This document shows, piece by piece, positions 1-54,043 of a stretch of 54,043 nt of DNA. Position 1 is the stretch's first letter, and each line of letters starts with the position of its first letter. The translations under genes and the position numbers were made by a program. The stretch comes from an uncultured virus (IMG/VR IMGVR_UViG_3300037312_001617) (lineage: Duplodnaviria; Heunggongvirae; Uroviricota; Caudoviricetes), in the IMG/VR virus record IMGVR_UViG_3300037312_001617, positions 62,001-116,043 of that record; one strand, 5' to 3'. The notes under the pieces are model-generated. The model made no database searches, had not been told where the DNA came from, and was given only the letters and a program-made list of their open reading frames with translations.

Positions 1-948
1 AAATTAAGACATCTTTTGGTGTCAGGAACAACAGGAAGCGGAAAAAGTGTATTTCTCAACTTAATTATCCTTTGCTTTATTCTTAGCCTTCCTCCAGAAC
101 AACTCATGATTTATCTTATAGATCCGAAGATGGTGGAATTTACACAGTTTAAAGGCTTTCCACAAGTCAAGAGTGTGATTACGGATATGCGAAAAGCCAA
201 TGGTCTTTTGAATTCACTAGTAGAAGAAATGGAAAAACGATATGAGACCTTTTCTAAAACAGGCTGCAAAGACATTCAAACTTATAATCTGAAGAATGAA
301 CAAAAAATACCTTATATTTTATTCGTAATCGACGAATTGTCTGATTTAATGATGGTAAATAAATCAGTTGAGGACGGTATTGTCCGTCTATGTCAAATGG
401 CAAGGGGAGCAGGCATTCATTTAATCCTTGCTACTCAACGTCCATCGGTTGATGTTGTGACAGGTGTAATTAAGGCAAATATGCCATCACGCATAGCTTT
501 TGCTGTAACCTCAGTTACAGATTCCAGAACAATCCTTGATAAGAGTGGAGCAGAAAAGTTATTAGGGCGTGGAGACGGCATTGCCAAGATTGAGGGAAGT
601 AAGAATGAATTTGAACGATTCCAGTCACCTGTATTAACGCTGAATAAGGAAGAGGAGGAAGAAATCATTGATAAGCTTATTCATCTGTTTGATGGGGTTG
701 TTGTTGAAGACGAAATTCAAGAAGCTAAAGAGGAAGAACCAATTGATCAATTAAAACGCTGTATCGCAAACACTGGAGAACTTCGAGTAAACGAATTAGC
801 AAGATTAATGGAGCTAGGGAATAACAAAGTGCACGCACTAATGCAAAAATTATTAGAAGAGGAATGGCTGAAGAAGCCAGGGAGGAGTTACGAAATTAAT
901 GTAGATGAAGAAGAATTAAATAAATGGAAGGATGAAAATTATGAGTAA
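1..948 (+). CDS. FtsK/SpoIIIE-family DNA translocase ATPase, 5'-truncated by the window edge
   Basis: Frame is open from base 1 (KLRHLLVSGTTGSGKS Walker A); LIDPKMVEF, VIDELSDLMM Walker B, RGAGIHLILATQRPSVDVVTGVIKAN and GAEKLLGRGD are FtsK motor motifs; short C-terminal winged-helix-like tail. Confidence 0.92.
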   Translation, partial: KLRHLLVSGTTGSGKSVFLNLIILCFILSLPPEQLMIYLIDPKMVEFTQFKGFPQVKSVITDMRKANGLLNSLVEEMEKRYETFSKTGCKDIQTYNLKNEQKIPYILFVIDELSDLMMVNKSVEDGIVRLCQMARGAGIHLILATQRPSVDVVTGVIKANMPSRIAFAVTSVTDSRTILDKSGAEKLLGRGDGIAKIEGSKNEFERFQSPVLTLNKEEEEEIIDKLIHLFDGVVVEDEIQEAKEEEPIDQLKRCIANTGELRVNELARLMELGNNKVHALMQKLLEEEWLKKPGRSYEINVDEEELNKWKDENYE

Positions 949-954
949 TGATGC

Positions 955-989
955 AAAGCCCTAGATTAATACTAGGGCTTTATTTTTTT
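955..989 (+). terminator. Rho-independent terminator
   Basis: AAAGCCCTAG-attaata-CTAGGGCTTT followed by a T-run. Confidence 0.85.
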
Positions 990-1054
990 AAGAAAAGTTC
1001 TGACTTTTCGTGCATAATACATATAGGGCTATTTTACTATCAAGAGGTGAGTGG

Positions 1055-1678
1055 ATGAGTCAAGGTGCGAACGCTCAAACGGTTTTTGATTATCTAAAAG
1101 AAAATTACCCTGATGATTGCATCCAGTGGGCAAAAACGGTTGATTGGAAATTAGATAACGAAGTTTCTCTAAAAGATATCCAAATGGCTCGGCGACCAGG
1201 TGGAGCTAGAGAAATGGATAAGGTGCGGGGTATTGCTCAAACAGTAAAAGACGGAAAGCCAATGGATCCTGTTGTTTTGGTAAGACTTCCAGACAGAACG
1301 ATTAAGATTGCAGATGGTTATCATCGTACATTGGGATTCCAACATGCGGGTAAGAAAACAATAAAGGCGTGGATCGCTACCGTGCCTGATATGAAAGGAG
1401 CCTGGGATAAAGAGATGCATGAGAAAAAACTAAACATCGGAAAGAAAGCCTATCAAGAATTTTTGGAGTTTGTTGGATTTGAGAAAGAAGCTATGGCGCA
1501 GATCCCGGAAGCATTGGGCGGCAATATTTTTAATCGCCTTGCTCAAATGGATGACGTAGCAAGCCTTGCTATTATCTCACGTAAAAAGCAGCAACAAGCA
1601 CAACAGGCGGACAATCATGAAAAGGAAGCATCTGAATTAATGGAAAGATTAGAGAAAACCACATTAACATCTTTGTAA
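1055..1678 (+). CDS. ParB/Srx N-terminal-domain protein with a KxA-motif C-terminal tail (possible virion cargo)
   Basis: MDPVVLV...IADGYHR is the ParB-N signature; ATG 1055 follows RBS GAGGTG; tail has IGKKA, FEKEA, HEKEA. Confidence 0.7.
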   Translation: MSQGANAQTVFDYLKENYPDDCIQWAKTVDWKLDNEVSLKDIQMARRPGGAREMDKVRGIAQTVKDGKPMDPVVLVRLPDRTIKIADGYHRTLGFQHAGKKTIKAWIATVPDMKGAWDKEMHEKKLNIGKKAYQEFLEFVGFEKEAMAQIPEALGGNIFNRLAQMDDVASLAIISRKKQQQAQQADNHEKEASELMERLEKTTLTSL

Positions 1679-1679
1679 A

Positions 1680-1707
1680 GTGAGAGTGAATAACTCTCGC
1701 TTTTTTT
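1680..1707 (+). terminator. Rho-independent terminator
   Basis: GTGAGAGT-gaata-ACTCTCGC then T7. Confidence 0.75.
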
Positions 1708-1728
1708 ATAGATAAATAGGACGTTTGG

Positions 1729-1757
1729 TTCATATGAAATTATGAAATTTCATGATT
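1729..1757. repeat. Tandem/inverted ATGAAATT octamers upstream of the DGQHR-parA operon (candidate centromere/operator)
   Basis: ATGAAATT at 1734 and 1742; palindromes TTCATATGAA (1729-1738) and ATGAAATTTCAT (1742-1753). Confidence 0.4.
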
Positions 1758-1803
1758 AAATAAATAGCATAAATACTAATTACATCTAGAGGGGATATCA
1801 ATA

Positions 1804-2982
1804 ATGGCTAAAAAGTATGCAGCAGAGTATCCAGCATTTAATGAAACATACAATATAGATGAAGTAGGAGATATGCTTAAGAACCAAAAGCATAATCTTG
1901 AAATGAACACCTATGCAACCATATCTGGGATCCGAGGAAAGCAATTCGGTAAAGAAATTTTTTCAACTGTGATTAAATTCAAAGATTTACGTGACTTCAT
2001 GGAGACATTCAAGGATGTTCAACGGAATCTCATTGTTTCGAAAATGAATAGTGCCAAAAACTATATCCTGTCTGGTTTAGGAAAGAAAAATCCAATGAGG
2101 TTTTTCCCTGCCATAACAGCAACTGCAAGAGGAAACATTTTCTATAGCGAGGAAGATAACCGTTTGGCGATTGATACAAGAACGAGCAAATTAAGTTTGA
2201 ATGATGGCCAACATCGCTATTTTGCCACAATCGAGGCAATTCGTACCTTACAAGGCAGAATCAATAACTCTAAAGACGAAGTGGAGAAGGAAAATTTAAA
2301 AGAGCTTTTAAAAGAGCTCAATAACATGGCAATGCCTGTAGTCATTTTTAATAATTTAACCATTGAAGAGGAACGCCAACTGTTTTCGGACACTAATAAC
2401 TTGGCACAAAGACCATCCAGAAGTGCTACCATTCGTTTGAACCAAACAGATTTATTTAGCCGCATGTCTAGGGATTTAGTAAATTTAAACAAGTATTTTC
2501 AACATTATGGCGTTGAAATGGATAAAGCAAGTATCTATGGAAAGGACAATAAGAATACCATTCTTTTAACAACCATTTATGCGAGCATTAAAACCTTATT
2601 AGGAAGAAAGTTAGACGAAGAAACATATGAGGTTTCTAAAAAGTATTTGAACGATACATTTAATAACATGTATCAAATGTTGCCTCCAGATCTCAATAAT
2701 CGTGGGATTTATATTACAGACCAATCTTATGCCATCAAAGGAATTGTGAAGTTCATTGCGGATTATCGAGCAAAAGATTTTAATGACAAAGTAATTTTTG
2801 AAACCATTGGAAAAGTGAATTGGGTAGCAGATATCAATTACTGGAAGCAATATGGAGCGATGACCTCTAAACAAGGCAAGCTGGTATTTGGCGGAAGCGG
2901 CGATCACGGAAGATATGCGGTTTTCCATGCATTAGAGGATAATCTTCCTGATCAACCGAAACAATTGGAATTGATTCAATAA
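1804..2982 (+). CDS. DGQHR-domain / DndB-like protein
   Basis: FFPAITA...LSLNDGQHRY and EERQLFSDTN match the DndB/DGQHR family. Confidence 0.85.
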   Translation: MAKKYAAEYPAFNETYNIDEVGDMLKNQKHNLEMNTYATISGIRGKQFGKEIFSTVIKFKDLRDFMETFKDVQRNLIVSKMNSAKNYILSGLGKKNPMRFFPAITATARGNIFYSEEDNRLAIDTRTSKLSLNDGQHRYFATIEAIRTLQGRINNSKDEVEKENLKELLKELNNMAMPVVIFNNLTIEEERQLFSDTNNLAQRPSRSATIRLNQTDLFSRMSRDLVNLNKYFQHYGVEMDKASIYGKDNKNTILLTTIYASIKTLLGRKLDEETYEVSKKYLNDTFNNMYQMLPPDLNNRGIYITDQSYAIKGIVKFIADYRAKDFNDKVIFETIGKVNWVADINYWKQYGAMTSKQGKLVFGGSGDHGRYAVFHALEDNLPDQPKQLELIQ

Positions 2983-3004
2983 ATAGGTACTGGGGGAGCG
3001 TAAA

Positions 3005-3871
3005 TTGGGGACTGTTATAACATTCGGACTACAGAAAGGTGGAGTTAGTAAGTCGACTTCAACTGGCATTTTTGCTCATTTGATGAGTAAAGATGGATAT
3101 AAAGTTTTAGCAATAGACATGGACTCCCAAGGAAATCTTACAGAACTACTTACTAATGTAGAATCAAATGAATTCATAGGTAAATCGGTGCTTGAGGCAA
3201 TTGTAAGTAGATCAGTAAAGGATTATATCGTTAAGGTAAATGATCATCTTGATGTTTTGCCGGCTAACAATTTTCTCGCTTTACTACCAAAGTGGTTATA
3301 CACCTATACTTTGTTTGATAATGAAAAAGTATACTATACAGGTGGAACAACGGAACAATTATATTTAACAATTGAACCAATCATTGACCAATATGACTTT
3401 ATTTTGATTGATACACCTCCATCTTTATCCGAGCAGACGACCAATTCCTTAGTGGCTTCTGATTATGTTATCGTTCCTTTTGAATCTTCATATTTTTGTC
3501 TGCGTGCCATTCCAAACTTTATTGAGTCTGTTGAGCATTCACGAAAGACAAGTAAACGAGATGTACAGATTCTAGGTGTACTAAGAACATTAAACGATAA
3601 GAGGCGAAGTGATTCTAAATTGTTCAATGAGACCATAGCAGACACATATCCTGAACTTGTTTTTAAAACGATTATTACAAGGAAAGCATCTACAGGGAGA
3701 TTACCGTTAAGTGGATTCGATGATAATCAAGAATTAGGAGATGCACTTGAACAGTTTAGAAACGTGTATGTGGAAATTAAGGAACGATTAGGATTGGGTC
3801 GAGAGGTTCGAAAGGGGAAGATGAAGATTGGCAAAGAAGTTAGACGACTTAAAGGAAAGATTAGCAAATAA
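3005..3871 (+). CDS. parA: ParA/Soj-family partition ATPase
   Basis: Deviant Walker A QKGGVSKST, LAIDMDSQGN, YDFILIDTPPSL. Confidence 0.92.
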   Translation: MGTVITFGLQKGGVSKSTSTGIFAHLMSKDGYKVLAIDMDSQGNLTELLTNVESNEFIGKSVLEAIVSRSVKDYIVKVNDHLDVLPANNFLALLPKWLYTYTLFDNEKVYYTGGTTEQLYLTIEPIIDQYDFILIDTPPSLSEQTTNSLVASDYVIVPFESSYFCLRAIPNFIESVEHSRKTSKRDVQILGVLRTLNDKRRSDSKLFNETIADTYPELVFKTIITRKASTGRLPLSGFDDNQELGDALEQFRNVYVEIKERLGLGREVRKGKMKIGKEVRRLKGKISK

Positions 3872-4139
3872 AGCAAAATCAGTTTCTGCTACAGAAGCCC
3901 TTAATGGAACTTCTGGAAATTCTCAACCTGAAGCAGAAGAGGTTGAATACGAACGGTATATTCTTAATCTTGATAGAAAATTAATCGACGCTATCGAGGA
4001 GTATGTATTTAATGAAAAGCGCAGCGGAAAAACGTTGTTCGATATAAAAACGGGGCTTCCCAAAAAAATTAATCGTTCTCTTTGGGCAAGACACGTATTT
4101 ATTGAAGCATTAAGAAAAGCTGGGATTGAGATAGATTAA
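3828..4139 (+). CDS. Small partition adaptor (type Ib ParG/ribbon-helix-helix-like)
   Basis: 103 aa overlapping the parA 3' end; flexible N-terminus then a strand-helix-helix pattern (YILNLDRKLIDAIEEY...NRSLWARHVFIEAL). Confidence 0.6.
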   Translation: MAKKLDDLKERLANKAKSVSATEALNGTSGNSQPEAEEVEYERYILNLDRKLIDAIEEYVFNEKRSGKTLFDIKTGLPKKINRSLWARHVFIEALRKAGIEID

Positions 4140-4158
4140 AAAATGGAGGATACATTTA

Positions 4159-4980
4159 TTATGTATCCTCCATTTTTTTGATTTTAAAAGGATTTACAAC
4201 CGGCAGATCGCCGCGGAAAATAAAACCCATTCGTTCCAATTTCCCTTTGATTCCACTGGCTGATTTGTGCTTGTCTTTTGGTTTGTTTTCGTTTAAGGTA
4301 TCTACTATAGCATTCAAAGAATAACCTTTATCTAATAATTCTAGGGCGACATCAATTTCCTCTTGGGTATACTTGATACACTTGTCTAAACTTAAAGGTC
4401 TCGCTTTAATATTTAAATCCCATAGTTTCCGTCTAATGGAATTTTCTGAACGTTTAAGTATGCAAGCCAGTTCCGGATAGGTGTACTGATAAGAATAAAC
4501 CATACGGATCAATTGTGATTTCTCTTGATCTGTCCATGGGCGTCGTTCCATATACTTCTTCTTATCGATGGATCTTTTCTCCTTCACCCAGGAGGGCTCT
4601 TTTCCAAGAATAAGATGGTCAACCTTGGCAAAATTAATTAGGTGCTTATGTTCTTCTGCCCAGCGCCAGAAGTCTTCGTATGAAACTACGTAAATTCGTC
4701 TCTTTCGAGAAAAGACTTTTTGTTTCGCTGGGAAATTATATTGGAGAATCCAACTTTTCGTTTTGTTAAACGAGGAAATGCCGAGTGCGATCATCAGCTG
4801 CCTAACTGTAATTCCGTCGAAATGTAATGTTGGGTCTAACAATCCCATTTCCACAGCTTTTCTCCGCACGCCATCGTACGGTCTATCTAAATGTTTTGAG
4901 ATGAGGGTAACGCTTTTGGATCCCCAATTGTCCTGGAGATAAAGTTCTTCCTCTGGAGTCCACACTCTATATCTGCCCAC
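4159..4980 (-). CDS. Phage DNA-binding protein with repeated Myb/HTH-like units
   Basis: Repeats WTPEEELYL...ISKHLDRP, WTDQEKSQL...LACILKRS, YTQEEIDVALEL; divergently transcribed. Confidence 0.6.
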   Translation of the reverse strand: MGRYRVWTPEEELYLQDNWGSKSVTLISKHLDRPYDGVRRKAVEMGLLDPTLHFDGITVRQLMIALGISSFNKTKSWILQYNFPAKQKVFSRKRRIYVVSYEDFWRWAEEHKHLINFAKVDHLILGKEPSWVKEKRSIDKKKYMERRPWTDQEKSQLIRMVYSYQYTYPELACILKRSENSIRRKLWDLNIKARPLSLDKCIKYTQEEIDVALELLDKGYSLNAIVDTLNENKPKDKHKSASGIKGKLERMGFIFRGDLPVVNPFKIKKMEDT

Positions 4981-5142
4981 TTCTTATAAATTCACTCCTT
5001 CCCACTGAAATGCATATAGGTCTATTATACAATGAGTAAAGGAGTATAGTCCTATTTTTCTAAAAACTTATTCCAGTACTTTATTCCTAAAAATATATAA
5101 GCTATAATTCTAATGAATACTTTTCTATCAATCAGAGAAACT

Positions 5143-5171
5143 GAAGTTCCGAACTGCCCATTCGGAACTTC
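5143..5171. repeat. Perfect 11-bp inverted repeat in the divergent intergenic region
   Basis: GAAGTTCCGAA-ctgccca-TTCGGAACTTC. Confidence 0.75.
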
Positions 5172-5195
5172 TAATTTATTGTGATGCTTATAATG

Positions 5196-5211
5196 TAGGA
5201 TAATTGACCTA
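5196..5211. promoter_or_regulatory. 16-bp TAGG-N8-CCTA operator-like site (variants at 5017-5032 and 5039-5054)
   Basis: TAGGATAATTGACCTA; member of a motif family recurring in intergenic regions. Confidence 0.6.
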
Positions 5212-5222
5212 TTTCATAAAGG

Positions 5223-5624
5223 ATGATTCAGATGGATTATGCAAAATTAGAGTCACGTATGTTTAGATTTTTGGAGATTACTCAAATTCAAACGAGTTTA
5301 AAGGAAGAGAAAAGTAATTTAAAAGAGCAAATTGCGGAGATGCTGCAGGAAGAAGGATTATCCCATCATACCGCTTTATTTGATGAGAACCATGAATTGA
5401 AAGTGACTGTCACGCCAGGAACCAAAAAGGTGTTTGAAAAAGAAAAGATGGCGGATGATTTAGGGGTAACAACAGCTTCTACCCAGAAGAAAGATTTTTT
5501 AATTAATATGACTGAACAAGGTAAACTCACCTTGGATCGGTTTAAACGATATTTTCATCAAGAACCAAATGTAAAGTTTTCTCTTCGGAAAGTAAAAAAG
5601 AAGAAGAAAAAGGTGAAAAAATGA
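5223..5624 (+). CDS. Hypothetical phage protein, coiled coil with poly-Lys C-terminus
   Basis: 133-aa ORF coupled (ATGA) to the dUTPase; ends RKVKKKKKKVKK. Confidence 0.7.
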   Translation: MIQMDYAKLESRMFRFLEITQIQTSLKEEKSNLKEQIAEMLQEEGLSHHTALFDENHELKVTVTPGTKKVFEKEKMADDLGVTTASTQKKDFLINMTEQGKLTLDRFKRYFHQEPNVKFSLRKVKKKKKKVKK

Positions 5625-6103
5625 TACAGAATCTGTTCCTTATTCAAAAGAATTTAATGAATGAAATAGAAGAAAAACATCCTGCTCATCCAGAGGAGAA
5701 CCGTTTTAACAAAAAGTTACTCGCTTGCTTGGTGGAACTTGGCGAGGCAGCTCAGGAGCAGAGGTCGTGGAAATATTGGAGCAACGATCGTAAACCTCGG
5801 ACTAAAAAACTCCTGGAGGAATTGGTTGATGTTCTCCATTTTATATTAGAGTTTGGAATCATTTTAGAGGTTATCTATTATGCCGAAGAAATCGAACCGC
5901 ATAAATGTGACACAGTGGAAGAACAGTTTATTGCTTTATACAACCACATTTTATCTACTTCCTTAGACGAAGTGTTTTATTTAGACCTTTTAAACACTTA
6001 TGTAGGATTAATTGAAATGGTCGGTTTTACTTGGGATGAAATCGAAAATGCTTATTTTGATAAAGTGAAAGTCAATTACGGAAGATTAGAAAACGGTTAT
6101 TAA
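5621..6103 (+). CDS. dut: Dimeric all-alpha dUTP diphosphatase (dUTPase_2 family)
   Basis: LVELGEAAQEQRSWKYWS, LLEELVDVLHF and AYFDKVKVNYGR motifs. Confidence 0.88.
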   Translation: MIQNLFLIQKNLMNEIEEKHPAHPEENRFNKKLLACLVELGEAAQEQRSWKYWSNDRKPRTKKLLEELVDVLHFILEFGIILEVIYYAEEIEPHKCDTVEEQFIALYNHILSTSLDEVFYLDLLNTYVGLIEMVGFTWDEIENAYFDKVKVNYGRLENGY

Positions 6104-6122
6104 TGTAAAGGAAGGGAATGAC

Positions 6123-6491
6123 ATGCTTTTAAAGTTGCCCAGAGTATTGCTACATGAAAAAAACTCTCGTCGTATCATGTTTGTTCCCTATCCCGCAGAA
6201 CTCTACGGCGTCTATTTGACACCAGATGAAGGAGTTTGGACACTCAAGGTAGTAGCGGATGAGATTGAACAGTTGATTAGGCGATATGCTATTTTATTTC
6301 CTGATGTACTGGATGAATTTGAAACTGATACATATACGGGTTATCGGTGTATGGTTCACGATGAAGACACAGGGATCACACGACAGATTCTTGAAAGGTT
6401 AGGCTATGAACTAGAAGAATCAGAGTTTTCACCTTATAAATTGTATTGGGTTGTTTTAAAAACTAGGGATGAGAAGAGGAAGAAGAAATGA
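6123..6491 (+). CDS. Hypothetical protein
   Basis: 122-aa ORF with RBS AAGGAAGGG, coupled to the next gene. Confidence 0.7.
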   Translation: MLLKLPRVLLHEKNSRRIMFVPYPAELYGVYLTPDEGVWTLKVVADEIEQLIRRYAILFPDVLDEFETDTYTGYRCMVHDEDTGITRQILERLGYELEESEFSPYKLYWVVLKTRDEKRKKK

Positions 6492-7285
6492 CAATCGAAG
6501 TTTTAGAGGATGGTATTTGGTATATCGGTGATACATTTAAACTCAAGATGACAAGATATACTGATCCTGAACGAAAGAACCTTGCTCGGAATGCGGCTAG
6601 ATATCTTGGAAAAAAAGATATTGATAACATCCGTAGACCCCTTTCCATTATCCGTAAGTATCACGTGCCAGAGATATTTAGAGGAGAACATGTTGAGTTT
6701 GAATTTTATGATGTGAGCAAAGAAGTTTATGACCACATCATCACATATACGACCAGAGATATGAGGGTAGCTGGTGGCAATCGTGCCTTAACATCCGACA
6801 ATTACGCATTACCATCTGATAAAGTGAAAGATATAGATAGGGTTGAAAGAGCTGTAATTACTTCAATGGACAGATATCAAAATCTTTTAAGTCATGGTGA
6901 AACTCCACAGGTAGCACGTTCCGCTATGCCTGTTGCTGCTAAAATGAATATATTTGTCTATCAGTTTAACTTTCTAACGCTTGGACAATCAGTATTCAAT
7001 CAGAGGATATGGGACAATGGTGCTCAGGGGAACACCGTTAAAGTGGTTAAAGGCATGTTTGAACTATGTGCTCATATCGACAAGGAATTATGGGATACCT
7101 GGTATGAATACTATGGAACCCCGATGATGCGGTGGAGACAGGCAAGAAAGAAAGCAAAACGTATGACGGTTCACCAATTATTAAACGAATTACACGAATT
7201 AGCGCTCTCTGGAGAAGGAAATCCAGATCAAACGGTGGAAGATTATTTTGTTGAGAAATACGGAGAAATGGAATCGATGTGGTAG
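6488..7285 (+). CDS. ThyX (FAD-dependent thymidylate synthase)-fold protein, divergent active site
   Basis: HVEFEFYDVSK, YQNLLSHGETPQVARSAMP and R...AQG follow ThyX order and spacing, but RHRx7S is replaced; lies between dUTPase and Tmk. Confidence 0.7.
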   Translation: MTIEVLEDGIWYIGDTFKLKMTRYTDPERKNLARNAARYLGKKDIDNIRRPLSIIRKYHVPEIFRGEHVEFEFYDVSKEVYDHIITYTTRDMRVAGGNRALTSDNYALPSDKVKDIDRVERAVITSMDRYQNLLSHGETPQVARSAMPVAAKMNIFVYQFNFLTLGQSVFNQRIWDNGAQGNTVKVVKGMFELCAHIDKELWDTWYEYYGTPMMRWRQARKKAKRMTVHQLLNELHELALSGEGNPDQTVEDYFVEKYGEMESMW

Positions 7286-7298
7286 GAGGTGTTTTAAC

Positions 7299-7457
7299 AT
7301 GATGGAAAAGTATGGAGTGGAACAATCCACGTATGAAGTGGTGGTTCCAGTTCCGGGGAAACCGGATGATTTTCAAGTGATTGGCTCGTATTTAAGTTTA
7401 GAGGATGCTACAAAAGTTCAACAAAAAAATCCAAAGTCGATTGTTCGACCTGAATAA
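7299..7457 (+). CDS. Small hypothetical protein
   Basis: Strong RBS AGGAGGTG before ATG 7299; followed by a terminator. Confidence 0.6.
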   Translation: MMEKYGVEQSTYEVVVPVPGKPDDFQVIGSYLSLEDATKVQQKNPKSIVRPE

Positions 7458-7463
7458 AATAGT

Positions 7464-7487
7464 CCTCCCCTCAAAGGGGAGGTTTTT
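7464..7487 (+). terminator. Terminator between convergent genes
   Basis: CCTCCCCT-caa-AGGGGAGG then TTTTT. Confidence 0.75.
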
Positions 7488-7896
7488 GTATGTATACCTT
7501 TTTATTCGCAAGATAAGCGAATTTGGCATATGTAATACTATTACCGTGTGGGTCGGTAAAATGTTTAGTCGTGTAAGGATTATAGTTCACTTCCCATTCC
7601 ATGCCTTGCGGTTGAAGGTCGCTTCCTAAGTAAGTACCTTTCACCCAGGCATGAACTTTTTTTCGTCTTTGCTCAATCACTTGTTTCCTTCCGACTTCAC
7701 TGACATGAAAAACGGCATCTTGCAGGAGTACGTTAGTGGCGTATCCGACTACAAGACCTGTTTTCATATTAACGATTGAATATTTACCTTGTTGATGTAA
7801 ATTGACGTAGCATCGTACTAAGTTCCCTTCTTTAATTGTCCGTCCGTATAGGAAATCCACTAGCTGGCCCTCCTCAAAAAAATATTGAGGAATCAC
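7471..7896 (-). CDS. Conserved-looking phage hypothetical protein
   Basis: YVNLH...YSI...FHVSEVGRKQV...KKVHAWVKG pattern resembles a widespread small phage protein. Confidence 0.65.
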   Translation of the reverse strand: MIPQYFFEEGQLVDFLYGRTIKEGNLVRCYVNLHQQGKYSIVNMKTGLVVGYATNVLLQDAVFHVSEVGRKQVIEQRRKKVHAWVKGTYLGSDLQPQGMEWEVNYNPYTTKHFTDPHGNSITYAKFAYLANKKVYIQKPPL

Positions 7897-7926
7897 ATCC
7901 TGGGGGATTGTGTTTCCTCAATATTC

Positions 7927-8559
7927 TTATAACACCATTTTTGATGAAACAATCCGTTTAATTCGGTCAAATACTTCATCAATTGAACCGCTGGCATCCA
8001 CAATTTCAAAACGGTCTTTGAACTTTTTAGCGAGAAAATTATAAGCGTGACGAACTTTAATATGAAAATCCATTGGAGCTACATCAAATCGATTTTGCTC
8101 ACGTTGGTTTTGTTTAATTCTTTCTAGAGCAATGACAGGGCTTAAATCCAACAAAAGAGTAAGAATTGGTGTGGTGTTTTCGACCGCAGCCATGTTTATA
8201 TCATAAACGGTTTTCCATCCGACACCTTTTGCTACTCCTTGATACACAATAGAAGAATCAAAGAATCTATCGCAGATGACAACCTTTTTGGAATGGAGAG
8301 CTGGTTGAATCACATTAATAAAATGTTCCCGTCTTGCAGCACCATACAATAGAACTTCGGTCATCGCATCCATTTCCTTCACTTCTGGATTTAACAGTAA
8401 ATACCTTATCTTCTCGGCTAATTCAACTCCCCCTGGTTCCCTTGTTGTAACCACCTCGTATCCAAGAGACTCCAAATATTCTTTTAATCTTTTAATTTGA
8501 ACGCTTTTTCCAACTCCCTCTCCACCCTCGATAGTAAGAAAGTATCCATTTTGACTCAT
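7927..8559 (-). CDS. tmk: Thymidylate kinase
   Basis: IEGGEGVGKS P-loop, TTREPGG, VICDRFFDSSIVYQG; ATG 8559 follows RBS GGAGGG. Confidence 0.93.
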   Translation of the reverse strand: MSQNGYFLTIEGGEGVGKSVQIKRLKEYLESLGYEVVTTREPGGVELAEKIRYLLLNPEVKEMDAMTEVLLYGAARREHFINVIQPALHSKKVVICDRFFDSSIVYQGVAKGVGWKTVYDINMAAVENTTPILTLLLDLSPVIALERIKQNQREQNRFDVAPMDFHIKVRHAYNFLAKKFKDRFEIVDASGSIDEVFDRIKRIVSSKMVL

Positions 8560-8590
8560 AGTAATCCCTCCGGAAAATCTATATATAGTA

Positions 8591-8729
8591 TTGCATCGTT
8601 TGTGCACTCACAATAAATTGTGGTTTTGTGGTAATATGAGGATGGCTCGGATTGTTAACCCCGATCTGAAGTTCCCCGTTGTTTTAACTTTGGGAAGCAA
8701 TAGCGCGTGCTTTTGCTTCTCCTTTTTTT
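8591..8729 (+). ncRNA. Candidate ~100-nt small RNA (sigmaA-like promoter plus intrinsic terminator)
   Basis: TTGCAT-17nt-TAAATT at 8591-8619; GGGAAGCAATAGC-gcgt-GCTTTTGCTTCTC then T7 near 8692-8729. Confidence 0.3.
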
Positions 8730-8806
8730 GTTTCTATATTTCTATATTACATGATAATGGTATAATGGTCATAGGACAAAAAGGAAGAAGAGAGAGGTTT
8801 TTCGTC

Positions 8807-9124
8807 ATGGGGTTAACTGGAGAGTGGGTTAAGGGACCGTTTTTGTGTACCACCATTGAGGGTTTTGTTTTGGAAGTATCGAATGGGTATTGCAAAATTA
8901 TTGTCAAAAAGATGGACGATGTTGAGGAATACCTGCCACCACGTTTACAAATAGGTTCTGTTCATTACTTGCCTTTGAGAGTAATAGAAGAGTTTTATAT
9001 ACATTTTAATTTCGACCAACAATCATCGTTGATCGAAACGGCTCAAATGTTGGATGACTATCATTGGGTAGCTGAGCTGAAAGAGCAATTCTATAATCCG
9101 TTTATTAGCAAACAAATTATTTAA
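8807..9124 (+). CDS. Hypothetical protein, possible C-terminal IDEAL-like domain
   Basis: ATG 8807 after GAGAGG; C-terminal LIETAQMLDDYHWVAEL resembles IDEAL-domain helices. Confidence 0.55.
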   Translation: MGLTGEWVKGPFLCTTIEGFVLEVSNGYCKIIVKKMDDVEEYLPPRLQIGSVHYLPLRVIEEFYIHFNFDQQSSLIETAQMLDDYHWVAELKEQFYNPFISKQII

Positions 9125-9139
9125 AAGGGGAATTTATCA

Positions 9140-9589
9140 ATGATGAATCGTGTTGTGCTTGTTGGCCGTTTAACAAAAGATCCAGATTTGCGTTATACAC
9201 CAAATGGGGTTCCTGTTGCCACCTTTACTCTAGCGGTCAATCGTCCTTTTGCTGATCAATCCGGTGAGAGGCAGGCAGACTTTATCAACTGTGTGGTTTG
9301 GCGTAAACCAGCGGAGAACGTATCAAATTACCTTAAAAAAGGTTCGCTTTGTGGAGTCGATGGACGAATTCAAACAAGGAATTACGAAGGTCAAGATGGT
9401 AAACGTGTTTACGTTACAGAAGTTCAAGCAGAAAGCGTACAATTCTTAGAAACAAAGAGTAACAATGGATACCAACCACCAATGGAGCCGCCCCCAGAAC
9501 GTGGCGGCACAAATCAATATAACAAGAATAGTGATCCATTCGCCGGAAGCGGAAATATTGACCTTGGCGAAGATGATCATCCATTCTGA
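9140..9589 (+). CDS. ssb: Single-stranded DNA-binding protein
   Basis: [43 protein letters not shown], acidic tail EDDHPF; closely resembles Bacillus SsbA. Confidence 0.97.
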
Positions 9590-9593
9590 TGAC

Positions 9594-9621
9594 AACCCAC
9601 CGTACAAGCGGTGGGTTTTTT
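9594..9621 (+). terminator. Rho-independent terminator
   Basis: AACCCACCG-tacaag-CGGTGGGTT then T-run. Confidence 0.85.
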
Positions 9622-9634
9622 GATATATTGATAA

Positions 9635-9656
9635 TAGGTAATTTATCATAGGACTA
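9635..9656. promoter_or_regulatory. Operator-like site upstream of the head operon
   Basis: TAGGTAATTTATCATA (one mismatch to TAGG-N8-CCTA) overlapping a TAGGACTA half-site, just before RBS AGGAGG. Confidence 0.5.
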
Positions 9657-9675
9657 AAGAAGGAGGTTGAGGGAA

Positions 9676-12084
9676 ATGTCGTTCGATAAAGTTATCCCTT
9701 CAAGGATTTCGGAATACAAAATTTTCAATGTTTCATCGACGGATGAATTAATCAAAGAAGCTAGTGAAATAGATTTTCCGTCAGGCTTTGTCTATGATCC
9801 TGACTTTCTATATATGTGGGTCAGAATCGTGTCCGCGGGAGAGTTTTATGGGCCTAATAAGAACGGAGATTACTTTCCTGAGAGTGAGCTAGTTTCCTAT
9901 TGGGAGACTTTTAGAGAAGCTCATCCTTTTAAAAATCATGAGAATAAGAATGTTGAAAATGCCATCGGAAAGATTATCGATGTACGTTGGAATTCTCTTA
10001 TGAAGTGCGTGGAAATCCTGAAAGGGATTGATAAGAAAAGAGCTCCAGAGGTTGCGAGAGGATTTCAAAAAGGCTATTTAACTGACGTTTCGATGGGCTG
10101 TAAAGTTCCTTACACCGAGTGCAGCGTGTGCGGAAATCGGGCGAGAAAACGGTCAGAGTTCTGCGATCACGTAAGAAATCATCGTTTGCAATTTTTAGGG
10201 AACGGCGAACGAGTTTATGAGGTTAACTATAAACCACGCTTCCATGATTCTAGCACTGTATTAAATGGAGCTGAGCGTGTCGCAAAAGCGTTCTACATTA
10301 TTGATACACCTCCGAAAGGTGTAAATGTTTCTTTCAATAAAGTAGCTTCATCAACAGGGGCTACCATTCACTATATCCCTGTTTCGGAGGTTGAAATGGA
10401 TAAAATCGCATCAGTACAAGAAACCATTCACCCGCTTTTAAAAGAAGAAGTATTGGAGAAAAGCGCATCTGCTTCTCCTATGATGAAAAAAATCGCCGAA
10501 TTAGAAAAAGAACTGACAGGAAAGATTTTGAATGCAGTTAGTGAATCTAATAGCGGGAAAAATCCCCAAGCAAAACCAATGCTGGAAGTAATTAAATTTT
10601 TAACGGACAAGCGAATGGATGAAAAATCTCTAAAAAAAATCGCTTTGTCGGTTAAGGAAGTAGCCAAGCAAAATAACGTTCCGTTACCAAAAGCATTCAG
10701 CACCTTAATTGGCGTGGCTGAATTGTTGGGGATCGAGTTCTTTCCGAGTGAAATCCATACGCTTCTTAGCCACTTGACGGATGCAGGCTTAAATCGAGAT
10801 TTGGATTTATCCGCTGGCGGTGAGGAACCTGTTTATCCGAGTGAGTATGCCAATGCGGTCCATAAAGCAGTTGCAGCCATAGAACCTGCACATGGATTTA
10901 ACAGTCCATCGAGCCTATTTAGGATTTACGATGATGCTGCTCATAACGTAGGTGGATTAACGGAAAATCCGTTGTCTTTCCTTTCGTCATACTCAGATGA
11001 TGACGATATGGATACTAGACCACCGGTTCATGTCATCCGAATCATAAAGAAAACGTTAAGCCCAATCATGGGGCTTAGAAGTCATCGTCCAGAACATCTG
11101 TATCCAAGACTTTCGGTCATCCTGGCTGGGCACAGACCAATCATCGGAAATAGTGATGTTCGTCGAGACTTAGGGATTCTTTCTGAACCTTCCAGTGCAG
11201 GAGACCTATTAGGAAGGCTGGCATACGGTTTATATCAACAAATGAGACCGGAAATGACGGGAACGCGTTTAATCAAGTTTGCTGCAGAAGAATTAGATGG
11301 GTTGGAGAAAAAGGCATATGAATTTACTCCTCATATCGGTTACGTCAACAATAAACCGAAAATAGGATTGGGTTACCGACAATTAGCGATGGGTGCGATT
11401 CCTCTGGCTTATGGTGCGAGTGCATTCCAAAAATCGCGCCGGGATCATGGAGGTTATTTGAGCGATGGACAGAACTTCGTTGCCGATCATCCAGGCATGA
11501 TTGCTCTTGGTGCTATTTTTGGCGGAAAACCAATTTCTAGAGCAGTAGTGAAATCCGGTAAAGGTGTTGCTTCTGCCGTTGGAAAAGGCATTGATGCAGT
11601 AAAATCTTCGTTTACCAAACAGGCGGATGAATTTTTATATGAAGAAATGGTAAAGGAAGCTTCGGCCGGTTCCTCTGGAGACTTCAATGTGTTCCAAGGA
11701 AACGAGGTCATGAAGCGCTATATGGATGAAACAGGAGCAAATTCAGAACAAGCGAGTGCGGTAAAGATGGCCACTCTTTTAACACTGGGAGGAATGGATA
11801 AAACGGCATTTGAGATTATGGACCATTACAACATTCCAAACCAAGAAAAAGGAAGATTGCTAAAAATTGCGATGGTTTACACAGATGAGCAATTGGAAAA
11901 GGCAGCCGAGGATTTCACGAACAACTTAATTCTTAGTGCATTCAGCGATACTTCTCCGTTAGCACCGACTTTACCAGGAAGAGCTATAGATGCTTTGATT
12001 TTCAAACAGCTCGGAAAGTTGGCTCAACCTAAACATCCTAATCAACCCCAACCCAATCAGCCGATGAAGGGAGATTTAAACTAA
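9676..12084 (+). CDS. Prohead (capsid maturation) protease-like protein with Zn finger and long KxA-rich C-terminus
   Basis: PNKNGDYF, FKNHEN, IGKIID, DVSMGCKVPYTECSVCGN...FCDH resemble Zn-finger herpes/HK97-fold prohead proteases of large myoviruses; first gene of head operon. Confidence 0.7.
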   Translation: MSFDKVIPSRISEYKIFNVSSTDELIKEASEIDFPSGFVYDPDFLYMWVRIVSAGEFYGPNKNGDYFPESELVSYWETFREAHPFKNHENKNVENAIGKIIDVRWNSLMKCVEILKGIDKKRAPEVARGFQKGYLTDVSMGCKVPYTECSVCGNRARKRSEFCDHVRNHRLQFLGNGERVYEVNYKPRFHDSSTVLNGAERVAKAFYIIDTPPKGVNVSFNKVASSTGATIHYIPVSEVEMDKIASVQETIHPLLKEEVLEKSASASPMMKKIAELEKELTGKILNAVSESNSGKNPQAKPMLEVIKFLTDKRMDEKSLKKIALSVKEVAKQNNVPLPKAFSTLIGVAELLGIEFFPSEIHTLLSHLTDAGLNRDLDLSAGGEEPVYPSEYANAVHKAVAAIEPAHGFNSPSSLFRIYDDAAHNVGGLTENPLSFLSSYSDDDDMDTRPPVHVIRIIKKTLSPIMGLRSHRPEHLYPRLSVILAGHRPIIGNSDVRRDLGILSEPSSAGDLLGRLAYGLYQQMRPEMTGTRLIKFAAEELDGLEKKAYEFTPHIGYVNNKPKIGLGYRQLAMGAIPLAYGASAFQKSRRDHGGYLSDGQNFVADHPGMIALGAIFGGKPISRAVVKSGKGVASAVGKGIDAVKSSFTKQADEFLYEEMVKEASAGSSGDFNVFQGNEVMKRYMDETGANSEQASAVKMATLLTLGGMDKTAFEIMDHYNIPNQEKGRLLKIAMVYTDEQLEKAAEDFTNNLILSAFSDTSPLAPTLPGRAIDALIFKQLGKLAQPKHPNQPQPNQPMKGDLN

Positions 12085-12794
12085 TGATCAATCGATATTC
12101 CAATCAGAATCATGCGGTTCATCGAAAAGAAAATGATTTAGAGAAGATCGCCAGTGTTTATGACAAAATGAGCATTTCCAATCGTGTAAAAGAGGAGAAG
12201 GAATTGTCTTTCTCTTCTCTACATCCTTTTGAATCTGAAGGTGTTCTTTCTATTATGAAAAAACAAGCGTCGGAATTAGAAGAGTTAGAGATGGAGAAAA
12301 AAGCGAATCCTTTTGAGGTATTCGGAGGGGCAAAACATTATATTTCTTCCAAACTGGGTGTGGGAGATGATATGGCTCATAACCTTGCTTCTACTGTATT
12401 ATCGAGAGCTCAAGACCTTTCAAACGTTTACGGCGGCAATGTCAATGATATGGTCACAGGGATTGTCGACAATATGGATAAAAATGAAATCCACACTCGC
12501 TTAGGTGTGGTTCCAATGAGACCGATGAGTCCGCAAGAGACGGAAGATGCCGTGGAGCAACAACTGATGGCCGCATTTCATTTATCTGCGGTAGATGTCG
12601 CTCATTACAAAAAAAATGTTATGGATCAGGCTCGTAACTTATCTGTCCTGCACAGACAAAATGAGATATCCGACATTGCGGCTGCCATTATCAAAGTGTT
12701 AGTAACTCATCAGGACATTACATTGGTCAATAACATTTCATCATCTGCTGCACTTAAAAAAGAAGTTGAAGCGCATTTGGCTCAAGGGCAGTAG
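12084..12794 (+). CDS. Putative internal head protein (KxA-rich propeptide plus two repeated helical units)
   Basis: LEKIA, MKKQA, MEKKA in the N-terminal third; internal repeat AHNLASTVLSRAQDLS / AHYKKNVMDQARNLS. Confidence 0.55.
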   Translation: MINRYSNQNHAVHRKENDLEKIASVYDKMSISNRVKEEKELSFSSLHPFESEGVLSIMKKQASELEELEMEKKANPFEVFGGAKHYISSKLGVGDDMAHNLASTVLSRAQDLSNVYGGNVNDMVTGIVDNMDKNEIHTRLGVVPMRPMSPQETEDAVEQQLMAAFHLSAVDVAHYKKNVMDQARNLSVLHRQNEISDIAAAIIKVLVTHQDITLVNNISSSAALKKEVEAHLAQGQ

Positions 12795-12806
12795 GAGGGA
12801 ACCGTC

Positions 12807-14015
12807 ATGGAAGAACAACGATTATTTGGTGATAAGCCTTTTATGGAAAAAGAGGCGTTGGAACTGAACCCTAGAGCCATCATAGGTGCGCTTAAAGGGG
12901 CAGGAAATCTGTTTAGAAGAACACCTAGAGAACCACAAGCAGGGGGAATGGGGAAATTCGTTCATAACGCAGGTGAATCTACCGTTAATCCTGAAAATGT
13001 GAGAATGTTCGATGAAGCAGAAGTGCAAGAAAGGGCGAGGAAAGAAAGTTTAAAGTCCGGAACGGGAAGCTTCGTTAGCGATGCTTTATTGGGAATCACC
13101 AAAAGAGTAGTGCCTAAAACAAAGGAACCGATTGAAAATTTTGTTGGCAAGGCAAAAGAAACGATTGAGGGATGGGATACAGCAGCTGGGAAAGTGCTAT
13201 CAGGAAAAAACCCTGATTCTTTAAGGGGAAAATTATTCTCTTCTAAAGTGGGCCGACAAGTGGGAGAAATCACAGAAGATGGTTCGACAGATCCATTAAT
13301 GAGGGAAGGAAGAAGACCGTCTTTGATTGCGCCTATCGAAAATACGGTAAAGGTAACGACGCCATTTTTGGCTACCGCTTATGTTGCGGATAAGTTATAT
13401 CCACCGAACAAACAACAAGAAAGCACCCTTCCCCCATACGAGGATAATTTGCAGAAGACATCTTATTTCGATGAGTCTTTCATGGAACAAATGGATAAAA
13501 TCGCTTCCATGCAGAAGATTGCGGAATTGGAAGAATGCCTTAACCATGCTGAAACTGAGTTGGAAAAAGTGGCAATGGAAAAGACAGCGGTGGAAAAAAG
13601 ACTCGAAAACACCATAAGGGAAAAAGAATCGTTAGAAAAACGAGCAAGCCTAGCGGAAGAAAATCTACTGGAAAAAGTTGCGGAGTTCGAGGAACTTCGG
13701 TTAAGGACGATTGCGAAAGAACGCTCTAAGGTGGCTGTCGAACTAGCAGAACAGTTGTTAGAAGCTGGGATTGTCAAGCAAGCTCATTTAAATGATACAA
13801 TCGACAATCTTATGGAGTGCGACGAAGGTACTATAAATATGTATTCTAATATGGTTAAAGAAGGAAAAAGACAGGACGAAAGTCTTGAAAGTTTAGCATT
13901 TTTAAGCGAATATAAGAGTAATGATAAACTAGTCTCGAACTCTGATGGGACTTCTGTACTATCTAAAAGAGGTCAAACTATAGGGGAAGCGGCTAGGGAT
14001 CTCAACAAACGATAA
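12807..14015 (+). CDS. Putative capsid scaffold protein
   Basis: Acidic coiled-coil C-terminal half with many LEKxA motifs, upstream of decoration and capsid genes. Confidence 0.6.
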   Translation: MEEQRLFGDKPFMEKEALELNPRAIIGALKGAGNLFRRTPREPQAGGMGKFVHNAGESTVNPENVRMFDEAEVQERARKESLKSGTGSFVSDALLGITKRVVPKTKEPIENFVGKAKETIEGWDTAAGKVLSGKNPDSLRGKLFSSKVGRQVGEITEDGSTDPLMREGRRPSLIAPIENTVKVTTPFLATAYVADKLYPPNKQQESTLPPYEDNLQKTSYFDESFMEQMDKIASMQKIAELEECLNHAETELEKVAMEKTAVEKRLENTIREKESLEKRASLAEENLLEKVAEFEELRLRTIAKERSKVAVELAEQLLEAGIVKQAHLNDTIDNLMECDEGTINMYSNMVKEGKRQDESLESLAFLSEYKSNDKLVSNSDGTSVLSKRGQTIGEAARDLNKR

Positions 14016-14036
14016 ATGACAAGGAGGAATAGACCG

Positions 14037-14480
14037 ATGGCTCTAGCGCAAACAAATTATTTCCAAAATGCTCACAGACTCGATCGCCCAATTGCCGCTG
14101 CTGTTACAAACATTCAACCAGGACAGTTGTTCCAATTAAACGCAAACGGTGAATTCGAAGTAGCTGATGGTACTAAAAAAGCGTATCCAACACTTAACTC
14201 TCGTTTTCCAGGGCAAGGGTTAGGACGTCAAGGTGAAAGATTAGAAGGACGCGACGATGTAAGCCGTTCTGGACGTATCGCGGTTCTTAAAGGGAACTTT
14301 GAAATCGGTACTGACCAATACGATAAGACAAAAACATTCGCTTATGGCGCTCCAGTAGTACCAGGTGCAGGAGGAAAAGTAATTCCTTTTGTTGAGGGTA
14401 CTCACAAAGTACAAAACATTGTAGGTCATGTAACCCATGTTCCGACTGACGCTAGCGATATGATCCGCTACGAAGGTTAA
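14037..14480 (+). CDS. Head decoration / capsid cement protein
   Basis: Small Gly-rich beta protein (SGRIAVLKG, VGHVTHVP) directly upstream of the capsid gene; RBS AGGAGG. Confidence 0.6.
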   Translation: MALAQTNYFQNAHRLDRPIAAAVTNIQPGQLFQLNANGEFEVADGTKKAYPTLNSRFPGQGLGRQGERLEGRDDVSRSGRIAVLKGNFEIGTDQYDKTKTFAYGAPVVPGAGGKVIPFVEGTHKVQNIVGHVTHVPTDASDMIRYEG

Positions 14481-14510
14481 TAGATAAAAAGGGAAAAGGA
14501 GGAATATACA

Positions 14511-15428
14511 ATGCCAATGTCAACACCACGTATGAACGGTGAACTTCGTGAAGAAGAGTTAGAGCTTCGCGAACTTCTATCATCTCCAACCGGTTTTGAA
14601 CGCTATGCGTCAGAAAAAATGCCGGAATTTATTCAAGTTGTACGAGATTACGAGGGCTTTGTCCGTGACGTTCTTATGGTCACTGAAGTTACTCCCGAAG
14701 ACCTTGTTCGTGTAGACGAAGAAGTATTTGTCGTTTACTCGAAAGACGTTGATGCAACAGCATCCGTTATCGCTCGTTACGGCGAAGCGCCTACTCTAAT
14801 GGTTAAGGGTACTACCGTGAAGGTAACCTTCTTCCCGGTTACAACTCCACGCTTAACTATTACTCAGTGGGATCTCGACACTCAACCATACGATTTAATG
14901 CGTCGTACTCAAGAGAAGGCGGGCCAAGAGCTTTCTAAGTTAGAAGACAGAACTTTCTTAGATGCAATTGACGGCCTAATCGAATCTCCTGAAGCTGGTG
15001 GTAAGCAGCAAGTTACTCAAACTGAAACTGCTATCACTAAAGCTGGTATGTTAGCAATCAAGCAAATTTTCAGCCGTAACAACGTTGCGTTCTCATCTTA
15101 TCTAATGCACCCAGCTACTTATGATAGCTTCCTATTATGGGGCGAGGCTGAATTAGATCAATTCACCCAACGCACTGTCTTGGAAACTGGCCAGCTGCCT
15201 ACGATTTGGGGTGGCTTGAAGATGATCACAGGTATGATGATTCCTGAAAACTACGTTTATGGTCTTGCTCCGAAGGAGATTCTAGGTCGTATGCCAATCC
15301 TTCGTGATGTGACGATTGACGTACAACGAATCCCTCAGACACAGGATAAGGAATTGTTGGCTTACGAGTACATCGGCATGTACATTCACAGCCATTTAGC
15401 GGTTTCTCGACTTGAACTTGCATCCTAA
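14511..15428 (+). CDS. Major capsid protein (HK97-like fold)
   Basis: 305 aa; RDYEGFVRDVL, YDLMRRTQEKAGQELSKLED, YLMHPATY, YEYIGMYI pattern; strong RBS, highly-expressed codon usage, downstream terminator. Confidence 0.8.
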   Translation: MPMSTPRMNGELREEELELRELLSSPTGFERYASEKMPEFIQVVRDYEGFVRDVLMVTEVTPEDLVRVDEEVFVVYSKDVDATASVIARYGEAPTLMVKGTTVKVTFFPVTTPRLTITQWDLDTQPYDLMRRTQEKAGQELSKLEDRTFLDAIDGLIESPEAGGKQQVTQTETAITKAGMLAIKQIFSRNNVAFSSYLMHPATYDSFLLWGEAELDQFTQRTVLETGQLPTIWGGLKMITGMMIPENYVYGLAPKEILGRMPILRDVTIDVQRIPQTQDKELLAYEYIGMYIHSHLAVSRLELAS

Positions 15429-15482
15429 TAAAATATCATTCTAGTCCGCCGCCATTTGACTGGTACTAACGGCGGGTCAACC

Positions 15483-15515
15483 AAACGAGGCGGAACCTAA
15501 TCCGCCTCGTTTTTT
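15483..15515 (+). terminator. Rho-independent terminator after the capsid gene
   Basis: AAACGAGGCGGA-acctaa-TCCGCCTCGTTT plus T-run. Confidence 0.9.
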
Positions 15516-15542
15516 AGTTAATAGAAAAGGAGAAGATTAATC

Positions 15543-15863
15543 ATGGCAAAAGACCTATGTTCATTAGTCATTGTGAATTTAAAAAACATTACGAGGATTG
15601 TCGGTAATAACATTGTTCCTGCAAAAGGCAGTACGTTAGTTCATTTTAGAGATTTAAACCAATTGAAGTTGGCTCTTAAATTGCAAGAGAATAATAGAAT
15701 CGTGATTCAGTCAGAAATCCCTGCTGATCTCTTAGCAAAAGTTGATCCTGTCTTTTCTATGCAACAAGCGGTTGAGCCTGTTGTAGAAGAAACGCCGGTG
15801 GAAGAAGTACCAGTAGAAGAAGAAGTGAAACCGAAAAAGCCACGTACAAAGAAAAATCAATAA
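15543..15863 (+). CDS. Hypothetical virion-associated protein
   Basis: 106 aa, RBS AAGGAG, acidic then basic low-complexity tail typical of post-capsid genes. Confidence 0.65.
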   Translation: MAKDLCSLVIVNLKNITRIVGNNIVPAKGSTLVHFRDLNQLKLALKLQENNRIVIQSEIPADLLAKVDPVFSMQQAVEPVVEETPVEEVPVEEEVKPKKPRTKKNQ

Positions 15864-15887
15864 GCAATAGAAGTGAGGTGTGTGGTG

Positions 15888-16337
15888 ATGGCTGTAACAA
15901 CGGAACCGATGATCACCTATGTGAGACGATTCAGAGGGAAAATTCTGGACACCGACCCCATGTTAAATACGTTAAACGATAGCAAATTAGAATTTACGGA
16001 CGACCAAATTGCTGGGTGGATTGAAGAGGCTTGGTACTACATAAACGAATCTGCCCCTCCCACCCGATATAGCTTAGAACAGTTTCCAAGGACCGCCCTC
16101 CTTTTGGATGGCGCCATGATGATGATGATGGAGGCAAGAGGGCTATTGCATTTAAGAAACCAGATCAGTTACAGCGATGCTGGTTTTAGTGTAAACATGG
16201 ACGATAAATCTGGAATGTATGCTCAATGGATGTCGAATAAAGCGAGTTTGTTTTTATCAGAACTCAAAGCCTTTAAAAGATCACGTCCTCCTGGGTTCAT
16301 TGGAGTGGCTAGTCCTCTATCGTGGTGGCGTGTATGA
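15888..16337 (+). CDS. Head-tail adaptor / neck protein
   Basis: Position; helical protein with FTDDQI...IN..PP and RNQISYSDAGFSV. Confidence 0.6.
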   Translation: MAVTTEPMITYVRRFRGKILDTDPMLNTLNDSKLEFTDDQIAGWIEEAWYYINESAPPTRYSLEQFPRTALLLDGAMMMMMEARGLLHLRNQISYSDAGFSVNMDDKSGMYAQWMSNKASLFLSELKAFKRSRPPGFIGVASPLSWWRV

Positions 16338-17077
16338 AAATATATGTTACCTCTTTAACCGAACTGTACATTGAATGGTCTATTCAGGGAGAAGAATTTG
16401 AACTCTCAAGGTCGACCTCTCCTGATAGCGAATTTGAGCCTGTTGCCATCCATCACCCTCAACCATTTTTTGTGGATTACGACGTTAATCTATTTGATGA
16501 AAATGTCCGATATTACTACAAAGTGACAGGGTTTATTGATGGAAAAAAGGTAGCAGAAGATGGTCCGGGAACACTAGAGTACAACTCTCGTGACAATGTG
16601 GCCAATAAAGTGATTCATGAATCCAAAGTCGTCCTTCGGATGATGAACAACCCGCCCGTTTACTTTTTGTTGAAGCGGAGAGTCGGCTATTCTTGCTCGG
16701 AATGTTGGAATCCTATCACGAAAAGAGTCAGTTATGCGAACTGTCCGGTTTGTAATGGAACGGGAATCATGGATGGATATCATGCTCCCATCCCATCAAG
16801 GGTATCTCAAGATGTATCACAACTGACAATGGCATCTGGGGAGATGGATAGTGATCGAGTGAGTTTATCACCCATTCGGGCATGGACGACCAATACGCCT
16901 TTACTATATCCAGAGGACATATTAGTCGATGTATTGAACCAAAGGTACAAAATCATGAATGTCGCTCGAAGAACCCGCTCGAATTCGGTCATCCGTCAAA
17001 TCATTGACTTGGCACCTTTGGATAAGGGTCATCCTTGTTATCAGGTGGAAGTGGATAGGACGGTGAAACCTGTATGA
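16334..17077 (+). CDS. Neck / head-closure protein with Zn finger
   Basis: CSECW...CPVCNGTG...GY zinc ribbon; N-terminal FN3-like strands (YYYKVTG); ATGA coupling. Confidence 0.55.
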   Translation: MKIYVTSLTELYIEWSIQGEEFELSRSTSPDSEFEPVAIHHPQPFFVDYDVNLFDENVRYYYKVTGFIDGKKVAEDGPGTLEYNSRDNVANKVIHESKVVLRMMNNPPVYFLLKRRVGYSCSECWNPITKRVSYANCPVCNGTGIMDGYHAPIPSRVSQDVSQLTMASGEMDSDRVSLSPIRAWTTNTPLLYPEDILVDVLNQRYKIMNVARRTRSNSVIRQIIDLAPLDKGHPCYQVEVDRTVKPV

Positions 17078-17727
17078 GTGAGCGAACAATTTTCCCGGAT
17101 TTAAAGTTATTTAAAAAGACCGTAACCGAACATTTCTTATTGTCATTGCAAGAGATTTATAGGATTCATCCGGTCTACCCCTATACCGATGACGAGTCTC
17201 CATATACCTCGATTCATATTAGTCCAACATACGCCAATATCACCTATGATAGCCTGCGCCCTCAGCTATTAGTGAAAGTGGGTCAGTATGATATGGCGTT
17301 ACAAGATACACTTGGTAACAACTTATATGAAGAGATTAGAAATGATGACGATGTAATTGGGGGTTATCGCTCCCTTAAAAATCTATCGACGATGGTTACA
17401 GTTATGGTTCGAGCATTTGCGGAAGAGGAATCTTCGGATATTGCGGACGAATTAGCGGTTTTAGGTGTGTATGCAGCTCACCATATGTTTGCGCAAATGG
17501 GGCTGAATATCAGAGGCTCCTCTGTCTCTGAAACGGTTAAAGTGGACAATCAAAATGATTACTTTCAGACCAACGTTAATTTTCAAGTGGATGTTCCTTG
17601 GCAATTCACAACCGTTAATCGTTCGGGAGCTACTAATCCGGACTGGGAAACGACCATTCCAGAAGATTTTATAGGCGTGTATCGTATGCCGGGTGTGTAT
17701 GTGCATCCTAAAAAACTAGTAAAATAG
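17074..17727 (+). CDS. Putative tail terminator / completion protein
   Basis: Position directly before the sheath; alpha/beta pattern (VTVMVRAFAEEESSDIADEL). Confidence 0.5.
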   Translation: MSERTIFPDLKLFKKTVTEHFLLSLQEIYRIHPVYPYTDDESPYTSIHISPTYANITYDSLRPQLLVKVGQYDMALQDTLGNNLYEEIRNDDDVIGGYRSLKNLSTMVTVMVRAFAEEESSDIADELAVLGVYAAHHMFAQMGLNIRGSSVSETVKVDNQNDYFQTNVNFQVDVPWQFTTVNRSGATNPDWETTIPEDFIGVYRMPGVYVHPKKLVK

Positions 17728-17732
17728 TCTTA
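17717..17732. promoter_or_regulatory. Operator-like site upstream of the sheath gene
   Basis: TAGTAAAATAGTCTTA; reverse complement differs by 1 nt from the 19942 site. Confidence 0.55.
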
Positions 17733-17824
17733 TAAAAACAAGGTAATTGCATCTTTCATTTGGTGCATAAGTCCTATAAAAGCTATAAAATTAGATTAAT
17801 AGTTGATTAAAGGAGGGAAAACGG

Positions 17825-19297
17825 ATGGCAAACAGTTATCGTGCACCGGGTGTGGACGTATTAATCGAGCGTCAACAACTGGAGCAAAAGAGTACGGAAA
17901 CAGCCTTTTTGCCTGTATATATTGGAACGGGTATTACTTCACGCGTTCGTAATATCAAAAAAACAGATGTTGAAGCTGATGTATCAGCTTTTCCAGTCGT
18001 CACGCTTACTTTTGAATTAACAGGTGATATAAACACTGATTTGTTCGAGGACACGAAATTTACTTTAGGCCAAGTCGTGGTATCTAGAGCGAGTGGCGGC
18101 GGTTCCGCTGTGGCATTAGAACCTTCGTCAGGGTATTCCGTTGAAAAGGATATTTCTTTTTCTGAAAGCGAAGGCGCTGCGACCTATGTGTTAAAAATCC
18201 TCGATGGTTCATTGTCAGCCGCTGATACGGCTTACGAACTAAATATTACAGCTGAAAATTCAGATGATGATTTCCAATTAAGATTAGTGGGTTCTGAAGA
18301 TCGTTTCTTCTCGCAAGATCTATTTGGTCCAGTCATCCTTGAGGAGAATGGCAAGCAATTCTTTAATGATATTGCTATTGCTGTCGAGATTGCTTTCCGC
18401 ATGAATGTTCCGAGCTTCTTCTACTTAGAAGTTCCTCGAAACTATGGGGAATTGCCAACAAAGGATGATTACTCTACCGCCATTGAACAGGCTTATTACT
18501 ACAACGATGCTTATCGGTTGGTCCCTTTAACCTTTGACCCAGAGGTGGCTAGTGCGTTAAACGGCTTTGTATCTGGTGTAAGTAACCCACTCGATAGGCG
18601 CGAAACGGTAGGATTCATTTCCTATGATCCAACCAACATCACTAAAATGAGTGATATTAATGAATTGGTTCAAAAAGTTGGCGGACTATCTACCTCTATT
18701 GACAACAAACGTATTTGTAATGTGTTTGGCGGAAGTTCTGTGGAGCTAACGATTAGTGGTGTTAGATACGAATTGCCACAATATTTCTTAGCGGCAGCGG
18801 TAGCTTCATTGGATGCAGTCGTAGGGCAGGTTGACCCTCTTTCATTAAGAGAAATTACCGTTTTCGATAAAATCAATGGACCTCGATTCCGCCCGCGTGA
18901 CTGGGATAAGTTGGCTCAAAAAGGGGTCTTCATCATCAAGAAAGACAATGATGGATCACCTGCGCAAATTCGCCACCAACTTACTACTGCTATATCCAAT
19001 GATGCAGCAGATCAAGAATATAGCGTAGTTAAAAATTTCGATGTGGTAACGAAGAAAATCCGAGACCGTTTTAAACCATATGCCGGACAATACAATATCG
19101 AAGTTGGATATATTGAGAGATTGGAAGGTACGATGGCAACCGTCCGTCAGGAAATTATTGAAAACAAATTGGCTCGCAGTCTAACGGTTTTAACACCTTG
19201 GACAGTCAGTAATTCAGATGGACGAAATCTAGTCACTCGTTTGCAAATGGAACCGGTGTTCCCGGCCAATCATTTGGATGTTTACCTAGTAATTTAA
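17825..19297 (+). CDS. Contractile tail sheath protein
   Basis: N-terminal YRAPGVDV; C-terminal LAAAVA, IRHQLTT, EYSVVKNFD, PVFPANHLDVYLVI. Confidence 0.85.
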   Translation: MANSYRAPGVDVLIERQQLEQKSTETAFLPVYIGTGITSRVRNIKKTDVEADVSAFPVVTLTFELTGDINTDLFEDTKFTLGQVVVSRASGGGSAVALEPSSGYSVEKDISFSESEGAATYVLKILDGSLSAADTAYELNITAENSDDDFQLRLVGSEDRFFSQDLFGPVILEENGKQFFNDIAIAVEIAFRMNVPSFFYLEVPRNYGELPTKDDYSTAIEQAYYYNDAYRLVPLTFDPEVASALNGFVSGVSNPLDRRETVGFISYDPTNITKMSDINELVQKVGGLSTSIDNKRICNVFGGSSVELTISGVRYELPQYFLAAAVASLDAVVGQVDPLSLREITVFDKINGPRFRPRDWDKLAQKGVFIIKKDNDGSPAQIRHQLTTAISNDAADQEYSVVKNFDVVTKKIRDRFKPYAGQYNIEVGYIERLEGTMATVRQEIIENKLARSLTVLTPWTVSNSDGRNLVTRLQMEPVFPANHLDVYLVI

Positions 19298-19313
19298 AAG
19301 GGGGGGAGTATAA

Positions 19314-19889
19314 ATGGCTGAAACTATCACTGTCCCAAAATGGGACTATCATGACAAGAATATTCAGGGATCTATCGCACAGAAGGATTTTACTCGTGCA
19401 GACAGGGTAATCATCTTCACTGCCCCTACGCCAATCCCGGGAGCTGCCAATGAAACGATGAAACCAATTGGTTTAATTCAGGGCATGACTCACCAAGAAC
19501 AAAAGCAATTGCAAATGTTCTTTGAGCTAGGTTCAGACAACGCTATGATTATTCCTGGATTAACGCAAGGTCAAATCAGTTTGCAACGGATACTTTTGAA
19601 CGGTGTGAACTTTATCAACGCCATCTATCACGGAGTGAATCTAAAGGAATTACGAGATGACCAGATTCTTAGATCCATTCGGGATATCAACGTGCCTTTT
19701 GACTTATTAATCGCTAAGTACGCCGTTAACGATAAGAACGCCTCTTCAACCGCAGTGGAAAGTACGCTGTTCCGCGGTTGTCAGTTAAGCTCCAGAAGTG
19801 AGTCCATCACGGCTGGAGGTGTGGTTGTAATGGAAAACGTGTCGTTACAATACGCATCGATTCCAAAAGTGACATATAAATTAAGCTAA
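19314..19889 (+). CDS. Tail tube protein
   Basis: Follows sheath; PIGLIQ...FELGS...ISLQR...FRGCQLSSRSESITAGGVVVMENVSLQY. Confidence 0.8.
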   Translation: MAETITVPKWDYHDKNIQGSIAQKDFTRADRVIIFTAPTPIPGAANETMKPIGLIQGMTHQEQKQLQMFFELGSDNAMIIPGLTQGQISLQRILLNGVNFINAIYHGVNLKELRDDQILRSIRDINVPFDLLIAKYAVNDKNASSTAVESTLFRGCQLSSRSESITAGGVVVMENVSLQYASIPKVTYKLS

Positions 19890-19891
19890 GA

Positions 19892-19926
19892 AAAAAGGGA
19901 GAGCAATCTCTCTTTTTTTATTTTTT
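19892..19926 (+). terminator. Terminator after the tube gene
   Basis: AAAAAAGGGAGA-gcaa-TCTCTCTTTTTT. Confidence 0.8.
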
Positions 19927-19941
19927 GTTTTATAATGATAC

Positions 19942-19957
19942 TAGGACTATTTTACTA
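19942..19957. promoter_or_regulatory. Operator-like site just downstream of a TATAAT box
   Basis: TAGGACTATTTTACTA, 15/16 identical to the 1024-1039 site; TATAAT at 19931-19936. Confidence 0.6.
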
Positions 19958-19976
19958 GATTAGATTAGATAAGGGG

Positions 19977-20414
19977 TTGGGGTTTGTGAGTTTAGTACGA
20001 GACGCGATTCTTTCAGTGGCAAGAGAAGGGGAAATCACCCACAAGTTTACAATTAGAGATTTAAACTTTGTTTTGAAAGGGTTAAATACGGAAGAAGCCT
20101 TCCTAGCGGACTCAATGGTGGATACCGCCTTATTGAAAGAGAAATACGGAGCAACTAATTTAATTACGCTTAACGATACGATTCAAAAGTACAGAACAAT
20201 TGCAATGGTAGTGTTAGCAACCAAGACCATTAACGGGCAGTCGCCAATTGATTACAGCTTACCATTGGAACAACAGTTCAAACAGCGTATGGAATTAAGA
20301 GATGAACTAATGGCATTGGATTCTGCGATGATTGACCAAATCATCCGCGAATATAACCAACTTAATTTAAAGCAAGTAAAGTTTTATGAAAAAATAGACG
20401 AAAACTTGGACTAG
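19977..20414 (+). CDS. Tail assembly chaperone (G-like)
   Basis: Position between tube and tape measure genes; helical, 145 aa. Confidence 0.65.
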   Translation: MGFVSLVRDAILSVAREGEITHKFTIRDLNFVLKGLNTEEAFLADSMVDTALLKEKYGATNLITLNDTIQKYRTIAMVVLATKTINGQSPIDYSLPLEQQFKQRMELRDELMALDSAMIDQIIREYNQLNLKQVKFYEKIDENLD

Positions 20415-20437
20415 TACTGGACGACCCAATATTCCGA

Positions 20438-20872
20438 ATGAGGGCGAAGGTGGCCAGCCGAGCAGGAGGTCACGTCTTCGAAGAAAAGTTCCTTCGTTTG
20501 GAAGGATTACAGTTAAACATTGCTTACCGACAGGCGTTAAAGGAAGAAAAGGAACAAGCGGATTTAATTGGTGCCATCCACAAAAATTGGGCTGATCGAA
20601 TTGATGATTCTGTGAGGGTTTTAATGATGTTCAGCAACCCTACTCTCTACAAAGCGTGGGAAGATATGAAGGAGCTGGATAAACATGAAGCGGAGTTGAA
20701 GCCGGAGGAGTTCCCAGAAGTGTGGGAAGAACTAATGCAATTCATACCGCAGGAAGTAGTCATAGAAGATATCAAGGAAGACCCGCTTGCCCATTTACCA
20801 GTAAATGCCGCATTAGAAGACTTTCTTACAGGGTTCGTGCCATACAAGAAACAAGTGAAAGAGGGTGACTGA
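20438..20872 (+). CDS. Tail assembly chaperone extension (T-like), possibly reached by -1 frameshift
   Basis: In the -1 frame relative to the upstream ORF, open from 20390, no clear RBS. Confidence 0.55.
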   Translation: MRAKVASRAGGHVFEEKFLRLEGLQLNIAYRQALKEEKEQADLIGAIHKNWADRIDDSVRVLMMFSNPTLYKAWEDMKELDKHEAELKPEEFPEVWEELMQFIPQEVVIEDIKEDPLAHLPVNAALEDFLTGFVPYKKQVKEGD

Positions 20873-23864
20873 GATGGAAATGAATGACCAAATATTGAAC
20901 CATATAATGAATGTTCAAACTCAATTGTTACAACAGATGATTAAAATGGAACAGGATCGGAATAGTACAATCTCCCAACCTGCCACCACAATCTCGCCAG
21001 ATACGGGTTCTTTCGGTACTCCATTGCCTAGTTCGATTGCCAGCCCAGTCACACCACCGCCTGTACAACATATGTCACAGCCCGGAACGCCTTTTATGTC
21101 AGTCAATGATCCAACTCGATATGGGACATACGCTGCGCCCAATCAGGGTTACTGGAGTCGTCAGAATCAAGCGGCACAATCAGGGTTTAGGAATTTTATC
21201 GGTGGAACGATTGATGAAATGAAAAATTTTGATCCCATGGGCCAATCCAGAGAAGCGACAGAACAATATTTTGCTCGACAATCAAGAGGGATGCAGGAAC
21301 AAACCGTCAATATACTCGGAGGAGCCATCCACGGAGCTGCCTCCGTAGGAAGTTTTTTCGTTCCAGGAGGATTGGCCGCTTCACTAGCTGTTGGTGGGGC
21401 TGTTGCTGGGGGAGTCGGTTTAGCGACGAATGCCATGGTGAACGGGGCAAAAACGTCACTTGATTATCAAGAACTCTTGCAGAACAACAGTTATAAATTT
21501 ATCAATGCGTTTGAGTCTACCTCCGATTTGGGCGGCACTGGGTTCGGCTTAAACGATAGACAAGAAATATCAGGGTTTTTGAGAGATTTATCAACGGATA
21601 AGTATCTTGATGACAATGAGATGATGAAAATCTTGGATGGGGCCGCAAGTAATAATTTGCTAAAGTCTGTCTCTGATGTAAAGAGTTTTAAAAAGAAGTT
21701 TACGGAAATCGTAGATACGGTCAAAGCGATTGCAGTTACCATGAACGAGAGCGTGGAGGAAGCCACGAAGTTTATGGGTGAGATGGAAAGGATGGGCATT
21801 TCCAACAAGGATATGAGTTATCTTGCCTCTCAATCCAAGGTTACAAGTTCCTTTATGGGAATCAGTTCTAATGAAGGGGCACAAATGATGCTTAATACCA
21901 CGAACCAAGTGGTACAGGGAACAGCGTTAAATTCAAAAAATATTGCAGAAAGTACAAATGAAACTGGTTTTATTATCAGCCGAATAGCGGAAGGTCCTTT
22001 ACGGCAATACATCAAAAATAATGGCGGGGAAGGCAATGTGACTTCTCAAGTCGAACAGCTCACGAGAAATTACGTGACACAGGGGGCAGGGCTAACATCT
22101 TTACTCGGATACTTCGGTTCTGGTTTTCAATACAACGAGAAAACCAGAGAATTCGAAGTCAATGAAAAAGAAATGAATCGTCTGTTGAACGGTAACATGT
22201 CAAGATCACAAATGCAACAAGCAAGCGATTCATATATGAATTCGTTATCGGATGACGAAAGGTACCGATTGCTCCAATCAGCTTCAACTGTGTTCAATAA
22301 TTATGCGGACACTGAAACGATGGCACGGTTTATGCAACGAAATGTACAGATGCTGCAACAAGAGACGCCGATGGATGAACAAACTGCTTTAACGAATCTA
22401 GGTATGGCACAAGATTTGGAACAAGCTAAATTGTTGGAAGAATATATCAACAATGCCACTGATCCAAACATATTGAAAGCCTATAAATCACAAGCATTGA
22501 AGAATGAGCAGGATTCCAAAGTGATTAGCGAAAGCCCGGGGTTCTCGAAGAGACTGAAATTTTGGTGGCAAAGGGTTTTTGAGAATCCATTAGGGGATAA
22601 AGGGCAGGCAGTTTCGGACTTCACTGGAGACTTGATGCAAGATTACCAAAAAATCCTGACAGGCATTGACGATACAAGTACGCTTGGCGGTGACGCTTCG
22701 CTAGAAAAGTTTGACCAAAAAGGATTAGAGAAAGTCCTTAAAAATAGCAAAGATTTAATGGATTACGGTATTACAAAACCGGGAGAGGCAGACTTGATTA
22801 ATCAGGATTTGGATGAATCTACATTTAGTTCTTTGATGAGCCAAGTTCAGAAAGGAAAGATAAGTGCCTCTGATTTAGACAAGGCTCTGAAGAACAATAA
22901 AGGCTGGATGTCTAAGTGGAGAGCAAGCATGCTGAAATCGGAAGCGAAGGGTACCTACGATGACATGGGGTTACTCGGGGATATCAGTTATGGCATACAA
23001 AGAGGTATTTTATGGGCGTCAGATAAAATAGTAGGCAATCAAGATGATTTTATGGAAGGTGTGGAGGATACAGCCAAAAGCACTTTCGACGATTTTAAAG
23101 ATCAGGAAAAAGGTTTGAATCAGCAGCTCAATAGGTTAGTCCTAGATGGAGGTTTGGACCCGGATAAAGTAGACCAAATCGAGAAAGCCATCAAAAAAGG
23201 GGACATGGATAAGGTTCGCTCCTATACGAATAATCGGGAAGCCATTAATTTGGCGGACAAGTTTAACTCGTTAGGAGAGAAAGAAAATCAATTCGAAAGA
23301 TTGACACGCTATACCACATCGATGACGCAAGCAGGGAGCCAGTTAGCCGGAGTCTTTCAGGCGAGTGGGGCGTTTGATGAAGAGGAAATCGATAGCATGT
23401 TTGGAAGTCTAAGGAGACGTTCCAAAAAAATAAGAGATAAAATCAAAGAAGGCGATATGTCTGCATCAGGCATGGCTCAATTTGACTCCGATACGATGGC
23501 TAAGTTTGACAAGATGTTTGATAACTTGCCTGATTCGGATTTAAGGAAATTAGCCCATTACCTGAATGAAAAATACGACGCTGGTTTAAATGAGAAAAAT
23601 GTAAATGCAGATAAACTGCAAGAATTCCTCTTAAATACCGTTGTCCGAGACCAACACATCACAGAACCTAACAAGGGTTCCGGTAAAGCGGAAAGTAAAA
23701 CAGATGAGGTCGCAAGCGCCGCCACCAAAGCGGCTGAAGAACATCAACAGGCGTTTTATTCGTTCTTAAATACTTATAAACAAGAAACTCAAATGATGAA
23801 GGATGCTGTTGAGGGAAGGCCAATTAGAAATACAAAAAGCTCAAGTCTAAGCTATACCGGTTAA
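20865..23864 (+). CDS. Tape measure protein
   Basis: 999 aa, mostly helical, Gly/Ala-rich hydrophobic stretch (GGLAASLAVGGAVAGGVGLA), canonical position. Confidence 0.75.
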   Translation: MTEMEMNDQILNHIMNVQTQLLQQMIKMEQDRNSTISQPATTISPDTGSFGTPLPSSIASPVTPPPVQHMSQPGTPFMSVNDPTRYGTYAAPNQGYWSRQNQAAQSGFRNFIGGTIDEMKNFDPMGQSREATEQYFARQSRGMQEQTVNILGGAIHGAASVGSFFVPGGLAASLAVGGAVAGGVGLATNAMVNGAKTSLDYQELLQNNSYKFINAFESTSDLGGTGFGLNDRQEISGFLRDLSTDKYLDDNEMMKILDGAASNNLLKSVSDVKSFKKKFTEIVDTVKAIAVTMNESVEEATKFMGEMERMGISNKDMSYLASQSKVTSSFMGISSNEGAQMMLNTTNQVVQGTALNSKNIAESTNETGFIISRIAEGPLRQYIKNNGGEGNVTSQVEQLTRNYVTQGAGLTSLLGYFGSGFQYNEKTREFEVNEKEMNRLLNGNMSRSQMQQASDSYMNSLSDDERYRLLQSASTVFNNYADTETMARFMQRNVQMLQQETPMDEQTALTNLGMAQDLEQAKLLEEYINNATDPNILKAYKSQALKNEQDSKVISESPGFSKRLKFWWQRVFENPLGDKGQAVSDFTGDLMQDYQKILTGIDDTSTLGGDASLEKFDQKGLEKVLKNSKDLMDYGITKPGEADLINQDLDESTFSSLMSQVQKGKISASDLDKALKNNKGWMSKWRASMLKSEAKGTYDDMGLLGDISYGIQRGILWASDKIVGNQDDFMEGVEDTAKSTFDDFKDQEKGLNQQLNRLVLDGGLDPDKVDQIEKAIKKGDMDKVRSYTNNREAINLADKFNSLGEKENQFERLTRYTTSMTQAGSQLAGVFQASGAFDEEEIDSMFGSLRRRSKKIRDKIKEGDMSASGMAQFDSDTMAKFDKMFDNLPDSDLRKLAHYLNEKYDAGLNEKNVNADKLQEFLLNTVVRDQHITEPNKGSGKAESKTDEVASAATKAAEEHQQAFYSFLNTYKQETQMMKDAVEGRPIRNTKSSSLSYTG

Positions 23865-23875
23865 CCGGTTCGAGT

Positions 23876-23907
23876 ATAGGAACGAGATCATACTCGTTCC
23901 TATTTTT
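23876..23907 (+). terminator. Terminator after the tape measure gene
   Basis: ATAGGAACGAG-atcata-CTCGTTCCTAT then T-run. Confidence 0.85.
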
Positions 23908-23923
23908 CTAGAGAAAACAGGGG

Positions 23924-24229
23924 GTGACACAGATGGCATTAGCGGATCGCAAGTCTTATCAGAAAATGAAACTTAACGAATTAAATACTTATGATGTCGA
24001 AAGGACATTACGGGAGAATATTTATCAGCTGGAACAAGAAGATATTCGAATTCAAAAGTTGGTGGAATCGATGGTAGAAGAAGACATACCGATATCCATT
24101 ATCTTGGATTGGATTCGGCAAATCGAAGATAACGCCGGAGAAATTGCCTATCTCAACTCCGTCCTGCAATTGAATGTGGGGAGCTATGACTTTACCAGCA
24201 ACCCAATTTTTAAGAGAGGAGCGAAATAA
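23924..24229 (+). CDS. Hypothetical protein
   Basis: 101-aa ORF within the baseplate operon. Confidence 0.6.
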   Translation: MTQMALADRKSYQKMKLNELNTYDVERTLRENIYQLEQEDIRIQKLVESMVEEDIPISIILDWIRQIEDNAGEIAYLNSVLQLNVGSYDFTSNPIFKRGAK

Positions 24230-24231
24230 TC

Positions 24232-25485
24232 ATGATTATATATGAAGTGAATCCGGGCGACTTGCTCGGGGTATTGGCGGTGAAATTCAAAACCACGATT
24301 CAAATCCTAATGAATGATAATCCGATTATACCTCCTGACCAATCTCTAAAAACAGGATGGAAGTTGACCATTTATGAGCCTTTAGAGAATGCGCAGCGGT
24401 TTGCTGATGCCGCGTATAAACAAGTAGAGGATGCTCATGCATTAAGAACATCCATCGAAACCAACGAATACTTGCTTGGCACGGATTACACTCCGGTCAC
24501 TTATAAAAACAGAACGGTAAGTCAAGGGCAAATCGGATATTTAAAAACGCTTAAAGAAACCCCGCTTTTAGAATTGCAAGCCAATGGATATGTCAAAACA
24601 ATTCGACAGGTTGGGGAAGGTGAATTGTTAAAAGTGTATGGTGTAGCCATACAAAATGAGGATTCCATGTTTGTTGTAGATGCCTATCGATGGGTAACTA
24701 GTGACCCGGAAGTGGTTATATACGAAGAAATCCCCAAAGCGATATTGGAAGGAAAATATCGTTTAGCGAACTATACAACTGCTTATTCTGCAGACAATGG
24801 GAAAATGTCTGCTTTGAATAGTAGCGATAAATTAACCGCTGCCCAAAGCAATCTATTAACACCTCAAACTTGGATTGGTTCAGGAACACCGGTACCGCAA
24901 GAGGCACGAAAAACAGCGGTTAGCTCTTTTCCAACTTTTAAACATCCGGGATACAAACGTCCTGTCATGCAATTGAAGAATGCAAAGGGAGAAACAACAA
25001 ACATCGAATTACGGGTATTAGGGTTCAATGCCAGCTATCAAAATAACGTACAGGCGAATATGACAAACGCAGGATGGATGATTAATGTTCGTGCCTCCAA
25101 TTTATCCACTTTAACCATAAGTGGAATCTTATTGGAGACGAAGGGTACCAACGAATTCGATAGTTTCATGGATAGGTATTACAAATATCTGACTGCCACG
25201 AAAACAGATGATTATTATTCAATGGGAATCTCTACTTTATTTTATAAACAAACGCAATACCAAGGAGTCGTGGTTGGGTTTTCCTATTCTGACCAAGAGG
25301 TGGATACCTTTCATCGAAAATATACGATGCAGATGCTCGTATTGAAGGAAAAACGATTAAGTAGTTCGGAAATAAGCGCCATTAAAACCGTTGTTTCCAG
25401 AAGAAACTTATCAGAAGCTGAATTTAGAAGCGACTTAGGGGCTATGCTGGCGAACAGCATCACAGGAACCTACTATGATATTTAA
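24232..25485 (+). CDS. LysM-domain baseplate / tube-initiator protein
   Basis: N-terminal YEVNPGDLLGVLAVKFKTTIQILMNDNP LysM; C-terminal tube-like beta domain. Confidence 0.7.
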   Translation: MIIYEVNPGDLLGVLAVKFKTTIQILMNDNPIIPPDQSLKTGWKLTIYEPLENAQRFADAAYKQVEDAHALRTSIETNEYLLGTDYTPVTYKNRTVSQGQIGYLKTLKETPLLELQANGYVKTIRQVGEGELLKVYGVAIQNEDSMFVVDAYRWVTSDPEVVIYEEIPKAILEGKYRLANYTTAYSADNGKMSALNSSDKLTAAQSNLLTPQTWIGSGTPVPQEARKTAVSSFPTFKHPGYKRPVMQLKNAKGETTNIELRVLGFNASYQNNVQANMTNAGWMINVRASNLSTLTISGILLETKGTNEFDSFMDRYYKYLTATKTDDYYSMGISTLFYKQTQYQGVVVGFSYSDQEVDTFHRKYTMQMLVLKEKRLSSSEISAIKTVVSRRNLSEAEFRSDLGAMLANSITGTYYDI

Positions 25486-25499
25486 TGAGGTGCACGTTT

Positions 25500-28400
25500 A
25501 TGAAGATATTACAATCGAGCGATTATCGTATTTATATAGATGATGTAAGAGTAGATCCCTATGTTAAGACTTGGACGGCAGCCTGTGGGTTGCGGGCAAG
25601 TGATGCTTCAGCGACGATTACCCTATACCGGACGAAAAAACTGGAGCAATGGAAAGGGTATCTAGCCCAAGTTCGTATTTTTACGAGAAATGTATTCTCA
25701 GGTAAATTCGGTATTGTTTTTGAAGGGGAAATCGTAAATCGAAATTGGGGAGACCAACGTTATGACGTGGGAGAAATTGTCTTCACATGCAAAGGGTTTT
25801 ACCACTGGCTAGACATTCCCATCCCCCTACTAATTGGGGAAGATGATACTTATAGCTTTGTTAAGAGGTTCCAGTTTGAAGCCCAAAACATGGATGTTGA
25901 AGGGATAAGAAAATTTTGGTTAAGCCGCGAAGATCAGTTGATGAAGGATTTAACGTTGGAACAAATCATCTCACAACTATTTGAATTGATTAATTCAGGT
26001 TATTACAACTACGATGATTCCACTTTTTCTTGGACGAAGCTTGGAGACCGATTCAAGGTAATGGGGGATATCATTACGGAGTTCCGATCAGCCGGATATT
26101 TAGATGCATTTACATGGACACGTTCCACTCAAATTGATTCATTTTATGTGTATCTGAATGAGATTTTGACACAAATGATGTTTGAGTTTTATCAAGATAG
26201 AGATGGAGCCATTCGTATCAAGAACCCTTCGTGGAAGGACAACATCTTGAAAGCGCATATTATCGATGAATCGGTGATTCAAAATGTTTCTGGATTTAAC
26301 GACTGGTCAAACGAACCGACACGGGTACTTGTAATCGGCGGTGAGTCAGATGTTACAAAATACTCATCTAAGCAGGTAGGGTCAGATGGGATTCTAACGA
26401 TACCAATGGGCTTATATATTGGTAAGCCAGGCGAGGGAGAGTATTTTTCTCAAAACGTTGAATTGCTGCTAAAAGCAACGGGTGACGACACGGATTATTC
26501 TGATCCTGCTCCAAGTTCTGACGGTACGGTTCAGCTTTCATGGAAAGCAGATCCAAAAAAAGCGAGTGCAGTAGGCAGAGGAGCTGGTTATGGTGGAATG
26601 ATGTACTACGTGGAGGCTGCCTACAATGACGTAAAGGATCGTTTTGGGAAAACCAATTTCATGGGTGGTTATGCCAATAGAAACGTAGTAGGTGGGAGTT
26701 CAAAGTCCATGCATGCATTTGGACGAGCCTTTGATATCGGTTCGACATCAGCAATAATGAGTAAAATTGCGGAGTATGCGAAAGGATTCCCTAACGTCCA
26801 ATATGTGATTTACAACAGAAGGATATGCGGTCCAGGTGGTGGGGAATGGAGAACATACAACGGGGCGAATCCTCACACTGATCATGTTCACGTCGATTTC
26901 TTGCCTGTGGATGGACCAAGCAGTAAAACGTCGACTGGTGGCGGCAAGGAAGATTCCGGAACATCTGGTACAGGAAATCTAGCTAACTATATGAACCAAG
27001 ATTTATTGAAACCAGCAAAGATTCCTTCGGCGGAAACGATTAATAAAATTATTAAACATGGTGTAGATTTACGCGGAGGAAAATCCAAGTTACTTAACCA
27101 AGGAGCGGCTTTTGTCCAAGCGGCGAATGAGTCGGGAATGAATCCGTTGTTTATGTTGGCTTTGGCAGGATGGGAATCAGGATGGGGAACAAACACCATT
27201 TCGAAGACTAAAAATAACTTTTTTAGTATTGGAGCTATTGATTCGAACCCGACCGGAGGAGCTTACAGATATGACACACCTGCAAGCGCGATTGTATCGG
27301 CTGCTAAATGGATACGTAAAAACTGGTACGACAGGGGACAAACAACGATTTGGAAGATGAATCACAGCAAAAGCGGAACACACAATTGGGCGAGTGATAA
27401 CAATTGGGTGAATGGAGTAGCTGGGGTATGGAAGGGATTTGGCAATGTTGCAAATGATGGAACGAGTATATCAACGACATCTCCAACGTCAAGTACAACC
27501 TCGACTTCAACGAGCCCAAATGCGGCTGTAGGGGGTGTTAGCATTACCACTCGGTATGCTCCAACTACGCCAACTGCATTGCGGCCATCACAGGTAACCC
27601 CGAAGGCCATTCCAGTTGATTATCATTCATTTAATGTGGATATCGTGAAGTACCCCATTCCAACGGTGGCAAATACGTATAGAACCAGTATTACAGGTCG
27701 AACAAACGGCGTGAATGGAAACTTGATTTGTTTCATTATTGAAACCGCTTCGTCATGGAGGGAAAAGTATAAGTCTAATAAGCATTATGGACTGATGGGA
27801 ATCCCGAAGAACTACATTGATTTAGTATTGGGAGGTAAAACTTCAAAAATGTATGTCCCTGAAGATAATATCTTCCACGGTACGAAACAATTTCAGAATG
27901 GATATGTTCGCTATAGCAACAAGGTAACATTTGGATTAGCTTCTCTTTATTTGGGAGACATATCCTTACTTGAAGGGCCAATAAAGAGTGCGGGAGTAGA
28001 AGACTTTTCAAAGGTACGAAACTATCTGGGCGCAGATGTTGTGAAATTTGTAGATACGGTGATTAATAACTTCTGTAAATTTTTTGGAGGAACTTATATT
28101 AAAGGGGATCCGCATTTTACCATAGCTCCAGACAAACCGGGTGGAAGCAATGCGGATGATCCGGTACCAGGAGAATATGAATCTAGCTATAAACCCATCA
28201 TGAGTGATGAAGAACGGTTATACAAAGTCAATCTAAAGATATCCGAGCAATTGCTCATACGATACGACAGCGCAGCTATGCCAGCCAACGCTATGGGGGC
28301 AGATGAATTAGTCCAACGCTATGCTAAATACATGATGCAATTGTACCGTGCAGAGTCACATGGTGTGGCTGTTTCTTTGTCCACTTGTATGCCGTTCATC

Positions 28401-28916
28401 CGACCTGGCTGGAATGCGTGGTTAGAACCGACACGAAGGAATGTCGTGTTTTATGTAACGGGTGTGACTCACCAAGGTTCTTATGGAACCGGCGCATTCA
28501 GTACGGTCACCGGGGGATTTGTCAGAGACCCGGGAACTTATGATGACATTGAAGATAATATTTTTGTTGGACAAACCAAAGTAACGGCTGCGGACTTCGG
28601 GGAAGTGATTAAAAAGAGTGAAATGAATGATTTAAAGAAACAACTGAGTGCCCTCCATAATCAATCCGACGAGGTAATAGGAGATGCGAGAAAAATCCCT
28701 ACACTTAGTAAAATGTACAGTTCGGCAGTCGGCAGTGTAACAGACTTTACTACCATGTGGAATAACGAATTTACGTCGAGCGAGATTGATACGAAGATCA
28801 AAACTTTGTATAAATCAGCTCCAAATGTAGTAAAGACCAGAAGTAGTACTTTCAAAAGCATCATCGACGATGCCGCTGCTTTTTACAAAAAAGTGTTGTT
28901 AAGCACTACGTACTAG
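25500..28916 (+). CDS. Baseplate hub with inserted cell-wall hydrolase domains (M15-like peptidase, GH73 glucosaminidase, degenerate SLT)
   Basis: Hub motifs VFEGEI, EFYQDRDGAIRIKNP, PFIRPG...FYVTGVTH; inserts SMHAFGRAFD...HTDHVHV, AGWESGWG...NNFFSIGA...WASDNNW, IIETASS...GLMGI...NIFHGT. Confidence 0.8.
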   Translation: MKILQSSDYRIYIDDVRVDPYVKTWTAACGLRASDASATITLYRTKKLEQWKGYLAQVRIFTRNVFSGKFGIVFEGEIVNRNWGDQRYDVGEIVFTCKGFYHWLDIPIPLLIGEDDTYSFVKRFQFEAQNMDVEGIRKFWLSREDQLMKDLTLEQIISQLFELINSGYYNYDDSTFSWTKLGDRFKVMGDIITEFRSAGYLDAFTWTRSTQIDSFYVYLNEILTQMMFEFYQDRDGAIRIKNPSWKDNILKAHIIDESVIQNVSGFNDWSNEPTRVLVIGGESDVTKYSSKQVGSDGILTIPMGLYIGKPGEGEYFSQNVELLLKATGDDTDYSDPAPSSDGTVQLSWKADPKKASAVGRGAGYGGMMYYVEAAYNDVKDRFGKTNFMGGYANRNVVGGSSKSMHAFGRAFDIGSTSAIMSKIAEYAKGFPNVQYVIYNRRICGPGGGEWRTYNGANPHTDHVHVDFLPVDGPSSKTSTGGGKEDSGTSGTGNLANYMNQDLLKPAKIPSAETINKIIKHGVDLRGGKSKLLNQGAAFVQAANESGMNPLFMLALAGWESGWGTNTISKTKNNFFSIGAIDSNPTGGAYRYDTPASAIVSAAKWIRKNWYDRGQTTIWKMNHSKSGTHNWASDNNWVNGVAGVWKGFGNVANDGTSISTTSPTSSTTSTSTSPNAAVGGVSITTRYAPTTPTALRPSQVTPKAIPVDYHSFNVDIVKYPIPTVANTYRTSITGRTNGVNGNLICFIIETASSWREKYKSNKHYGLMGIPKNYIDLVLGGKTSKMYVPEDNIFHGTKQFQNGYVRYSNKVTFGLASLYLGDISLLEGPIKSAGVEDFSKVRNYLGADVVKFVDTVINNFCKFFGGTYIKGDPHFTIAPDKPGGSNADDPVPGEYESSYKPIMSDEERLYKVNLKISEQLLIRYDSAAMPANAMGADELVQRYAKYMMQLYRAESHGVAVSLSTCMPFIRPGWNAWLEPTRRNVVFYVTGVTHQGSYGTGAFSTVTGGFVRDPGTYDDIEDNIFVGQTKVTAADFGEVIKKSEMNDLKKQLSALHNQSDEVIGDARKIPTLSKMYSSAVGSVTDFTTMWNNEFTSSEIDTKIKTLYKSAPNVVKTRSSTFKSIIDDAAAFYKKVLLSTTY

Positions 28917-28932
28917 AAAGGTTTGATGTCGC

Positions 28933-29994
28933 ATGAAAAATTCCTATTATTCTTCAACTATCCAACAATTCCATGCGGGTAAAGATTCGGTCATGGAGAT
29001 GGCGAAAATCTTAGATTTCAATTCTGAGCGATTGGTCGCACGCGTGTATACGTTGAATTCGAAGCAATACAAAGATGATGTCCCGGTCTTTTTCCCGAGT
29101 ATGTATATGAATACGGGCATCATCACACCGCCGGTTATCAACTCGACTTCCCTTTTATTCTGGGGGCCCGACCGACAGCCTTTTTTGTTGCCCATTCAAT
29201 TGACTGTACCTAATTCCTATGTGGAAGAAGGAATAACAAGGCTTTCGGCGTCTCCTAGTTTTATCGATAAACTATTAAGTTTGAAAAATGTACAAGGTGG
29301 AGAAGTACTGTTTCGGTCATTGGGAAATTCTTATTTATTTTTAAAAAACTTAGGGGATGTGGAGTTTGGTACTTCTAGGCTCCACCGCATCAACCTTACA
29401 TCAGCGGATGGGGCGTTCCATTCAACAACTGATAGAATACGTGCGGAAATCCCTAACAGCAGTTTCTATTTTGGTCCAGCATCCACCGATAGTTACGAAG
29501 ACCTTCGTACTCATTTTCATTTAGAAATTGGAGAGACATCCAACAATTCTAGTGAACTATCAGAAACAGATAATGAAAAATTATTGGATCAACTCATGAA
29601 TGACCAGTTGGATAACATAGAACTCGGTGAGCCTTCGCCGAAAATTGTGGATATACAGATGGGGCATGTGTTTGACGAGACGGGTAGTACGGTACAGGAT
29701 GAGGTGGACGGAACTGAATTATTTTCTAAGCAAACAATGAAAAAGGATTCCGTGGAAACCATTGAACAACTGTCCAAGGGTGGCAGGAAATTGTTCAAAA
29801 CAACAGATGGAACGAGAACCACTACTGTAGACCTGTCTCCAAATGAAGCATCTCTTAGTGTGGAACGAATTGTTAATGGGACGACACATTCCTCTAAAGT
29901 TGGAATTGATAAGGATGGAAATATTGTTTGCAGTAAAGATGGAGTCACGTATGATCTCTGGCAAGTCTTAAATTGGTTTTATGAGGAAAGGTAG
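28933..29994 (+). CDS. Putative baseplate spike (gp5/gpV-like)
   Basis: Follows the hub; N-terminal OB-fold-like region, beta-rich C-terminus. Confidence 0.5.
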   Translation: MKNSYYSSTIQQFHAGKDSVMEMAKILDFNSERLVARVYTLNSKQYKDDVPVFFPSMYMNTGIITPPVINSTSLLFWGPDRQPFLLPIQLTVPNSYVEEGITRLSASPSFIDKLLSLKNVQGGEVLFRSLGNSYLFLKNLGDVEFGTSRLHRINLTSADGAFHSTTDRIRAEIPNSSFYFGPASTDSYEDLRTHFHLEIGETSNNSSELSETDNEKLLDQLMNDQLDNIELGEPSPKIVDIQMGHVFDETGSTVQDEVDGTELFSKQTMKKDSVETIEQLSKGGRKLFKTTDGTRTTTVDLSPNEASLSVERIVNGTTHSSKVGIDKDGNIVCSKDGVTYDLWQVLNWFYEER

Positions 29995-30000
29995 GTGTGA

Positions 30001-30552
30001 ATGTTGGTTATCGATTTAAATCTATTTACACAGACCATTGCGGTGTTGAAAGAGAATAGTATTGACGATATCAAAGCTTCACTCGTATCCCTTGATATGC
30101 AGGAGCAAATAGCTCAGGATAAATACGATCAAGCGCTAAAGGAATTGAGAAGGCTGCTGATTCTGTTTAAAAAATACGAAAGCCAAATCAATACTCAGAA
30201 ACAGATTGTCACGGACGAAAAAATACAACCATTGGTTCCGCTCATCAAACAACAGCAAGAAGCTGCGGTTTTTACCAGTGTTAGAACGGCAACTGTCACG
30301 GAAGTAATAAACGCAAAAAAAGAATTAGACAGCATGGATGCTTCTGTAGAGGAAATGAAATTACGATTATTTTTCCAAGCAAGAGAAGCGAAACTCGCTT
30401 CCAATAACTTAGCAAAGATAGAATCTCAATGTTTCATCTTGGAAACTGCGATCGACATTGTGGAGCGATTTAATATAAACGGGTTTAGTATGCAAGAAAT
30501 ATCAGACTATGAAATTCCAAAATACTTTGAACTGTATCGAAAAGGCGGGTGA
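30001..30552 (+). CDS. Hypothetical coiled-coil protein
   Basis: 183-aa ORF in the baseplate operon. Confidence 0.65.
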   Translation: MLVIDLNLFTQTIAVLKENSIDDIKASLVSLDMQEQIAQDKYDQALKELRRLLILFKKYESQINTQKQIVTDEKIQPLVPLIKQQQEAAVFTSVRTATVTEVINAKKELDSMDASVEEMKLRLFFQAREAKLASNNLAKIESQCFILETAIDIVERFNINGFSMQEISDYEIPKYFELYRKGG

Positions 30553-31433
30553 TGGGAATGGATAACTTTTCTTATTTTCATTTATGTGACCATCAAATCA
30601 AAAAGGCTCAAAACAAAGGCGAGGTTGGTACCTTCTCTATTGAAAGCAATGATGAACAAATCCAGATTCTGACTAATGGGGCAGCCATCATAAAGATTCA
30701 GGAAGTCCGTGTACTTGCATACGACGAGGTAGTGGAGATTGTGGAGGCTTACTATGACAATCTTGAGAGCGAGCAAACATACGACGACAAGGACCCCGGA
30801 GAAGTCTATTATGACGACAAAAAGCAGTTCCTTGTAGATTTTTCTAAGTATTTTCAAGAAGGGAAAACAATATCCGACCCATTGCCAGATACCTTTTACG
30901 CTCCTATTTTGCATAATCGAATCCAGTGGAATGTAAAGCCACCCAAGAAGTATCAAGTGACCGCAGAAGTAAGATTTTCGAATGCTGGATACCAAATATA
31001 TCGGGCGGCAGATTGCCCGGTTTGCGGCGGCTTGGGATGGTTTGTTGATATACTAAATAAAAATGGGCAATTCCAACAGCCTACCGGTATTGCGAAAGTG
31101 GCGCAACGAGTGGTAAAGGATTTTCTTACGGAGCTGGGAACGTCAGTTTTTGATGATGCGTATGGAACGACCATCAAGAGAGATGCCATGGATTATGTGG
31201 CTGATGATGAATCGTTGTTTAATCAGATTAGAATTTCCGTTTCTAATGTTGAAGATGGTTACCTCGATGACCAACAAAATGTTATTAGGGACCTAAGTTC
31301 AGATGAGATTTTACAATCCTTAATGGTGGAAGATGTTTACCGTTCCACTCAGAACCCCACTTTGGTGATTGTTCGTTTAAAGATTGAGACGGTAGACGAA
31401 TCAAAGACTTTCCAGTTGGGATTTGGTTTATAA
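30549..31433 (+). CDS. Baseplate wedge / sheath-initiator (gp25-like) protein
   Basis: CPVCGGLG then C-terminal KDFLTELGT...YGT...NPTLVIVRL, directly before baseplate J. Confidence 0.6.
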   Translation: MMGMDNFSYFHLCDHQIKKAQNKGEVGTFSIESNDEQIQILTNGAAIIKIQEVRVLAYDEVVEIVEAYYDNLESEQTYDDKDPGEVYYDDKKQFLVDFSKYFQEGKTISDPLPDTFYAPILHNRIQWNVKPPKKYQVTAEVRFSNAGYQIYRAADCPVCGGLGWFVDILNKNGQFQQPTGIAKVAQRVVKDFLTELGTSVFDDAYGTTIKRDAMDYVADDESLFNQIRISVSNVEDGYLDDQQNVIRDLSSDEILQSLMVEDVYRSTQNPTLVIVRLKIETVDESKTFQLGFGL

Positions 31434-31448
31434 AAAGGAGGTAATGAT

Positions 31449-33479
31449 ATGGCGATCAATGATTTGTCAGTGAAAGAACAAGTGGTTCTTAACTATATGG
31501 AAGAACTACTGCGGGTTCAGTTCCCAAATCTTGACCTTAGTGAACATGGTGCATTTATGGAGACCTTTGGGTTACCTCATATAAAGTTGCTAACACCTTT
31601 AATGGACGCGGCGGACAGAATCAAATTAACTCAAAGCCTTGATAATGCAGAAGATATGACTGAGGAAGAAATGGATCGATTGGCGGCAGGATATTTTTTC
31701 TACCGGCAAGCAGGAGAATATGCCACAGGCTATGTCACGATGACATTTGATGACATTCCCGCAAATGGAACCATTCAAATACCTGCTGGCACAGAGGTTC
31801 AGAGCAAGCAAGGCCTATACTTTAAAAGTATTAGTACCGTTGTTCTCAATATTAATGACTTATCAAGTTATTACAATCCTGATGAGTTCATTTACCAGAT
31901 CCCTGTTCTGTTTGAATCCGAAAATCCAGGAGCAGATTACAACGTGGAATCAGGGGAGATTACAACTGTTATCACGCCTTTAAATCATCTTACAGGTGTT
32001 TCCAATGACGCCGCCTTTAAAGGGGGGAAAGCTAAGGAGACCAACACAGAACTGGCTGACCGTATCCAGGAAACAGCCGGAACACCAAATTTAGGCGTAG
32101 AAAGAGGATGGGTGGCTTTTGCTAAACAGTTTCCAGAAGTGTTGGATGTCATTGTGGCAGGATTCGGGCACCCACTTATGAAGAGAGATGTTATTGGCAC
32201 TCTCCCGGCAGATAGAATCATTTCAACTCTTTCCCCCGACGTGCATTGGGGAGGTAAAGTCGACTTGCATCTCAGAGGGAAGAAACTGACGGAAGTAACT
32301 GAAACCTTAACGATTGAGAAGAATGCAAGCGAGGAGCTTTTTGTTCCGTTATCTAACCATCCAACTCACGACATTTTGGAGATAACATTTACCTCATCCA
32401 GATACACGGATCCCAAACTAGATCCATCTTTCTTTCAGGTAAAGGACTTTCTCTTAATGAAGGACGAAGATACGGAAACGATGGGGACGGTCAATGAATC
32501 ATCCTGGGCGATTATTATTGATGACCGCCTCCTGGTAAACGATACCGTAACGGTCCGATACCGTTACAATCAGTTGTTTGAAGATATTAACGCCGCCTTA
32601 TACACAGAGGATAATCGTCCTCCAGCAAGTGACGTACTGCTAAAAGAAGCCATTAAAAAAACCGTGCAGGGTGCAGCTATTCTTAAATTGGAGTCCTATA
32701 CAGGTATTCAAGAAAAAGACAAGAGTGTGATAAGGCAGCGTCTATACAATTGGATTGATGAATTGAAGATGGGTTCGGAACTGCAAACCTCCGATTTTAC
32801 GGAACCTATCTATGATTTTGGCAGTGATAGCATCGATTCGAAAGTCGATTACATCAGTTTGCCTACTCAATTCATGGTAACAGATTACGATAATAAATAT
32901 CTTTATTATTGCATGAATCAAGAAAAAAGAGATTTCCTTGATGAAATCATGGCAAATTCCACTTACTTTACCGAATGGATTCCTTATTTCAGGGATAACG
33001 TCACGGTGTATGACTTTTTTGATGTCATGCATTTGTTAACTGTTCAAAATGTAGAAAAGGATGCATGGAAAACTTTGTCATATAAGGATCACGAATGGGG
33101 TAAAAAAGTGTACTTCTTCGGCTTAGCCAAAACCATGTTGGCCTATGTCAATTCCATTCAGCGGATGTCCCCTTCTAAATGGGTGGCTAAAGAAAATGCG
33201 TATTATGAACTTGGCAACTTAAGCATCTACGAGGATGTCACTTATACCGATACGGAACTGCAAAACCTAATTGAACTGTTTGAGTCCATCTCCAATCCGA
33301 ATGTGGACAACGATGATGATTATGTGACGGATAATATCCTCCACTTAACAATTTATTGCTGCACCATACTATATGTCATCACGACTGATAACGTAGGCGG
33401 ATTAACGACTAAAGACTTCTTTAGTTGGTTATCCGAACTTTCTAAAGGTACGCCAATAGATTACGAGGTTCAGAATTAA
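31449..33479 (+). CDS. Baseplate J (gp47/gp6-like) wedge protein
   Basis: ATGYVTMTF, IPAGTEV, GADYNVESGEI, FKGGKAKETNTELADRI, GGKVDLHL. Confidence 0.85.
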   Translation: MAINDLSVKEQVVLNYMEELLRVQFPNLDLSEHGAFMETFGLPHIKLLTPLMDAADRIKLTQSLDNAEDMTEEEMDRLAAGYFFYRQAGEYATGYVTMTFDDIPANGTIQIPAGTEVQSKQGLYFKSISTVVLNINDLSSYYNPDEFIYQIPVLFESENPGADYNVESGEITTVITPLNHLTGVSNDAAFKGGKAKETNTELADRIQETAGTPNLGVERGWVAFAKQFPEVLDVIVAGFGHPLMKRDVIGTLPADRIISTLSPDVHWGGKVDLHLRGKKLTEVTETLTIEKNASEELFVPLSNHPTHDILEITFTSSRYTDPKLDPSFFQVKDFLLMKDEDTETMGTVNESSWAIIIDDRLLVNDTVTVRYRYNQLFEDINAALYTEDNRPPASDVLLKEAIKKTVQGAAILKLESYTGIQEKDKSVIRQRLYNWIDELKMGSELQTSDFTEPIYDFGSDSIDSKVDYISLPTQFMVTDYDNKYLYYCMNQEKRDFLDEIMANSTYFTEWIPYFRDNVTVYDFFDVMHLLTVQNVEKDAWKTLSYKDHEWGKKVYFFGLAKTMLAYVNSIQRMSPSKWVAKENAYYELGNLSIYEDVTYTDTELQNLIELFESISNPNVDNDDDYVTDNILHLTIYCCTILYVITTDNVGGLTTKDFFSWLSELSKGTPIDYEVQN

Positions 33480-33494
33480 AAAGGAGGTGCACAG

Positions 33495-35081
33495 ATGTTA
33501 AGCAAGGAACAATCTGAGAACCTATTATATAGTCTTCCCAGTTTTTATCGCGATTTTCTTCCGGTGGATAATTCTCTCTTAAAACTTTATGACGTGTATG
33601 CCAAAACCATTGACTATGCGTGGAATGTTTACCGGGAAACAGAGGATGGTCAATTTATATCAACGACAAGAACCGTCAGCACTATCCCCTATTTTAAGGT
33701 CGATATAGAAGATGCTTTTTATAGTGTTCAGACAGCTGAGATCCTTTCTGGGATGAACTTCGAAGATCAAGTGGCATACATGGATAAAAATAATCTCTAT
33801 GCTTCTTTCAGTTTTTCTCAAAAGAATCAAACGGATGACCCTATCGTATACAGTATGAGGTTGATGATTAGTTTCACTGATACGGTACCGCTAAAAATGT
33901 TTACCGATTATTTCATTCGTAACAATCGCTTGTATTTATTGCCGAGCTTTGTTCAATCCAACAAACAAGTCCTTCGTTATCTGCATGCGTTTGATATGAA
34001 AATAAACGACTATACATTGGAAAAGAATTTCGGCAGTCGGTTTCAATTAAAACCGGGTTCTCTCTTAACCCGCTTTGAATACCGCGATGTATTGGAAGCC
34101 TATATTCGAGCCTTCCAAGGAAATCTAACCATTCGAGCGTTAAAAGAGAGTATCCGACTGGCGACCAAATGGGATACCTTTTCGATTGAAGATATGAAAA
34201 GCCCATCAATTTCAGAGGCTAAATTGCAGTTATATAAAGACTGGACAATATCACCGTTGAAATTTTTGGTGACTTTGCCTGAAGAGTTGATTCCAGAAAA
34301 AGCAAAAACCAATATCGTGCGGACATTATTGAATGAGATCAAGGAATCCCAGACGGATTATATGTTGTTTTATGATGTTCTTCGTTTGGATGAAATGCCG
34401 ATTATGATGAAGAAAAAGCCGATTTATCATGTGAATCGAACGGACCCCATTAGGAATAAGGAAACATCAAAAGTCAGTAAGTTGACCTTAAAAGTTCACG
34501 ACAATCCATTCGACTTATTCGGTACGTATGATACGACCTTTTTTTATAACCAAACCTTGGATTATGATGCGGAACCGAAGCCTGAGATTGTGGGTATCCA
34601 ACAACATAGTGCGAACTGGGATGAAACACAAGGCGATGACCAAGTAGCAGTTAAATTCTATTCTTTAATGATTCCTAGGAACTTTCATGCCAACAAAGAC
34701 TTATCGGCTGAAACGATTACGTTCTCCGTTAATTCAAACCAAGATACAACAACCTCCTTCGAATTATATGGTGCATTAAGAATCGATGGAACGTATAGAT
34801 TGATAGAATCTGTTGCGAATAATAAACAACAAGGAACAATTTCCTTCCTACATAATGCAATAGGAAGCGGAAACTTGTATTATAAAAGTAGGTCGAAAGA
34901 CCTATCGAAAGTGTCACTTTTCACTTTGCCTATCTACATTGGCGATCAATCGATGATCCCTATGTTTGATGAGGACGACATCATTCACGAGGATTACTTG
35001 TTGGAAGAGGCGTATGTTGTAGACACTAGTTTAGGAATGCAATCGTTAATCGCTTATTTACTTGATATAACAGCTTATTAA
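33495..35081 (+). CDS. Putative baseplate wedge protein
   Basis: Follows baseplate J; LLYSLPSFYR, LEKNFG, C-terminal FN3-like module. Confidence 0.55.
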   Translation: MLSKEQSENLLYSLPSFYRDFLPVDNSLLKLYDVYAKTIDYAWNVYRETEDGQFISTTRTVSTIPYFKVDIEDAFYSVQTAEILSGMNFEDQVAYMDKNNLYASFSFSQKNQTDDPIVYSMRLMISFTDTVPLKMFTDYFIRNNRLYLLPSFVQSNKQVLRYLHAFDMKINDYTLEKNFGSRFQLKPGSLLTRFEYRDVLEAYIRAFQGNLTIRALKESIRLATKWDTFSIEDMKSPSISEAKLQLYKDWTISPLKFLVTLPEELIPEKAKTNIVRTLLNEIKESQTDYMLFYDVLRLDEMPIMMKKKPIYHVNRTDPIRNKETSKVSKLTLKVHDNPFDLFGTYDTTFFYNQTLDYDAEPKPEIVGIQQHSANWDETQGDDQVAVKFYSLMIPRNFHANKDLSAETITFSVNSNQDTTTSFELYGALRIDGTYRLIESVANNKQQGTISFLHNAIGSGNLYYKSRSKDLSKVSLFTLPIYIGDQSMIPMFDEDDIIHEDYLLEEAYVVDTSLGMQSLIAYLLDITAY

Positions 35082-35099
35082 ACGTAGGGAGGGACAAAC

Positions 35100-35654
35100 A
35101 TGGCTCAATTTCCATTGACGGACTTACTCACAGGGATCAGAAGACTGTTTGTAGGTGTACAAGGGAAGGCAACAGACGGTTCATATAAAGATATAAATGT
35201 CACCGATAATGGGGAAGTCAAAACCGTATTGAGTGCAAGTAACCAAGTAATTGGGCGGACCGTTTTGTCAGATGGAACCAATTCTGTTTCTTTGACTTCT
35301 AACGGAAGTGTAAAGACATTACCTGTAAATGGTTCTGGGACTGAAATATTCAGTACCACGAATCCGGCGAAAGTCTTTGTAACGGGGGCCACGACCTTTA
35401 AAGGAGCAAAACAATCAGTCTCCACGGCCGGAACTAAAGTGCAACTTCCGAGCTATGCCTGTACGAAGGTGACGATTGTGGCACTAAAAGACAACACTGG
35501 TTCCATCTTTATCGGTGGTTCTGATGTAACACAAAGTGTATTCGGAGCTGAACTGGAAGCGAAAGATGCCGTCACCATTGAAGTATCAAATACGAATTTA
35601 ATCTACCTGACATCCAGTGTATCTGGTGAAGGAATTTCTTATTTCGCCGTTTAA
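35100..35654 (+). CDS. Hypothetical structural protein
   Basis: Thr/Ser/Gly-rich beta protein; RBS GGGAGG. Confidence 0.6.
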   Translation: MAQFPLTDLLTGIRRLFVGVQGKATDGSYKDINVTDNGEVKTVLSASNQVIGRTVLSDGTNSVSLTSNGSVKTLPVNGSGTEIFSTTNPAKVFVTGATTFKGAKQSVSTAGTKVQLPSYACTKVTIVALKDNTGSIFIGGSDVTQSVFGAELEAKDAVTIEVSNTNLIYLTSSVSGEGISYFAV

Positions 35655-35676
35655 TCCAAGGAGAGGGGAAAAGCAC

Positions 35677-36228
35677 ATGCAAAAACAGGAATACATGGAT
35701 GGTTTTTCTGGTATCGGGACGGTCACCGTTCGACCATTTAAGATTGAAAAAGATGGCACACGCACTTATTTTTCTGTAACAAAAAACAATTTGATTGTTG
35801 AAGCAGGGAGAGCGGCTTTGCTTGATTTGCTGGTAGGAGCAAAAAAGAAAAAGCTCAAATACATTCGCTGGGGAAAAGGGGGAGCAAAGGCATTTCCTGA
35901 CGGTGATCCACTCAGTCCGATACCAGTTGATGACAAGGATACAGATGTTGTCACCAAATTACTAGACAAACCATTAAGTGCTTACACTCGTGTAACACCT
36001 ACCCAAATTGATTATACGGAGACTCTGATTTGTGATGAAGTTGATTCTGATGTCAACGAAGCTGCTATGTTGTTTGAGGAAGAAACTACTTTGGAGAGAT
36101 CCATTTTCGCTCGTATCACTTTCCCGACCGTCAGATTGCAAATCGTTCAAGGTACAGGAATTGAAATTAAATGGACCTTCAATTTTACAAAAGCGGATGA
36201 GGTTCCAGCTTCAGTCACCACTATTTAA
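35677..36228 (+). CDS. Putative baseplate / tail-fibre attachment protein
   Basis: NNLIVEAGR...VNEAAML...IFARITFP...IKWTF pattern typical of myovirus baseplate/collar proteins. Confidence 0.55.
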   Translation: MQKQEYMDGFSGIGTVTVRPFKIEKDGTRTYFSVTKNNLIVEAGRAALLDLLVGAKKKKLKYIRWGKGGAKAFPDGDPLSPIPVDDKDTDVVTKLLDKPLSAYTRVTPTQIDYTETLICDEVDSDVNEAAMLFEEETTLERSIFARITFPTVRLQIVQGTGIEIKWTFNFTKADEVPASVTTI

Positions 36229-36251
36229 TTGTAAGGAGAGGTGAAAAATAG

Positions 36252-37631
36252 ATGACACAATATGTGGATATTGAGTTTAGGGAACGAGTAACGTCCGCCC
36301 CTTTAAATAAAAGATTTAAAGATATTACTGGCCCTGCTATTCTAAGTGGATTCCGGTTGGATTTAGGAAGTGTAGACTTCTCTATTAGTCTTAAAAAAGG
36401 TGACTATAGCAGCAGTGTCGCCATACATCCTAGTGGAGTCAGAATCGAGGAAGACCGAGACTTACTGGATGTAGTGGACATTGAGCCCAATGATTTAAAT
36501 GAAGGAAATCCAAGGGTGGATTCGATTTATCTCGTATATAGCTTCGGAACGGAAGGAATTCCGGCATCTTATGTGGTCGTACATGGAATAGGAGGCGAAG
36601 ATACACCATCTCCTAATCCTAACCCAAATACTCACTTACTCTTAGGATATATCAATGTTCCTCCTAATGGAGTGGCACCTAAAGTTACTGACTTAACTTC
36701 TGTGAATATTGGGATCAATACCCTTGAGGTTGCAAATAGTGCAACATTCAGGGGAGGTGCTACCTTTAAGGATAAAGTAGTATTTGAAAAGTCGGTCGTG
36801 TTTCTTGATGGAACAGATGGAGTGGAAGACCCGAATGGTTCGTTTTTTGAGCAATTGTCCTATCCTATCGTTGCAACGGCAGGGCAGCAAACGTTCACCG
36901 TCCCTAAAGGATACGCACCAAAGACAAATAGTTTGAAAGTATACAAGGATTGGGTTATCCAACCTCCGAGTGTGTATGATGAAAATTCATCGACAACTTT
37001 CCGTTTCTTAGATCCGTTAAAGGGCGGAGAGAAAATCTGGTTCGAATGGGCGCGTAACATCTCCTTATACAAACCAGAAGATCATAATCACGATACTTTG
37101 TATTACCGGAAGAACGAAGTGAATAATAGAAGCCTTCATTATTCCACAGATTTTTTTGCAGGACCTATCGGCCGTGTGATCAATCATTATTTTGGCACAT
37201 TGGATTATATCGTCTTGCCTCCTGTGACCACGGACAAAGCCGCCGATGTGGGAGAAGTAACCGTCCAAAAACAAGAGGATTCCATAGTTGTGTACAATAC
37301 AGGAACGTATAGAGGGAAATTCGACATTTCCTACTATCTAAAAAATTCCTTTCAATACACACCGAATAATGAGGACATTGGGATGTTTGATATCACATCC
37401 ACTGATTTGGATGCGAACAATAACAACTGGAAAGCCGTTAGTTATAAACGTTCGGACGGAACCCTCTATCTTAAAACAACCCTTGAAAATTACGACGCTA
37501 GAGGATACTATCGTCGGATAAAAATTGATTATTATAACACAACGGGGACAACGGTTATTGATACGAAAAGATATGCCTTAGATTATAACGACAAAGGCAT
37601 AATCTATCAAAAAACTCTTATTCCAGGATAA
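36252..37631 (+). CDS. Baseplate-associated / tail fibre protein
   Basis: NPRVDSIY...LLLGYINVPP fibre N-terminal module, ATAGQQTFTV module, HNHDTLYY repeat. Confidence 0.55.
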   Translation: MTQYVDIEFRERVTSAPLNKRFKDITGPAILSGFRLDLGSVDFSISLKKGDYSSSVAIHPSGVRIEEDRDLLDVVDIEPNDLNEGNPRVDSIYLVYSFGTEGIPASYVVVHGIGGEDTPSPNPNPNTHLLLGYINVPPNGVAPKVTDLTSVNIGINTLEVANSATFRGGATFKDKVVFEKSVVFLDGTDGVEDPNGSFFEQLSYPIVATAGQQTFTVPKGYAPKTNSLKVYKDWVIQPPSVYDENSSTTFRFLDPLKGGEKIWFEWARNISLYKPEDHNHDTLYYRKNEVNNRSLHYSTDFFAGPIGRVINHYFGTLDYIVLPPVTTDKAADVGEVTVQKQEDSIVVYNTGTYRGKFDISYYLKNSFQYTPNNEDIGMFDITSTDLDANNNNWKAVSYKRSDGTLYLKTTLENYDARGYYRRIKIDYYNTTGTTVIDTKRYALDYNDKGIIYQKTLIPG

Positions 37632-37634
37632 ATG

Positions 37635-37668
37635 AAATAGGACGGGATTCGCCATCCTGTCCTATTTT
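37635..37668 (+). terminator. Terminator
   Basis: AAATAGGACGGGAT-tcgcc-ATCCTGTCCTATTT. Confidence 0.8.
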
Positions 37669-37695
37669 CAAATATAAACAAAGGAGTGAAATGAT

Positions 37696-38178
37696 ATGGC
37701 AGCACCATTAACTATAGAACAAATGATTATGAATCATAACATTGGCGTGAATATTTCCGATGCAGATTCGTTAGAGGGTCATAAAGCATCAGAATTCTCC
37801 TTGGTGGGACATAAACATAGCGCTTCGGATATTAATTCGGGAACGATGGGAACAGCCTATTTACCTTCGGCTTCTACCACGGCAAAAGGGATTGTACAGT
37901 TGTCCTCCAATACGGATAGTACGGATGCGACAACCGCAGCAACCCCTTATGCAGTAAATCAAGTCAAAGCATTAGCGCAGGGAAAAGCGGATGCCGTTCA
38001 CAAACATGCCGCCGCCGATATTAATGCGGGAACCTTTCCAGGGCGGATGGTGGCTCTTAGTGAGGATACAGCTGGGGTCCCATTCATCCGCAATATCATT
38101 GTTTCCACCATTCCACCTACCTCCTCTGTTGGAAAAGATGGCGATCTGTACTTTATCTATAAAGACGTTATAATCTAA
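37696..38178 (+). CDS. Tail fibre protein with phage tail-fibre repeat
   Basis: ASTTAKGIVQLSSNTDSTDATTAATPYAV fibre repeat; HKHSASDI / HKHAAADI His repeats; GKDGDLYF. Confidence 0.75.
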   Translation: MAAPLTIEQMIMNHNIGVNISDADSLEGHKASEFSLVGHKHSASDINSGTMGTAYLPSASTTAKGIVQLSSNTDSTDATTAATPYAVNQVKALAQGKADAVHKHAAADINAGTFPGRMVALSEDTAGVPFIRNIIVSTIPPTSSVGKDGDLYFIYKDVII

Positions 38179-38198
38179 GGCTCGGAGGTGAGAAAACC

Positions 38199-39719
38199 GT
38201 GACTGGTTATATAAAGGTAAATGGCGTTCAAAAAGAAATCATTGGTGCTTATTTTAAAAAAAATGGCGTTTGGAAACAAGGAATGGTGATGTCTAATAAG
38301 GTCAATGGGGTGTGGAAGGATGTATGGACAAGCGCCTATGATACACCAACAGGTTTAACCTATCCGACTACAGCTCAACGTGGCAGTTCGTTTACATGGA
38401 CAGCTACTGCGGTTTCGGGTTCGGCTTATGAACTCCAAGCGAAATTAGGAAGCGGCACTTGGGGTGCTTCTCAATTTTTCACAAACAATAGCAATTCTTA
38501 TACGGTCACAACGGATGTGACGATTAATTCATTACAGCTAAGAGTGAGAACCGTTGATCCGACTGATCATTCCAAACCGAGCGATTGGGTGACAGGTGCA
38601 GTAACAAGTTTAACGCCACAAAAACTTGCTACACCTACAGGTTTCACCGTTCCTACCAGCATTACGAGAGGTCAAAAGATTCATCTTTCGTGGAATGGTC
38701 TAGCTGGAGTATCGTATGCTGTTGAGGTTTACTATAAAAACAGTGCGGGTACGGCGACTCTTGCGACACAACTTGGAGTCATGACACTTGCAGCAAACGG
38801 AACCACCGGCATTGATTATACAGTCGTTACCGATACATCAAAAGTAAAAATCTATTTTAAATTGAAGGGTTCGAAAACGGGATATTCCGATAGCGACTAT
38901 GTAACATCATCTGAAGTTACATTGACTGCGCAAAAACTTGGAGCCGTTACTACAATGAATGTTCCAACTCCTGTAAAAGGCGCAACCATCACCATCACTT
39001 GGGGATCAGTTACGAGTGCTGAATCGTATCAACTGGAAGTTATTTATGATAATCAAACATCGTTTACGCGAATTTATACAGGCGGCACTCGTTCATTTAA
39101 TTACACCCTGCCTAAAGACAAAGGTTATGTTCAATTCAGAGTGAGAGCAACCGCTACTAACTATGCGGTCGGAGATTGGCATTATGCCTGGAATAATGGC
39201 GAGATTGGTGTTAAAATCCAAGACCCACCACTTAAAAACAAGACATGGACAGCGACGTGGACAGGGAACTGGAGACCAAACTTCGGTGGCCAATGGAACA
39301 ACGAGAATAATTATGTGTACCAAGGTAAGTGGACAGATTCGGGTGGTACATGGGGGAACTACAAAGGGATGGCGATATTCAATTATCAGGACATCCAAAA
39401 CACTTTGGAGGGTAAAGATATTGAAAAGGTTCAACTTTATTTTTACCGGGTGAATGCAGGTGGTTACGTGGCAGGTCAAGCGATAACCCTCTATACTCAC
39501 AACTACTCCTCTCATCCTGATGGGGAACCTTCCTATTGGTTTGTTCAGGGACCGTTCAGTTCTTTTGCGCGGGGAGAAGGGAAATGGATTACAGTTGATA
39601 ATTCGGTAGCAGAGAGACTTCGAGATGGAACAGCCAAAGGGATCGGTCTTTACCGTTCCGATGGGGCAGGGTACTTGTTCATGTCGACGAATGTCCAGCT
39701 ATACGTTGAATATAGGTAA
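38199..39719 (+). CDS. Tail fibre / receptor-binding protein with FN3-like repeats
   Basis: IKVNGVQKEI...KVNGVWK N-terminus, three FN3-like units, C-terminal beta-sandwich. Confidence 0.65.
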   Translation: MTGYIKVNGVQKEIIGAYFKKNGVWKQGMVMSNKVNGVWKDVWTSAYDTPTGLTYPTTAQRGSSFTWTATAVSGSAYELQAKLGSGTWGASQFFTNNSNSYTVTTDVTINSLQLRVRTVDPTDHSKPSDWVTGAVTSLTPQKLATPTGFTVPTSITRGQKIHLSWNGLAGVSYAVEVYYKNSAGTATLATQLGVMTLAANGTTGIDYTVVTDTSKVKIYFKLKGSKTGYSDSDYVTSSEVTLTAQKLGAVTTMNVPTPVKGATITITWGSVTSAESYQLEVIYDNQTSFTRIYTGGTRSFNYTLPKDKGYVQFRVRATATNYAVGDWHYAWNNGEIGVKIQDPPLKNKTWTATWTGNWRPNFGGQWNNENNYVYQGKWTDSGGTWGNYKGMAIFNYQDIQNTLEGKDIEKVQLYFYRVNAGGYVAGQAITLYTHNYSSHPDGEPSYWFVQGPFSSFARGEGKWITVDNSVAERLRDGTAKGIGLYRSDGAGYLFMSTNVQLYVEYR

Positions 39720-39728
39720 TTAGTCCTA
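39713..39728. promoter_or_regulatory. Operator-like site upstream of the endolysin
   Basis: TAGGTAATTAGTCCTA. Confidence 0.6.
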
Positions 39729-39771
39729 CTAATATGATAAAATAAAAGTAACAAATAAGGGAGGGATATTT

Positions 39772-40494
39772 ATGTTTAAGATTTCATTGAGCGCAGGCCA
39801 CGGTTTAGGTACGCCCGGAAAACGCTCACCTGATGGTATGCATGAGTGGGAATTTAATGGTGCCGTTGTTACGAAAATGGTTCAATTGTTTTCCCAATAC
39901 AAGGATGTAGCTGTGAAACGATTGGACAATCCAACTGGTGCGACAGACATTCCATTGAAGGATCGTGCTGCCGCCTCTGATGCCTTCGGAGCAAACTTCC
40001 ATCTGGATGTTCACGCCAATGCCTCCGGTTCCACCTGGAACGATGCAAATGGCATTGAAACCTTCTGTTATAAAATGCAGGGTGTAGGCTATGAAGTGGC
40101 TAAGAAACTTCAAAAAGCTTTAATCGACGCGACAGGACTTAAGGATCGTGGCGTGAAAGATGGAGAAGATCTATACATGATCAATCATCCGAAAGCGCCA
40201 GCTGCCTTAGTGGAATGCGGATTCATGACCAATCAAAAGGAAGCGGCCCTTTTAAAATCAGACGATTATCGTACGAAAGTAGCAAACGCATTGGTAAGTG
40301 CATTTGCCTCTCACTTTGGATTGGTGAAGGTACAGCCTGCTCCAACTCCTGTCACTCCAGCAAAACCGACTCCTTCTGTAACTGGAAAGTTGTACAAGGT
40401 GCAAGTTGGGGCATTTAGCAAGAAGGAAAATGCAGATGCCTTAATTAAAGACTTAGCTGTAAAAGGCTTTAAGGGTGCAGTCATTTATGAATAA
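39772..40494 (+). CDS. Endolysin: N-acetylmuramoyl-L-alanine amidase (Amidase_3) plus SPOR domain, CwlC-like
   Basis: SAGHG, HEWEFN, DVHANA, LVECGFMTN; C-terminal LYKVQVGAFSKKENA. Confidence 0.93.
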   Translation: MFKISLSAGHGLGTPGKRSPDGMHEWEFNGAVVTKMVQLFSQYKDVAVKRLDNPTGATDIPLKDRAAASDAFGANFHLDVHANASGSTWNDANGIETFCYKMQGVGYEVAKKLQKALIDATGLKDRGVKDGEDLYMINHPKAPAALVECGFMTNQKEAALLKSDDYRTKVANALVSAFASHFGLVKVQPAPTPVTPAKPTPSVTGKLYKVQVGAFSKKENADALIKDLAVKGFKGAVIYE

Positions 40495-40675
40495 TCAAAA
40501 CCGTTGGAAATCCTATATATTATGGGCTGCCGTTGCCGCGTTAGTTGGCGATGCTCTCATTGATTTGGGGTTATTAGGGGATTTAAATAAGTTTAATAGT
40601 TACGTAGATAAGGTGTTTTATATCTTGATGTTGTTAGGGATTGTCAATAACCCAACAAATAAAACAGGATTATGA
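40487..40675 (+). CDS. Holin
   Basis: 62 aa, two hydrophobic segments, QNRWKS.ILW...LGIVNNPT; overlaps the endolysin stop. Confidence 0.8.
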   Translation: MNNQNRWKSYILWAAVAALVGDALIDLGLLGDLNKFNSYVDKVFYILMLLGIVNNPTNKTGL

Positions 40676-40682
40676 TCAGAGG

Positions 40683-40713
40683 AAAGACTCATATTATTGA
40701 GTCTTTCTTTTTT
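40683..40713 (+). terminator. Terminator after the lysis cassette
   Basis: AAAGACTCA-tattat-TGAGTCTTT then CTTTTTT. Confidence 0.8.
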
Positions 40714-40762
40714 GCTCACTAATTCTTAAAACAACCGTATAAAAAAAATGATAGAATACAAC

Positions 40763-40778
40763 TAGGATAATAGTCCTA
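40763..40778. promoter_or_regulatory. Operator-like site upstream of the appendage operon
   Basis: TAGGATAATAGTCCTA immediately before RBS AAAGGAGGG. Confidence 0.6.
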
Positions 40779-40797
40779 TATAAAGGAGGGAGACGTA

Positions 40798-41691
40798 ATG
40801 CCTCAAAAGATACAAGTAAAACGTGGAGCAAAGGCAAAACTGCAAAGTTATACATTGAGTGATGGAGAGCTTGGTTGGGCAACTGATACGAAAGAACTGT
40901 TTATCGGAACTGGCCTCACAAATATTCCAATCAATCCATTAGTTTACAATACTGAAGCTGAGGTGCAAAGCGCCTTTCCAAGTGGAACGGATATGCCAGT
41001 ATGGGTCAAATCAACAAAAAGATGGTATTTCTGGGATGACGGAACAACACCATCAGATATTACACCACCGACTGTTGTAGTTAACGTTCTGGGTGGAACG
41101 TATACATCAGTTCAGAATGTAAATCTAAGCACGGAGGCTGGGGCAATCATTTATTATACCTTAGATGGTTCGACACCGACCCAGACAAGTTCTGTTTATA
41201 CAGCTGCTTTAGTCATCAGTTCTTCTAAAGTATTAAAGTATTTCGCGAAGGACTCGGCTGGCAATGTTTCCGATGTTCAAACACAAACATATACCATCAA
41301 TATGGATACGACGGCTCCGACAGTTACTGTCTATCCAACGCCGGGCGCTTACACAAGCAGTCAAAGTGTAACATTTACTACTAACGAGACTGCGACCATC
41401 TATTACACCAAAGACGGTAGTACGCCAACAACAGGTAGTTCGGTATACACAAGCGCTATCGTTCTTAATGCGACGGGTACGATCAAATATTTTGCAAAAG
41501 ACGTGGCAGGCAATTCGAGTGGGATTCAAACAGCGACATATACCATTAACATTCCAGATGCTACTCCGCCTAGCTCAGTCCAAGGATTAAAAGTGGCAGC
41601 GGCTACCCAAAACAGCATCACTGTAAGCTGGAACGCTAATACAGAACCGGACCTTGCTGGGTACGAAGTCTCTATATCCGAGGTCGTTTAA
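40798..41691 (+). CDS. Appendage anchor: Mtd/hyaluronidase-type N-terminus, two CHB_HEX_C (Fn3-associated) repeats, ends in the N-half of an FN3 domain
   Basis: KIQVKRG...LSDGELGWATDTKELFIG; IYYTLDGSTPT and IYYTKDGSTPT; C-terminus PPSSVQGL...ITVSWNA...LAGYEVSISEVV. Confidence 0.75.
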   Translation: MPQKIQVKRGAKAKLQSYTLSDGELGWATDTKELFIGTGLTNIPINPLVYNTEAEVQSAFPSGTDMPVWVKSTKRWYFWDDGTTPSDITPPTVVVNVLGGTYTSVQNVNLSTEAGAIIYYTLDGSTPTQTSSVYTAALVISSSKVLKYFAKDSAGNVSDVQTQTYTINMDTTAPTVTVYPTPGAYTSSQSVTFTTNETATIYYTKDGSTPTTGSSVYTSAIVLNATGTIKYFAKDVAGNSSGIQTATYTINIPDATPPSSVQGLKVAAATQNSITVSWNANTEPDLAGYEVSISEVV

Positions 41692-41721
41692 TATCCTGAA
41701 AAGGAAAATGGAGGGACTATA

Positions 41722-43596
41722 ATGGCAACAACCACTAATACGAGTTATACCTTTACCGGGCTATCGCCAGGAAAGTCTTATCAAATCACAGTTTCAGCAA
41801 AAGATAATGCTGGAAACTCATCCACTCCCGTTTCCATTATTGGAAATACGAGTGCGGAAACTCCACTAGATACGACTGCGCCAACTGTTGATATTTCTCC
41901 AGCTGCGGGAACTTATACATCTACGCAGAATGTCACCTTGACGGCGAACGAGCCAGCAACCATTTTTTACACACTGGATGGTACTACTCCAACAGCAAGC
42001 AGTCCTGTATACAATTCGCCTATCAGCATTTCTGGATCCGCAACCCTTAAATATTTTGCAAAGGATACTTCTGGGAATTCAAGTTTGGTGCAAACGGCTG
42101 TATATACAATCAATATTCCTGATACTACTCCGCCATTGAATGTAGCAACAATTACTCCGACCACGGTTACAGATACTAGCGTCACCTTGACTTGGACTGC
42201 GAGTGAATCAAATGACGTGGCGTCCTATGATGTATTCAATGGTGCTGCGAAACTAGGAAACACTACATCACTCACTTATACTATAAACTCTTTGACAGCG
42301 GGAACGGACTATACCTTCTGGGTAAAGGCAGTAGATGGGGCCGGAAACAGTTCGAGTGGGACAAGCGTAAGTGTAAGAACTTCGGTACCGTTGGATACTA
42401 CTCCGCCAGTACTTACGATTACACAGGGAGGAAATTTCTATAATACTAAGACCATTACAATGAGCGCGAACGAAGCAGCGACCATTTACTATACAACGGA
42501 TAATAGTGATCCTGTAACATCAGGTACAAGAATGATCTATACGTCTGCTCTCACTCTTTCCAGTACAACGACCATCAAAGCATATGCGGTGGACGGAAGC
42601 AACAATGCTAGTGGGGTTCAGACTGTGACGTACACACAAGTAGCATATGTAACGAATGGACTTCAGGTTTACTATGACTTTGCCAGCCTCAACTCGACAC
42701 CTACTACAGTGACGGATTCGAGTGGTAATGGGAATACGGGAACATTAAAAAATTACTCTGGTTCATATGGAAGCGGCGTGATAAACGGAGAATTAGTCGG
42801 GGATGGTACAGGTGATTACATTACAATTCCTTCGAAGTCAACATTGAAAACTTATCCGTTTACAGTCGAATTCTATGCCAGTTTTAGACGAGATCAAGCG
42901 GATGCGGCTGGGTCATTCAAATTATTCTCCGATGCATCTGGCACAGGAACAGGTAATGGTGTATCAGTGAATCTTAATACGATAAAACATGCAACAACAC
43001 CTAATACAATCTATCTTAGCGGTCCTGTTTCACAGCCTAACTACGGTGTTTCTTTTAATGCATTTGATAACGTGTATCATCATATCGTTGCGGTATTTGG
43101 TTCAAATTACCAAAAAATATATGTGGACAACGTTTTGTTAGGTACAGGTAACCAAACTTCTACTGCTACTTTAGGTGACAGGGTACTCGCTTTATTCGCA
43201 GATAATGACACCGTTTCTGCCTCTGCTACAACATTACAGCACTCCGCTCGATTATTCCGATTCTATAATCGTGAACTAACACAAGCGGAAGTAACACAGA
43301 ACTATAATAATTTACCTTCAAGCTTTACACCAGGAGATTACAAAGCTCCAATCGCTACGTTCTCTCCAGCTCCTGGTACATATACAGGGGCACAGACCAT
43401 CACTATTACGTTAGATGATGCAGACGGAGCTGAGGTATATTACACCACAAACGGAACGATTCCGAATATAACAAATGCTTCACAAAAATACACGGCTCCA
43501 TTTACTATTTCAGCAACTTGTCGTATCAGCTATATTCCGAAAGACGCAGCGGGTAACAAAACTGCGATGAAGTATGTTGATTACACAATTAATTAA
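41722..43596 (+). CDS. Adhesin-like appendage protein: C-half FN3, CHB_HEX_C repeats, FN3, LamG-like lectin domain
   Basis: Starts MATTTNTSYTFTGLSPGKSYQITVSAKDNAGN; DSSGNGNTG...YHHIVAVF...RFYNRELTQAEVTQNY LamG; RBS GGAGGG. Confidence 0.8.
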   Translation: MATTTNTSYTFTGLSPGKSYQITVSAKDNAGNSSTPVSIIGNTSAETPLDTTAPTVDISPAAGTYTSTQNVTLTANEPATIFYTLDGTTPTASSPVYNSPISISGSATLKYFAKDTSGNSSLVQTAVYTINIPDTTPPLNVATITPTTVTDTSVTLTWTASESNDVASYDVFNGAAKLGNTTSLTYTINSLTAGTDYTFWVKAVDGAGNSSSGTSVSVRTSVPLDTTPPVLTITQGGNFYNTKTITMSANEAATIYYTTDNSDPVTSGTRMIYTSALTLSSTTTIKAYAVDGSNNASGVQTVTYTQVAYVTNGLQVYYDFASLNSTPTTVTDSSGNGNTGTLKNYSGSYGSGVINGELVGDGTGDYITIPSKSTLKTYPFTVEFYASFRRDQADAAGSFKLFSDASGTGTGNGVSVNLNTIKHATTPNTIYLSGPVSQPNYGVSFNAFDNVYHHIVAVFGSNYQKIYVDNVLLGTGNQTSTATLGDRVLALFADNDTVSASATTLQHSARLFRFYNRELTQAEVTQNYNNLPSSFTPGDYKAPIATFSPAPGTYTGAQTITITLDDADGAEVYYTTNGTIPNITNASQKYTAPFTISATCRISYIPKDAAGNKTAMKYVDYTIN

Positions 43597-43644
43597 AAGT
43601 GGGGGGGATTTGCCCCCCTCTGTTAAAAAAGGAGGTAGGATTCA

Positions 43645-46600
43645 TTGGCCACAACAAGTAGTACGAACTATACCTTTACAGATCTGACGCCTTTGACCGA
43701 TTACGAAATTGATGTAAAAGCAAAAGATACATCGGGAAACTTATCGTCTATTGCTTCGATAACGTACAAGACCCCTGACGTAGATAGTACGCCCCCTGAA
43801 TTGACCGTCCCAGATAGTGGGACCTTCAACGGAACAAAAACGATAGCTTTTACCACAAACGAGCCATCGACGATTTATTACACACAAGATGGTTCCATAC
43901 CAACTCGTGCTAGTTCGGTTTATACTGACCCGATTGTTTTAACAGATTCAAAAGCTGTTAAAGCCTTTGCAGTGGACTGGCAAGGAAATGAGAGTGATGT
44001 AAAGGTTGGAACCTATACGAGGAACTTTGAACCGGATGAAAAGTATTTAGATCTCGATGGAGTGACTAGTGGCATTGTGACAGCTAGTTCTATTACTACT
44101 ACGGCAATAGAAATGGATGTAATGTTTTATGATCGCGCTCCGACTGATAGCGGGACGATTGTAGAGCAAAACTATCAATGGGTTAGACGGCAATCCCCAA
44201 ATGATAATATCTCAAACGGGTATTATTCAGTATTCGTAGACGGAAACCCTACTACAAACGCAACACCCTTTCTGCCCGCTAATAAGAAGGTAACAGTCCG
44301 TTTGGTTAATACCAATCCAATGACCGCCAAGGTATACATTGGGGTATCATGGAACAACGGTTCCCGATTAAAAGCAAGGCTATATGGGCTTCGTTTTTTT
44401 AATGGCGGCGCATTGATTGGAAAATACGATTTTACTAAAGGGAATGCCAATGACTTATCAGGAAGCAATACCGTATTAAGCCTATATGGTACACCTACTT
44501 ATAGATTCCCTGATTCACCAAAATTGACTGCTCCAACAGAGGTACAGGATATTCATGTATCAAGTACGATGACCTCCAATACCATTGCCTGGTCCGAGCC
44601 AGTCGATGCTGATTACAGTCATGTGAGATTGCTGCGTAATGGCGTGGAGCTGTTCGATGATTTGACAGGAAATCTATTCGTGGATAAAGGGCTAAAGCCG
44701 AATACTTCTTATACTTACCGGCTTATTTCAACGGACAATTACGGAAATGAAAGTTTGGGAACAAAGCTGGTATTATCGACGTTACCAGACACTTCGATCG
44801 TTCCAGAAGTATCGAGTGTTGCCCAAACCCATACCCATGATTCGGTGAAGCTGACATGGACAAATCCTTTTGACCCATATACTTCCGTGAAAATTTATCG
44901 AAATGGTACTGCTATTGCAAGTGATTTAATGGGAACGGAATATACGGATAACGGATTGAGTTTAGGAACGACTTATAACTATAAGATCGTTGTTGTTGGA
45001 GTGACCGGAAAAGAAAGTGCAGGAACATCGATTAGTGCGACTACCGACGCTACACCAACTGTAATGGCATTATATATGTACGGTAACAGTTATCGGAACT
45101 GGATTGAGACTCCTTCTGTTACGTATAACCGACTCGTCTTGGATTTTAAACTTCCTGACCAAACAATTATTCCGCCAAATGGTACGTTTATTCTTTTAAA
45201 TACGGGTCAAGAAACATTTGGAAATAAAGTGTTCTATTCACCTACGGGAACAGAAACGGTCAATCACACTGTAGCTCCCGGAGGATTAATTGTTAATGGA
45301 GTGCCCGCATCGACGGGAACCAACTTTATTACTCCGAATACACGGACTGTTTTCGATATGACATTAGGCTCAACGGTTACCGAAGTTATTCGTGTGTTTG
45401 GTACACATAGTGCTTCACCATCCCCAGAAGGATACGTGTATAGTCTAAAAGCGTATAACGGAGATAATTTAATTCTTCATTACGACATGGGAAAAGGTAC
45501 TCTGAATGACCAGTCCGGCAATAACAAAAACGGTAAAATTGTAGGTGTCGGGGGTAAATGGTTAAAATCAAGCGACCCATATGTAGATACCACTCCACCA
45601 CCAGACGTGGCGAATTTAGAAGCAGCAAGTGTTACAGGAACAGGTTGCGTTCTTAAATGGACTGAGATATTCAAGGCGACTGATTTTGCTCGTTACGATA
45701 TCTATAAAAATGATGTACTACTTGGGAACGTAACAGGCCTTTCATACACTGTATCGGGATTGACTGCTGATAATTTGTATAAATTTACAGTTAAAGCGGT
45801 GGATACAAAAGGAAACTTCAGTGTCGGGGAATCTGTACAGGTTCTTACATCAACAGCGATGTCTACGGTCATTCCGCCTGTAGCAGATTCCATCTTGTTC
45901 GATTTGAATTTAATCAAGAACAAAGGCTCGTGGAATCGTACAGTATATGATCGGGTGAGCAACGTAAAAGTAGACCTGCCTAATGCTTTTGGTACAGACA
46001 AATTTAATAACATAGACTTTGGTTTCATTAATGATAAAGGTTACACCATTTATGAACAAGGTAGGGCAACCATCAACACTGGCGGGACGGCACTTGCATC
46101 AGGAATCAATATGTCGAGTGGCATCACACTTGAGTTCTTAATGGCGGCTCAACCTGTAAGAGCGATGCTAATTACTAGTACCCAGTTTGAATTAAAGAGT
46201 GATCCGAACGGTTTTACCCTAAAGTATACGTATTTAGATTTTTCAGGAGTGCAAAAGACTTACAGTGCGGGTACTTCTAATACTGCTAAATTTACGAATC
46301 TGGATACTCTAGGCACACCAACCAACCCGTATACAGATACGTTAAGGCCAAAAGGAGAGCTAAACTTAGTCACTGTCCGACTTAATACAAATGGTACGGT
46401 AGACGTAATTGGAAACACGTACAAATATCGTGTAGCCGCTCCAGCTGATTTCTCTTCGTATGTGAATTGTTTTAATCAAGCTTCAATGACATTTGGCGGT
46501 TTTGGGTTTATAGATAATACCCAAATTATGACTATGGGTAAAATCGTCATTCACAATCGGCTCTTGACCGACGGGGAAGTATTACAGAACTATGCCTTCT

Positions 46601-48498
46601 ACAATGAGTTGTATCCATTTGAGGACATTACGATTACCCCATCTTCGGTAAATTTGGATGTTGGGTCACAAAGACAACTCGTTGTTTATACTGTACCTTA
46701 CTATTATGACAACAAAGCTACAAAGACTTTTGATAGTGGTAATGCTGGATTTGTAACAGTTAGTAGCACAGGTCTTTTAGCCGGGGTACTTCCGGGAGAA
46801 ACCGACATAGGTGTCCATGTTGCCTATGGCGGGAAAGAAGTGGTTCGTAACGTTCCGGTAGAAATTGTGAGTCCTGTATCGGACCCGGACGCTATCGGTT
46901 CCACTTCACGTACAATCACAGGTATTTCCATCAACAAAAAGACAGACAGCATAGAAGTAGGAGAAGCTTATGTAGTCATGGCAACTACGCTTCCTTACGA
47001 CATTTTTTACGATAACGTGGTGATTTGGGAAAGTTCCAATCCAGACGTATGTGAAGTGCATTACGGGGTGCTAGAAGGAAAGTCGGTAGGGACAGCAACT
47101 ATTACAGCCTATGATAGTACCAAAACTTTTTCTGAGAGTTTTACAATTGAAGTAAAGCAACCAGTTCCACTGGTGATCACTGAAGCAGAGACTTATTATG
47201 TCAATGGGACTGATTATGGTCTCCAATTAAACAATACGGATTCCTTGAACACGACAAATGGTATCCAAGCAGCATGGGATTTTGCTCATGCAAATGGTTA
47301 CAAAAAAATTGTGTATCCGAACGGTACTTACTTAGTCAATCCAACTGTTAGGTCACTTGACCTCCCTTCGGATATGGTGATTGATTTTAGTGATTCTGTT
47401 ATGAATATCGAACCTAGTGCAAAAACGGCTACTGGTTATGTCATGATTAATATGAAGAACATCAAAAATACCATGGTAACCCGGTTGCATTTGTATGGGG
47501 AAGCAGATTCAACAACGCTAAAAGCGTCTTGGGAAGGCTGCTTGAATACCGAGATAAAAAACACTATAAATTGCGGCTATTACAAATGTACGATTAGTAA
47601 ATCTCCGGGATTCAATATAGCTTTTGGTAATAGTCCAGTTGAACCGGGAACAGAAACGGTAGTTTTAAGTAAAAATAATCTTTTTCCAGGCAATATAAAT
47701 AACCATGGACTAGAGGATGACAGTATCACTAGCTGGCATTTTAGGACTAAATTTTTCCTAGACATCTCGTCATTAGGTGCTTACTACATGTTAGGGTATA
47801 ACCAAGGATATTCAGGATATCCATTCTTGCGTTCTCGACTATACAGCATATACTTTTATGACGCAAATAAGCAATTTATGACCGCTCATCTATATAACTT
47901 ACAGTTCTACGAATACGTGAAACCAGTCGGTGCAAAGTACGCGAAGATTGTAATTTATCAAGAAGCAGCTCCTACTGGGGCAGACCCAGACTTCCAATCG
48001 GTAGCGTTACTCCGTACGATTGGTACAAATCGTAAATCCTATATTCGAGAGTGCCGCATTGAAAACAATTTTAGCACAGGTATTGCGGCATGTGGTGGAT
48101 ATGACAACCGGATTGAAGGAAACTTCTTCTCGGGAAACAATGGTCGTATGCCAGGATGTGACATTGACTATGAGGATGGTTGGGAAAATGCTTGTGGAGA
48201 TATTGTCCGAAACAATACATTTGGTTCCAATTTAGGTATTACTACTGCTTCAAGTTCGAGTTTAGCGGTATTCGATAATCTATTTAACAACTCACGGATC
48301 ACGGTTTGGGATAGAACCTGTACTTGGCGAATATTCCGTAACACTTTCAATGGTAGAAGTAATATGCAACCATCGTTTGGCACTCAGGGAGATTCCTATC
48401 TTGCGGAGAACGTCTTTATTAACCAAGTGTTTAGTACTTCGAAAAACCATGCCACTGCAAATTATAGTGTCCATGTAATTAATAACACAGTAATGTAA
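43645..48498 (+). CDS. Large tailspike-like protein: C-half FN3, CHB_HEX_C, FN3 and LamG-like repeats, Ig-like (Big_2) domains, C-terminal right-handed beta-helix
   Basis: TTG start after AAAGGAGGT; several FN3 units, VIWESSNPDVCEV Big_2, GIQAAWDFA...IVYPNGTY and NN..GNNGRMPGCDIDYEDG beta-helix. Confidence 0.8.
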   Translation: MATTSSTNYTFTDLTPLTDYEIDVKAKDTSGNLSSIASITYKTPDVDSTPPELTVPDSGTFNGTKTIAFTTNEPSTIYYTQDGSIPTRASSVYTDPIVLTDSKAVKAFAVDWQGNESDVKVGTYTRNFEPDEKYLDLDGVTSGIVTASSITTTAIEMDVMFYDRAPTDSGTIVEQNYQWVRRQSPNDNISNGYYSVFVDGNPTTNATPFLPANKKVTVRLVNTNPMTAKVYIGVSWNNGSRLKARLYGLRFFNGGALIGKYDFTKGNANDLSGSNTVLSLYGTPTYRFPDSPKLTAPTEVQDIHVSSTMTSNTIAWSEPVDADYSHVRLLRNGVELFDDLTGNLFVDKGLKPNTSYTYRLISTDNYGNESLGTKLVLSTLPDTSIVPEVSSVAQTHTHDSVKLTWTNPFDPYTSVKIYRNGTAIASDLMGTEYTDNGLSLGTTYNYKIVVVGVTGKESAGTSISATTDATPTVMALYMYGNSYRNWIETPSVTYNRLVLDFKLPDQTIIPPNGTFILLNTGQETFGNKVFYSPTGTETVNHTVAPGGLIVNGVPASTGTNFITPNTRTVFDMTLGSTVTEVIRVFGTHSASPSPEGYVYSLKAYNGDNLILHYDMGKGTLNDQSGNNKNGKIVGVGGKWLKSSDPYVDTTPPPDVANLEAASVTGTGCVLKWTEIFKATDFARYDIYKNDVLLGNVTGLSYTVSGLTADNLYKFTVKAVDTKGNFSVGESVQVLTSTAMSTVIPPVADSILFDLNLIKNKGSWNRTVYDRVSNVKVDLPNAFGTDKFNNIDFGFINDKGYTIYEQGRATINTGGTALASGINMSSGITLEFLMAAQPVRAMLITSTQFELKSDPNGFTLKYTYLDFSGVQKTYSAGTSNTAKFTNLDTLGTPTNPYTDTLRPKGELNLVTVRLNTNGTVDVIGNTYKYRVAAPADFSSYVNCFNQASMTFGGFGFIDNTQIMTMGKIVIHNRLLTDGEVLQNYAFYNELYPFEDITITPSSVNLDVGSQRQLVVYTVPYYYDNKATKTFDSGNAGFVTVSSTGLLAGVLPGETDIGVHVAYGGKEVVRNVPVEIVSPVSDPDAIGSTSRTITGISINKKTDSIEVGEAYVVMATTLPYDIFYDNVVIWESSNPDVCEVHYGVLEGKSVGTATITAYDSTKTFSESFTIEVKQPVPLVITEAETYYVNGTDYGLQLNNTDSLNTTNGIQAAWDFAHANGYKKIVYPNGTYLVNPTVRSLDLPSDMVIDFSDSVMNIEPSAKTATGYVMINMKNIKNTMVTRLHLYGEADSTTLKASWEGCLNTEIKNTINCGYYKCTISKSPGFNIAFGNSPVEPGTETVVLSKNNLFPGNINNHGLEDDSITSWHFRTKFFLDISSLGAYYMLGYNQGYSGYPFLRSRLYSIYFYDANKQFMTAHLYNLQFYEYVKPVGAKYAKIVIYQEAAPTGADPDFQSVALLRTIGTNRKSYIRECRIENNFSTGIAACGGYDNRIEGNFFSGNNGRMPGCDIDYEDGWENACGDIVRNNTFGSNLGITTASSSSLAVFDNLFNNSRITVWDRTCTWRIFRNTFNGRSNMQPSFGTQGDSYLAENVFINQVFSTSKNHATANYSVHVINNTVM

Positions 48499-48552
48499 TC
48501 ATCTACGAGGGCACTCTTGGGTGTCCTCTAAATTAGAAAGGGAGTGTCATAT

Positions 48553-51177
48553 ATGGGAACATGGAGAGAATTACCTGGTGGTTCTTATAGCAATGGAGTA
48601 ACAGCTTTAGCGGGATTATCAGATGTTGATGTCAGCACCCAAGTACCAACCGAAGGAGATCTGTTAAAGTACATTAATGGTAAGTGGAAACCGGGCGCAG
48701 CTGCTGCCAGTGGTAGCGGAGGAACGATTATATCTTCTTCAGGTTCAACATATATTGTCGAGTTATCAAAATGGGGAATTGTAGCGGGAATCCCTTCTAA
48801 GCCTTATAACAATGCAGCTTATACACAAGCCAACAACAACGTAGTAGGATTCAACAACGCGATTCAATACGCGGTAAATAATGGCTATACGGATATTGTT
48901 CTCCCAAGAGGTCAATATGCCATTTGTTATCCGTCCGTGATTAGCATGGCGAGTTACCTGACGTTCGATTTCAACGGTTCTACGTTGAAAGTAATCTACG
49001 ATTCCGATAACCGTTCTCCTTATGATACAGCAGGAGCATCGGCTGGTCTATCTCCATGGAAATTCTATGGAACCAGTATTGCCATGGATAACCTTGTTCA
49101 TGCACATATTAAAAACCTTACACTCATTGGCTGCCGAGCAGACAGAAGTTTCGCTGACAAGGGAACAGATGGGATTTCCGGTGAACTGTCAATGGAACAA
49201 ACTTATGGTATCTCATTCGGGAATGGTACACGTCACTGTTCGGTAAAACATTGTGATATCAGTTATTACATGGGTGATAATATCACATTTAGTTCCTTGC
49301 CAAACGGAACTCGTTGGGCTGAATTTAGCATGGGACTTACTGTAAATGACATCGATTTTACTACCGGTCAGCTTATTGCTGCTACTGACAAACTGACCAC
49401 TATGTTATTCACCCTTCCAGCTGGAACGAAAACATGGGCCATACAAGGGGCGGGATATTCACGGGCAACAAGTGCATATAACAGACACGAGTTTGATGTG
49501 TTTTACTACGATGCAAGTGGAAACTATTTAGGAGTTCTTCCTAAAAGACATTTCTATTCTCCTATCGACGTTCCATACAATGCGGCCAAATTTAGAGTTG
49601 TGTTCTTTAATGAAACCAACACGACTAAAAATATGGGTATGATCTTCGTATTTGGGGATTTCAACTACAACAACCTTGTTGAATACAACGTTTTGCATGA
49701 TTCCCATCGTGGCGGTTTAACGCTTGGCGGAAACCACAATATTGTTCAACGAAATGTCATTAAAAACAATGGTAAGTATATTGGTAGAATGTTAGACGGA
49801 AAACCAGCGTTCAATGATCCTACTCGATATGGTATCAACCAAGAGGATAGTTATGGTGAAGGTTCGATTATTAGGGAGAATGTCATCTACGGAAGTTTCC
49901 ATGGTGTCTTGATGGGTGCTTATTCCTCAATCATTGAAAATAACCATATTTATGACTGTGACTACTTAGCTATCAATGTTTATACCTTGGATTATCTGCT
50001 TATCCGTGGCAACAAGATTCAAAACTGCTTATATAATCTAGGAATTGGCGGGAATGGATTTTCTGATGGATTTGTGGAAGTTGTTCAAAATAGCTTTTAT
50101 GGGGGGATGCTTGATATCGGTTGGACAAGTAGCCCAGTTCACTACTTCCATTTTGAGTCCAATAATTTTTACAATCCACATGGCTTACAGGATGTTGGCT
50201 CTAATGCCACCTTTAAAGATAATCGTATCCGTTTGTACCTAGATGCACCGGGCCAACATGTCCCGTCTACTGCGGAATACTACGACTACTCCACTTATGA
50301 GCCAGTAGTATTTAAGATTCCGAAGATGGATAATTGCGTCATCGAAGGACGGGTAAACAGCGTATTTACAGCTAAATCGGATGCGACATTCATTACTGAC
50401 AGGTTCCTTAACTGTAAGTTATCGAACTTGAACGCAACTTTCACGACCCTTACAGACACAATAAAGGATAGTGAAGTAGCTTTTCAAGATTGCGAGTTTA
50501 ACAGTGTTTTCTTTATCAATCATGTAACAAGCAAATCAAGACATGCCAAAGCAACTCGATCTACTTTCAATGACACGATAATCAAAATATCTAATGCCGG
50601 AGTATCAACGTCTGTAGTAAAGGTAAGTATGGATAAGTGTAAAGTGAATTCCACGCTTTTAGACTCTTTCTTCTTAACGAGCTTAGACCAGACAACAGGA
50701 GCAATAGATGTAACAGATACAGAATTCACTTACTCCAATGGTGGTATGTTGAATATCGTGAGAAACTTACAGACGGCAACGAACACTCAGAATACAGCAT
50801 CGTTTAAGAATTCTACGTTCACTTATACTGGGGCTATTCCAATCGCATTGGGCTATTACAATGACAAAAACCCAATGAAGTCGTTTGTTTCTCATAACAA
50901 CAAATTCGTAAACGTCACTCTTCCGACCCAAGATGCGGGTATCTATATTGGTTATGACCCAAGTAAACAATATAAGAAGACGGTCACTCTTGCTCAAAAT
51001 GGTTCGGTGTATGAAGCGACCATCACGCACAATCTGAATACCACTGAACCATATGTATTTTGTGCGATTTCCAATCAGATTATTTATCCGACTGTAACGG
51101 TGATTGATGCTAATAACATTAAGGTGAGCCATACCGCTAGTGGTACCGCGAGTATAGCGGTTTCTAAGTTTCTATAA
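48553..51177 (+). CDS. Pectin-lyase-like right-handed beta-helix protein (putative depolymerase/tailspike)
   Basis: LAGLSDVDV...GDLLKYINGKWKP fibre motif; GFNNAIQYA...IVLPRGQY; Asn-ladder repeats; C-terminal ITHNLNT module. Confidence 0.8.
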   Translation: MGTWRELPGGSYSNGVTALAGLSDVDVSTQVPTEGDLLKYINGKWKPGAAAASGSGGTIISSSGSTYIVELSKWGIVAGIPSKPYNNAAYTQANNNVVGFNNAIQYAVNNGYTDIVLPRGQYAICYPSVISMASYLTFDFNGSTLKVIYDSDNRSPYDTAGASAGLSPWKFYGTSIAMDNLVHAHIKNLTLIGCRADRSFADKGTDGISGELSMEQTYGISFGNGTRHCSVKHCDISYYMGDNITFSSLPNGTRWAEFSMGLTVNDIDFTTGQLIAATDKLTTMLFTLPAGTKTWAIQGAGYSRATSAYNRHEFDVFYYDASGNYLGVLPKRHFYSPIDVPYNAAKFRVVFFNETNTTKNMGMIFVFGDFNYNNLVEYNVLHDSHRGGLTLGGNHNIVQRNVIKNNGKYIGRMLDGKPAFNDPTRYGINQEDSYGEGSIIRENVIYGSFHGVLMGAYSSIIENNHIYDCDYLAINVYTLDYLLIRGNKIQNCLYNLGIGGNGFSDGFVEVVQNSFYGGMLDIGWTSSPVHYFHFESNNFYNPHGLQDVGSNATFKDNRIRLYLDAPGQHVPSTAEYYDYSTYEPVVFKIPKMDNCVIEGRVNSVFTAKSDATFITDRFLNCKLSNLNATFTTLTDTIKDSEVAFQDCEFNSVFFINHVTSKSRHAKATRSTFNDTIIKISNAGVSTSVVKVSMDKCKVNSTLLDSFFLTSLDQTTGAIDVTDTEFTYSNGGMLNIVRNLQTATNTQNTASFKNSTFTYTGAIPIALGYYNDKNPMKSFVSHNNKFVNVTLPTQDAGIYIGYDPSKQYKKTVTLAQNGSVYEATITHNLNTTEPYVFCAISNQIIYPTVTVIDANNIKVSHTASGTASIAVSKFL

Positions 51178-51182
51178 TAAAA

Positions 51183-51213
51183 AAAACAGAACTCCAAAAG
51201 GGTTCTGTTTTTT
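51183..51213. terminator. Bidirectional terminator between convergent blocks
   Basis: AAAACAGAACTC-caaaa-GGGTTCTGTTTT, flanked by A and T runs. Confidence 0.85.
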
Positions 51214-51226
51214 ATTGTGCGCTGAT

Positions 51227-51610
51227 TCACTTTTTTTGACGGTTGCTCTCACGTACTGCACAATCCAATCGTTCCATTTCTCCGAGTACCCAATCGAAGG
51301 TACGCACTTGATTATTATCGTGATCGTCTATGGCTTTTTGTCGCGCCTGTAATGAGGTTTCATATAAGTTTTTAATGGCCTTGATTAACACCGTCACATC
51401 ATTTCCGTTGTGCTCATATAATTTAATGGCATTGTAGACTATTACATCATTTTTTTCTATGGCTTCTCTTTTCATTTGTCTTAACTTTTCTTCATTTGTC
51501 ACTAAATTCACCTCTTTAGTTTTCTTTGGTGCAAAAGGGTCTATGGAATAATCTGACTTACGTTTGTAAATAATTTTACCTTTCACCTTTTCGCTCTCCT
51601 TTTTAGACAC
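51227..51610 (-). CDS. Hypothetical protein
   Basis: 127-aa ORF; start codon uncertain. Confidence 0.5.
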   Translation of the reverse strand: MSKKESEKVKGKIIYKRKSDYSIDPFAPKKTKEVNLVTNEEKLRQMKREAIEKNDVIVYNAIKLYEHNGNDVTVLIKAIKNLYETSLQARQKAIDDHDNNQVRTFDWVLGEMERLDCAVRESNRQKK

Positions 51611-51644
51611 TATATATTCGTATAGCGACTTAATACTTTATACT

Positions 51645-51869
51645 TTATTGTTTTTCCATTTTGTTTTGAAGAATTTCTTTTGTTTCTTGTAGATCCAATA
51701 AATCTTTAAAAACATGATGATTAATAAAGACAGGTTCCCATCTTGAACAATAATTCCTTTGTGAATGATCTTCCCAAATATAACTAGCTTCTTCTAAAGT
51801 AATGTTATATCCTCTTTTCGCAAATTCTTCCTGAATTATTTTGCAATCCTTTAAGATTTCAGTATCCAT
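51645..51869 (-). CDS. Hypothetical phage protein
   Basis: 74 aa, RBS AAAGGAGG. Confidence 0.65.
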   Translation of the reverse strand: MDTEILKDCKIIQEEFAKRGYNITLEEASYIWEDHSQRNYCSRWEPVFINHHVFKDLLDLQETKEILQNKMEKQ

Positions 51870-51907
51870 CTTACTTCCTCCTTTGCTTCGCTATATAGGT
51901 CTATTTT

Positions 51908-52414
51908 CTATTTGTTCATCACTGCAAAAAAGTCACCCAGAGGATCGTCTTCAATTTCCTCCACGACTTCTTCTTCGCGCTGAGCAGAAAAATCAAATTG
52001 AAAATTATCAAGATCATCAAAGCTATCCAGGTCATCCACGTTCTGTAAGCCATTTCCCGTCTCTTCTTTTTGAGGGGGAATGGGTTCAGGTGTAGGTTTG
52101 GTCGGAATCATTTCGGGTACCTTGATTTCCACCGAAGAAGTAGGCTCGCTGAGGAGCTGGTAAAAGACGTTTCGTATAAGGGTTTCGGTCTGTTCGTGCT
52201 TCAGCCATTCTCTTTGTTCCTTGGTCAACGGCTGATGGAGAGGAATGGAGATGCTTTCCTGTTGAGTGCTAGCGGCAATCCCGTTAAAAAAAATTCCAGT
52301 TATTTTCTTTGAAAACTTTCGGCCCTCTGTATCCTTTAGATTCTGTAAGTATTTCAATATGTGATCAGGCGTATCAGAAGGCAAACGGAAAGAAAGAACA
52401 TGACCTCTTTCCAT
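51908..52414 (-). CDS. ParR-like DNA-binding adaptor (family I recall downstream of parM/stbA in Bacillus)
   Basis: RGHVLSFRLPSDTPDHILKYLQNLKDTEGRKFSKKI strand-helix-helix N-terminus and an acidic tail; assignment from memory. Confidence 0.55.
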   Translation of the reverse strand: MERGHVLSFRLPSDTPDHILKYLQNLKDTEGRKFSKKITGIFFNGIAASTQQESISIPLHQPLTKEQREWLKHEQTETLIRNVFYQLLSEPTSSVEIKVPEMIPTKPTPEPIPPQKEETGNGLQNVDDLDSFDDLDNFQFDFSAQREEEVVEEIEDDPLGDFFAVMNK

Positions 52415-52436
52415 CTCACCACCACCTTATTTTTGG

Positions 52437-52601
52437 TTAATACCATTCCTTTATAAAAAGAAGCGTTCCTTCGAAAAATGCCACAACCAAAATGGCAGAA
52501 TAAAATATTTTTTTCGCGATTGACCGACGTCCCATCAGATAAAGAACAATTGAGACAATAAATGCGCTAACCATAAGCCAAAAAATAAGATCTAAAAGCA
52601 T
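52437..52601 (-). CDS. Small membrane protein, 54 aa (not in ORF track)
   Basis: MLLDLIFWLMVSAFIVSIVLYLMGRRSIAKKIFYSAILVVAFFEGTLLFIKEWY; RBS AAAGGAGAG. Confidence 0.6.
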   Translation of the reverse strand: MLLDLIFWLMVSAFIVSIVLYLMGRRSIAKKIFYSAILVVAFFEGTLLFIKEWY

Positions 52602-52631
52602 TTCATTTCTCTCCTTTTTTAACCACCTATT

Positions 52632-52730
52632 TTAGCCGTATTTCTTCGCAAGTTCACCAATAACAGCAAATCCTATAAGGGCAAGAGTAAGGGGAATAAG
52701 GTCAATCACCGCATCAATAAAGGCACTCAA
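52632..52730 (-). CDS. Hydrophobic micro-peptide, 32 aa (not in ORF track)
   Basis: TTG start after AAGGAGGG; MSAFIDAVIDLIPLTLALIGFAVIGELAKKYG. Confidence 0.5.
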   Translation of the reverse strand: MSAFIDAVIDLIPLTLALIGFAVIGELAKKYG

Positions 52731-52834
52731 AGAACACCCTCCTTAATGTATGCATATTTGTATACTTACCTAATTATGCAATTAGCATATTATAAAAATA
52801 TCTAAAGGTCATGTGCCAAAAGTCCTAACATCTA

Positions 52835-52975
52835 CTAATCTTTATAAATCCTGAAATGTTCATTGATAAATTTCACTGCCTCTTCCGCTTTTTTCTGTTC
52901 TGCTTCGGTTAAATAACCGACAAACTTTATACCACGTATTTCTACCGTTACTTTTTCTTTTACTTGATTTTCCAT
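52835..52975 (-). CDS. Small hypothetical protein, 46 aa (not in ORF track)
   Basis: MENQVKEKVTVEIRGIKFVGYLTEAEQKKAEEAVKFINEHFRIYKD; RBS AAGGAG overlapping the recombinase stop. Confidence 0.55.
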   Translation of the reverse strand: MENQVKEKVTVEIRGIKFVGYLTEAEQKKAEEAVKFINEHFRIYKD

Positions 52976-52989
52976 TGTAAATAACTCCT

Positions 52990-53532
52990 TTATAAATAAA
53001 AATCGTATTGCGCCTGGTCGATCTGTTCCTGTGTGATCCCGATGTATCTTAGGGTGACGGAAGGGGAGCTGTGGTTAAAAATCTCCTGCAGCATCGCCAC
53101 ATCTTTGTTTCGTTTGTAAAAATGGTATCCATAGGTTTTGCGGCATGTGTGCGTCCCGATGTTATCGAGCCCCGCTTTCCTGGCTGCCTTATTTAATATT
53201 TTATAAGCCTGAACCCGCTGAATGGGTTTGTCGGTTAGGCGGGAAGGAAAGAGATAATCTTCTTCGCCCATATCAAAGGTATAGTCGTCGATGTCGACCC
53301 GCAGACTAGGACTAATGATGTGGGACTTCATCTTTTTTGTTTTCTGCTCGTTGATGTAGATGTGACTTTTGCCCCGTACGTGTTTGACTTTTAATTGGAG
53401 CAGGTCACTGATCCTGAGTCCGGTGTTTATTCCCATGACGAATAAAAACCAATTTCTGTAACTTTCTTTTTTTAGGATGCGTTTGACTTCTTCGATTTTT
53501 TCTGGGTCTCGGATTGGTTGAACGAACTTCAT
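52990..53532 (-). CDS. Tyrosine recombinase, catalytic-domain-only (~180 aa) Bacillus phage/plasmid type
   Basis: MKFVQPIRD start; NTGLRISD, EQKTKK, GTHTCRKT, FNHSS, TLRYIG give the R-K-H-R-H-Y set. Confidence 0.92.
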   Translation of the reverse strand: MKFVQPIRDPEKIEEVKRILKKESYRNWFLFVMGINTGLRISDLLQLKVKHVRGKSHIYINEQKTKKMKSHIISPSLRVDIDDYTFDMGEEDYLFPSRLTDKPIQRVQAYKILNKAARKAGLDNIGTHTCRKTYGYHFYKRNKDVAMLQEIFNHSSPSVTLRYIGITQEQIDQAQYDFYL

Positions 53533-53616
53533 TTTAGCGCTCCCTGTGTTTCCTTTTTGTATACAAGTATAACCGATATGTTTCCCTATTAAAAATGAAA
53601 AAAACGGGAGACTCCG

Positions 53617-53640
53617 AAAACGTTGATTTATCAACGTTTT
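53617..53640. repeat. Perfect palindrome upstream of the recombinase (candidate binding/resolution site)
   Basis: AAAACGTTGAT-tt-ATCAACGTTTT. Confidence 0.6.
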
Positions 53641-53752
53641 TGGATAGTCGACCTATTGAAAGAGAGAAACATAATGTCTCTTTTGTTTCCCTTCGGGTCC
53701 GTGAGCGCTCTGAACGTTCTTTTGACGATGCTCTACCCATCTCGATGCAAAA

Positions 53753-53776
53753 TAAAAACAGTGCCCCGAAGGGCAC
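53753..53776 (-). terminator. Terminator with UUCG loop
   Basis: Minus strand GTGCCC-TTCG-GGGCAC then TGTTTTT. Confidence 0.75.
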
Positions 53777-53780
53777 CGCT

Positions 53781-53984
53781 TTATACTAGTGTCGTTAGCA
53801 TGCTTCCATTAATCATTTTAATCTTTAATATTCCATCATTGATCATTTTGCTTAATTGTGTTCCAATTTCTCGGTTTAATACATTGTTTTTCTTTGCTAA
53901 TGTTTCGATTACATAAGAACCTCTTACTGCTCCATGTTGTTTCACCATATTCATAATTTGTGTTTTTATTTCTTGTACTTCCAT
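53781..53984 (-). CDS. Small hypothetical protein, possibly winged helix
   Basis: 67 aa with RBS AAAGGAGAG; IGTQLSKMINDGILKI pattern. Confidence 0.6.
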   Translation of the reverse strand: MEVQEIKTQIMNMVKQHGAVRGSYVIETLAKKNNVLNREIGTQLSKMINDGILKIKMINGSMLTTLV

Positions 53985-54043
53985 TTCTCATCTCTCCTTT
54001 TGTTTTCTTCACTTTTCTTATAACAGGAAAAAGACAAAAAAAT

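Follow-up and report, generated by a model that had tools for sequence, protein, structure and literature searches.

Ig-like folds completed by another chain are familiar from donor-strand complementation in chaperone–usher and type V pili, where a single strand is donated, the subunits are secreted and polymerise, and each carries both a donor and an acceptor. In the cohesin–dockerin scaffolds of cellulosomes, a repeated docking module takes various cargo proteins, and in the insulin receptor the FnIII-2 insert sits in the C-C′ loop. In this receptor family, cleavage into alpha and beta chains occurs at a site inside an insert of the FN3 domain (PMC2577065). Engineered FN3 monobodies cut in the CD loop, which corresponds to C-C′, refold from a 1:1 mixture of the fragments; this cut is reported as the most efficient for a split monobody (PMC11666773, citing Dutta et al. 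2005), with melting at about 45 °C compared with 78 °C for the intact form (PMC11666773). In the baseplate tripod of the Lactococcus phage Tuc2009, a 25-residue hairpin of BppU completes the C-terminal Ig-like domain of BppA, giving a composite similar to an Ig domain of titin (PMC4742702; PMC9692632).

The genes described here all belong to an uncultured soil phage, on a contig of 116 kb; the window is the whole stretch of DNA analysed, 54,043 nucleotides. Within it, one gene ends with the first half of an FN3 domain (the socket), and two larger downstream genes each start with a second half (the plugs). The proposed device resembles that of Tuc2009 in that it would serve phage adhesion, with a scaffold protein whose C-terminus would complete the beta-sandwich of an accessory carbohydrate-binding protein. 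It differs in that the FN3 domain is cut near the middle, into three and four strands, with an N-terminal plug rather than a hairpin, and in having two plug genes for one socket gene and a relative with internal sockets, whereas one partner is described there. The fold and the cut loop are those of the split monobodies, which are man-made on a human FN3 scaffold, while the present case is natural, conserved and gene-encoded. As in the insulin receptor, one FN3 domain is common to two chains, but there a single gene product is cut after folding and disulfide-linked, with no alternative partner. There are no cysteines in the socket or in either plug, and thus no disulfide-locked joint.

Pilus subunits likewise have an Ig-like fold completed by another chain. 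However, about half a domain would be contributed by each chain here, orphan N-halves and orphan C-halves never occur together in one protein, and nothing appears to be secreted, as no signal peptide, membrane segment or signal-like hydrophobic stretch was found. The cohesin–dockerin likeness is one of analogy, since two folded domains bind there and one domain would be rebuilt from halves here. The initial annotation regarded such a joint as undescribed for phage appendages, which is too strong. A joint by domain complementation is not without precedent: BppU completes the BppA domain (PMC4742702) and engineered FN3 refolds from a split. Searches of the literature found no phage in which an FN3 domain naturally split near its middle had been described.

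Organisation of the locus

The genes and domains of this section are on the plus strand. The anchor gene carrying the socket (40798..41691, 297 aa) is 3′ of a lysis cassette, with the endolysin (Amidase_3, SPOR) and a holin-like gene (39772..40675) directly upstream. It encodes an Mtd_N domain (Pfam; residues 5-40, 40810..40917), two CHB_HEX_C (Ig-like) repeats and the FN3 N-half. This socket consists of strands A-B-C (residues 253-297, 41554..41688) and has YEVSISEVV as its last residues. Pfam fn3 positions 1-38 of 84 match residues 259-295, at a score below the curated cut-off; half-domain HMMs built for this analysis detect the orphan N-half at 57.6 bits, the match ending six residues before the stop.

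The TAA stop (41689..41691), followed by T, and a 30-nt in-frame spacer (41692..41721) with GGAGG at 41710-41714 separate the socket gene from the first plug gene, so that the two share one frame, 33 nt apart including the TAA. A common frame of four genes was considered as a trace of one ancestral ORF and rejected, 14 of 31 adjacent block pairs sharing a frame. The first plug gene (41722..43596, 624 aa) encodes the C-half (strands C′-E-F-G, residues 1-47, 41722..41862), CHB_HEX_C repeats, one intact FN3 that serves as an internal comparator (42118..42387) and, in agreement with the initial annotation, a LamG domain (Laminin_G_3, 42802..43293; 46.1 bits against a cut-off of 27.6). The second (43645..48498, 1617 aa), with a TTG start codon, encodes another C-half, CHB_HEX_C, three intact FN3, Big_2 and further, unassigned domains. 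Its plug (43645..43785) again has strands C′-E-F-G and is identical to the first at 23/48 residues, with core positions retained. The half-domain HMMs place these orphan C-halves at residue 1-3 of the two plug genes (50.8 and 40.3 bits). The three ORFs and the division of the FN3 domain between them are as first described.

Strong ribosome-binding sites had been assigned to both downstream genes and are borne out: the duplex energies of the GGAGG motifs, computed with an anti-SD motif, are -11.7 (41710-41714) and -13.6 kcal/mol (43631-43635), compared with -13.1 kcal/mol for 40798. The latter motif is accompanied by two in-frame stops, TAA 43624 and TAG 43636, 5′ of the TTG start (43624..43644). 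The TAA had been noted, but the nearest in-frame stop is the TAG. The hairpin reported between the plug genes is present (6 bp, G-C, 43602..43618) and is terminator-like on the minus strand only, where the T-run is found. Promoter-like and terminator-like sites occur at chance level.

The second plug protein had also been called a beta-helix tailspike. Its C-terminal region is weakly beta-helix-like, with 21% identity (E 1e-5) to the neighbouring beta-helix gene (48544..51177; NosD above cut-off, PHROG tail spike, no FN3 half), and the candidate region has no match in Pfam or by PDB sequence. The argument that the halves join at the C-C′ loop with no residue lost or gained is weak: the number of residues is that expected for an uninterrupted domain, yet each of 161 intact short loops outscores ISEVV, so the socket end is remodelled rather than cleanly cut.

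Occurrence of the split and conservation of both ends

The FN3 split between 40798 and the downstream genes is real; the domain is not encoded in one polypeptide, as a stop and a new start lie within the C-C′ loop. With the half-domain HMMs, all other FN3 halves on the 116-kb contig are paired in cis. None of 382 N-half matches in 104 other loci ends within 12 residues of a stop, and the only one of 345 C-half matches near an upstream stop is a frameshift (L158), so the split is more than chance. In viral contigs, DNA patterns for the socket plus stop and for the plug matched only a near-identical copy, and the socket pattern gave no matches in metagenome or genome contigs; over the three collections there was no case besides this copy. 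Relaxing the socket pattern yielded 14 loci, of which 13 lack a stop at that position, alignment scans of 80 and 75 loci gave no clean split, and there is no close relative among GenBank phages and plasmids. The representative-protein search covered the best 150 of 3645 matches, which are dominated by multi-repeat proteins.

The stop is the same in contigs from runs X9 and X10, and since contigs in two of four other runs bridge this region without change, the TAA at 41689 is not a sequencing error; uncovered stretches in other runs are no proof either way. No RNA holders of the locus are listed. A single contig joint connects 41402 to 42564; it falls between repeats, has a side of 27 letters and probably comes from another organism.

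Among related proteins, P0002 (73% identity to 40798) ends, and P0277 (70% over 626 aa to 41722) starts, at the identical position. The longest contigs of both are 12,018, and the two were put in one element on this equal size. P0006 and P0121 (two contigs of about 30 kb) also end where 40798 ends, and where 40798 has Mtd_N, another N-terminal domain is present in P0002 and P0121. The split point proposed at the outset is found in related elements. In a further relative, G002, all eight FN3 matches lack a stop, so the split does not extend to the whole family.

P0213 has two internal N-halves (39.8 and 51.7 bits). Completion of these in cis was rejected, no C-half scoring above 3 bits with the half-domain HMMs; the single-sequence fold of P0213 is unusable (pLDDT 36), and its C-terminus has no usable match in the atlas. 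For the P0121/P0213 element no plug was found, one of 32 matches starting with a C-half.

The five sockets are identical pairwise at 20-34/45 residues, and four of the five match three intact family N-halves at 12-19/45. The first plug is identical to that of P0277 at 35/44, compared with 57/90 over the intact FN3 that these two proteins also share. The socket matches P0002 at 33/45 (adjacent repeat, 60/83) and P0121 at 27/45, somewhat below the adjacent repeat (60/83). The halves are therefore conserved about as well as neighbouring regions, or better.

Structural models

The co-folding suggested for the socket and the start of 41722 was recovered by a complex model, in which one FN3 domain is rebuilt (score 0.74; best of three controls, 0.00); the mark used is passed by 51/78 solved complexes and 2/108 mismatched pairs. 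At least 99% of contacts are common to the runs, the partners have pLDDT of at least 90, and contacts are limited to residues 253-296 and 1-47. The pass may be owed to likeness to solved FN3 domains. A seven-stranded sandwich (ABE and C′CFG) with a conserved core is likewise indicated by the half-domain scores and by the read-through frame considered below.

That the halves in 40798 and 41722 complement each other in trans is supported by the model, by the retention of both ends in a relative and by plug conservation above that of the intact FN3. The proposal that the socket folds with either partner is supported for 41722 in this way and presumed for 43645. Overall, a socket-and-plug joint formed by domain complementation is the best reading and probably the correct one.

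Alternative explanations

The alternative that survives best, although unlikely, is simple fission, in which an FN3 gene broke in a loop to leave 40798 and 41722 as a fixed pair with no partner exchange, plug 2 being a by-product of a duplicated 41722 start or the partner of an unseen second socket. These genes are neighbours in one frame, the C-C′ loop often holds insertions in other FN3 proteins, and the near-identical 121.7-kb record is incomplete (about 80% by estimate), so a second socket may be unsequenced. The last five spacer codons, NGGTI, give a weak hint of a possible relic of the intact loop: a loop profile specific to the family, picked only after the generic-profile test, puts them among the top 2 of 114 gene starts, but are equalled by 9/114 on the generic profile. 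Plug 2 is only 48% identical to plug 1, yet has the same core positions and start residue, and the sockets of P0213 are duplicated with no C-halves, neither of which favours fission.

It is quite unlikely that the A-B-C half self-associates as a dimer or trimer, with the C-halves doing likewise or binding other things, and that no FN3 is rebuilt. Although this would suit the N-halves inside the P0213 chain, the lack of a plug found for that element and the remodelling of the socket end relative to intact loops, socket and plug are conserved together in two elements with exactly complementary strand content, and the model pairs them canonically.

Read-through depends on a leaky stop, and bypass of the T4 gene 60 type on matched take-off and landing codons and a stimulatory hairpin. 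Either would give a single chain of 931 aa, its FN3 intact and its loop longer by 11 inserted residues. The single frame with one TAA would allow this, and the joined frame (X at the stop) scores 55.5 bits as fn3 and gives a seven-stranded fold (pLDDT 79.8) that matches FN3 structures. However, 41722 has a strong ribosome-binding site of its own, same-frame neighbours are common (14/31), TAA terminates 23/33 checked genes, with TAA-T in four of the last six, and the spacer has no GT dinucleotide, hence no valine codon as a matching landing site, and its predicted folding does not exceed that of shuffled sequences. With a common stop, no landing codon and ordinary structure, and with plug 2 (two stops, no N-half upstream) and the internal halves of P0213 left unexplained, neither process is at all likely.

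Fusion of the socket exon to either plug, through recombination of the DNA or splicing of the RNA, to give alternative single-chain fibres is a highly improbable explanation. All three genes are in one frame and a tyrosine recombinase lies at 52990-53634, but in the listed repeats (the 20 largest direct families and 20 inverted pairs) none links the socket end to the plug starts, the 30-nt spacer shows no notable folding, each plug has its own start signals, and no contig joint spans either junction in four runs, bearing in mind that contigs drop rare forms. Recent nonsense mutation, sequencing error or decay is already largely refuted and hardly credible, for although a protein end in a metagenome may be the edge of a contig (inside FN3, at scattered positions, there are ends of seven further stored proteins and starts of five), the stop is unchanged in two other runs, the ends recur in P0002, P0006, P0121 and P0277, and the halves are about as well conserved as their surroundings, or better.

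Proposed mechanism and significance

In the favoured socket-and-plug reading, the gene structure indicates that the three genes would give three separate proteins, an anchor ending in the A-B-C socket and two larger proteins each starting with a C′-E-F-G plug. In the infected cell, socket and plug would fold together as a single FN3 of seven strands, in which B pairs with E, and C with F, between the chains, and the joint would hold the chains together without a covalent bond, as modelled for plug 1 and presumed for plug 2. The N-terminal domain of the anchor would probably attach to the virion, a context suggested by the phage contig, the Mtd_N and LamG domains and the lack of a secretion signal; the position after the lysis cassette speaks rather against it. 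What the anchor displays for sugar binding may then be either the protein with LamG or the larger one with many domains. As a single socket gene faces two plug genes, mixed particles could arise, provided that plug 2 uses the socket and the partners are exchangeable, as we infer. By analogy with the stability loss of split monobodies, the joint might be poorly suited to bearing load.

A broader reading, tentative and rather doubtful, is that the A-B-C half is a free-standing, duplicable socket, terminal or internal in the chain, on several scaffolds of this phage family, docking any protein that starts with C′-E-F-G and allowing combinatorial decoration of the virion with various receptor-binding proteins. 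If so, this would be a cellulosome-like logic built on domain complementation, in which new appendages arise by fusing the 45-residue plug to a new gene.

If the socket-and-plug joint is true, it would be a simple, gene-encoded way for a phage to attach a number of large binding proteins to a single anchor and to gain others through a 45-residue tag, and would provide a natural, evolved split-FN3 pair for comparison with the engineered ones that lose stability. It would also warn annotators that a phage FN3 domain broken by a stop is not necessarily a pseudogene or an error.

The split domain

The window, positions 62001-116043 of a 116,043-base virus record, has head, tail, baseplate and lysis genes, and genes 40798 (40798-41691; 297 aa), 41722 (624 aa) and 43645 (1617 aa) come after an endolysin and a holin-like gene. 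An ORF check agreed with the reading frames and termini of the initial annotation. An FN3 domain is divided between genes: strands A-B-C (the socket, residues 253-297) end the 40798 product and strands C'-E-F-G open those of 41722 (plug 1) and 43645 (plug 2). The 40798 product comprises Mtd_N, a pair of CHB_HEX_C repeats and then positions 1-38 of the 84 in fn3, and a domain search recovered the LamG domain reported for 41722. There are no cysteines in the socket or plugs, and no secretion signal was found in the proteins.

An FN3 profile from 251 sequences was cut at the C-C' loop into half models. In the whole contig these identified three orphans: an N-half that closes 40798 and the two C-halves that open 41722 and 43645. 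The remaining four FN3 domains are complete. In 104 other loci, counted after six records belonging to this phage or to its near-identical copy had been removed, none of 382 N-half matches ends 12 residues or fewer from a stop, and one of 345 C-half matches is near an upstream stop, that one being a frameshift. Both plug genes do have the strong ribosome-binding sites described (GGAGG, 7 and 9 bases upstream of the starts), the start codon of 43645 being TTG. This gene is also, as claimed, without a cis partner: two in-frame stops lie just upstream and no N-half is there.

G-C-rich hairpins without a plus-strand T-run, upstream of 43645 (43602-43618) and 48544 (approximately 48507-48528), may tune expression ratios. 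The listed GTG start of 48544 (48544-48555) is preceded by a ribosome-binding site that is weak (-4.3 kcal/mol), and the ATG three codons downstream is the likelier true start. Ahead of the first repeat of 40798, a short motif with no Pfam match (40939-41043) recurs in many homologues.

Conservation and alternatives

Among the 120 homologues of 40798 listed out of 474, P0002 (73 % identity) and P0006 (65 %) stop where it does, nine residues from the tyrosine of strand C, and P0121, from the cluster of P0006, ends at the identical position. The 41722 orthologue P0277 (441/626 identical) begins MMATTTNTSYT. Because the longest contigs of P0002 and P0277 are both 12,018 bases, these are probably neighbours. 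Decay of the halves in relatives, raised initially as a refutation, was not seen: plug 1 is identical to P0277 at 35/44 positions (57/90 for the intact FN3 that both proteins also have), and the socket to P0002 at 33/45 (60/83 for the adjacent repeat). Against P0121 the socket (27/45) is somewhat less conserved than the adjacent repeat (60/83).

Sequencing error is contradicted by contigs from two metagenome runs, X9 (40721-42152) and X10 (41310-41767), which span the stop with zero differences; a further X9 contig (42630-44559) spans the second junction. The comparison covered four of the 11 runs, those without the possible-source mark that the other seven carry; they may belong to one campaign. 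The near-identical IMG/VR copy has one difference in 20,891 bases and gives no independent support. Read-through, bypass, splicing and recombination are unlikely: their expected signals are absent, for recombination among the largest 20 families of direct repeats and 20 inverted pairs listed, and they leave plug 2 and P0213 unexplained. The split is conserved and real.

In P0002 and P0121, Mtd_N is replaced by another N-terminal domain. This unnamed domain of approximately 100 aa, a candidate second kind of anchor, also heads L006:1133-2719 and L006:2725-3699 in the relative G002. That relative carries genes of the same kinds, with eight FN3 matches, none broken by a stop, and the split is not family-wide. 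The search for the same split elsewhere was partly successful, giving the ends of P0002, P0006 and P0121 and the start of P0277, but three DNA collections, scanned both by pattern and by alignment, gave no additional clean split. Seven other collected proteins end and five start within FN3, at scattered positions that may be contig edges. Bacterial FN3 domains in nine loci (L118, L123, L124, L129, L139, L144, L166, L168 and L173) continue beyond the N-half, at the C-C' loop, into a long stretch of unrelated sequence that seems to be an inserted domain: this loop tolerates interruption.

The argument for an exact join at this loop is weak: the residue count equals that of an intact domain, but each of the 161 intact loops of equal length outscores ISEVV, which ends the socket. 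In the loop profile, NGGTI, the last five codons of the 30 nt spacer before 41722, fits better than ISEVV, which hints at an origin of the 41722 start within a once intact loop. Controls were mixed, with 9/114 gene starts scoring comparably on a generic profile and 2/114 on a family profile chosen afterwards.

Structure models

The complex of 40798 residues 168-297 and 41722 residues 1-132, with one decoy repeat per chain, scored 0.74 (best of three controls, 0.00); 51 of 78 solved complexes attained the score mark, as did 2 of 108 mismatched pairs. Runs share at least 99 % of contacts, with partner pLDDT at least 90, and contacts are limited to residues 253-296 and 1-47, respectively, the best-defined pairs being B-E and C-F. 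Of the co-folding anticipated for both plugs, that of plug 1, the one modelled, is predicted. Split-domain halves tend to score well through resemblance to known structures, therefore the model shows fit, not binding. Plug 2 is identical to plug 1 at 23/48 positions, with core positions retained. The read-through frame (X at the stop) gave seven strands matching FN3 structures (pLDDT 79.8), strand C extending through the final socket residues.

Putative internal sockets

P0213 (578 aa) has two N-halves within the chain (39.8 and 51.7 bits), each followed by non-FN3 sequence, and no C-half above 3 bits. An extension of the second match to position 85 by a full-length profile was unsupported by the half model. 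As the longest contigs of P0213 and P0121 are both 30,410 bases, that element would have three sockets. Among the 276 proteins collected, the motif Y[DE]VxIx[EQ][VI] after a conserved aspartate is confined to socket proteins. No plug was found for this element, P0277 alone among 32 matches opening with a C-half. Three fibre-like proteins, P0213, L006:50-1117 and L006:1133-2719, share an unnamed C-terminal domain of approximately 110 aa, ending NPYYFR.xKY, with no usable match in the atlas.

Contig and host

The DNA is present in 11 runs, all soil or rhizosphere metagenomes; gene content and 40 % G+C suggest that the host is a low-GC Gram-positive soil bacterium. A DndB-like (DNA sulfur modification-associated) protein is encoded at 1804-2982. 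Outside the window, contig positions 7997-20515 (L189, L190) have a Tcp-like conjugation set: NlpC/P60 hydrolase, AAA_10 ATPase, TcpE, TcpC, Replic_Relax and a 968-aa ATPase. With an Alp7A-type actin (21174), a full virion module and an integrase, the contig is possibly a conjugative phage-plasmid; nothing specific on one of this kind was found in the papers searched. A second appendage-like cluster (contig 22396-47574; L190, L191), in which the half-profile search found no FN3 halves, encodes four Mtd_N proteins (one with internal Mtd_N and a metallophosphoesterase), beta-helix proteins, a BNR-repeat protein, a Gp80 fibre protein and a 2057-aa protein with CotH, LRR and DUF285.

A proposed docking joint

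A 25-residue BppU hairpin of Tuc2009 completes the sheet of BppA domain 2, a composite titin-like fold (PMC4742702), and BppA enhances binding yet is dispensable (PMC9692632). The proposed joint would work by domain complementation as BppU/BppA does, but the socket and plug genes do not share that geometry, nor is the split of the pilus donor-strand exchange type. The fragments of an FN3 monobody divided in the CD loop refold when mixed 1:1, with melting at approximately 45 °C versus 78 °C for the intact monobody (PMC11666773, citing Dutta 2005), and the insulin receptor is cleaved within an insert of FnIII-2 (PMC2577065). No natural mid-domain FN3 split in phage was found among the papers listed from a mostly openly accessible literature.

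The 121.7-kb near-identical copy, a record estimated as 80 % complete, has a single socket. A reusable multi-socket system, the boldest reading, is possible but less likely than not. Gene structure, conservation and complementary strand content are established, and the split FN3 is probably a docking joint by domain complementation. Mtd_N forms a trimer at the tips of phage fibres. The 40798 protein would attach to the virion through Mtd_N; its socket would rebuild one FN3 with plug 1, as modelled, and may pair with plug 2, so that the appendage could carry mixtures of plugs and bind sugars.
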